Assembly (NCBI RefSeq): GCF_022539665.2
Contig: NC_081333.1
Location: forward strand, 11,098,001 to 11,162,000
Length of the DNA stretch: 64,000 nucleotides
Source: Daphnia carinata
Taxonomy: Eukaryota
Direction: 5' to 3'
This document shows, piece after piece, positions 1 to 64,000 of this stretch. The first letter of the stretch is position 1, and each line of letters opens with the position of its first letter. The notes beneath the pieces were generated by a model that worked only from the letters and a program-made list of their open reading frames with translations, had not been told where the DNA came from and ran no database searches. A program made the position numbers and the translations under genes.

Positions 1-749
1 GCCAGATTTTCCTATAGCAATCAGCAGTGCGCAGAATTTTGTTAAATTAAATGGATTTATACGGAATTATTTAATCTTCTTGCTACTTAAATACAGAGAG
101 ATAAAATTTATGGAAAATTTTAGATCAAATTCAATCAAGCTTATCTACTTAACGCAGTGAAACTAATGAATAATATTTGGCACTAGTGCATCATCGTTTT
201 CCAAAAAAAGTATTTGAACAGTCTGCAGATAAAGTAAGCGTTGATAACGTCACAGGCTATCGGGGTACTAAAGGTTATAATCGTTTTATTCATTGGTCAC
301 TTCGTCAATTTAATCAAGGTATTTATGATCGAAGTTATAGCCTCGCTTTATATACCGCGAGGATTAAGTTTCTACATTCTACCACAACTGGGAAGAAATC
401 TTCAGATTCAATCAAATCCATCTTCAGTTTGCATTTGTTCGTATCTGCCTATGACAGCGTAACGGTTTTACGGTTTCTGAAACTCAATCAATTTCGAAAT
501 TTTACTTTGAACTGTCATTTCAGAATAAGTTTCGTAATATATATTCGAACAACAATTTTGTAGCCTGATTTTAGATACTAGTTAATACATAGTTGGCCAT
601 GTCAGTTGTGGGATAGGTTTCGTGAGGCTATAGCTGTTGCATCAGATGATCTTAGAATGTTAGTTTCCAATTGCAGAATGCCATACACTTTGCAAAAAAA
701 TATAATTTTTTTTTTAGATAATGTTAGAATTTAACTTTTCATTTACAGA

Positions 750-1106
750 ATGTCATCCACCTCCCAGAAACATCGCAACTTTGTTGCTGAACCCATGGGA
801 GATAAGGCTGTCACAGATCTTGCTGGAATTGGAGGAGTACTTGGAGATAGGCTGGAAAAGAAAGGCTTTGATAAAGTATAAAGGCTGTCTATGCATATAC
901 CATATCATATATATATTTGCACTTTCAGAAATGTTAATTTGTTTCATTTTTCATTGCAGGCATATGTAGTGCTGGGGCAGTTTTTAGTCCTCAAGAAGAA
1001 TAAGGAGCTTTTTGTTGATTGGCTGAAAGACACAGCTGGTGCCAATGCTAAACAAGCAGGAGATTGCCATCAGTGTTTATCTGACTGGTGTGATGAGTTT
1101 TTGTAA
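750..1106 (+). CDS. BANF1: Barrier-to-autointegration factor, 2 coding exons (750-875, 960-1106), 90 aa
   Basis: Spliced translation [55 protein letters not shown]...[10 protein letters not shown] matches BAF; GT-AG intron 876-959. Confidence 0.96.
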
Positions 1107-3214
1107 CTTTTATTACTTCAATTGGGTATTTATCTGTCCCCAGACTCCTTCCCAAACTCACCATCCATCGTACATATTTCCAGCATACTATGCTTCGATC
1201 TTTTAATAACATGCTCCGCCGCTGCCTTGATGTAATGGGCTCTCCATCGTATGTCTTTTAAATTACGCATGTGTGTATGTCCATTTAAAATCTACATACA
1301 AGTTATACTTCTGGAATTAATGACTTAACCGAACGATAAAAAAAAAATATAATTAGTTCAATGTGTATTTTTTTCCGATCATACAATGTTTGAAATTGAG
1401 TTTTTGTGGGAATAGGGGAGGTGGGGTAATAAGGATTTTTCACGTACACTAAATCGGGGCCCTAATAATAGATTTTTGTTGTTCGAATCATAGATTACAT
1501 CAAGAACTTGGTTGCAGCAACAAGAAGAGCAAACCTACCCAATTAATATCGCCGCCATTTATCCACTTTTTTTTTTCACTTGACTACTTTCTTCCATTCC
1601 ATTATTCTCTTCACTCACGCTTCCACAACGAAGACAATTTGACGCAGCCAAAAAAAGAGGGGAAAACCACACGTCTTGTTTCACTCACACTTGTTCAAGT
1701 AATTTTCCTAGTCTCGTAATAAGAACTACAGTAAAGGATGGGAGGGTCAAATTAAAAGAACGCACGGCATGCAACAAAGACGTTTGTTACGTGGGTGGAA
1801 ACCTGTGTAAAATGTTATCAGAAAGCCGGGATATAATTTCCCTATTTGATTTTTACAAGTATGCACGAGAACCCAGGATCAATCATATTAGAAAAGAGAA
1901 ATAATGAACAAGATTTCAAATACCACAATGAGGCAAGCCGGAGGAGGGGAGCTAAAAATATTAACGGGACAAATGTTTTCTCTCACTGATAATTTGCTTC
2001 AGAGTTGTTATGAATTACTTAATAGCGTCGGATCTAGGATACTTCCGCACTGTTTCACAAGATGAGTCCTAATGGGTTTCATTCCTTGCTTTAAATACTT
2101 CACAGCCAAATCTCACTAATCATGCATTATTGTTTTTTTTCTTTTTTTTTGGGAACTGAGAGTAAAACAGAAGAAAAAACAAAAAAAAAAAACGAAAAAG
2201 ATTATTTGAACACCGACATAGCTTTTCCTTTTTTTTGCGTGGGATGTTAAAAAGAATGAGAGATAAAAAAAAAGAAGGGGAAGATTCTTTCCTGCGATAA
2301 ATTTTTTCGTGCGGTAAAAATAAAAGAAGCTACAGATCGTTGGACATGCACATTGTTTGGGGGGCCTAGTTCTATATATATAATATGTATATAACTGGTT
2401 AAGGGTGGAATTTTTCTAAAAGACGTTAGAAGTGATTGAACTCAAGAGGTAATGTCAATAAGGAGAGCAAAAAAAAATGCAACATCCTTCCCTCCCCCTT
2501 CTTTAAACTATTTGAACGGAGAAAATTGAATTGTTTTGGATCTTTGTCTTTTTACAAAAAAAGGTGGGGCAGCGTAAACACGAGAAATATTCCGAGACTA
2601 AAGATCTATAAGAAAGACGGATAAGATACAAGTTTTTCAGACAGACGATGGGTCAAAAATGCAACGTTTTCTTCCCTTAAAGGTTTATAGCTAAGGTCGG
2701 AGTCGGGTTGTGAGAGAGATAGAACAGCAACAACGGAAGCAAAAAAAAAAAAAAACGGAAAATCAGCGCATTTTGGGGGGTAGAATCAGAAATTAGAAGT
2801 CACTTCTCATCTGTCACCAATCTTTTGTGATGAAATCACGTTGTAGTATTTCTTCTGTTCCATATTCACCGCCTGTTGATGCTGTGGTCAACACAATGTA
2901 TACCAAGTCGTTATGGATTGCATACGAGCTGGTAGTGTATCATTTCATTGCCGCTATGGATAAATCGATTGATGATGATAGATATATCTTTGATCGGCAA
3001 CACTGCTTGTTGCCTGTACTGCCGCTTTCTATGACTCGGGCGAAATCGCACAAGCGCGCTGCTGTCATTCATACAATTTCTATTGAAATTTTTGTTGTTT
3101 TGTTTAGGGATTTTTTTTGTTTTTTGTTTGGTTTTGCAAGTGATCGCGCTGTTTAAATTTGACCATTTTATGTAGCAAAATTGGATTTTCTTTTGGTTTG
3201 GGGATGTCCATTTC

Positions 3215-6200
3215 CTAGACAAATACTTTGGCCAGGGCGTCAGCTCCAGCAGACGCGATAAACGGTTTGCTTGGATGAAAAGCAACATCAAAAATAGATT
3301 CGTCAAACTTTTTACGGTGGGATGTGATCTCTTGAACGCAAGTTTTGTTTTCCAAATTCCATAGTCGAATGCTACAATCATGACCTATATTTCATTGAAC
3401 GATATCAAACATTAGGGTTGCAGAATAATAAGAAATTGAAACTACTATTACATACTTCCAGAGAGCAGATAGAGCCCATTGGGATCTACGGCCAGGCACG
3501 TGACAGCGTCCAAGTGGGCAACCATAGCGTGTGCGAGCTTCCCTGTGTTGTTGTCGTAAAAGCGGATGTGTCGGTCTTCGTGGGCCGTTATTGTCAACGG
3601 AAGGGTAGGATGTGAAATGACGCGATTGATCTGGCGACCAAATACTGAATCCTCCACTCCCTAATTAATTCAATGGATTACAAGAAGAACAACAAATATA
3701 CTGTACAATAGAGAACGGTTTGAGACAATTTTACCTTATCTGTGTCGAGCCGAGTGACTGGTTGACCCGTTTCCAGGTCGAAGAGGATACAAGCGGCCGA
3801 ATTGTAGGATGTGACCATTCGGTTCGGGTCGTCGCGGACAAAATCCACTGACGTCGGTATTCCATCTAATGGCAATGCGAATCAAAAAAATATTACATTA
3901 CACGATACTATTAGAGCATTTTTCTCGATGTCGAGCCAACCTGATTCAGAGGTAAAAACTGATAGGAGTGGAGACTTGGACTGCGGATTCCATAAGCGAA
4001 CGCTGCCATCGGCTGAAGATGACAGCAAATGTAGTTTTTGGCTGTGCAAACTCAAACCCCATACGGCATCCGTGTGGCCCAAAAGGGAGTTGCTCAGTAC
4101 ACTCGGATCTTTTTTTAACAAATGAGAAAATTATGAAACACTTCTGGATTGATACCCTTACCAGACGTATTTTAAACAATGTAATTGCGCATATAAGTGG
4201 CTACAAGCTATTCAATGGAATTATACTACTCACCATACGAATCGTACGGATCGATATTTGACCCAGGGATATTCCAGCATTGTAAGGAACCGTCAAGACC
4301 ACCACTGAAACACTGCTCGCCCGAGGAGCTCATAGCTAAACAAAGAACTGGTCCGGTATGGCCTCGGAACGTATAAACAGGTTCTACATCCAGTGAAGCT
4401 GACCTGCCAAAGGAAAAAACAAAAAAGAAAATGTCAAACGTCGCAAATAACGGAAAACAGAAACAAATATATACTTTTTGGCCGGAATGGTTTTCTGAAG
4501 GTTCCATAGCTTGAGAGTACAGTCCTCGCTGGCCGTGACCAAAACGGGTTCGACGGGATGGAAAGCAAGAGCACGCACACCGTCAAAGTGGCTACGTAAA
4601 GTATACTTGGCATTCCATGTCTTGCGGAACGACTCTTTGTTCACCGATATCTGCAATAAACAACCAATTAGTTAATATGTGCCACGGTAATAAATAAATA
4701 AAATTATGTTAAACTTTACATCATAGCTAACTTCTGCTTCGTTATTGACGGTCAACTGTGCCAGTTCTCCTAAGCCAAGATGACCATCAACGCCTTCATC
4801 ATCTGAGGAGGATAGGCCAGTCAGACCGGCTAAATGAGCCGTCTCACTCGCAGCTCCAATTCCAGTTGGAGCTGGTCCTGTCACCGGCGCAGGAATAACA
4901 GAACGCCGTGAAACACCACCGGTGCTAGTGCCGCTGAATCCTATTTCAAGTAACAATCAAAATGAAGATTCTTTTTTTTTTATCCGTCTACTTAACAGAA
5001 GAAGACGCTATTTGAATAGTGATATAAATAGATAAAAATAAAGACTAGGTTTCTCCGCAAGCTATTTTTCTGCTGGGTTCCTCCAGGGGCGAGGGGGGGG
5101 GGGGGGCCATCCAGCCTGTTGGACAGAAAAAGTGTTGCAAGGCAAGAAGGGGCGCTACCTGTACGGATTCTTGGAGAAAGAGGTGTAGAAGAAGAAGTGA
5201 AAGAGGAGTACAGGCCGCCATACTGCTCTTCTAAATCAATTTCGCCCAGCATCTCATGTAACGCGGATCGTTTGGGACCTGACCGAGTAACGTAAGCAGT
5301 AGCAGAGGCAAACGACGATTTGGGTAAGAAGAGGACATGTTGAGCCCAGTAACCCACAACATGCGATTTTCGAATAACAGAAAGCGAACACGACGAATAG
5401 GTTCAAAGGTTAAATCAAGCAGCGAAGGAAAATTTTTAAAAAAGAAAATAAATGTTAGAAAGTTAAAAAAGAAAGGAAATGTTAGAAAGTTATAAAACAA
5501 AATAAATGAATTGAATTCTGCGAAAATAGTTTCCTTTAAGCATAGAAGTCGTGCCTTAATTCTTTTGATCGAAAAAGAATGTTGCACTTTTCGTACAATT
5601 ATTATTTTAAAATGACTGTTAGAGCTGATGTCGTTGGTCCGTGTGAATTAGGACAATTTTTAACTTACGCGCTACGAGCCCCCTTTTGTTCTTGGCACGA
5701 TCTCGTCGGTACTGCTCTTTGAGCTGCGAGATGTGCAACGGGTCGACCAGCCAATCCGGGCCATCATCCGACGTCGTCAATCCGCCCCGATCTAATAGCA
5801 CGCATACGCACGCACACACGAACAATCAACAACAACAACAAATAAAGGGGAAAAAACGAGACAAAACAGAATGCCATTCAATAGAAAAAGAAGTTAGAAA
5901 AGAAACTAATTCATGCTTTGAAACTAGTTTAGTTATTTTAAAAAATCAGACGAATCATTTGTTTACAAGGCGTACCAGGACAACTGCCACTCGGAGCCAT
6001 GCAACTAGAAAAGAATCGTCCAGAAAAAAGACACTAAAACTGACAACGAGATAACATATCTCCGGTAAGGAAACGTGTACCATTGATGGGGCATTCAGTG
6101 TGAATCGGCACAGAGAGAAGAAGGAAGGTAGCCAGAGAGAGAGAAATAAAAGCGACGAAGATATTGCCGAATTCCAGCTTGTTTCCTTTCATTTTTTGAA

Positions 6201-9200
6201 GGGGAGAAAAAACCTTTGCTTTTGTTGTTCTTTGTTTCTATGTATAACATAAGGAGTCTTGCCCTGAACAAGAAGACTATCAAGCCGATTTGGAGGTATG
6301 CAAAGGCAGAGGACATTCAAAAGCTGCACCTTCCACCATTTCAGCATAGACGCAACGTGAACACCGAGTACGAAATAAAGTCATGTGCACAGAAAAGCGT
6401 ACGGAATTCTCCGAATAGACGACAGAGGAGGCAACTGATGAATTAAAAGAAACGTTTAAAAAAAATCATGTATGGCTTACCCCAGTCGGTAGTATCCGTC
6501 TGCATCCGCAATTCGTGCGAAGCATCGTCGGTGTCGCTACCCAGGAAGCTAAACTCGTTGAGCACTTCCTCCGTCTCGGCGTCCACATCGTCTCGGAGAT
6601 TCTACGTGACAAAAGGAAAAACATTACGATAAAAGTAAAAACAAACAACAACAAAGGCTTCATTATATACACCGTAAAATACAAGGGCCATTGCAAATTT
6701 TTAATTTCTGTTTACTAAAGGATTTGAAATACGAATAGACACTAAAATCTTGTGCCTATTCTACTCGACACATTTATCTTTTTTTCTTCAAAATAGTTAC
6801 ATCTTTTTGGTAGACGGAGAAAAACTCAAAAAAGGATTTTTCCTTCTGTTTTCATGGACTGTTGGATAAGCGATCCACTTGTCTCACAAGTACTCGGAGA
6901 AACTTCAGAACAGAAACGAACGGAAACAAATGATACGCAATAACCAAGAAGTTTCAATATTGAGATTCCAGAACTTGTTACAAGTGGATAGAAAATCCAA
7001 ACTCTTAAAACTGACAATAGGCTGCTTTCTCTGAAATTTTTTGTTTTCATTTGCATTCTTCAACGCACTTTGGCTTTCATTTTGTTTCGCTTGGAAGTGG
7101 CTGCGTTAGATGCGGCGGAAGCAGCGGCGTCGTCTGCGTCATCGTCTGTGTTGTCCTCCATTTCGTCGCTCATTTCGTCTTCGTCATCGACCTCAACGCC
7201 GACTCCTTCTTGGGCCAGGAAATCAAAGTTTGCCATGACAGCAGCCTCTGTGTCCATAATCATGGCTTCGGCAAGCGATGCAGGAGGCACCTTCTTAGCC
7301 GGAGCCCGCCGGCCCTGCGATTCGCTCAGTCGCTTACTGTTCCCGCTCGGATCGCCAGGACTGGAGCCTGCGACAGCAGAACCCCCAGTGGTACCGCCGA
7401 CAGTACCACCAGTAGCTCCCCCGTTGAGAGCCGATCCGCCCGTTTGCTCTTCTTTTTCAGAAGTTCCTGCTGGGTTTAACCCCAACAAGGAACGAACACG
7501 GTTCGATCGGACGTCAATGATTGTGTCAGTGTAACCAATTTCTTGGAGGTACCTTTTGCAAGCAAATGTACAGAATAATTCAATTACCGATGCTTGTTAG
7601 TTCCAAACTGGTGTTTTTTTTTGTATTCCCCATTGTTCGAGGCTTACTGGCGCAACAGTTGCCGCCCTTGTCTCCAGTTGACATTGCTGTTAGTGATGAA
7701 AATGGACTCGCCATCGACAGGTTCGCCGCCAATGCCGTCCTCAAAGATAGGCGGCTTGACGTCGCCTTGCTGAAGCTCCGTCCCATATTTGAGTTTGTGG
7801 TATTTGGCTCTGTAACAATAAATAGGCGTTGATTTACATTCAAATTAGTCAATTTGCGAACACTGAACTCTTACCTTTCTTGTTTTAAAGCGTACTCCAG
7901 CATTTTGATCCGCCGGACTAGATCATTCTTCAGATTTTCCTGTCCTTTTCGTTCACCCTGCAGAAAAGCTATTCGCGCCTAGAACCAAATAATATAAATG
8001 AATTAAATGTTAGTTAAAACACTTGTAATGACGTTCTGAATGTGCACGGTTAGGAAAAAAACTAATAAAAAAAATCAAATGGAAGCTGTTTTGCGTCAGA
8101 CTGTTTAAACAAATTTCCTCTAAGAAGAACCAATCGCTCCTTTAGGTTCAGAGATTTCCATGTTTTGAACTAATTGGAAGGAAACGGATCCAGGAGGGAA
8201 GAGATATATTGCAAATGGGCTGCATTTGTTTCCACAAAACAAGCCAGTTCGGCAGATAACTATGTTTTATATCGGCCATTCAGCAGAAACATTTTGGATT
8301 TGCCAGTACTCTTTTCTTTAAATGAGTGACCACATACGCGCTTCAAGTTGTTTAATTGGGCTTAATTCAAGTGAACGAGTGTTTCAAACTAACTCTACAT
8401 CAAGCTAAAATCAAAAATACGGAAAATGCAAAGGACGGAGTTAAGTTTAATGCGCGGGTGGATTCAACAAAAAAGAGCAGGATGCTGTCCGTCTGCCGAG
8501 CACTAGAACGTGACGCACTTGACTAGCACACCATAGGTTTACAATTACAACGCCATTTCCTATCCCTACCAACCTAGAACATAACTAACACGAAAGAATC
8601 CGTTAATAAATACTTATCCAATCGTGGGAAACAAGTTAAAAAAAAAAAAAAGAGGATGGGAACAGCAAAAAAGAAGTATTGGTGTCCAGCCAAGCAAAAA
8701 CTTGTCCTAAGGCCCTAAGGCTGCATGTTTCTGTGTGTGGTTTTTAAAGTAACCACTAACATGTCAGCTATGTAAAGGAGTAAATATGGTTGCACAAGCT
8801 ATGCACTTATTCGAATGAAGGCCAAATCTTCTTCCAACTATTTCAGGTAGCATTTCTTGGCGGTTGATGAGCTGTCCAAATCACTTTGTCAAGCTGGTTG
8901 TCCATAGCAAATACAAGTCAAACAGTTTTGGATAGTAACTTTTACAATTCACTGCTCAAATAGCAACCATGCCACATAATTTACGATTCAAAGTTTTCCA
9001 AACTTTATTGCAGAACAGTATGAACATCCTCTAGATCAGAGATTGGGTTGTCGATCAGCTGAGGGACTAACCCTGGTCAAGTACCAGAAGATGAATGCCA
9101 AAGAAAGTTTTGACTCAATATGGATACTGAATGGTGTTCTAACTGAAATTTGGGGGGATTTACTTTAATCTTATGAGGGTTTGTTTCACCTGTAATTCTG

Positions 9201-9402
9201 CTCGTTCCACCTCCCACTGGGAGCGCTCCATTTCGAAGCGAGCCCATTCGTGCTGGATGAAGTGGAGGATGCCCGGGATTGAGTACTGTGTCCTTGGATT
9301 GTTGTCGTCGCTATTGTTGACTTTGACACTAGACGAACTTGTGCCCACACCAGAAGGTCCCAACTGGCCATTATGCGGTGCAGAATTGGGCCCGTCTTCC
9401 AT
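3215..9402 (-). CDS. STRN: Striatin (PP2A B''' / STRIPAK scaffold, Cka-like), multi-exon
   Basis: [84 protein letters not shown] and a C-terminal WD40 series ending [13 protein letters not shown] (TAG at 3215-3217). Alternative in-frame ATG at 9426. Exons at 5.0-6.6 kb are less certain. Confidence 0.95.
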
Positions 9403-10633
9403 CGTTCCGGATTCCGGGATTTTCATCACTGACGAGACGCCATATTGACACTAGCTAAGGCAGGGTTGCCACTTCACACTAGAAACCAACAAACTCATAC
9501 ACGTACAGCGCCAATATTCCTAGCGGAACTTTATACAACTATTTGGTTAAAAAAAAGAAATACGAATTGACTTTTCTCAACGTGTTTAGGTGATTGCTAT
9601 CATTGAAAAGCGTTTCAACTGTGGATGAGATAGTTGAAAAACGAACCTTAATAAAAAGGTTAGTTTTTTGTACGGATGATTAACGAAACAATTCAATACG
9701 GTCTCAGTTGTCCTAGTTCACTGCGAATTATAGCTTTGCCTTCGACTTCAGTGAATACCATCTTGGCTATCTCTGTTTCACGTTTTGAGTTTTAGCAGAT
9801 TTTAGCTCATGTTTTTTTTCGAAATTCGAAGTTATGTCATTTTTAAAAAGTTTTTCAAGATTTTTGTTTTAAACAACTCTGTTTATTGATTCCCTTGAGT
9901 GCATTAAAAACCCCAGAAATTCAACTTTACCGCCACTACACAGACGTGGTGCTTCTTCACTAAGACAGATCAGTAGTCTAAATGTTTAGAAATTTTGAAA
10001 ATCAATAGAAGCAGAATGCGTTATATAAAGACATACGGTAAAATCAAACTGTTACGTGAACATTTTGTTCGTGGAAACGTAAAGTCAAAATGATATAAGA
10101 CATAGAAACAGACCTGTAAATCACCAGGAAATTTCTTTTGCTTATGCAGAAAACTATGTAAAATATTGGTGACAGCAAATCCCACCCTGCATCACGATAT
10201 GCTAAACCGTCTCTAGGTTTGTGACGCTGTGTATGTATCGACCTTTTTTAAATGTTTGTAGATGTTGTCAAAAGCTAATGCTCATCATTCAAATTTTAGC
10301 AGCACATGATAAAGAAACCACAATTAAAGTTATGTTTTTAATTTTTACACAATGTTTTAGCTATTATCTGAAATATGATCTTTTGAATCAAAAATGAAAT
10401 TTTCGTTTAAAAATTATGACTTTTTCTGGTTTTTCGTTCGAAGAATAATTTTTCTTAGGTTGTTTAAAATTTTTTTTTTATTTTGTAAGGATTTTCTCGT
10501 TCTTTGACATCGTCGCAGGATTTTCTGAAAACAAAGTAGAAGCGCCGTTGCCCAAATCGATTATTCGTCGTTTTGCAAACATTCTACACTCCCAGTGAGG
10601 TATGTTTTTTTCTTGGAATAGCGGGTATACAAA

Positions 10634-11180
10634 ATGTTTCGATTTTGTGCTATATCAAATCTTAACGGGGAGGTAAAATTTTCCCATTATTTTGAGTCAG
10701 CTTTATGTGCCGTCACCAACTTAGAGAGGGAAATAGTACAAGAATGTCTTAATACAGGAGACAAACAGGTGGATTTAACCAATTTCATTTTCATTTAAAT
10801 AAAGCAAGAGGTTGTATTTTTGTTTTTAGGGTGTTATAAAAAGGTCAGATTGCTTGGCAGTTTTCAAGCGTGAAGGTATATTATGTGTTGTTATTGGTGC
10901 AGTTCCATCTGCCAATGTAAACATAGCTTCAGATCTTTTACATTGTTTCACCTTTATTCTTACACATCATCTTAAGAACAAGGTATGTAATGATCTCTGG
11001 AAAAATGCATACAATCATTACTTTTTATTTCGTGTAAAGACGGAGATGCAAACAGTTCATAATAAAGAAGTAATTCACAACATCCTGACTCAAATGGTCC
11101 ATGGAAGTGTACTGGAAACAAGAATTTCTCATATTCCAGCTCTTCATGACTTTCAAATGGCAACTGGCACTGAGTATTAA
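10634..11180 (+). CDS. AP4S1: Divergent adaptor-complex sigma subunit, most like AP-4 sigma; 3 exons (10634-10768, 10830-10982, 11040-11180), 142 aa
   Basis: Spliced ORF MFRFCAISNLNGEVKFSHYFE...LEREIVQECLNTGDKQ|GVIKRSDCLAVFKREGILCVVIG...DLLHCFTFILTHHLKNK|TEMQTVHNKEVIHNILTQMVHGSVLETRISHI... aligns by eye, almost without gaps, to AP sigma subunits. Two phase-0 GT-AG introns; head-to-head with striatin. Confidence 0.8.
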
Positions 11181-11380
11181 TTTGAATTCATTAAGGTAGC
11201 AACAGATCATCAATAAACGTCATTATCACTACCTTGTTAAATTTATTTCAATCAGCAATGGAAGTTCAGGTCCATACCCAAACCATTTGTTTTTAAAAAG
11301 AAGTATTATGAGATTTTTACAAAATAAATAGTCAGCCCACCATATGACTAGCTATGTCAGAAAAAAGGAAACAAAGTAAC

Positions 11381-12100
11381 TCATGGGTTGAGATCATTTA
11401 TCATTGATGGGTCTTCCTTGCGTCTTGGGTCACCAGCCAACATGGAAAGAATCATGCTATATAACAAAAAAGAAACAATCAGATAAATGTTTTTAAAGGC
11501 ATATGAGATTTTTTTTACCAGTACAAGTAGACAAAAAACATTATTAGATAATATCCCAGGCCAATCATACAATCCCTCATGTGTTTTTTTAGCTGTCCCC
11601 GGTTGTAAATTTCTGTTGGATCATAAACACCCATATTTCCACGAGGCACAGAAACACATCTGCAAATCAAATCATGAGCTATGAAGTAAATACTGATATG
11701 TAAATACTGACATGAAGTAATGTTACTCATAAATTAGCCAGAGAGATACAGGAAGTGAAGTGAGAACAATCCACCAATGCCCAGTGAAGGACAAGAGTAT
11801 GATGGTAATAAGATGGGCAATGATTCTTGGGAAAATCCACTAGAAAAAAAAATCATTACTAAAGCAAACATTGATAATGGCACAACTTCATGTGTTACAA
11901 TATTTAGGTTTGAGCAGCACTGCTGTGCATTGAGATAATCACATTCCAAATCAGATAGAGTGATAATCTGGAAACAAATAATTAATGAAATGCAACACCG
12001 ATAGGAAAAACTTTTTGAAAATGCATACGTAGTACACGAGTAGAAATAATAGTGCTCCTGTGTCGAACAGGCAAAATGCAAACATCAGCGTGTCCGACAT
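11381..12100 (-). CDS. CNIH4: Cornichon homolog 4 (ER cargo receptor), 5 exons
   Basis: [46 protein letters not shown]...[23 protein letters not shown]...SMILSML are CNIH4-type motifs. Confidence 0.93.
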
Positions 12101-13293
12101 TATGAACGAGTAGCCAGGATAAGATAATAAAGCCGGACGATTTCTTTTTTCAAAATCGGATAGGAGAAATATAGGTTTTAAGCTTTTAGCCCTATCCTAC
12201 ACGTCTTTATTCAAGTTATTTTGTGAGATTGGTTGAAGTTATATAGAACTTGTTTGATTTTGGCTGATTGTTAATATCACTGATCATGGTACACATTCAT
12301 CACCAATGAGATGCATCTTTCCCACAATATCTGTGATAACGAAAAAGCTTTATATCAGCGTCGCTAGGTGGGATACGGGTGGCATCTTCTTTAAGGCGTC
12401 GGCGTAATCCCTTCCCGGTTATTAATATATACAATTGAATTTCCCAACACTTATTGCTCGTATTAGTTAATTAAAGAAATAAGACATATATTCTATTTCC
12501 TACTTTAACAAGAATTACCACCTTTTACTAATTCTGTTAGGTGATTTTCCACATTCTTGATCGCACTTGCGGCGTTGCAAGACTTTCTCTTCTTCCCTTA
12601 AGGGAGAGTCGAGTCCTTCCTCACTTACTGAAAAAAAAGTTTTCAAGATGGTGATTGTGTGAGAGCCAGACTGGGTGCGTTGCATGGGATTTATACCGAA
12701 AAGTGACACGACGAAAACACTTTAAGGCAATCCCATAGACAATTTAGAACAGCCACTCTGACTGCTTGTACTCTTGGAACCGTATCATATCTTGGATTAC
12801 GTTGGTTTCCTTCATCGTACTGGAAAGAGAAGATTGTAGAAAACTGGTGAATACTATATATCAGCCCTCTTTTTCCTCAGAGTAAGTATAGTGAACAGAT
12901 GAGCGGGTCGGTGCATGTCGGATGAGGTTCACATCATTCGTTTTTCAACACTACCAGATTGTCTATGTCTGATTTCAATTCCTTTGAAATATCTTTTCAT
13001 AATCAATTACTTTCCAAAAAATGGGAGTATTAGCATATTTACTTGCTTCTGATCTTTGACTTTGATAATTGATTGCACTTAATCTTATTGTACCATCTGA
13101 ATGCTGATATCAGTTTTCTTTTCTTTCAGGATTGGTCACAAATACCAGCACTTGGACTAAGAAGAGGAAACTTGTGATAATCAAATGACAAACTAGGGAT
13201 ATGTCTTGATGAACACACATTCGGGCCAACACTAGGCCCCTCACTCCTCCACCTTTACAAAGTGCTTGCAAAGATCCAGACAGATAACTTAGG

Positions 13294-18063
<4,770 letters not shown>

Positions 18064-21000
18064 AAACAAAAAGGAAGAAAACAAAAGAATGTAACAGCCA
18101 CCTCGACTCCTTCGCCGCCCACATACATACATACATACACAGACACCCAACAAACATATACTTACGTACATACTCACCGTCCCTTTCTCCTCCTTACAGA
18201 TTTTCACTACCCCATTTGCCCCTCCTCCCGCTTCCACTGTCCCCCCTCGAGATGATCAATTTAATAATAATTTAACCCGTTTCAATCATTCATGAAGAAC
18301 GAGTGTTTTTGAGTCGACCATTGAAAGAGAGGGATAATAATACCAAGCAAAAAAGATTGGCCATGTAAAACCATAGTGTCGATGTGTGACTGTGTTGAGT
18401 GCGCGCGTCAAGCCGAGTGACAAAAACATTTTGTGCGTGCGTGTGCGAGCGAGCGTGAATGGCTGGTTGAATGTATGATGAACCCAAAAAAAGTGAAACC
18501 GAAAAAAGAAAAAAACTGAACAAATGTAACTCTGTCCTCCCCTTGCCCTTGTCGCATCTTTCTTCTTCTACACATAGGCCACCAACGGTTTTCCTCTTAT
18601 CATGTTCGTTTCTTCATCGCCTACCCCGAACTCACCCCCCTCTCCCACTTCAAAGGAAAATGCAGATGTTTGGAAGAACTAGATTTTTAAGAAAGAAATC
18701 TGTACTTGAATGGCAACAGATTCAAATTCGGCTGTACACTAGTCCCTCTGCTGCTATTCTGGCGATTTAACAAACCCAACAGGACAAACAAGAAGTAAAA
18801 ACACATTTCAAGTGCAAAGATGTAACTCCCAGATCAAAACAAAATTTCGGATTGATCCTTTGTGTTTAAGGCATTTTTTTAAATGGCTTAAACAAAAAAC
18901 GAGGTGGGGAGGCAAGTTCAGTTAGGAGTTGACAAGTGTAACAAAAATTTTGAACAAGAACATTACGGACGTGATAATAGCCAGCAAAAGAGAAGAGACA
19001 AAAAAAGAAAGGTAATAGTGGAAGCTTCAAATGCGGGCGTGTACTTTTTTTTTTTTTTATTTTTTTTTTTATTGTATTGTAATTTTTTTTCCCCGTTTGA
19101 TTTGCTAAGAAGGTTTAATTCGGCTCTCACGATCCTTTTGTTCTAATGTTGACTTTCCCCCCATTTTTTTTTTATGTCCCTTCTACACATGAAAGAAATC
19201 AATTAGTCGCCGTCTTGTTGTAGCCAATTTATTGCAATCATTCTTCCCATTTAAAATTTTTTTTTTCATTAACGATTTGTTTTAACTTGCTCCCTTTTCT
19301 CCCTCATTCTTTCTAATAGGTCTTATCGACGAAGTTATGTTGCCCCGAGTAACTCTTGCAAGTCACGAAAGAGAGACGGCCGCGTTTGATTGCTTCTCGT
19401 TAGTTTGAGAAATATTTGAAAATGAATGATTACATCCATACCACAAACAAACTTTCCTGTATAGTCGCTGCCCACCTCTCCCCCCACCACCACTTCTCTT
19501 AACTTCATCTTTTGATTTCATGAATAGGTGTGTCGTGTTCTTTATATACATCTGCTGATCACTTCTTCTTGTCTTACGTTGCAGTTTTTGTTTGTTTATA
19601 CGATCGTTCACATTCTTTGCAGCTCTTTGAACTGATTGAGCAAAATATCTTTCTCTTTATTATCTTCATGCATTGTTTTGATTAGATCGTGTTTTTTTTT
19701 CTAAACCACTTTTAATCGCCCCTCTTTCCTTCCTCTGTTTCTTCAGCGCATCGATACGATAATGCTGGTGCACTTCCCCCACAACTTTTTTTTTATTATT
19801 TGAAGAAAAAAAAAATAATTAGTAATAATAATGGTCGGCTGTATATTTTCTTTTCTTTTTTTTTTCTGTAATCCCGTCATACCTGTCTCCCCAAAATTTG
19901 TTTGCGCTCTCCACCTTTATCATGAGTCTTTTCTTCGTCCATGCCCCCATCCAACAAAAAAAAAAAATCCTGCACCCCTTTTCGTGTACAGATGGTTGAA
20001 CATCTTTTATGTCTTTTGTCCAAACTGTTCGATCATCGTCTTGGATTTTTTTTTCTCTTGTATTAGAAGAAAACCAATCAAAAAAGAAAAAAAAAACAAC
20101 CGACCGGCAACACCAACAACAAAGTAACATGTGCCCTCCCACCCCACCCCCCGTTTTATCCCCTGTTGTCAAGTGTGTTTACTCTGCATCGACCGAGTTG
20201 TATGTCTGCAGTCAAAAAACCAATGAAACGAGGATTATGAAGGAAAACGAGAGCGAGATACAAACATGAAAATGATCGTGTATTGCGTACCGATAATCCG
20301 TCGCATTTTAGTTTTCATGCAAGCTCAGCAGACGAAATCGTAAACATTAATGAGTCCAATTAATAATTCGGCGTCGTTATTTATTGGCGACTTAAAATTC
20401 ACTTCGTCAAATGGAGCAATCTTGTTTGCAATGCGCAAAGTGTGCTGACGACAGGTCAGACCCAGTTTCAGAGCGCTGTTAAATCATGTAAGGCATGTCT
20501 TAGTTATTTATTTGTTTGGGTATCGCTTACTAACTTAGTATGAGAATGTAAGTCCAGAAAAAAAAGCTTTCTACCTTCTGTCAACACAAATCGTTAATCG
20601 AAACTGAATGGTCATGGTGTATTAAAAATCTATTCTAGCAAAGTGCACTGCAGCATGCGATTCATGTTACGCCAGTGCTTATTCCTAATGGAGTCCTTCC
20701 TCAATGTATGACCGATGCCCTTTTTTTTAAGGCTTTAAAAAGAATAGCTCACGATGGAAATGAACGAAGCAGCTATTGTTAGCTATTAATCGATAGAATA
20801 ATGGTACGGCTTCATAAAGACGCTACTTGCACACGTCAACGAACAATCAGACGTGAAACAGATGTGCAGACATTTGACTTAATAAGATGGCCCTGTGTAT
20901 TCGTTGCTGAAGAGGTATCGACCGACCCTTAAGGGTAGTACGTTTTCTATTGTGCACAAAACGAGAACCAACTACAGCACTGGGGAAACGGGACAGAATA

Positions 21001-24000
21001 TCTGGATTTAGGTATAGATGCACAATAGGATTTGGACTACGTCCTTGGCAATAAGATGACAAGTTGTGTACACATTTTCGCGACAGTGTCGCAGACGTTG
21101 AACGAAACAATCGTCGATGGGGGTAAATAATAGATTGATATCCAGAATGAGCAACTCTATATTGATCGAGTGATTGCGTATGAACATGAACCTCAAGTCG
21201 ACATATTTGTGTCAGGGCCTTTGAATTACACTTCGATTTCATCCAAGGTCTTTGTGACTATCTTTACACCTGATCATGCTAAGCGTTCTTTTAATTAGAC
21301 ATCATCTTTTCATCCTTTCTGCATTATTGATTTCCGAGTTTATGTTTACTTGCTTCTACATCAAACCAATTGTTCAAATTTTAGATTTCGTGCAATTTAA
21401 TGGCTGTAGATGGGAGTAAGCTAACAGACCCACCCAAATCCCCCGGTCGCATGTTTTCATTATAGTTAAACCATGCGTGCCTAATAACGAAGCCGGCGTT
21501 ACGCCTCTCATGGCATAGCGTTGTGGTTTTTCACGGGGGCGCTGATACTGTAGGGAAATATGTAGGTAAACAAAAAATGGATTTTCATGTCAACAGCTGT
21601 GGCTGGACCGTATCAAATTTCTCTCTTCTATAATAATTACCTTCCTTTGAGTAGGTAAGACCATAATTGTTTGCAAAAGTTGAATGTTTGGTTGTTTTTG
21701 TGAACTCACGGCTGACAAGTCTGATGTGCAAATTCTCATGTTATTGATCTTCTACCATCAAAGTTTAGCGAACAACTATACGAACTGGAGTTTCAAAATG
21801 CACGCCAGGTAAAAAGTTTACAGTTTACGTCAGCCATGGCAAATCCAAATTATGATGAGTTACCATTTTAAACGCGAGGAAGGTTAATATCGATTTGTAC
21901 CATTGTTATAACATTTAAATTAAACCGGTAGAAAAAATGAAAAATCTTCGATCAGTTGGGGCATGTTAGGCAATGTGAGGAACAGTTTCGTTTCATTTTC
22001 CAACTCTCAACGTTCACAAGTTTCTGATTACCATTTCGCCTAATTTACTCCTTTCGAAAGTCATTTTCTCCAGGAAAGAGAACAGACGGAAATACAGATA
22101 TAGATTATTAAGCCACCGTTAATATTAATCGCAGACGTTTTCTTTATCAGGACGGCGAGACAAGTCACGGAGAGACAGTACGCTGGATCGACGACCTACC
22201 TGTATTTTCGCGAAAGAAAACCCCCTCTGTTGGTCTCTAATATTTAGAACAGTATACTTACCAGAAAATGGCGGAAGGAAAAGACTGCTACTTTACATAG
22301 GGCTTATACCTGAGATTCGACGGATTGTGCCCCTTGAAAGCGCACAAACCTTGCAGTTTGTATTGCAAACATCGAGTTTTTTGCCCTGGATAGCCTTGAA
22401 CAGATTTGAAAAATGCAAACGGTGGAAAGAGAATACGCCAGGTTATAACTTACTGAACGCATTTCTGCTTTATTATGGAGAAATTCAAAGTATAATGGAA
22501 ACTAAAATGCTCCTACTTTTTTTGAAACATAATGGCAGTGTTAAAATGAACCATAATTTACGCCAACCTTTCATTTTGGATTCCTTAGAGTTACTTTAAT
22601 ACTCTATTTTCTCGCTAAATAATGGTGATGTATGCTTTTGGATACCTCGACATTAAAATCTATATTTAGCTTGGCTGATAAATTACATTTGTGTTCTGTT
22701 TCGTTCTCATGCAAAGCGAAATCCCACTTTAGGGGACTCTCGAATGCCAGATGTTGGAAATCATCTATCTTAGTTATCGGACTCTTCAAGAAAAGCCACC
22801 TGATTTCTGACATTATTCTTCGTCTGAGCTTTGAGGACCAGTCAACTATGCGAACGACACTATCCGCAAATCTGTTTAGAAATAAAAAAGGATGTTCTTT
22901 TTTTGCAGAAAGACGAACCGGAATGAAATTGAAGCCACAGAGGAGCGACCAACATCCGCCGTATCGCCAATCAGTATACAAAAAAGGCGAATGATGTTGG
23001 AAAGAGGTTGAGGCATCAAATTCCGTTCAAAGTGTCACGCAGAAGCCAGTCACGCTTGGCAAGACATTCCTATTTTCAACGGAGACGACGACAGACGATG
23101 CGGATTATGAATATCTTACGCGTCAGTGACTCAATGGCTATGCAGTTGTTACGCCCGCACGCCAGTGCACTCAGGACGGGTACAACAACCGGAAAGAATT
23201 GGATGTGTTGGATGTGGACGTCCCACGTCATCTAAAGAACACTATTGCCGTAATCGGAATCAAAAAACAAAAGTTGCATACATTCACGAAATACGATTAT
23301 TGTACATGCCTAATAAATAGTGTCACAAAGAAATGTAAAACGAATACAGACATTCAAGTTGTGGGAGGGTTCTGGTTGCCATGGAAACGACAGTCATTTG
23401 CACTTAATGTATTTCCACACCGTTAGCCACATCAGTCAGCTTGTCTTAGCAACGGCGCCAAGCCGAGTTAACTATAAGAAGTCTACAAAAATCTTAAAGA
23501 GCTCACTGAAATGGAAAAGACATTAAAAATGATTTTAATCTAGTTCCGCTTTCTCTTACGTGCTTCACATTTAAAGAGATTCCAATAAATGAGCTGAAAA
23601 TTTCAGTATTATCTCAAATTTCGGAAAGGTAAGTTCAACAATTCAACATCTGAAGAAGTGGATTGATGCATCTCTGATTTGTTGGGCATATAGATAACAT
23701 ATTCACTTTCAGGTTTTATTAAATACATCAAATAGGAATCGGAAAATAGACGCCGTTGTCATCGTGGTCCACCGCTACGTAGTTCAGTTTCACTAGAACA
23801 TTTATCGCTAGTAGATGCCCTTCTCTGCATAGGATTACATTTTTCTTCCAAATGTATTCAATAAAAAAGTTGAATCGATTTTTACATCAAGTGGTTTGAA
23901 TTATGGTTAGGAGAAAAAATGTATTTTTCAAGTAGACTTTTCTTCAGTTCGTAACCTTTTTTGATATCATGATTAAAGTTTTAATATTTAAATGCATCGT

Positions 24001-24950
24001 GTTTTGAACTCCCCTTTCCCCGAAGTTTGTTGTCGTTGCCCGAGTACAAGTTGCGTTTGTTGTTGTTATCCTGTTTTGGATCAAGTTTTCTAGGCTCTAA
24101 TTCACAGAAATTAAAGTTTCCAGCCTTTGGCCCACGCACGGTCTCCAGCTGAAGGGACTCAAGTTTTCAATCTAGACTACAGCCCGCGTGAAATCGATTT
24201 TACCACGGTGACGGAACTCAAGAATTTATGACATAAGTCTAACCATTTGTAAATAAAACATTGCATTATTTGAAAGACTAATGTAACCTTGGCCTTGGAT
24301 TACCGGTATGGATTCTAATTCGTGTTTCTCGCAAACTTTTTAGAAAAACTCTTTTTGGCTTATATTTTGTGCCTACACTATGGTGTTACGCTACATACGA
24401 CGTACCAGGAAAGTCTATAAAGAAGGCGTACCAATAAATCGGTGATGGCGCACCAAAGAAAATGAAGGCGGAGATGTAGATCTTTGTCAACAAGTGAAAT
24501 GCCATCACTCGTGAAACAAATTAAAAGGGATTAAACTTTCAATTCGATTTTCCTTGTTATTAAGCAAATGTATATTAGAACGTTTTTTCACGTTCACGGC
24601 AAACCGATTTGCACAAGTTTTTTTTTTTGGTCACGGTACATATCAAGATAAGCAAATCATTTTCTCAAATTTCGTATTTTGTCCACACGAAACGACGACA
24701 TGGATACAAAGCACGCGTTATCGTGTTTCTCATAAGACGAACCACTCTCTTCAATTCTCTCTCTTGGGCAAGAAGGACTGACTGTAAACGCCGGGAAACA
24801 AGATCACGCTCGGAATTGCAGTCGGCCAAAGATGAACTTCCCGTGAAATAAAAATAAAGACAGCACCATGTCGATGGATTCCATTACGGCAAGAGTATTA
24901 TTTCATGACCAGAGTTAAAGAAGCATATCAAATAAGGAAATGTAGGATGT

Positions 24951-26535
24951 TCAGTCTTCGGTAGGATCGGGTGACCGCTGCCCACTCACGGTTGCGTCAA
25001 ACGCAGCAGTGGTCGAATTTCGGTGCCGTCGAACTGTTGCTGGACTAGGCCGTTGAGGCAGAACAAGACGTGCCAGCTGTCCGAACATGTACGGGTAATG
25101 TTGAATATTACGGTCATTGAAATCTGGGTATTCTTTGAAATGAGGATCCAGGTAAGAGCGGTGATTAATTAGCAAGTGGACCGTGTCCTGATTCAAGCGC
25201 CAATCGGGCCATTCCATCGAATCGTATAAATCTTGCATCAACATGTGGACACCGAACCGCCATTTAACGCGATGCATCAGTTCAGGTTGCCGGTGTAGGA
25301 TCTCCGTTGTAGGACGTTCACCTGCATTGTAATACCTGTATGTAATAAAACAAAAGATGATTGCAAGGTTCAGCGTGTAGTTGTTCGTGCTTTTTTGTAA
25401 AGGTTTTAAATCTAGAATGTTTTTTTTCGGTATATAATAGACTTATAATTGAGCAGACAACTGGGGGTGTGTGTTCACGTTCCCACGATTTCATGTTGTT
25501 TGGGCTGAGATAGGATACGTGCCGAAATGTACTTTAACGCTAACAGATTTTCACAAGCAGATCAATAGGAAATAGTAGCACGAAAAAGAGACGAGAAAAG
25601 AACGACCATTATCGTTGAATCGATCACGAATGCCCTGAAAACAATACACGCATTTGATTTGTTTTTCTTATTTCTTAGAAAAAGGAAAAACAAATTAAAC
25701 AAGTCTTTCCCGAGAAACTCGATAAGTTTTAATTCAAATCAATTCACGTCACGTAAATATCTTGAATTTTTAGTTAGACCGGATGACATAAGAGAAGAAC
25801 TAACCATAAATCGGCGTGATATTGTCTGTAGGTGTCCAGCCAAAGGGGAAGGAAACGAGCGTTGCGATGGGCGATGATGACCTGACTGCCGAGAAATTGA
25901 CCCTCGTCCCAGCCCATGGCAATTTCGTATTTACGGTACTTGTCGAGATTGTGAACGACGTAGACGTCGTTATCCAAATAGATGCCACCATACTTCATCA
26001 TGGTGCGGATGCGGGCAATGTCCGAGCCGTGGTAGAGTCGCCATCCGTCGCTGAGGGGCTGCCCGAAAATCTCCGATGGCAATTCAATCGGCTGGAGGAC
26101 AATGCGTCTATACAAATCCGGTTCCGATTGGATCCACTTCCAATAGCGGCCCGTCAAATTATTCTCATCGACATTCGTGTGAAGGTAAATACGTTCAGGT
26201 TTCTGTTGAATGTAGGCCGAACGTAAACAGATGTAGTCGACGAACGTGAACGTCGTCTTGTTGAAACGGATGTAGTGGACCAGATTGGGGACGACCAAAC
26301 GCCCGCCATAACTCCGTCCGGTCTCGTTATCGAATCCTTCAAAGTCCAACGAGTCAAAGTATTCTGTTGTCGGGCTGATATCACTCGATCCTTCAACATT
26401 GCCAGCGGGGATAGGCGTTCCATTCCATCTGTTGCTGCCTCCGACAATGTCGTAGATGGTCCAGTATAAACACAACCCAGGGAAGAGAAGAAGCGAAACG
26501 AAAGACAATGCCAATAGTCTTTTTTGGTTCCTCAT
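24951..26535 (-). CDS. DXD glycosyltransferase (GT32 / alpha-1,4-GlcNAc/Gal-transferase-like) paralogue 1, 2 exons
   Basis: N-terminal TM anchor, VPNLVHYI, SDIARIRTMMKYGGIYLDNDV; exons ~26535-25805 and ~25336-24951. Confidence 0.88.
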
Positions 26536-28012
26536 TTTCTTTCCTCTGTTCACTCTACCTTCACACGAGGCTCATGATTTCACGTTGCCCAACCGACAAA
26601 GCATGTGTCCACTTTAAACTGTCTGGACTGATGGTAACGCACATCTTTGCCCGTGTATGTATACACGATGAATGTGTGCAATATCAGTGGCTCCTGTTAG
26701 TATAGAAATATATATATATATATTTAAAAAAAAAGGCCACACATGCGCGTTGTGATATAGACTGGTCGCGTCCCCTGTCTTCCCTCCCCGGTCTACCAAC
26801 CCCTCCCCACCTCGGAGTCTGGATAAAAGGGACCCACTGGCAACCTCAATATTTGATGGCGTTGTTTAGTTAGATTCTTATATTTTACTACCTCTTCTTT
26901 TCGTACACCATCTGAAATCGGCCATCGATTTTCTCATCCCTTTCACTTTATGCAGCACTGATGCACTTTAGACGCACACGTCTCCCCTCCCCAGAAGCTT
27001 CGATCCTTTATCGGCGTTTTCTTGTACACACATTGAAACCACTTTTCTTTTTTTTTTTTTACCTTTTGTACGCCATCGTCTCCTATTCCTAGTGCAATCA
27101 ATATAGATGTAGCGCACCGACGCCCTGTTGATTAATTCTTTACGATTGGCTAGCACGCAATCAACAAATTCAACTAAGAAACGCGTCGCGATCGCACGAA
27201 CGCTTTCGTGTGCAGTTTTTTTTAGAAATTAAATAAGTTTTGTTCGTACACTGCGAATTAATGTTAAACGTAGAAAGGAGGCTAGGGCGGATCCTTATGG
27301 TTTGTTCTAAATGAGTCACATCGTTGCCACAACACCAATCTCGCGGAGTAACGGTAAACCATAATGAAAGGCACGAGTGACATTTGCTGTTACCGAAGGT
27401 CAGCTAAAAGGGGGAGTAAACTAGTAAAAATTTCGTTGAGGTAGGGGGGAGGATGCCGGATGCGTCGGGGTTCAGCAACTACGCGTTGTCTACAACGCAT
27501 TGACAAAAGGGGAAATCATTTGAAATCGATTGTCGTGCGTTAGGGGAGAATGCCGAGCGTGAAAAGGAAGAGCTCCGTTCAGCAATGGAGCTGGCCTACT
27601 TGTCAATTCTGTCCGTTTCTACTCTCCTACTCCGATACATTCTATTTCCTGATAGATTTCCTCAAATCGTTTCATGAATAGCAAAATACAATAGGTCGGA
27701 GTTGTGTTTTATCGTGTGTGCGTCTTCCTCAAAGCCGTTGTTGTCCGTCTACACTAGATGGCTGTCTGTGTCTTGGCGGCCAAATAAAAAACGGCTGTGA
27801 ATTCCGAGATAATGATGCATAATTGAGCATTGGCAGGTTGTTTTCAAATTGTAACTTGCCCTAGGTAAACAATATAAAACTTTGAAGGCCACACTCCAAC
27901 TAGACAGCCGTCTCCTTCAGTGGCCATCAATATATTACCGTCTTTTCTTACGTCGTGTTTACTTCTCGTCGGTTAATACGTTGTCCTTTGTAAACAGAAG
28001 TAGTGGGGTGAC

Positions 28013-29101
28013 ATGAACTATTTCCAAGGATTAGCATGTCTCTCGCTGGCCACTTTTTTTGCCCTACTGACTGGCGTCAACTACTTGCCAAAGTTAATCG
28101 AGTTCGTGTACAGCCCTCCTGCCAACTTGGTCTTCAAAGCCAATCCAACTTTATTCAGTGTGAACCAAAACTATTTCAAAGACTTTGAAGGATTTGATAA
28201 CGAGACCGGTGCCAATAATTTTATCGTACCCAATATTATCCACTACATTCGTCTCAATAAGAAAAGTTGGTCGTTTGTGGAGTACATTTGCTTACGATCG
28301 GCTTACGTCAATCAACGGCCCGACTTCATTTTTATCCACACCAACATCTTGGATGGTTTCAAAGGGAAATACTGGAAATGGATCCAAGAAGAATCTGATT
28401 TAAAATTGCGTTTGATTGTAGTACCCGTTCAATTGCCATCCGAGATCTTTGGTCACAAACTGAATCCTCTATGGAGGATCCATCACGGGTCTGACTTGAT
28501 CCGCATTCAGACATTAATGAAGTATGGCGGAATCTTCTTAGATAACGATGTCTACGTCGTTCGTAATCTGGATAAATACCGCAAATTCGAAATGACTTTA
28601 GGCTGGCCCAGGAATGAATCCCTTGGCACAATGGTTCTTTTGGCTAATAAGAATGCCCGTTTCCTACCCCTTTGGCTGGACAATTACCGAGATTACAAAG
28701 CGGATCAATGGTATGTATATCTAGTTTAATTCTGTGTACGTACGAAGTTGGTAGTTAAGTATTAAGATATCTTAATAACTAGGTATTACAATGCTGGAGA
28801 TAACCCGACTGCAACCGTGTTAATGAAACATCCGGAACTGGTCCATCGAGAACCCAAACGACTGGGAGTTCATTTTATGTTGCGTGAAATGTTCCAGGAA
28901 ACGAAGAATTTTCCGTGGCACGAAAAACTGGACACCGTTCATCTGCTCATCAATCATCGAAGTTATCTCGACATGTTCTACAAAGATTATCGCTATTTCA
29001 ACGAACGAAATATCATGCATTATCCATTCAATTTCGGCGAAATGGCTCGGCTTGTTTTGAACCGCCAACCGGTTGGAAACTACACAGTATCAATCCAGTA
29101 G
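28013..29101 (+). CDS. DXD glycosyltransferase (GT32-like) paralogue 2, 2 exons
   Basis: IVPNIIHYI, SDLIRIQTLMKYGGIFLDNDV, W|YYNAG junction (intron ~28711-28782). Confidence 0.88.
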
Positions 29102-29761
29102 TAATGCCTGTTTATTCCGCACGCATTTTGTTTCATCACGTACGTAACATCATTAATCAAAAAGGGTTTTTAATTTTTTTTTAACTGATGCTTAGCTTTA
29201 ATTTGTTATTTTGTTTGAAGCTATATTCTGCAATTACGGCCGGAATGTTTCAAACTGTTTTTTTTTTTGTAAGCTGCATGTAGTTACGCACGTTTATAAA
29301 ATCACGGAGACTCTTAAAAACAATTCAATATTCAGTGTTCTAAAAAAGACAATAGTCATATTCACAGGTGCAATACAGACAAGCTTACGTAACGTCGCTA
29401 GAATCTGCATTGCGTGTAAACTTCTTGTAGTGTTGAAACAGTTGTGCATGCATTCTGTATAAGTATTGCACAATACACCCAAATGATAGAAAAGCCATTT
29501 CTATTTCCCATAGTTCTCGTACACGATCGTAACTATCTGTAGTTGCTGTAAACGAAAACGGAAGTGTGTTGCTTCCAGGAGGAGTGACTGTGTTCTAATA
29601 ATCATTCGTGCCGGGTGTATTTCGATTTAGTCGATTGGTAAGACCATTTGTGACACATGGGCATACCAAAACTGAAAAAAAACGTATGATCGTCCAACTT
29701 TTAAGAACACTTGGAATATTGTCACAAACGGTACATTTTGATTCAGTCGTGTTCGCTTACG

Positions 29762-30975
29762 ATGCGAAGAGGACTGTTACTTTTGAGAAGCAATGCGTTT
29801 CGCAGATTGCTGCGCATATCCGTCTTTTTCTTATTCTTTGGAGCTGCCATATTGATGATGGCGAAGACCTTTCTAGGAACAATTTTTCAAGGGTTTAGTG
29901 GATCGCGTCACGAAGAAGAATTAAGTTTCTTTAATTTTAACAACGAAACTGGAGCCGACCACGTTATCGTGCCCAATATTGTTCATCTTATTCGTTTCAA
30001 CAAAACGGAATTCTCTTTTATCGATTATATTTGCACACAGGCGGCTTTTCGTAACCACCGACCTGACTATGTTTACATCCATACTGACTCACCAGGTGGT
30101 AAATTTATAGGTAAATATTGGGAACTGATTGAACGTGATCTCGAGTTAAGCTCTCGCATCCATATTTTGCCACTGGAACCACCGTCAGAAATTTTTGGGC
30201 AAGAACTCAATCCCGATTGGAGATTATATCACGGTGGCGATATCGCCCGTATACGCACCATGATGAAGTACGGTGGCATTTACCTGGATAACGATGTTTA
30301 CGTTATTCGAAATCTAGACAAGTATCGCAAATTCGAAATGGCCATCAATTGGGATGAGGGTCAATTTCTTGGTACTCAGGTCCTTATTGCCAATCGGAAA
30401 GCTCGTTTTCTTCCATTGTGGCTTAACTCCTATCGGGAATATCATCCGGATCTATGGTAATGAAAACGTCCTTCTGTTTGTTTTCTCTATTAGCTCATTT
30501 AATTTTAAAAGAATTGTCTGTTCCTGCAAGGTATTACAACGCTGGAGAACGACCAACGGTAGAAATTTTATACAAGCATCCGGAATTGGTTAGCGATCGC
30601 TAAATTACAATAAAGGCGATGAAATGCTAAATGAATGTAATTTTATTTTACGTATAGGTCCATCGTGTCAAAATGCAATTTGGAGCTGATTACGATCTAT
30701 CGTATAATCTTTATACTTACAAAGAATTCGATTGGCGTACGTTAGATACCGTTCATCTTATGATAAATCATCGTTATTACAGTAAGTTCAAAGTTGGTTT
30801 CAACATTCAATTTATAGAAATTTCTTTTATTTTGTTTTCAGTGGATCCTCGTTACAACGAAACACCGTTTTTTGACGAAAATATTGTAAAAAATTATGCC
30901 TACCCATTTGGTGAAATGGCTCGTGAGATGATAGCAGCTTCTGGAATGGAAAATTTGATTGGCAAAAACATTTAA
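29762..30975 (+). CDS. DXD glycosyltransferase (GT32-like) paralogue 3, 4 exons
   Basis: IVPNIVHLI, GDIARIRTMMKYGGIYLDNDV; exons 29762-30456, 30531-30588, 30658-30781, 30842-30975. Confidence 0.88.
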
Positions 30976-31835
30976 TTATCATTATCAATGTTTTTTTCTG
31001 TCATCGAAATGGCTTCGGCGCCCATAAGAGTAAATCGTTTTATATAAACGAGCTTCTTCTCAATGCAAATTTCATTTATTTTATGATCTCTCATATAGTA
31101 GATGACTTAACACAGCATGTAAGCATGTGACCTATGGAGCAATAAAAATTAATTGATCATGTTTTCATATATAAATTTCCAGTTGCTTGGAAAGCAAAGT
31201 TATTTTCGTTAGACGGAAAACTGTTCACACATGGTGTTTCATAGTTCGATTGCCTGATCCAAAAGCCCCAAGTGTACACGTCAACATGACATTGTTCGAA
31301 TTTTTGAATGACATGTGTACAGTGGACACAAATGCGTTGAATACATCCCAACAGTAAATGACGTAATCTAATCCTTTATTTTGTTAACCGACGACAGCGG
31401 TTATCACTTACCTCTTTGTTGGCATTCTCACCGCATTGCTGGTGGTTTTTATTTCAATTCTGATTGTCAAAATCGTGCATTGCTAACCAAAACAATGCAG
31501 CGGTTGCCATCATTGAACTCGTGAAAAACAATTGGCAACGTGTGAAAAAAAATTTGAAGGAGGAATTTTTTTAATTAAAAAGATATTTAAGTTTTGTTCA
31601 ATCAGACAAGGTTGGTAGTGCCGGCCTACTTTCTATTTATTTACGAACATTTGGTTTAACACTATCTGCCATGCGTGATAGTCACCTCTGTTTTCGTTCC
31701 ATTTTCACCAGATGCGACAGATGGCTGAGAATGATTGTCGATACATTTCTCATCTACAACAATGCTAAACAAAATTTCATTTGCCCTTTGGGTGGTGAAC
31801 CGGGTAAGGGAATATACAGAGTAGTCGCGCACAAA

Positions 31836-33030
31836 ATGCGGTTGACCATACGAAGAAAATTACTCCACATATCCGCCGTAGTTTTCTTTCTGGGCACGAT
31901 TCTCCTCATGGGCACTGCCGTCTTCGAGAATTTGTTCGGAAATGTTCGACGGCAGCATTTGGATTTTGGATCGACATTTTCTGGTTTTAACAACGAGACG
32001 GGAGCCGGCCACTTCATCGTTCCCAATATCATCCACTTAATCCGGTTCAGCCAACCGGAGTTTTCTTTCATCGATTACATTTGTATCCAGGCGGCTTTTC
32101 GTAACCATCGACCCGACCATTTCTACATTCATACGAACGAAGAGGGTCGACAATTTACGGGCAAGTACTGGGAGTTGATTGAACGTGATCTCGAACTTAG
32201 ATCTCGCATCCGCATTTTGCCTCTGGAGGCGCCGTCTGAGATCTTTGGACAAGAAATTCCTCCTGATTTAAGACCATATCACGGTGGTGATATTGCACGC
32301 ATTCGCACAATGATGAAATACGGCGGCATTTATCTAGATAACGATATTTACGTCATCAAAAATTTAGATAAATACCGTAAATACGAAATTTCCATCAACT
32401 GGGATAAGGATCAGTTTCTTGGCACTCAAGTAATTATTGCTAATCGACGTGCTCGTTTTCTTGCCATGTGGCTCGATTCTTATCGTGAATATCATCCAGA
32501 ATTGTGGTAAATAACTACTTTTAAGCATTTTTTTTCTGCTTCAGTAAAACTAGGTCGATTTAATTTCTTTTGAAGGTACTATAATGCGGGAGAGCGCCCA
32601 ACCACAGAGATCTTATATCGCTATCCCGAATTGGTGAGTAACAAACAAGTGACACAGACCGAGAATTGCATGACGAATTTAGAAAACCCATTATTGTAGA
32701 TACATCGAGTGAAAGTGCAATTCGGAGCTGATATTTCTTTATCTGTGAACCTCTATACTGAAAAAGAATTTAACTGGCGTTCGCTGGATACCATCCATCT
32801 CATGATCAATCATCGAAGTTACCGTGAGTATAATACATTTTTTTTTCATGATATTATTTTCTCGCCATATTTGTAATACTTCATTTGAATTTTTAGTGGA
32901 TCCCTACTACAACGAAACACCGTCGTTTGATGAAAATGTAATCAAAACTTATCTCTATCCATTTGGTGAAATGGCACGTGAAATGGTTGCGGCTTCCGGA
33001 ATGAACAACTTTATCAACGCAAAGAATTGA
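31836..33030 (+). CDS. DXD glycosyltransferase (GT32-like) paralogue 4, 4 exons
   Basis: IVPNIIHLI, GDIARIRTMMKYGGIYLDNDI, C-terminal YPFGEMAREMVAASGM; closest to paralogue 3. An upstream in-frame ATG exists at 31671. Confidence 0.87.
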
Positions 33031-34923
33031 CAAGTAATGTTTTATTTGCGCTTTCTTTTATTCTCTTTGGATGATTTGTGCAATCCATAATGCCAGCATT
33101 ATTTTCTTCACATTTTTTTTTTATAGAAGCCGCGTTTTTTCAGGTCCATCACGAGCGATAACAAAAGAAAATGCAAGCACATTTTAATGTAGAGAGAGAT
33201 TGTTTGTTTATGTGAGTCAGGGACCTATTGCATTAAAATATAACTAGTGAAATAATTCAGCCTCTGGATATCAATATCACTTTTTTTTTTCATCGCATTG
33301 CATATTTCAACCTACATTTTCGAGTACGTCATTGCTCTCATCGACTATGTACGTATAGACTATGTACGTAGAAATCCACCTTCATACCCACAATGGTCTT
33401 TTAATTCCCGGTGATTTCTCTTGAGGCAAAGTCGCCATCCCCTATGGGCATTCTCTTGTGTCTGACTGAGATAAATCATATAATTATCTGGTTTTCATGA
33501 AGAAACTTTCGTCTTCATTCATCTCGTTTCTGACTTTCTTTGAACTGCTGGCCTTGGGCTGCAAAAGCTATAGTATCATGTGATAAACGAGTGTGCGTAC
33601 ATGCTCTTTTGAAGAAATCGAAAATTTTCATTCGCAACCCAGCGTCAGCTTTTCCTTTTGCATAAATCCATATCAAAACGTTTCGGCAGCTATTCGTCAC
33701 TGACTCATAACCAAAGCACACAAAAAAAGGAAACACATTTTCCCTGCTTTCTGAGTGAAGCAATATTCCGAACTCATTGTTATACATTGCAAAAGAAAGT
33801 ATGATTCCAAACAGTCAATATCCGTAGGATGATCCACTTTTGCTGGAATTTCTACATGAGCGATTGAGTGAACTCGACCAAAAAATGTGTTTAACATAGA
33901 AAACGGTCGTCGAAACAGATAGACAGAAGCGTTTGTAGTAAATCCGACGTAAATCCTTGGAATGTCATGAAGTCGTTCGGTGGCACTAATTGCAAAGGTT
34001 CTTCATTGGCAGTGGTCACTGAAGAGGCAAGACGAGGAAAGTAGCCTAATCACCAGAAGTCCCGATCAACTCTCAAACCAGTCGTGTCATGGCTTTTTCT
34101 CCGCTCAAAAACGTGTCGAAGCGATCACAACATCACGAACGTATTATAATAACTGCGTGCACATTGCCACGCAATGATTTATTTAGAACAACAAAAAACT
34201 ATTTTTTTTTATTCCAAACATATTGTGAAACTTTCTAACTTCGCCCTTCAATTTTCAATGGGTTCAAGACTATGTAAAAAAAAAATACTGATATATTCTA
34301 ATGTTGTATGTGTCTGCTGATTTAAACAAAGTCGAAAAACGAATTTACGCAAACAACTGAGATTGAGATTCTTTAGCTATCGTCTTTTTCCCGTGAAATG
34401 AGGTGGTTGTCAACTTTCGTCAAAACTGGAAGCTTCCAATACGTATTTACGTAAAGCCTTAGTTGCTTTTCAGTTGACAGGCTGACTTTCTAAATGAGAC
34501 AGACCTCCGCATTTCAAGGATTTAAGCAACCAAAAAGCTTTTCTCATCCGTTTTCAGACCACCTTGAAATAACGTTTACAAATAAAAATAGAAACAGCAA
34601 CAACAAAAATGCAGCCCACATACCTACCCTTAGAGCAGTGCTCCAGCTAATCAAGTAAAGCTCATTTTGTTTCCAAGAAATTTAAGTTTGAAATTTAACA
34701 CTTTCATTCCACAATGCTAGAAACTTCATAAACAAAAGTTTACTAAAATGCTACAGCTCTTAAATAAAAGATTTCAAATTACGAGAATTCCTTTATCACC
34801 TTGACCAACAGTAGTATTAAGGAAGGACATCATAACATATTATGCGGTCGGAAACACTCTTGCTGTTATTCTATTTTAAGCTTCTACGCAAAAACCGTTA
34901 AAATGTGTATTTTATGGAAGGTT

Positions 34924-35843
34924 TCACAACAATTCTTTTGAGAACTTTCGTAGTACTGCCTGCCGGTAAAAATCAAAAATGATGTGACTGGCTTTTTGGC
35001 AGAGTTCCATAGCTTCTTGAAAAAGTTGGTATGGAACTTGGCCTTCACAATGGCTCAAAATCAGGTTATATTTTTGACTGTCAAAGGCAAAAGTGAACAT
35101 AGCTTTATAGCCTTCCTGTAATAAAATAGAAATGTTTCGAAATTAATGGTTATTTACAAACAAACATGGACCATACTTTAACTGTGCGGATACATGGATC
35201 AAGAACAATTTTGTCCTTTTTATCCACCAAACAAGTTACTGCTGCTACAAGACACTGCAAAGGAAGACCTGAATCGAGTAAGGCCAGGCATACTGCATTG
35301 ATGGATGCTGACAATAACTAATGTAAAAAAAGATTAAGATAATTTAGGATGATTGAGAAACCATATTCTTATATCTTACAGTTCCTCCATCTTGCATCTC
35401 TTGTACTGTAATACAGACTGCTGTTCTTGGGTGCAAGTTTGTCAAGATAATGTGATTGCATGTTGTCTTGATCAGTTTTTCCTTGCCGCGTTCAGCAACA
35501 CCTTACCGAAACAATCATTAGAGTCATACACAAAAGACAATTTGCGAAAGCAATGTTTACCTGGCATTCCAGTTTTTGGCTTGTAGTTCACTTCAACATA
35601 CATTCTATCGGACAGTTCCTTTTGAATTTTAGCTTCCAATGGCCCATACACTGAAGCCATTACGACTGTGTTCCCTGAGATGTATATAAAGATTAATTAG
35701 GGTTTATGCTAAAGTAATGGGATGAACGGAGCATATGAAGGCTTAAGTTTGATACCTTGTGAAAACATAACTGAACCATCTGCGCGTGACAAAACGCTCT
35801 GTTCACATTTTAAAGCGCGAATGCTTTTCTGTTCAGTTTCCAT
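34924..35843 (-). CDS. EXOSC5: Exosome complex component Rrp46 (RNase PH-like), 5 exons
   Basis: METEQKSIRALKCEQSVLSRADGSVMFSQG|NTVVMASVYGPLE...LHPRTAVCITVQEMQD...SINAVCLALLDSGLPL...VLDP. Confidence 0.93.
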
Positions 35844-36302
35844 AATGAAAAATATTACCGGTGAATTTCAGTACTTGTATGAAACATAAATAGGAATGAG
35901 TCTGAAAATGTATAGGAAACGTGATCGTGAAAAATAAGACGAAGTTGCGCCTAGCGGTTTGCAGACACACGAAGCTTGTTACCATAGAAACGATATCTTT
36001 GCAAAAATGTTTGCAATAAATTTTAAAAAAACCCTATATTTTCACAAATTCAAGAAAAAAAAATATTTACCAATTTTTTATCTACTAAATTTCAATTTTT
36101 AAAAAACTTGTTTTCATTTATCACGAAATAATGGCAACTCTGGATTCAACCCAAAAATTCCCAAGGCCAGTTGCTTTGCAAAGCAGAATCGGTCGGAGAA
36201 CGAGACAGTATTCATTAGGTCGTGACTAGAGCAGCACGCTCACAGACACACATACAGATACACGTAATAGTTTGTTCTTTCTCTCGGCCGAGAAGGCATT
36301 AA

Positions 36303-36341
36303 GTGTGTGTGTGTGTGTGTATGTGTGTGTGTGTGTGTGTG
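36303..36341. repeat. (GT)n microsatellite upstream of the PKD start codon
   Basis: About 19 GT units with one interruption. Confidence 0.9.
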
Positions 36342-36868
36342 AGTTTTTATATATGTATGTCTGTGTAAATGCGAGTGTGCCATCATGATTGGAAAACTAC
36401 GCATTCGTTGAAAAGTTCGGGCATTTCCACCGGCCAGCTCATCTCTCCGCATTACCGAACTTTTTTGTCATCATCAACGTGTTATCACGCTTTGTGCTCC
36501 CAGCTGTGTTGGTTTTAACGGTCGTGTGTTCACTAGTTGAGCAAATTTTGCCGTGCAGTCAAGAGGAGGTAAAACCCAACCTTTTTTTTAAGGAGAAAGA
36601 AACGGAAAAAAATCTATGCGGTGCCAGGGCGGGAGAACGGCGAAAAAAAGGTGATCTCTGCCTCAGGCTATGTGACATTCCAATCAACCTGTTGGTTGCT
36701 GGAACCCGTTTTTTTTTCTCTTCTTCCTAGCTTCCACCTGATTGCGTACACACAGGCCCCACTCCATCGAAAAGGCTGTCGTGTGTGAATTTCACAGCCC
36801 TCCGAAACCCAAATTTCGTCATTATCGTGATTGTGTTTTTTTTTTAAATTTCAAAACAAAGCATCATC

Positions 36869-39800
36869 ATGGATGATGGAAACGGTCAGGTGACCTTCAT
36901 GTTCCAAGTTGGACTCGTTCGAGACTTTATCTCCACGGATGCCTCTCAGTTAACACTGAAAACGCTCAAAGATTTGGCCTGCAATTTTATTAATCAACGG
37001 GTAAGTGTTTCCTACCCAACAGCCACTCAAACACTGATCCAATTACCTCGTCTATGTATCACGATACCTGACAGCGCCTTGAATGTAGTAGTAACCGAAG
37101 AGGCCTTTTCTAATCTGTTGTTTTGATTATGTTCTATACGCTGCAGAGCTAAAACAACCTTGATGGGGGTTACGTTTTTTTTAGGGTTTTTAAGTTTTAA
37201 GCTGTTCAGGGGGTACTCATCTTTCTCCATCCTTTTTCACAAGAGACTGTTGACACATTCCCGATGTCAATTATAAATGGGGCGCGTTGATTAGAAATAA
37301 TCTCATTTCACGAGCTCCAATCGATTTTCATTTACAAAGTTAGTCGTATTAGATTTTAAGGGAAATAACTTTCCTGGATAAACAGAAAAAAAAAACGTGA
37401 CGAACGACATTCTTTTTGTAGTAGTTGCTGACGCTTTTCTCAAGATATTGACGGAAGAAGTTCCATCGGCTTGTTCACGCAATTCACGTTCCCTTGGGCC
37501 TGTCCAGATTCATTTCCTTTTTCCGGCGGATCTCTCGAGAATAGGAAAACCTCCGGGCTCCGTTTTTTTATATTCTCTTTTTCGATTGGGTCAATAACAA
37601 TAGGAATTAGAACCCCATCACATGGCAAGATGTTGCTGATGTTGGTTGCCCCTTTATATTCCTCGTGATTCGTCTGTAAGACTCACGGACACGCACAGAA
37701 TGTTGACCTTGGAGGAGAAATGACTCGTTCGCTGATGGGAGGCAGTAGGAGGAGTCTGAAAAGAATCACGCATTTCCAAAACGGATATGCAAGAGCTTTG
37801 CCCCCATTGAGCATCACAACGCTGTTGGGATCATGCATTGTAAAAGCTTGGCATTTGGATGCGAGCCGAAACTATTATTGTTCGATATTTTTCTTTATGG
37901 AGTGTGAGAGGCTTTTTGGGAACTTTCCCAGATTTCCTTCTCGTCCGTCTCTGCTGAATGCGACGAGACGATTTGATTAATGAGCTACTACTAGCCGTCG
38001 GCGACGTCTGCAGACTACAGTCCTTCCTCTACCACTCAGTCCCGTTAACTCTGTTGTTATTCTATTCGTGTTTCTACCGTGCTGCCATCTACTACTTTGC
38101 AGAATTCATCGCAAATCCACTAGGAGATTCCTTTTCTCCCTTCGCCCGATAGGTAGGAAATGAAATCGTAATAAAACGAAAGGGAAGAAAAGTAATCGTA
38201 AAAAGAAACGAAAAAACAAAACAACAACAGCATTGAAGTCAATTTCGGTGGTCTATCTGATTGTCGTGTGCTGCAAGCTATGCTATTTTCCAAATAATAG
38301 GAATAATTGAATGGGAGTTACAGGAAAAAATAAAGGAATGTTCTCAAAAAATATCTAGACCCACAAAATACAAGACTTCCGTTTCCTTTACCGCATCAAA
38401 TCGTGATTTTGACCCAATTTGAGGTTGTGTTTTTGTGGGGATGTGTGTTATTCTTTGGTTGGTGGGGGTGTGGCTGAATCGTGGATTGAATTCCTGGATC
38501 TCGGCCAGTGAACAGCCGGAGCAAACAACAGCAGGCCAAGAAAAAACAAAAATGGTGCCTTGCGCTCATTTCGTATGCTTCAAGTTTTTTTGGATTTCAA
38601 GTACGGACGAAATAGAAAACAACAAACTTTACGTTCACCATCACCATCAATGCGTGATCAATCAATCAGGAAGGCGACGGTTGAGCACACTGTATACATT
38701 TGTGTGTTTTCCTTTTATTTTATTTTTTTATCTTTTTGCTTTTTTCCATTCGCTAACCAACTCGGCTGCCGCCAGCTGCAGCAGCGCGATCGATACCAAA
38801 CTTTCCCAACTTCTGCAACTTGTGTCCCTTGGCCGCCCCAAAGGCTCGTTAGTTGCTCTCACGCCGTCTTTATATCCGCTTTTGTCATCGAAACTAATAG
38901 CAAATGGATGTTGTAGAGAAAATTCCCTCGCTGTAAGTTTTATTTATTTATTTTTTAAATTCTGTTTTCTCCTCTCCAAATGGATGTTCAACGTAGAAAT
39001 CCGTTATAACCTTCAATGACAGGGTATCACAACCATTACCTTTTCTCGTGATCTTTATTGTCTGATGGGTATTTGTCGCAGAAATAATAATCTGGTAGAA
39101 AAGATAAAAGCCTCTCTCCCGGGTTACTTAAAATAAGCTATCATCTCACTATTGAGTATTCAGATGGCGGCGCTTGTCGTCGCGGCGTTGATGCGATTTC
39201 ACATGGCACAGAGTAGACGCTGCCCCGGAGGACGTTTCAAAGAGGCGCTTGTTGATGCGCAGCCCAACCCAAAAGCCGTCGGCCCTTTTGCGAGGCGCCG
39301 AGAGTGTTTTGACTTGCGGAAGCGTCTACACACTTTCAAGTGGCGTCTTTTTCTTTTTCCCTCTCTATTTTCCCTTTTTTTTTTCATTTTTGCTCTGCGG
39401 CACAATGCGTTCAATCTAGCTGTAGGAATGGAAAGTCATAAAGAAAGGAGCACCAAGATATATCTGCCGGATTGACATTTGGTTCTATGTCGCACCATGT
39501 GATACCTTTAGCTACGTCTGGAGATCACATTCGAAGAAAATGAATGTAAAAATGACCAAGCCGACTCATCCGCTCCATTTCATTATACGAGTCTCTATCC
39601 TTGAATGAAGAGGGGTTGTTATACGATCGGTTTCCAAGTCCTTGACTCTCATAGGTTGATCAGATGTCTTGAGTTTACAATGTCTCCTTTTTTTTTTATC
39701 TTATAGTTCTTGGATCATGGCATCCCACGACTCAACGAGTGTGTCAACCTCTTCCGGCACGATTACACCAAGCCCAACATTCTACAGCTCATCAACTCCG

Positions 39801-42800
39801 CCTCGGAGATCACTGACGACACGCTAGTCGAAATTGTCCTTTCGGGTACGAATGTCATTAAGCCATACTTTGTATATTTGTTACGTCATTTTAAAAAAAA
39901 ACCGTCTTTTATTCTATTCACAGCCAACATTCCCCAAGATGGCGTGCAAATCCGTCCGCATCAACTCAACGTGCACTCGTACAAGTCGCCTGCCTTTTGC
40001 GACTTTTGCGGCGAGATGCTCTTCGGTCTGGTCCGTCAAGGACTCAAATGCGAATGTATGTAATCAAGTTATACACAGTCATATAGCTTTTATTAATTTT
40101 TATATTCATCTCGACCTTGTTTTTTTTTCCAGTTTGCGGCCTGAGTTTCCATAAACGATGCGTCTACAAAATTCCAAACAACTGCTCTTACACACGGAGC
40201 AGGCGATCGTCGTCGTCATTGACGCCGTCGCTTTTACCGCCACCTTCCAACGTCCTGCCTCGCAGTCCGTCCGATTCCATGTCCTGCAGTGATGAATCTA
40301 TTACAGTCAGCGTCATGCGCGTAATTAATCAGATCAGCTTTTACGAGTCTTGAATTTTTAAACCTAATACGTGCGCATATTTTGTTGTTATTGCAGAGTG
40401 TGTCCAACAGCCCGTCAAGCGGCAGCACAAGTCCGAGTATTCAAAAGCACGGCAGGCCTTCCATAAGCGCTGGCCGTCCTTTTTGGATTGAAAAGGAAAT
40501 GGCTGGTCGCATTAAAATCCCGCACACGTTTGTCGTCCACTCGTATACGAAGCCGACTGTCTGCCATTTCTGCCGTAAGCTCCTTAAAGGCCTCTTCAAG
40601 CAAGGCCTGCAATGCCGCGACTGTCGTTTCAACGTTCATCGCAAATGCAAAGACAACATTCCCAACACGTGCACAGGCGAAGCTCCCAAGGAGCCGGGAG
40701 TTGAGACGGGTAGAACTTTCTTTATATCTTTACTTGAAAGAGTCACATCAGCTTATCGTTTTCTTTCGTGAAAGACACTGAGAGCTTAGATGAACAGATG
40801 GCTCCCATGGCCGATGGAGTTGACGAAGACAGTGACGATGACATTTCAATGACCCACAGCCATAACATGGTAACGCATGGTTTATGCATATGTGTGCCCG
40901 TTTAAATTGCTTATTGAGAATTTCCTTCTTCTTCTCTGTACTCCAGCCAGATGACTGTATTCCTGAAGTGGCTGATGACATCACGATCAAAATTCGACCC
41001 AGCAGGTAATTTGAGCAAAATGGGTTCTGAGAAAATTATTTTGAGATAAAACCTTATATTTTTTTTCATCACCTTCGTAGCCCAACCATGAGTAGCAACA
41101 TCCCGTTGATGCGAATTGTCCAGTCGGTCAAGCACACCAAGAGGCGAGGCTCTAACGTCTTGAAGGAGGGTTGGATGATTCACTACACCAACAAAGACTC
41201 TTCTGTATTAACTCTATTATTAATAACAAATATGTTGTTGTCGGTTAAAGTGATTTGTCTTACTATCCTCAGAGACGGAGACACTTTTGGCGGCTAGATA
41301 CCAAATCCATTACTCTGTATCAAAACGAAACTGGAAAACACTTTTATAAAGAGTTGCCGTTATCAGAGATCTTGGCCGTTGAGACCGCCAAAGGTGAGAT
41401 TAAATACTAAGATATCCCCCTGATGATTGTGCTAATTAAGTGCTTTGTAGACCGAATGCACTGTTTTGAACTGAGGACGGCCAACGTCGACTACTACATC
41501 GGGGAGGACCCCAACTTTGGCCAGAAAGAGAATGGCAATGCAGCTTCGGCCCTCCCGCAAGCCCTAGAGACAGGACTCGGTGTCCACTTGGCCAAATCTT
41601 GGGAGACGGCCATCCGCCAGGCTTTACTGCCCCTAACCAACAACTCGCAAGGAGCCGCCGCTTCCGCCTCCGCTCTGACAAGTACACAAAACTTTCACTC
41701 TCTTCTTGGAACTAGTCGAATAAAGCCCATTGTTTTGTAGAACCAGCTGCCGGGGATAGCAATGGTGACAGAGAACAAGAAATCGGATCGGATATCGGAC
41801 AGGTCTATCAAATTTTCCCTGACGAAGTACTGGGATCGGGCCAGTTTGGTGTTGTGTACGGAGGTTAGCGATTGATTTAGTTCGTACCTTCTTACCCTTT
41901 CTATTTTTTAATGTTTTTTCCTCTTAACATTTAAAGGAGCACACCGCAAGACAAATAGACCTGTGGCGATCAAGGTCATCGACAAGATGCGGTTCCCCAC
42001 CAAACAAGCTGACCAACTCAAAAACGAGGTCTGTATTCTGCAGAACCTGTCACACCCAGGAGTTGTCAACTTGGAGCGCATGTTTGAAACGCCCGAGCGC
42101 ATTTTCGTCGTCATGGAAAAGCTTAAAGGCGACATGCTGGAGATGATTCTCTCTAGTGAAAAGGGACGGTTGTCGGAGCGTATCACCAAGTTCCTCGTCA
42201 CCCAGGTTTCCGTTTCGCATCGATGGTTTCTACGATCATAACTAATTCTATGACGTTTTTCTTCCAGATTCTCGTTGCATTAAAACATTTGCATAGCAAG
42301 AATATTGTCCATTGTGACCTGAAACCAGAGAATGTCTTACTATCAACCAACGCCGAATTCCCACAAGTGAAACTGTGCGATTTTGGTTTCGCTCGTATCA
42401 TTGGAGAAAAATCTTTCCGCCGATCTGTGGTCGGAACCCCCGCCTATCTTGGTAAAATTTAATTTTGTTTTCCTCCACTCTAATTACACTCGGAAAAGGT
42501 ACTTATCTTGTTTTTGTTTCTTCAATGTAGCTCCCGAAGTCTTGCGAAATAAGGGCTATAATCGGTCACTGGATATGTGGAGTGTCGGTGTGATCGTCTA
42601 CGTAAGTTTGAGTGGAACGTTCCCTTTCAACGAAGATGAAGATATCAACGACCAAATTCAAAATGCAGCCTTTATGTACCCCCCTAATCCTTGGAAGGAA
42701 ATCTCTTCCGACGGTAAGTGCCTCATTCAATCAAATTATCTATTTTTAGTGACTAATTTTCATTGATTGAACGTAGCCATTGATTTGATTGCCAATGTTC

Positions 42801-43115
42801 TGCAAGTAAAACAGCGAAAGCGCTACACAGTGGACAAGTCTCTGAACCATATATGGTTGCAGGTTAGTTGTGAATGCCTTGTTAGCAAGCAGTTGGTTTC
42901 CGTTCAGGCTTATGGTGCGCTCATCTGACACCACCCATTTTTCTTTACGGCAGGATTATCAAACGTGGTGCGACTTGCGAGAACTCGAACGCCAAATCGG
43001 TATCCGCTACGCCACCCACGAATCGGACGACGCCCGCTGGGAAGCCTACCGCCGAGAGCACGTGTTGGATAACGGTGATCACTTTAATGCCTCTTACGGC
43101 AGACTCCGAATTTAA
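36869..43115 (+). CDS. PKD: Protein kinase D (PRKD/PKC-mu family), multi-exon
   Basis: Two C1 domains ([36 protein letters not shown]), PH domain ([10 protein letters not shown]), kinase motifs HCDLKPEN and [27 protein letters not shown]. Confidence 0.96.
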
Positions 43116-43926
43116 TGTAGTGTGGGCCAAAAGAAAGAAAAACAAAACAAAGAGATGACGTGAAACGGAATAAATAACAATGGCGTGAAGGGGAAGGGAG
43201 TAAGTAGGTGGGGCGCGGTGTCTCTCTTTGTGTGTTGTTTTAATTACAACGGTGGCCTTTTCCGTCGCGCTTATTCGCTGTTACGCCCAATTATTTTGCT
43301 GTCTTCTATATCTAGAGAAAGGAGAAAAAGAAAAATTGTGAAGAAAAACAAAAACAAAAGAAGTGTAAAATTTCCTCCAAGTAGATTTTCTTTTTTCGTT
43401 CCAGAGGGGGAAAAAATATAGCTACGCATCTCAATGTATTTAGGCGGATGCGAGATTCGCGATCAAAGCATCATCTATGTGCAAGTAGCATATTTTAAAA
43501 ATCGTGTCGATCCGTTGTCACCGATGCCGTTCTTTTTAAAAAAATATGTATACATACTTGGGGCTAGAATTCTTGGCTATTTGCCATCCTTACTTATTAT
43601 ATGATAGCGATGCTTGATTGTATCTTCCAGTGCCCGATATTTTTTCGTCTACTTCCTATTCTTCTTCCACTTTGGATAATTGTATCCTTGTCTATTTTGC
43701 CTGTCTTTTTTTTTATTTTTTGCCATCTCTCGTTGATTATTTGATATAATATTTCGTTAAAATCATCAACATTGTTCCATTTGGTGCTGGGCTCTTTTTC
43801 CACCCGATACGTGTATCCATATCTACAGCTAATACAAGAAAACACTAAAATATATTTCACGTCCGGCCATCTTTGGACTGCATCGTGCGTGGGAAATTCA
43901 ACAAATGTTGCACTTACCTGCTGCCC

Positions 43927-44207
43927 ATGAGCGTGATCGACCGTCGGCAAATTTCCTGGTTGTGTAATTCACGGTGTTGTCCGAGAACCCAACAAGAACA
44001 AATAGAGGCCTTCAACGATCCAACAGTTGAGGGACAACAAGCTCAGATCAAGGTATATCGTAAAGTACTTTTACGAGCAACCGTGAGAACTTAACAATTT
44101 TTTTTAAATTAAAGGAAAATTCCATCAACTTACTACGGGATGAATTAGAAGCGTTCGTCGAAGAGCCTTACCTTGTGATTGTACCGGTTACATGTGGAAA
44201 TCGATAG
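43927..44207 (+). CDS. Candidate small spliced ORF (72 aa) just upstream of the ENaC gene
   Basis: Exons 43927-44052 and 44115-44207 joined by a phase-0 62-nt GT-AG intron; no recognisable domain. Confidence 0.3.
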
Positions 44208-44460
44208 CGCATCTGGAACTTAGAGTTGTGTTGACATGGTTCGTGATGGATGTGTTTTCGTGGCAATTCGTCTCCGTGGACGCCCATCGTTATTCATTTT
44301 CGATCTGCTGTAGAGAAAATTGTAAGGTAAGTGAATAATGAAACATTATGTTTGCAAACCTTCCCCTTTTTCGATATCTGGAGGTGTTCGACGATGCAAG
44401 TGTTCAACTATGCCGTGGTCGACTTACACGTAGTCGAGAAGTAGCTATCATCCAAAGAAG

Positions 44461-47263
44461 ATGACTAACAAGCGGGTACCAATCAAGAAGACGTATTCAG
44501 TTTTGAATCTATCAAAAGAGTTTGCAGCAAATACTTCGATGCATGGTCTGAAATTCATCGCCCAAGATGAAGCTTCACTACCAGAGAGGTGATTGTCATA
44601 CACTGTCACGTGCAGTTTTCTTATAAATTACATATTTTTTAATCTATTTTACAAATAGGATTTTGTGGATAGCACTTTTCCTAGTTGGTTTATTATTTGC
44701 CGTCATCTTTTCGTGGAATTTGTGGCAAAATTGGCAAGATTCACCTGTTCTCATCACCATTCAAACTGCTAACTATCCGGTAAAACCATTTACGAATGTG
44801 ATAAAATACAGCGCATTTCTTCTAGTACTTTTTAAATTAACTTATCCTTTCAGATAAAGGAATATCCTTTTCCAACAGTCACTATCTGCAGTGTCAATAA
44901 GGTTTCAACTCGAGCTCTTGGATATTGGATGTCAGCAGACGAGTAATAGCCATTTACTTTGATACATGCTTAATTGTTGTCACACTTATAATTTTCCGGT
45001 GAATTTGGTAGGGCAAAGAATTTCAAACTGGATGATATTCGACGAATTTTGGAAATCATGTCAACTAATCGAGTGGAACACGAAGAAGAGATCGCACGGC
45101 TTAGCCAACTTTTGCTGCAAGCCAATATAAGTAGTAATAAAGGTTACGAAAATCTCATGGACCGTGTAAGTATCTATGCACAATGGCATCATAAGACCAC
45201 AGAATAATAATACTCGTTGTAAATTTTATTACAGCTATCGCCAAACTGTTCAGACATGGTAATCTACTGCTCGTGGGAAGGCAAAGAAGAAGACTGCGCC
45301 TATCTGTTTGACTCCGAAGCAACCGATGATGGATTTTGTTGTTCTTTTAACTCGATCGTCATCGGACGCGATGCAAATTCAATGACTAACAAAAAGTTAT
45401 TTTTACTTCATATGTGGTGAGGCATCTTTTCTTTATAATGATGCCGTCTATTGATTTAGGTTGAGACACGCTCGTACCAGTGGAGTTTACGCTGGACTTA
45501 CCGTTCTATTAAACGCAGAAATTGAAGACTATAACGTTACGTCTTCTTCAATAAGTGGCTTTAAAGTATAGAGCAGCATTCTGTTTTGGAAAAATAGGGT
45601 GTGTTAAAATTCTTGGTTTAAGGTTTCCATCCAAGATCCAAAGGATTTTGCGCGTACTGGACGGATCGGATTCCTTGCAAGCCCAGGGTTCCAAATCGAT
45701 GCGGCTGTTAATGGTCAGACTCAGATAGGAGATGACCAATTAAGGACCATAGATCTAAAGAAAAGATTGTGTACTACCAAACAAGAAATTACGCTTCAGT
45801 ACTTCGAAGATTATACAGGTTGGCATCATAAATTTTTTTGAATATCTCAAGTATTATCCTGAAGTATACTGTCCCCGAGTAGTAGCGGGGGCACTCTTCG
45901 GAAGAGCTTGAGTTCTGCATGCTCCATAGATGGCGTTGTTCGAACGCCAGTACGCTCTGGTATTTGGCAGAATACATTCACTCACCACAACGTTTTAGCA
46001 GAGTACTCTGGTGGGGTCAAATTGCGAAACGTACTGGCGATTTTGTAACGCCATCTCTGTAGCTTAACACGTGTACTCAAGTTGTTTTGCAGGCATTACT
46101 ACTCCTGATATACTTCACGGTATTATTAATATGAGTATTTTGCTTCAGGACCATATTGCCAGCTCGATTGCCTTACAACCCACTTTATGGCCAATTGTTT
46201 TTGCGTCCCATACTATTATCCAGGTAAAGGAAGGATGTTTGGTAGTGGGGGGAAACCATTTTTGTTTATTTCTAACTCAATGGCTTTTGTTGACTTTATG
46301 CAGTGCCCGCCCGACTGCCAGTCTGTAATTTATTGTCTTATCCCTGTTTAGAGAAAGCGAATGGTAAATATTTCTTGGCAGCAAACTGACACCATTTAGG
46401 GTTCGGTTCACAATTATGTATAACAAATATCCTTTTTCCGTGCAAAATATAGAACTTGTGCTGCAAAACTCAAGTTTGTGCGACTGTCCTGATGAATGCA
46501 CCACCGTCTGGTATAGGAATGAGATCTCTAGTGGAACCTTTCCAAATTCAGTCTGGCAATATCCGAACAGTGTCATTAAACGACCGGAATTCAAACGCCT
46601 AAGCACGAATTCCCTCGATGCTTACGCCAAGTACTCAAACTTTTTTCGACGCCGTTCGGTATTTCTATTAATATTGTTGACCCATCAAACGCAGAAAGAA
46701 TTTCGTCAAATTAAACGTCTACCTCAAGTCTGATTCTGGATTGTGCTATATCATGACTGAACGAACTACGTGGACGGATTTTATTTGTAATTTTGTCCAT
46801 TTTGACCTTAACATTTCAATCAGTTAAAAACAATTGGTTTTTACTGGTGTTATCTTTCTAGCCGCTGCTGGTGGGCTGCTTGGTTTAGGCTTCGGGTTCA
46901 GCATTTTAAGTGCGGCGGAACTATTCTATTTCTTTCTGGTTCGTTGGTGCTATCATTGGTACCATGAAAAAAAGCAGCAACAAATGGTTATCCAGATTCG
47001 GCCACCCTATCCGTTGATGCCTGGTCGTCGTCTAATAGAAAGTACGGCAAGATTGCAATTACGAAGAAAATCTAACAGGGTAAATATTTCTTATACTAAT
47101 TTAGCCCTGTGTACTGTGTATTGGGAATAGTTTGTTTTCAATCAAGACCAGTATTGCTGACAGACTTCCTCCGACTTACAAGGAGTGGAATCGTCGTAAT
47201 CACACCGAAAGCTGGGACTGTCTTGGTCAGCCAAATTTAATCCGATCGTGGGTTGATTATTAG
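44461..47263 (+). CDS. DEG/ENaC (pickpocket-type) sodium channel, about 13 exons
   Basis: TSMHGL (HG motif), TM1 ILWIALFLVGLLFAV, FPTVTICSVNK, GFCCSFN, CDCPDEC, TM2 GGLLGLGFGFSILSAAEL. The last exon (to TAG at 47263) is less certain. Confidence 0.9.
45907..46081. mobile_element. MITE-like insertion in an ENaC intron
   Basis: Imperfect ~50 bp inverted ends (CTTGAGT...AGATGGCGTT...CGCCAGTACG / CGTACTGGCG...AACGCCATCT...ACTCAAG); this intron is ~330 bp while its neighbours are ~70 bp. No clear TSD. Confidence 0.6.
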
Positions 47264-48875
47264 GACGTCAAATATCTCAACTATCCCACTGAGCTTAAGG
47301 TAGTCACACAGTTTCGCATGTCGGATGACGTTTCAATCAACCGAAAAAAGCACTCACTGCAGGTACCCCTAAAATCCTATTCCTTTATTAGAAAATTAGC
47401 CTAGCATGTTTCTACTGTTATGTCGTTAACTATATCTTGAAAGAACTTATTTTTATCTTTCTGGGCTACATTTGTTTACATGTGACTTGAAACTCGATTG
47501 CGTGTTTGCATACCACAGTTTCTCTTTCGAGTAAGGGGGAAAACGAGAAATCATATCGCTCCATAGAGATAACTCAATTGCTATTTGGGCACAATGAAAA
47601 CCAACATTGTTGCTAACTCTACAATAAATTCAAACAAGACTGCATGGAAAATAAGTTTGCAAAAAAAGGATTTTTATTTGCATTTAAGGAATTTTTATGG
47701 AATTTTGAAAACAGGTTATCGTGAAAAACAAAATAATCTGGAAGTTGTTAACGGGAAAAAGGAATTTTGATGACAGTGACTTGCTTGTCATTCTTATCTT
47801 TTATCTCGTAACTCATCACGAAAATTCAATATTCTAATGCATTCGGTCACATAGTGAGATCAATATTGCTCAGCACGTAGCGTCTCGGGGTATCGTTGAA
47901 TATCAAATGGATTAGCACAAATTTGAAAATCAAATAGCCCGAATGGTTCGTTGTAAGAAAGCGAGTTAAAGGGTACTGCAACCTCACTCATGACCATTTT
48001 TAGAGCATTACAAAATAATGAATGTGACTAATCGGTAAAACTGTAACAAGACGGAACCAAGCTGGCCATGCCAAAGGTTCTGAATTGATTTACACCATTC
48101 TACACTATCGCGCCGTTTTCGATCTCCGGCGCAGTTTCACAGCTGATTGCTGAAAGAATGGCTTCAAAATTGCCATCTTGGAACTTCGGAACTCCTTAAA
48201 TGCCAAGTGAATTTAACCTTAAGGCAGGCATCTTTTGATTGGTGGTTGTTCATTCGTAAATCATTGATGTTCCCGTCTTTTTTCGTTTATTAAATCAGAT
48301 ACTACACAATAAAGTGCAAATGCAAAAAAACAAAAAACAACAAGACTGTCACATAATTACAAATCATATCCATGGCAATGTTAACCAAAATATGCTGTAA
48401 GAATTGTACAATAATAACGAAGAAAAACATCCAGCACAACAGGTAACGGTCCGTTCGTGCAATAGTAATGGTAACTCTAAGGGTTTGTGTTTGGTGGGTG
48501 ATTAGAGACTCGTGCAGTCTGCTATAAACTTTCTTTAAAAATAAGGCGGAACAGTTTTACCGTCTAAGCTTTTGAGCTGAATTTATTTTTCATTTATAAT
48601 CAAGTTTTTATCATTGATGTAGTTGCCCTTTTATTATCTTGGCAAAACTGAAAAGTCTTTCTGTGGGCTCACATTTGACCTTTGCAAGGTCTTGATTTGG
48701 GGGAAGGCTATAACCTATGGCAATCCGTTTTACCCAAAAAAAAAAAAAAATTTTGGCCTTTTTTTTCTTTTTTACAGCTATGGCCATCTAGCGGCAGATT
48801 CCTGTTTAATTTTCTCATTCATTCCTTCAGACATGGATTGTATATTAATATTTTAAGATTTAAATCCTTTTATAG

Positions 48876-50335
48876 ATTGTCACATCAGTGAGCAAGGTTC
48901 AGTTTAGGGATTGAGAGCCCTCAGCGACTATAACACCTAGCCCATATTCAAATTGTAGCACTTGATTGCTGCCACTGATTCTTCAAAATGCCTATCTTGT
49001 ATGGAATGCTTGACAGCCAAATGGTACTCTGACGTCACATAAATATCAATTGTTTACTTTATTTACATTTATTAAAAATTTTTGAAGGAATGATTTAAAC
49101 AAATGCCAAAGGTGAGACATGCTGGAAAAGCTTGATATGAATGTGTAGACGTAGTTTTGGAATTCAGAGGTGCAGCTGGCTGTTGGGTAAAACTTCATTT
49201 AAATTTTGTTTCAATTCAATATGTTTTAGTTACTATTTGTGTGATTACGCAAAGGATTGCGCCATCTAGGCAATGTGGATATTCTGCCATGTACATGATA
49301 AACCGAGGATTCTTCGTCAACATGCAAGATGTGACTCACTGGTAATGCTTTTCTGCTGAGTTTGTTTAGTTTTCTAGTTTTAATCGTCAATGTTGTATTA
49401 GTAAACTACTGTTGGCGGAAAAGCTGATACATTGGGAAAACGGTTATGGCAAGTGCGATGAATAAATCACCATAGGTCAGTTGTCTTGCCTTCACAATTG
49501 CAACGAAGATGAATCATGGAGTCAAAAACATTAAAAGGTGGTACTATTTTAAATTTTTTAATTGTTTTAATTGGTGTATCGCTAAGTGCTGATACATGTG
49601 TAGAACATGCTGGAATTCATGTCATCCTGGAGAGGACTAAAAAAAACGAGCTTTATCCACGAAGCAGTTCATTAATCATGTCCCAAACGATTGTCTGCGT
49701 CAGCCAGCAATCTTTCAATGGCTAACAAGCATTTAATAATTTTGAAAATCGCGGTTTGCACTCCCTAAGGCGACATTCCTTAATCCTCACTTGTCAATAG
49801 ATTTGAGTGCAACCATTTCTATTCTGAACTGTCGCCTACGAAATTCTTTTTCCATAAAATCAGGTGATATGATGTTATAATGGAAATTGTTGTCAAGACT
49901 GCCGATACCAGGTACATTGTTTATCTTAACGTTTAGTGATCAAAACAACCAACTTTGTAACCTATCTGTTTTTTATGGTGCATGGAACGTCCAACCGGAA
50001 AGCCCATAGAAGATCTCTGTGTCCAACACGAAGGGTTCTTCCAAACTTTCGTATTCAAGTTTTGGCTATGGTAATCATTTGCAACTGCATAGCCTTTTAG
50101 AAGCTCCTGCCAGGAATCTACAGGAATATGGCAGATGATGAATTTACGTACCATGTAAGCGATATCAATAAGAACGTCTTATGCTTATCTATGTTTTATT
50201 TTCTTAATTTAGATTAATAGCAATAGTGAACCTGCGAAGGTTTCTGGTTGGGATGTGATAACGAAAAGTTATAATAATTTGAAGTACGGAATTGAATTTC
50301 CCTCCATCAGTCGCCTGTGTATTCCCGCGTATTAC
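48876..50335 (+). pseudogene. Heavily decayed multi-exon gene; last two exons paralogous to the 52080-53567 gene
   Basis: CIAF*KLL...H|INSNSEPAKVSGW versus CMAFPKLL...H|VNSNIGSEKILGW, with a similar intron at the same position. The 5' boundary is approximate. Confidence 0.5.
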
Positions 50336-50349
50336 GGTATTAATTATTT

Positions 50350-50737
50350 AAAAATTGAAGTGCATATCTGGGCTCCCTTCCTTTCCGTAGCCCCGTTTCC
50401 CCTTGACTCGTAATAAGCCCGTAGGGGGTCATGCCCCTACTGTACGGTATATATAAAAACAACATATACCGAGGTTTGGAGGGCTCTGGCCGGAAAGGGG
50501 ACGTGGGGGTCCGCTTAGTCCGATGATGTGTTCACGGAGGGCGACGTGGCTACACACAAATCCGAACTAAAGGTTAATCGCTCCAGTAAAAATGTTCCAT
50601 ATCTTCGGCTCTTCTTCCGGCTTCTCTTAGCCAATCACCGGGTAATCTCCCCGGTGGGTCAACAAGGCAGTGTCTCCCCCTGCCTGGGTTGACGGCAACT
50701 TTTGAAAGGGCTATTGTGCCTTTTTAAAGTTGCAAAA
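50350..50737. repeat. Left arm of ~390 bp near-identical inverted repeat, hairpin-rich
   Basis: Reverse complement of 51672-52060 with fewer than ~10 differences by eye. Confidence 0.95.
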
Positions 50738-50942
50738 TCATTTATATGTGCAGAGTAATGTCAATACAATTTATTTTTTTTAAACAAAAAAAGCAAATCT
50801 TGTGTTTTCAACTTTATTCTTACTGTGCGCTGTTTTTTCCTTGCTTTTTTTTTTCCACACATGTAGCCATAATGTATGTATTATCCTGGTTATTGATACA
50901 TACCTGAGAGCCTTATTTGTTTTGATTGCGCTTTCAATTTTG

Positions 50943-51011
50943 ACTTATTGGGAATCGAACCCTGGATATTCGGCATACCGCGCCAATGCTCTACCAATGA
51001 GCCATGAATCC
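50943..51011 (-). pseudogene. Degenerate tRNA-like sequence
   Basis: A-box TGGCTCATTGGTAGAGC, stem TTGGC/GCCGA around a 7-nt loop, B-box GGTTCGATTCC; acceptor stem not intact. Confidence 0.65.
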
Positions 51012-51144
51012 ATGAAAGCCGGCGCTATGAAAGTTGGCTTTTTTCTTGTCACTTACGGACTTACATTTACACTTAGAATAAAATTGCAATGTAATGCTGC
51101 AATATATTTTTCTATAATTATTCTGCTTCAATTTTTATACATCA

Positions 51145-51208
51145 ACTGAGGTTTGAACCCAGGGTAACAAATATCGCAGCTAAACGCTCTACCACAGAGC
51201 TATAGCCC
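51145..51208 (-). pseudogene. Degenerate tRNA-like sequence
   Basis: TAGCTCTGTGGTAGAGCG ... CTGGGTTCAAACCTCAG (A- and B-box like); anticodon arm disrupted. Confidence 0.6.
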
Positions 51209-51305
51209 TTATGAAACAAATAGACAGATAAACATATAGTTGTGAAAGACTGCATAAGCATCATTGACGATAACATTTGATATGCGATAATAAAACATTT
51301 AGATA

Positions 51306-51376
51306 TATCTCGTGGCTCAACGCTAGAGCATCGGCGTTGCACGCTGAATGTCAGGGGATCGGTTCCCATACGAGTA
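51306..51376 (+). pseudogene. Degenerate tRNA-Ala(TGC)-like sequence
   Basis: TGGCTCAACGCTAGAGC, anticodon arm TCGGC-GTTGCAC-GCTGA, mutated T-loop GGATCGGTTCC, partial acceptor pairing CTCG/CGAG. Confidence 0.6.
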
Positions 51377-51671
51377 AAATAAAATACAAAATTACTTCAA
51401 AAAATATCCAGGTATTACGCGTTGTTCCTTGAATCTAAGTTGAAGAATTCAAATAATGTAATAAATAATAACTGAATACTTACAGATAAACGATAAACCA
51501 ATGGAAACAATGCTTACCATCAAAGGTGCAAAAACAATAACAAATAAAGCAAACAAAATTAAAAAAAAGTTGATAAATGTAATGTGTGAACACAGAAAAT
51601 GAAGGAAACAAATTTTGCAAAAAAAAAAAAAAAAAAAAATTTATTGACAATTCTCTGCACATTTCAATTAT

Positions 51672-52060
51672 TTTTGCAACTTTAAAAAGGCACAATAGCC
51701 CTTTCAAAAGTTGCCGTCAACCCAGGCAGGGGGAGACACTGCCTTGTTGACCCACCGGGGAGATTACCCGGTGATTGGCTAAGAGAAGCCGGAAGAAGAG
51801 CTGAAGATTTGGAACATTTTTACAGGAGCGATTAACCTTTAGTTCGGATTTGTGGGTAGCCACGTCGCCCTCCGTGAACACATCATCGGACTAAGCGGCA
51901 CCCCACGTCCCCTTTCCGGCCAGAGCCCTCCAAACCTCGGTATATGTTATTTTTATATATACCGTACAGTAGGGGCATGACCCCCCTACGGGCTTATTAC
52001 GAGTCAAGGGGAAACGGGGCTACGGAAAGGAAGGGAGCCCAGATATGCACTTCAATTTTT
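51672..52060. repeat. Right arm of ~390 bp inverted repeat
   Basis: Reverse complement of 50350-50737. Confidence 0.95.
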
Positions 52061-52079
52061 TGAATATAAAATACCGTCT

Positions 52080-53567
52080 CGGGAATCCGAATGAAGTATA
52101 GAAATATCATGTCATCCATCCAAGCATTACAATTTATTCAGTGTCATGCCCCAACCAAGAATTTTTTCAGATCCAATGTTACTATTAACCTACACTGAGA
52201 AAAGAAAAACAAAACACCATTAAGCATCTCAATTGTTGCTCATGTGACTTACATGACTCATAGATTCAACTTCTGACAGAAGCTTGGGAAAGGCCATACA
52301 AACTGTAGATGAAAATCATTGTATAAAGGCTCATGAATGATAAAATAGCAGCCCTAGAATGTTGGATTGTTGATAGTTGTGTTCCCAGTATGCTGAAAAT
52401 CCTTTCCTATTGGATAATTTTTTTTTTGTAGATTAGACATGGTTGGCAAAAAGGAGGAGAAAAGCTTCATCATAAATTCAAAAATTTTTCAAGAAAATTC
52501 CTTTCATACCTAAAGAGTCCATGTATGATGTTCATCACTGCAATGCCAGTGAAGTGAAACATTTTTAGGGCCATTTAAGTACCCAGCTTCACCAACACTC
52601 TGAGCATAAAGGACAGGTTGTTCTTTAGCAAGGGAAGCAGAATTATTTGAGGCTTCTAGCTGTGACAGAACTATAAAGGATTGCTGTTATACAGGATTCA
52701 TTCACACAAGATGGTACTTCTCATTAGACAATGTGCATACTCATCTCTCACAATTACTTTACCTCATACCTTAATGGTAAATCCACTCTGTGTTTTTTCA
52801 ACTGTAGGCTGACTCTTCCATCTTGTAACACTTCCAGACTTGACTTGATCCCCTGCTAAAATTCTGTGAATGCAAAATAAGAGCATTAAAAATACTTTTT
52901 CGATAGACAAAAAACCGAAAAGTACCTAATCAATGTTTTATGTTGAACTCGTGCCATATCTCGGTTTCCGTACCAAACCCATTTTTGGCCCAAATACGGT
53001 CCCACAATTGTTCAATTCCTTCGCTGCATGGACTTATTACTAATGATTCTTTTAGTGCAGCACTAACAGAATTTAAATTTAACACACTGTCAGGTGGTAG
53101 ACTGAATGACTAAACAATAAATAATTGTTTGTTAAAATTCTATACTTATTTTGAATTCTTATTTGAAAAGTTTAGGTACCTGACTGTGTTCGCCTAATGC
53201 CAACTCATCCTCACGTTCAGTTAGGGAAGAGTTTTGAAAAACCTCCTTCACTGTTTGGAAACTGTTCCGTTCCAATTTGTTATTTTCCCCTAGCTGAGCT
53301 TGTAGACTCAAAATTTGAGCTACAAAACACAAATGAATAAAAGCAAATAAATAGAATCATTACGTATTAGGCCTTACCATCCTTAGCTTTGCTGTTATCT
53401 AATATTTTGTGTTGTTCCAATAATTGGGCCTGCAGCTTCATAATTTGATCTAATAAACAATAATTAATAATTGAAAACCAATATAATAATGTTGATACTT
53501 ACCATCCTTTTCTTGTATTATCTTATCCATTTTTCAATTGTTCCTCCAGCCACGCGTTATTCTCCAT
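52080..53567 (-). pseudogene. Multi-exon disrupted gene of unknown family with a coiled-coil N-terminus
   Basis: About 8 exons with GT-AG introns; spliced reading MDKIIQEKDDQIMKLQAQLLEQHK...KDAQILSLQAQLGE...EQLWDRIWAK, followed by A-run frameshifts and stops. Confidence 0.6.
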
Positions 53568-53752
53568 CCACGCTACTAAACTAACTGCGAATGGCATCCA
53601 ATGGACTGAAATTGCATACGCCAGTAATAACGAGTCTGAGCGGTAGATGGCAACGTGTCGGAAAAAAAGAAAAAAGTGTGATTTTTTTTTTTTTGGCGAA
53701 ATTTTTTTTTTTTGTGTAAAACGGATTGCCATATGCGGGTTTCATATTTGTT

Positions 53753-53835
53753 TATGGCAATCCGTTTTACCCAAAATAAAAATAAAAAATATTGGCCTTT
53801 TTTTCTGTTTTACTGCTATCGTCATCTACCGGTCA
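53753..53835 (+). mobile_element. Third copy of the TATGGCAATCCGTTTTACCC terminus (left end of a neighbouring, truncated copy)
   Basis: Direct match to 48716-48795 over ~80 bp; partner end not found in the window. Confidence 0.7.
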
Positions 53836-54059
53836 CGTTTCTAGTTAATTCTCTACATACACTGACCGAAATTAATTTTAAGCCCGACTAAATAAGGCCG
53901 ACTTTTCTCGGTCGGGCTTAAAAATTTTTTCAGGTTCACAATACTGTCTTTAACCACTACGTATTTCCTTTTAAATCTTTACTATCGATTTTTACTCAAA
54001 TTTGTGATAATAACAAGTTGATTGTTCAATAGCAAACAACAAGAAAGGTCAGCTTAAAA

Positions 54060-56034
54060 CAACATGGTCTCCGCGAGTTGACTCGACCGTTCGGGTTCCC
54101 AGCGGCACCCCCATTCTTGCGTTTTGATTGGCTCTCCAGCTTTGATGCCAGTGGCAACCACCACTGAAAGAAAGCAAGCTGTTGATGTGTCGTCTGCTTG
54201 TGCCGTCTGCGTGTCGTCTGCATCGATTTTAATTTTCAAAATAATTCAATTTTCAAATCACAAAATTACTAATCAAAAATCATAAAACGTTCCTGATATT
54301 AACACTGACATCTTTAACTACAACCCCTTGGATTCGACGGTAAGCGACTTTTTTGTTTCCGGTGAACCATGATAATGTAAGTAGTTGTAATAATAATGTA
54401 AAGACTGTAAATATTTGAATATGAAAATAAACCGAATGAAAAAAATTTCTTTTTCTTTTTGTATTATAATAACGATAAGCCTATAATAAGATAAATATAG
54501 AATCGTAAAACTGTTTTTAATTTAATTGACGTTGATAATAATAGAAAATTTAAAAATTGCGCCTAAAAATAATGGCACCCGTTTTCTCAATTGTGATTGG
54601 TTGTTTGTAATTTAGTATTTCCTTAACTAATTTGATAAATTTTTGTTGTTTAATACCCACGAAAACATTCCTCGTGAAACAAGGAATCTAGATATTACCT
54701 TTATAACATATAATAAGCCTAAAGAATGCCTAAACGAAGGGCCCAAAGTTTTCGGTTTTTCATAGTTTCCCCTCCTCCCATACACCGTCCAAAAATTAAA
54801 TATTTATTAATGGAAAAACTATTGGTCTAAAAAGAATAATTCTAATTGCAATGAATAGCCCATTCAATGGGCTATTCATTGCAAATCAAATCATAGCATA
54901 TCAGCATATTCATAGCTGTAGATTTTCAGCCGCAGGGTTCTATTTCAGCTATTTATGCGAATGCCAATTGAAGGAACTGTTTAGTGTTCACCCTCAATGG
55001 ACTCGCTGTGACAGCCAATGCTATTTTCGAAACATTGTAAATTTTTACCGTTAGATTCACAAAAATCGCTAAAATTTAATGCAGTTTGATTTCCATCACA
55101 AAAAAAATATAAAAAATTTTATTTGCAAAGTTTTGCGATCCAAAGATGTAATAGACCCAAACGATAAAACGACAAAAAATCTTTCGTTCCAGAAATTTTT
55201 TGATTACCGAAATCCTACTTTTAATGTTACAGAATTAGAAAGCTCATACTAAGAGCTATTCGTTGAAATGAAAATGATTCATTTCAGACCGATAGTTTTT
55301 CCATTAATAAATATTTAATTTTTGGACGGTGTATGGGAGGAGGGGAAACTACGAAAAAATCGACAACTTTGGGCCCTTCGTTTAGGCATTCTTTTCGTTT
55401 AGGCTTATGATATGTTATTAAGGTATTATCTCGATTCCTTGTTTCACGAGGAATGTTTTCGTGGGTATTAAACAACAAAAACCTATCAAATTAGTTAAGG
55501 AAATACTAAGTTACAAACAACCAATCACAATTGAGAAAACGGGTGCCATTATTTTTAGGCGCAATTTTTAAATTTTCTATTATTATCAGCGTAAATAAAA
55601 TTAAAAAACAGTTTTACGATTCTATATTTATCTTATTGTATAGGCTTATTGTTATTATAATACAAAAAAAAAGAAAATTTTTCATTCGGTTTATTTTCAT
55701 ATTCAAATACTTACAGTCTTACATTATTATTACAACTACTTACATTATCACGGTTCACCGGAAACAAAAAAATCGCTTACCGTCGAGTCCAAGGGGTTGT
55801 AGTAAAAGATGTCAGTGTTGATATCAGGAACGTTTTATGATTTTTGTTAGTAATTTTGTGATTTGAAATTGAATTATTTTGAAAATTAAAATCGATGCAG
55901 ACGACACATCAACAGCTTGCTTTCTTTCACTGGTGGTTGCCACTGGCATCAAAGCTGGAGAGCCAATCAAAACGCAAGAATGGGGGTGCCGCTGGGAACC
56001 CGAACAGTCGAGTCAACTTGCGGAGACCATGTTG
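54060..56034. mobile_element. Non-autonomous foldback DNA transposon with ~760 bp TIRs and 8-bp TSD (P-element/hAT-like ends)
   Basis: Termini CAACATGGTCTCCGC...GCGGAGACCATGTTG; arms ~54060-54828 and ~55285-56034; flanks GCTTAAAA (54052-54059) and GCTTAGAA (56035-56042). Confidence 0.88.
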
Positions 56035-58143
56035 GCTTAGAACAAGGACACGGTAGGATTCCCTAAAAGTCCGAAACGAGCGCCACGAGTAATGTGGCCC
56101 ATATCTGTAGTTTACCTTGTTCTTTTGCAGTCGTCTCATAGCGGTCAGATTCAGTTCAAGGGTTAATTTTGAATACATTTATGTATATTGAATTTTGTTT
56201 ATATTCATCACATACACTGGGAATTCAACGACCTGTTTATGTAGCTGTTAGGAGTAGATTAACTCAATCTTAGTTTTCTCTGTCGTCAAAAAAGTAAGTA
56301 ATTAGCACAAACAATTTCTCCGATTCCTGCAGAGAATGATACAGATCGAGTCGCTTAGGATAGCCCTTGATGTTATTGTGATAATCAATTTTGGTTTTTG
56401 TGCAATTTGTCTACTGTTAAAACACATAGATTAATAATTGCTTTTGAATATTCTCCTCGCAGTGACAATTACCCTATTCGAATTAGTTTTGATACAACAG
56501 ACTAACTAAACATTTGTTGTGTTGTTAGGGGTAGCTCAGGCGATACGCAAGGATTACAAAGACAGCCTGTAGTTGATAATTTCGAATTCCTTAGCGCCGA
56601 TAACTTCGGAGGAAATTAAATCACCGGGACAAAAAGGTACGTGAAAGATTAACACATGCGGCAAGAATTGAGGGTACATGAACTCGATTTAAAAAACAAA
56701 ACAGGATTGGAATATAGAGTGCATAACAGTGATAGTGTGACTAATCAAAACCTAGCGAAAATGTTTTAAAATTATGTTTAAAGTTTCTTGCTTCCTTCAT
56801 CATCTGTCGCTTGTCTGGGAGGCCGAACTACAGGAGCTGTTCCAATATAGTATCTGTTAGAAATGTAGAAATAAGTCAAAAGCTTTCGCTGATTTGAATG
56901 CCATCTCGTCCCTTAAATAACAAAACCTCTGTAATTATTGAACATGTTTATGCTATGCATATGATACGAGCAACTTTTTACCTCATTGTTTTCTGGCTGG
57001 GATCTGCTTCCGTCCTTAACAAAGAAATTTTGTTCATTAGCGAATTGGTTGCGCTGGGGTTGTATAAGGTACATGTCAGACTAAGTCGTTCAACTAGTAC
57101 TGATATTATCCTGACACATCCTAACACATATTTACAGATACATTAGAAAATTACAAAGATTAGAATCACTTTGAGTTAAATAGATTTCGAGCTTAAATTT
57201 TGCAAAGTACAACTAACAACAACATTGAATACAAATCAGAAACCAACATACCTGACGAGCGACGCGTCCAAAGGTGGTGCCAATGCAACAGTTGCAATGG
57301 AAGATCCTTGTAAGACTGTGAACTGTGGTATTGGCTACCGCCTTATATACACGTCCACACGTTCCACGTCCTGTCTTTCCCGTAATAAACGTCTAGGGTA
57401 GGGATGCAATTCTGAAGGTCGATAGCCGCAAGATAAACTTTATTTCCACGTGAACTCTGTTAGATGACCGTTCCCCCTCGATGAACTCAAACTCTTGCAC
57501 CTAAAATAGATGAACAACCTTGGGCAATTCAAATAAAGAATCAAAACGCCATTTTGTCCTTTCCAGCTCAGTAGCTCACGCACCTGCACAATATGCACTA
57601 GTGTAGTTTTATCGCATTGATTACCGATGTAGTAATTCACACTTTCTCACATACATTAATTTTGCGAACACCAGTTGGATACCTTTTGTAATTTGTGGTT
57701 ACACCAATCACGTACTAAAAAAGCACTGCATCAGCACTTGGTCTTGCCTCTGCACTAGTTTAGTTTACTTGCATATATGTATTTCACTGGGTCGTATAGC
57801 TAAGTCATTGCTTTTGCACAACATTACCCTGGCCATTTCACTTCACTATTTCATGCATTATTTAGCAGTAGCAATAATTGCTCGCAAACCATGTCTCTAT
57901 AATGAACACAATGTTTGACCATGTCACACAATTTCCAAATGCCCCGTCAATCCCACCGACCTCCCGACTACTAATACTAACGAACTATTGTTAATAATAA
58001 ATGTTTTTTTTTTCAGGAACTTACTATAAAATGTGGTTGTTATTTCTGTCTGTGATGCCTGTTAGGTTTAAGCTGCAACTTGTCGTTATCTAATTATTCA
58101 AAAGCATTTTTTTTGTTTTGTCTTTTCGTTTCTGTGCGATCAG

Positions 58144-59576
58144 GAGGGCAACCTGCGGGGGCCGAAGAGAACACGGGACATCGGGGGATCATCGCGGGAG
58201 CTACAAGATCGTCGCGCAAAAAGGTATCATTGATAAGTTAAAATGTACTAATTGTTTTTTTTTGTATTTTATGTTTTTAGATTGGCCGGCCCACACCGAA
58301 GAGGCCCAACGTGGATCGTCGTGGGAGCTGCAAGATCGCCGTGGGATCGTCGAGATCGTCGCCAGTAAGGTATCATTGATAAATTAAAGTGTACTAATTG
58401 TGTTTTTTTGTATTTTATGTATCTAGATTGGCCGGCCAAAGGACCGAAAAGGCCCAACGTGGATCATCGTGGGAGCTACAAGATCGCCGTGGGATCGTCG
58501 AGATCGTCGCCAGTAAGGTATCAGTGATAAATTAAAGTGTACTAATTGTGTTTTTTTGTATTTTATGTATCTAGATTGGCCGGCCAAAGGACCGAAAAGG
58601 CCCAACGTGGATCGTCGTGGGAGCTACAAGATCGCCGTGGGATCGTCGAGATCGTCGCCAGTAAGGTATCAGTGATAAATTAAAGTGTACTAATTGTGTT
58701 TTTTTGTATTTTATGTATCTAGATTGGCCGGCCAAAGGACCGAAAAGGCCCAACGTGGATCGTCGTGGGAGCTACAAGATCGCCGTGGGATCGTCGAGAT
58801 CGTCGCCAGTAAGGTATCAGTGATAAATTAAAGTGTACTAATTGTGTTTTTTTGTATTTTTTGTATCTAGATTGGCCGGCTAAAGGACCGAAAAGGCCCA
58901 ACGTGGATCGTCGTGGGAGCTACAAGATCGCCGTGGGATCGTCGAGATCGTCGCCAGTAAGGTATCAGTGATAAATTAAAGTGTACTAATTGTGTTTTTT
59001 TGTATTTTATGTATCTAGATTGGCCGGCCAAAGGACCGAAAAGGCCCAACGTGGATCGTCGTGGGAGCTACAAGATCGCCGTGGGATCGTCGAGATCGTC
59101 GCCAGTAAGGTATCAGTGATAAATTAAAGTGTACTAATTGTGTTTTTTTGTATTTTATGTATCTAGATTGGCCGGCCAAAGGACCGAAAAGGCCCAACGT
59201 GGATCGTCGTGGGAGCTACAAGATCGCCGTGGGATCGTCGAGATCGTCGCCAGTAAGGTATCAGTGATAAATTAAAGTGTACTAATTGTGTTTTTTTGTA
59301 TTTTATGTATCTAGATTGGCCGGCCAAAGGACCGAAAAGGCCCAACGTGGATCGTCGTGGGAGCTACAAGATCGCCGTGGGATCGTCGAGATCGTCGCCA
59401 GTAAGGTATCAGTGATAAATTAAAGTGTACTAATTGTGTTTTTTTGTATTTTATGTATCTAGATTGGCCGGCCCACACCGAAGAGGCCCATCAGGATCGT
59501 CGCTGGAGCAACTAGATCGCCGTGGGACGCAGGGACACCGAGGATCGCCGCCCAGCCCCGAGATTCTGCCCATTAA
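58144..59576 (+). repeat. 148-bp tandem array: 7 near-identical units (58427-59462) plus diverged flanking units; each unit is a GC-rich exon-like half and an AT-rich intron-like half
   Basis: Unit starts at 58427, 58575, 58723, 58871, 59019, 59167, 59315, with variants at 58144, 58281 and 59463; each has a GT donor, TACTAAT branch point, pyrimidine tract and TAG acceptor. Confidence 0.95.
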
Positions 59577-61590
59577 GATAATGGAAAATCAGAAGATGGT
59601 ACGGATGAGTATTGCCAAATCGGCATTTTTCTTACTTATTCTTGCTGTGATGTGTGTGTTTTAAAAATGTCTCCTCCGAGCCCTTTTGCCTTACCTCTGT
59701 TTTCCCTTCAAGCACTATGGATTATCGTCATTGCACCATGCCTTTACCTCGAACTGAGCACGCAACTTCACTACACATTTAACTCACGGTTCGTTGCCTG
59801 TTTGTTTTACCTTCCATGCACCAGTAGGTAGGCTTGTTTTTAGGTAATATAACTCCGCACTTTACACCGGTATCTCACTTAAATATTGGTTGGTGTAGGT
59901 TTACTAATACTAATTGCTTTCAGGACAAACAGGAAAACGAAATAAACGTATTCGCTTTGTCCAGCGTTGAAAACAAATCAATTTTGGAGTAGCGCCTTGA
60001 AACAGTTTGGCTTTTATTCTTATATTTTTAAAAGATAGTTGCGCAAGAAAAAAAATTGACAACCCTTTTACATAAGCGATTGCTTGGTGTCGTGTTGCGC
60101 ACCCCGATTGGGCAAACTGATTGAAATCCTATAGGGCATGGGGCCAATATAAGGCAGCCCTTAACCTATCCGACCCGCCCCGAAAACCGGCATAATCACC
60201 ATGGTTGATGCTGGGTCGAGCCGGCATCCTGCTATGATCTAGGGCTGGCCAGTAAGGACCTAGGATCATTGTAGTTCCAGGCGGGGATTTCCTACGTTGT
60301 GAATTGTAATTAAAACAAGAAGAGGCTTCATGCCTGGCAATCTTCGTTGTTTACCTGTACAGTCTGTAGCTACTGTGTGTGGCTTGTTGTTGTTACATGT
60401 CATTTCACATTTGTTTGATAGCATTAAACAAAATGACATAGTCACTTGCAACCATAATTGTTTGTGATTACATCAATGCCGAAGTAAGTGCTACACTGGT
60501 AAGTGTTTCCATTATTCACCTAATTAACTTTGTAACCAAATTTTTAAGTTTTGGTTTAATTAGAATCAGATGGTTTGATTCCTGTGAAAAGTTTTTAATT
60601 GTAAGTAATGGCAAGTGCAAAGACAATCATGATGGATGTTGATAAGTGTAGTACAAGAATTAATTACATTATTAAATGACATATCAAGTCATACTTGTGA
60701 AAGTATGACTATACTTCAGAGGTAATGTGTATTACTATGCAATATCTTATATTGTTTCTACAACAATGGGACAATCACCGCGTAGAACAGTCAAGATCTT
60801 AAAAGGTTATTAATTGAGGATTTGGATAATCATCATGGACTAGCCACTCAACAGGTGTTTTATGACGATCTAAGGTAATAATCACATATTCATATATGTT
60901 TGAAGGATAAACAGTAAACATTTTGAGCGCAGTCTTATATTTGTCATTCTAGTGCTATCGAAACGGTGCGTTTTGGCGTCACTCCATGTGACCGACTATA
61001 AGAACCTTGGTCGCGGTGCTGGCTATGGAATTTTCCCTGTATCGACAAACGTAAACTGAACGGTTCCGTAATTCGCTTGTGGTGGAATTGTGTGATTTTT
61101 CACATTTACCCCTAAAATTCAAACCATTCGTTGCCGTGGCAGTTCTGATACTACTAAAGTGATTATTCACGCTGGATTGCAATACGACGAACGTACGTAG
61201 TAGTACACAAGAGCTTCGAAAAACAACCTAATCAAAGTTGGATTGCTTAGTATGAAAAACACAACCCAACCCAATCCAACAGAATTCATCTGGGGTCTCT
61301 TCTGTCGTAGTGAGTACATTAATTATACGTATTTTAATTTTGTTTGTAATGAAAGGGAAAACATGGAGCGTGTTTCCCAGTTGAACTAGGAATTCCGAAA
61401 AAATCACAGTGAACTTAAGATGAGATACTGTTAGAGAGCCTTACGTTTACATCTGGTGTAATTCTGAAATAGGTAATCAAAGACAAGCGTTGCTATCGCA
61501 ATTATTAATTGTTTTTACCATTCTAATGTGACGGATGTAGTTCAATATCATTGTATCGTAAACTTGTAAAGAAACAAACAAAAGGTAAAA

Positions 61591-64000
61591 TTAAGAAAAG
61601 AATGGTTCATCTTTATGCCACAATTCTTCGAGTGCTTGATGAACAACGGAACTAGTTTCGAAACGTTCATTCCAGGACTGGATCATTCCTGAAACATTTG
61701 CACTATATTCCAATAGCCGAACAGCCTCTCCTGGAAAGTTAACACAAAAAACGTCAATTTTTAACATCTTTTCAGTTAATAGGATTTTTCCCCCTACCTT
61801 CCAGACAAGTGTTAGACTGAACGAAAATCTTCCTGGGTTGCTTCTTTTCGAGGATAAGCGATCTCCACTCAGCAAATGGATAAGGACCCGTTGAAGATAC
61901 TTCTGAGTATTTGGCATACATAGCTCGAGCAGCTTCCAAATTGCCAGTCGACTTATAAATCTTCAACATACACAAAGTTGTGTTAGAAAATAGAAAAAAA
62001 AAATCTAACGAAAATCAAATAGATTACTTGTAGTTTTCGCAGGAAATTGCCAATGGCTTCTTTTCCAACGGTGCCGATTTTTGTCCTGTCGAGCGAAAGC
62101 AAGAAATCATCTCTGCCGTCACTTCCGATTACTTTGGCAACTTTTACCAAACCCTGGCCTGCTTCCAAAAGTACTTGGAGGATAACGTATCGCGCTTGGG
62201 AATGAGCCTGTAACGTTCAAGAGTGACAAACGAAAACAGCGAGTGAAAAATTTTCTATAAAGCAGACCTGCATCCATGATTGTGTTTTGGGATTGTAAAA
62301 TTCCATGGCTCTTGTTGACCCATTCAACAGTAGACTAAGCCAGTTCACGTAAATAATATCTTGTGCCTTATCACCTTCGTGACCAAAAATCCTAGAGGGA
62401 AAAAAAAGTGTTAATATTTTAGTGAAATCGAGTTTTCGGAAACAGTTACTTGAGGACGTCTTCGTTGAGAGACAAATAGAGACCGACACATTCTGCGCGG
62501 CATTCTTCATACGATGACGAAATGGTGGAAAACTTAGAATCGTATGTTTCTCCCTCTTCATACCAAGACAACTATAACACATCCCGAAACAGTATGGTAA
62601 GAAGAACAAGATTGGACAAGTCTTTTAACGTATACCTTCTCATCGCCCAACGATGCTTTAACGCTCTCCATGTCGAAGTTGTAGGTACCGTCAGGGTTTT
62701 GACGAAATAGCTTACCACTACCGTGACCCAATAATTCGTGCAAACCTACTTGCAGCTCAAACGATTCGGTGTTGTGGCTGATCAGCAACTTCTTATCTTC
62801 CTCCGAAATGAAGAAAATATTGGGATCTTTGTAAGAGGCAGGAATCACGTTACCCAATGAAACATTTTTGAACCCTTCGTCCTGGCGAATTTCACCGTCT
62901 AAAAGAACACTAGGTAAATACGCGAACAGATAGCTTAACAAAACAAATAAATAATCTTTACAGTTTGGAATGTTAATCCCAGCTGGAATGCCACTGCCAC
63001 TAAAAGTAAGTACATCCAGAGATGTGAAATCTGGTTTCAGATATTTGTCGGTCTCCAACGTCGACGGCCATGGAAGTAGTGGCAAGAAGTTCTCGGCACC
63101 AGCCACTAACGTTCCGAACTTGGCAGACATTACTTTGTTGACAACTGCAACAAAACCTTCAAATTCACCACGCATACCCGCCGGATCACGGTAAGTTTCA
63201 ATAAAACCGATGTATCTACACAAATGGATTACATAAGAAAAATTTCCTGCTTAAGCTTTAAAATTGCAAAGTTTTACGTTTCAATTACTGGTCCTTTGTT
63301 TTGAACCCAATGACGCGATCCATTTTTATGATCAGTCAGTGAACCCGTGGTAAACGACTTGATGTATTCCGTTAGCATAGCAACTTCAACGTCGTTCGAA
63401 GCATAGCTCTAGGGGAATTGTTAGCAAATGAAATAAATACCATAGAAACGAACACAATTACAGAAAGGCAAAATACCTTAGCTTTTTCTAGCTCTTCAAC
63501 AACTAGTTTCAATAGTGGAGAATAATCTCCGCGTGTCACGCAGAACTGATAACCTTCGAATGTTTCTGGCTCGCGTGTAATACCGTCCATAGATCCAGTT
63601 TCAACGGAGGCCAAACGGATCTAATGGTAATAATAAATCTCGTGCGAAATGCGAGAGCCACAATCGGATTTTACCTCGTATTTTGTTACACCATTTGCTT
63701 CGGTTTTAACTACGCGGTTATTATAACCTTCCATTTGGATTGACTTGAAATAGCGGCTAACAATATCGGCATCTTCACTTGTGCAATTAGACGAGAAGTA
63801 TGTTGTAGTTCCTTTATCACCAAGGCCAAGATGGCACTTCTTGGGGCTCAAATCATAGACCAAATCTTTGATACGGTTCCACACCTTGATCAAATCTGTA
63901 TTCTTCTGGAAAGCTTTTGTGGCAAGTAAAAATTTCTCAAGCTTATCGGCAGCAAGATTTGGAATTATTTTTGAATCTCCAAAGCTTTTGTAATTTCCCA
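61591..64000 (-). CDS. DPP3: Dipeptidyl peptidase III (M49 family), 5' end outside the window
   Basis: [37 protein letters not shown], zinc motifs HELLGH and EECRAE. Confidence 0.96.

Follow-up and report, generated by a model that had tools for sequence, protein, structure and literature searches.

A 5-kb stretch of Daphnia carinata with mirrored inner arms as a probable non-autonomous IS3EU-type transposon

A 5-kb stretch of the Daphnia carinata genome is, with a probability that we put at roughly 55%, a non-autonomous IS3EU-type Daphnia transposon that carries an inverted duplication of a gene's 3' end, within which one block has been homogenized by conversion. The stretch lies in the window analyzed here (64,000 nucleotides of contig NC_081333.1, positions 11,098,001 to 11,162,000; coordinates below are those of the window). 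Its mirror layout, with inward-pointing genes, two blocks, and a trio of tRNA-like copies, is real, and the midpoints of the TIRs (51224.5) and of the blocks (51205) fall within 20 bp of each other, as an earlier sequence-only reading had claimed. Under the preferred explanation, the element would be mobilized in trans. The 3' end of one gene would have been duplicated and inverted long ago, the duplicated unit probably comprising the last exons, the 3' block, a polyA signal, a linker, and a tRNA-like copy. Thereafter the inverted blocks may undergo conversion, either by pairing with each other or with further copies of the family. Conversion tracts would end where the flanks had already diverged, such that a sharp island of identity would persist and the tRNA-like spacer could flip. 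The island was perhaps seeded by a functional cluster of RNA hairpins at the 3' end, beside the polyA signal.

The outer ends comprise a pair of 32-nt TIRs that are 97% complementary, the left at 48716..48747 (+; starting with TATGG, IS3EU type) and the right at 53702..53733 (-; ending with CCATA). Termini of TA..TA are given for IS3EU (PMC10045372), and ends of TAYGG..CCRTA with TIRs >30 bp are given for IS3EU/GingerRoot (PMC12730594); the ends and TIR length observed here follow this published pattern, which links the element to a described family, whereas the earlier reading knew no transposon with this layout. Inward of the left TIR, a weaker likeness to the other ends extends through the subterminal sequence up to ~48815 (about 95 nt). 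Another terminus belonging to this TIR family (53753..53854, +) begins 19 bp past the right TIR. It is 83% identical to the left end over 103 bp, and the left end is closer to it than to the right TIR. Eleven contigs from run X1 (listed as ‘DNA?’ and inferred to be RNA because of its canonical splice joints) join the end at 53753 to unlike flanks and break exactly at its first T, indicating that the outer T is part of the element. This T is common to all three ends, in each of which AT precedes GGC, and the X1 contigs place the TIR family beside many different flanks; a second complete copy of the element was not seen.

The 6-bp target site duplication that defines IS3EU is absent: the 6 bp flanking the two TIRs are unlike, and the two ends are therefore not established as a single insertion. 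No alternative far end with matching 6 bp was found within the 64-kb window. Elements of the ISL2EU/PHIS type have GGC..GCC ends, a 2-bp AT duplication, and a Harbinger-like transposase. Assigning the element to this type would explain both the AT before GGC at three ends and the missing 6-bp duplication, but we give that assignment next to no credence, since the outer T is shared and is the point at which X1 contigs break, and since the protein remnant described below links to rva_4-type rather than Harbinger-type transposases. The AT flanks belong to a palindromic end, and no Harbinger-like Pfam family was identified among the translated stretches. The absent duplication and the close neighboring end would, by analogy, fit the local hopping and solo TIRs described for Styx (PMC10853768).

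Of the 23 X1 joints, 15 are listed; six of these are GT..AG and lie in the left gene (+), and three in the right gene are CT..AC. Both genes therefore point inward, bearing out the earlier description of intron-containing genes facing the center. The left gene (48800..50275, +; 5' end provisional) is defined by X1 splice joints, with introns at 49024-49087, 49187-49254, 49342-49401, 49538-49603, 49912-50002, and 50155-50212. Its spliced model carries stops in all three frames, and neither Pfam nor protein search assigned it to a family (0 matches from 1 candidate, a weak test).

The second gene, convergent with the first, is the right gene (52126..53530, -), which is defined by X1 joints and protein matches. 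Its 5' exons hold a coiled-coil-like open reading frame that in this copy stops at 52930, and its 3' exons contain stops. All 14 protein matches to its exon 4 are from D. carinata (81-95% identical, representing 95 sequences), and the family is spread over 10 chromosome-size D. carinata contigs of 7.9-14.4 Mb. Under the preferred explanation, these ~95 D. carinata proteins, labeled ‘uncharacterized’, would be products of a transposon. Right exons 3-4 match the N-terminus of P0052, a D. magna fragment (164 aa) of an IS3EU/rva_4-type transposase (57% over 54 aa, E 4.5e-15); searched against the window, the homologous stretch is 52972..53109 (-; 59% over 46 aa, E 1.3e-12). P0052 matches an HMM of rva_4 transposases (E 1.6e-10) that was built from 17 of 21 loci, with L088 and L097 left out and two more having no open stretch with the motif. 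In an Atlas structure search with P0052, 6 of 10 rows were rva_4-bearing clusters. No longer relative of P0052 was found, none was found in viral contigs, and there was no PDB match. By this homology, what the right gene retains is part of the N-terminus of an IS3EU-type transposase.

The DDE core (rva_4) that an autonomous IS3EU element needs was detected in neither gene nor elsewhere in the window by Pfam, HMM, frameshift-aware alignment, or segment order, and the element would consequently depend on an outside source of transposase to move. That the earlier reading found no transposase motif agrees with the lack of a core but leaves out the N-terminal remnant. DDE motifs matched by eye in the 3' exons of both genes were rejected (HMM E >1; Viterbi scores of 18-24 versus shuffle maxima of 19-24). 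Segment-order rho was -0.2 in the left gene and 0.32 in the right gene, the latter equaled in 4 of 200 shuffles, and matches were out of register. The forward score of the right gene exceeded 40 of 40 shuffles but is located on the open helical reading frame. An alpha-kinase reading had no Pfam support in sets of 5, 10, and 24 translated window stretches, the first of which counts three annotated proteins separately. No Pfam family was above cut-off in any frame of either gene, the best being a 4Fe-4S motif below cut-off, and no TET/JBP match was found in the element. An Atlas structure search on P0003 (residues 60-162; best 0.87) gave a lead only, and P0054 and P0056 were discarded as apparent chance matches. 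Collectively, the missing 6-bp duplication, the missing DDE core, the left gene's lack of a family, and the fragmentary state of P0052 itself count against the preferred explanation.

The mirror symmetry is limited to ~950 bp per arm (left arm 50068..51011, +; partner 52319-51308), with the last part of the penultimate exon at one limit and the tRNA-like copy at the other. Identity between arms is 55-68%, except in a 389-bp block (97.9%) and the adjoining 44 bp (82%). In the last coding exon (67% identity) and in the last intron (64%), the similarity is higher than in any of 200 shuffles. The penultimate exon is at about the shuffle maximum in its final 45 nt (54%), and two of 200 shuffles match the local alignment of 50068-50120 with 52319-52261. 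Shuffles are not exceeded by the 5' part of that exon (52%), nor by the linkers (45.5%), which do not align. When 11 left-gene segments were compared with the right arm, only the end of the penultimate exon and one AT-rich intron came near significance, so that for the greater part of their length the genes do not mirror each other. The proposed paralogy of the last two exons and the intron between them is accordingly upheld for the last exon and the intron, and for the penultimate exon at most at its end. Likewise, the identity profile agrees with an old inverted duplication in which the block alone was kept identical, but one of ~950 bp per arm rather than of whole genes.

These data also bear on whether the stretch is a chance composite, in which two half-elements (TIR, gene, block, tRNA-like copy) of different IS3EU subfamilies came to lie tail to tail through local insertion or through recombination at the block. 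We consider this distinctly unlikely, although it would accommodate the target duplication not being common to both ends, the closer similarity of the left end to the end at 53753, the genes being unrelated outside their last exons, and the many right-type genes when left-type proteins were not found. Seven near-adjacent gene-ID pairs among 57 right-type genes (0.9 expected) suggest that such genes frequently occur in twos; however, such IDs do not give positions (two of them that differ by 2 sit on different contigs), and local hopping accounts for pairs too (PMC10853768). A chance composite is further at odds with the coinciding midpoints, and the identity of the blocks would still need a cause.

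The block copies (left, 50350..50737, +, downstream of the last coding exon; right, 51672..52060, -, from the arm alignment) are inverted, 934 bp apart, and differ at 8 of 389 columns (score 736 versus a shuffle maximum of -210), in agreement with the near identity noted earlier. GC of the left copy is 43-55% versus ~30% alongside. Given this profile, the choice previously posed between selection and arm-to-arm conversion is the right question. Conversion is favored by the abrupt step in identity (60% to 98%), in which the loops and the parts without structure are as conserved as the rest of the block, and by the GC-richness that GC-biased conversion predicts (PMC8981503). Against it, the conversion described in the literature drawn on here concerns mammalian arms >10 kb, compared with 390 bp here (PMC8981503, PMC3723533). 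Judged from the aligned copies, block identity is probably kept by gene conversion.

The foremost alternative, which we nevertheless think unlikely, is that the block is a structured RNA module whose identity is kept by strong purifying selection alone, with a role in 3'-end formation, stability, or germline localization of both transcripts, or as a separate RNA led by the tRNA-like copies. Taken whole, the block folds better than each of 100 shuffled versions, whichever strand is used (z -3.8, -4.7), and its terminal hairpin cluster (50620..50737, +), identical in both arms, reaches z -5.8 (+) and -5.6 (-), when 0 of 77 background windows reach z -4. Excess folding is absent from the 120-nt windows that start at 50500 and 50540 (z +1.2 to -1.4), which counts toward conversion. 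In both arms the hairpins directly precede a putative polyA signal or polyA-like hexamer (AATACA, 50763..50768, +, behind the left block; AATAAA, 51640..51645, -, behind the right block), and in the last hairpin it is on the gene strand that the G-U pairs can form. These folding predictions make it possible that the block acts as a structured RNA. All eight arm differences lie outside the last 130 nt of the block (chance ~0.04), and one wetland contig has 0 of 162 differences in the hairpin-bearing half of the block versus 39 of 505 in gene pieces; together, these two observations tilt toward selection on the hairpins. However, 98% identity across loops and unstructured parts, beside neighbors at 60-67%, exceeds structural need, no covariation was seen between the two copies compared, and the folding signal does not distinguish strands. 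None of seven matches to Rfam covariance models, including ribozymes and snRNA (E up to 5), lies within the block, and reading the block as hammerhead-like is rejected, since two letters of the core differ and the third stem is absent.

That the block is a small separate mobile element, inserted recently at an identical site of each arm, is very improbable. Its outer edge is sharp, and the right copy has an imperfect direct repeat of ~14 nt at its outer and its inner edge, but this repeat is AT-rich and weak in the left copy, the flanks are homologous and in order on both sides, and the block itself carries neither terminal repeat nor tail and has no further copy in the 64-kb window. Block patterns had 0 matches in viral contigs, and 76 matches in metagenome contigs are attributed to chance because none runs past 28 nt.

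Three tRNA-like copies lie between the blocks: copy 1 (50940..51011, -; 31.5 bits, above the Rfam gathering score of 29), copy 2 (51138..51209, -; 23.2 bits, below it), and copy 3 (51308..51376, +; 23.8 bits, below it). None of 200 shuffles reaches the 68% identity seen between copies 1 and 3, a result that sustains the likeness previously reported for the copies at 50943 and 51306. The acceptor and T stems of the trio are broken, and ARAGORN identified 0 tRNA genes in the window. The first run of at least four T is at 50792 for copy 1 (own strand) and at 51613 for copy 3, leaving about 150 and 235 nt free of such runs, which would suit an RNA led by these copies; a T-run terminator close behind either, as in a tRNA gene, is absent. 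Most likely, the copies are decaying tRNA-derived sequences that keep A/B-box-like motifs. X1 cover is low over copies 1 and 2, which carries no weight either way. A spliced transcript outward from copy 3 is not established, as joints there fit deletions equally.

A bolder and improbable proposal is a Daphnia IS3EU lineage in which a conserved structured RNA module and tRNA-like leaders are needed for spread, as RNA-level control or guide of a cut-and-paste transposon. Interchangeable halves would recombine or flip at the module, and the truncated transposase-derived protein made from many copies would be a regulator. If selection does act on the block as an RNA module, a eukaryotic DDE transposon would have a non-coding RNA among its components, a case of which no example was found in the literature searched. 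The preferred explanation would instead add an odd, undescribed architecture to a poorly characterized transposon superfamily, with palindrome-arm conversion on a small scale inside a mobile element.

In tRNA-derived SINE heads and tRNA-led small RNAs, A/B-box-like motifs are followed by an A-rich stretch poor in T runs. The tRNA-like units here share this arrangement, but they differ in that no duplication or tail of their own is shown, T runs precede the block, and no sign of Pol III use or processing was seen.

Fungal IS3EU elements are described as having two genes in opposite orientation, the second encoding an alpha-kinase, and GingerRoot copies that gain gene fragments often lack the DDE region (PMC10045372, PMC12730594, PMC6839031). 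The element resembles IS3EU/GingerRoot in its ends, its TIRs >30 bp, its rva_4-type N-terminal remnant, and, as far as orientation goes, its two opposed genes, and differs in having no 6-bp duplication, DDE core, alpha-kinase, or TET/JBP match. The internal inverted duplication, the homogenized hairpin block, and the three tRNA-like copies are not part of the IS3EU/GingerRoot descriptions drawn on here (PMC10045372, PMC12730594, PMC6839031). Styx, an IS3EU-derived element of Zymoseptoria with a 36-bp TIR, includes degenerate copies moved in trans, clustered insertions, and solo TIRs (PMC10853768). Similar TIR length, a neighboring end, and the proposed movement of a degenerate copy in trans liken our element to Styx, whereas intact Styx has four coding sequences including an integrase, and the portions of its description used here mention neither an internal inverted block nor tRNA-like parts (PMC10853768). 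Finally, sex-chromosome palindromes consist of inverted arms around a spacer that are kept near-identical by GC-biased conversion and occasionally invert (PMC8981503, PMC3723533). The near-identical inverted arms around a spacer observed here are alike in form, but those of sex chromosomes span many kb of host chromosome, whereas here they span 390 bp within a transposon and their flanks have diverged.

The unit at 48716-53733 is bounded by a 32-nt TIR pair (48716-48747 and 53702-53733) enclosing an inner inverted repeat, both recovered by a repeat search of the window, and the midpoints of the two differ by 20 bp, as the sequence-only reading had reported. That reading described the entire 5-kb element as mirror-symmetric. 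However, comparison of 11 segments revealed no similarity between the left (+) and right (-) genes upstream of ~50068 and ~52319, with the exception of one AT-rich intron match, and the mirror therefore comprises ~950 bp per arm. Piecewise alignment of the arms yielded identities of 54% at the end of the penultimate exon, 64% in the last intron, 67% in the last coding exon, and 60% in the 74 nt preceding the ~390-bp block. Of the penultimate exon, the suggested paralogy of the last two exons and their intron thus takes in only the end. The blocks themselves (left, 50350-50737, +; right, 51672-52060, -) are 97.9% identical (8 differences in 389 columns), compared with 45.5-82% around them, confirming the contrast noted earlier. 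Identity is 82% in the 44 nt beyond the block and 45.5% between the linkers, the latter no better than shuffles.

The tRNA-like copies do resemble each other, with copies 1 (50940-51011, -) and 3 (51308-51376, +) sharing 68% identity. Together with copy 2 (51138-51209, -) they constitute three matches to the Rfam tRNA model, one of them above the gathering score; ARAGORN called no tRNA genes. The D-stem and box-like motifs are kept, the stems are broken, and no T4 run occurs for ~150 nt after copy 1 or ~235 nt after copy 3. Our default reading is that they are decaying tRNA-derived sequence.

Folding of the block exceeded 100 of 100 shuffles on either strand. The signal was strongest over the terminal 120 nt (z -5.8 and -5.6), with a second at 50380-50539 (z -2.5 to -3.4) and an unremarkable middle; among background windows, 1 of 77 fell beyond z -3 and 0 of 77 beyond -4. 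The block is GC-rich relative to its flanks, lacks an Rfam match, and yielded no true homologue in searches of viral and metagenome contigs. All eight arm differences lie outside its last 130 nt (chance ~0.04). A contig from sequencing run X2 had 0 differences in 162 from the hairpin half of the block, another had 9 in 169 from the outer half, and two gene pieces had 39 in 505, a contrast that is only a hint given that these are separate contigs and possibly different copies. We consider it somewhat probable (roughly 0.55) that the block is kept identical by conversion between its inverted copies, perhaps seeded by a functional hairpin core. Copies 934 bp apart would pair and convert each other, conversion tracts would stop at the diverged flanks and sharpen the island of identity, and a crossover between paired blocks would flip the spacer. 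The proposed hairpin core, sited where both transcripts end, may have been the island's starting point. Selection alone is an unlikely cause, since a uniform 98% across stems, loops, and unstructured parts beside flanks at 60-67% appears to be more than structure alone usually demands.

Contigs from run X1, which is listed as 'DNA?' and was treated as RNA by inference, support an intron-containing, inward-pointing gene in each half, with six GT..AG joints on the left and three CT..AC joints on the right (among 15 joints shown of 23). This orientation places the block 3' of the last coding exons; the hexamer after it is AATACA (left) or AATAAA (right). In this copy, the left spliced model has stops in every frame and the right ORF has a stop at 52930. 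One X1 joint per gene skips 440 or 444 nt with non-canonical ends (49536-49977 and 52189-52634), reflecting either deletions carried by other copies or unusual splicing. Within the right gene, exons 2 and 3 (53276-53360 and 53406-53490) arose by direct duplication (69% identity over 85 nt), which yields a repeated coiled-coil-like unit. Right exon 4 matched 14 protein clusters (95 sequences, 81-95% identical), all from Daphnia carinata; this dispersed family of 111-180-aa proteins with an N-terminal coiled-coil-like stretch is spread over 10 contigs of differing size (7.9-14.4 Mb). These matches point to a Daphnia origin of the window, probably in D. carinata or a close relative. Among 57 right-type genes, 7 near-adjacent gene-ID pairs (0.9 expected), three encoding identical proteins, hint at paired copies and hence at a composite of two half-elements, but gene IDs do not equal coordinates and we regard such an origin as improbable.

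A full HMMER search with P0003 returned eight matches, including P0052, P0055, and P0057 from D. magna. P0052 is a 164-aa IS3EU/rva_4-type transposase fragment, 57% identical to right exons 3-4 over 54 aa; in the structure-cluster resource Atlas it falls among HTH and rva_4 clusters. A search by transposase motif supplied 21 loci (three checked, all rva_4 by Pfam), and a transposase HMM based on 17 of them matches P0052 residues 56-162 (E 1.6e-10). The stretch common to P0052 and the right gene lies directly N-terminal of this domain, and the right gene therefore starts with transposase-gene sequence. The earlier statement that no transposase motif was found holds for the catalytic core, which the same HMM did not detect in either gene or the window, but not for this remnant. 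Intron-broken rva_4 (IS3EU-type) transposase genes also occur in prokaryotic MAG contigs (L077-L097), several from sponge symbionts; these are probably host DNA in MAG bins.

A second IS3EU-type end (53753-53854) lies 19 bp beyond the right TIR, and 11 X1 contigs with unlike flanks join it precisely at the first T; no far end for it was recovered within the window. This proximity fits the clustered insertion and solo TIRs that passages on the IS3EU-derived element Styx describe, along with trans-mobilised broken copies (PMC10853768). Copies that acquire other sequence are reported to lose their DDE region (PMC6839031).

Elsewhere in the window, a tandem array (58187-59527) has a period of ~148 bp and is 85-97% identical. 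A foldback element (54060-56034; arms ~800 bp at 91% identity, 395-bp spacer) inside the neighbouring TATGG element has an 8-bp repeat on either side, identical at 7 of 8 positions, and, from this duplication length, is presumably hAT-like. Four paralogous ORFs (25774-32510; 241-311 aa; three +, one -) share a DxD-like motif and resemble glycosyltransferases. A subterminal motif common to the element's ends (48783-48793 and 53641-53651), with one further match at 27752, resembles a CTCF-type core.

The layout is real and is a known kind of transposon in a new form, and it raises the testable question of selection on the block as an RNA. Literature listings on IS3EU (alone and with alpha-kinase), GingerRoot, D. 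carinata repeats, and DNA transposons with tRNA-like parts contain nothing that describes it by title or abstract opening, consistent with the sequence-only reading, although the family may already be deposited in Repbase/Dfam and the termini fit a known type. GC-biased arm-to-arm conversion is documented, in the portions cited, for large mammalian palindromes (PMC8981503, PMC3723533); those arms are large, whereas here conversion would act on a ~390-bp block. Passages on IS3EU give TAYGG..CCRTA ends, TIRs >30 bp, 6-bp duplications, and a transposase with an oppositely oriented second gene (PMC12730594), or termini of TA..TA (PMC10045372). The element shares the ends (TATGG..CCATA) and a TIR >30 bp but lacks the 6-bp duplication at its ends; with a transposase remnant and no core detected, it is therefore what we call an IS3EU-type derivative rather than a textbook member.
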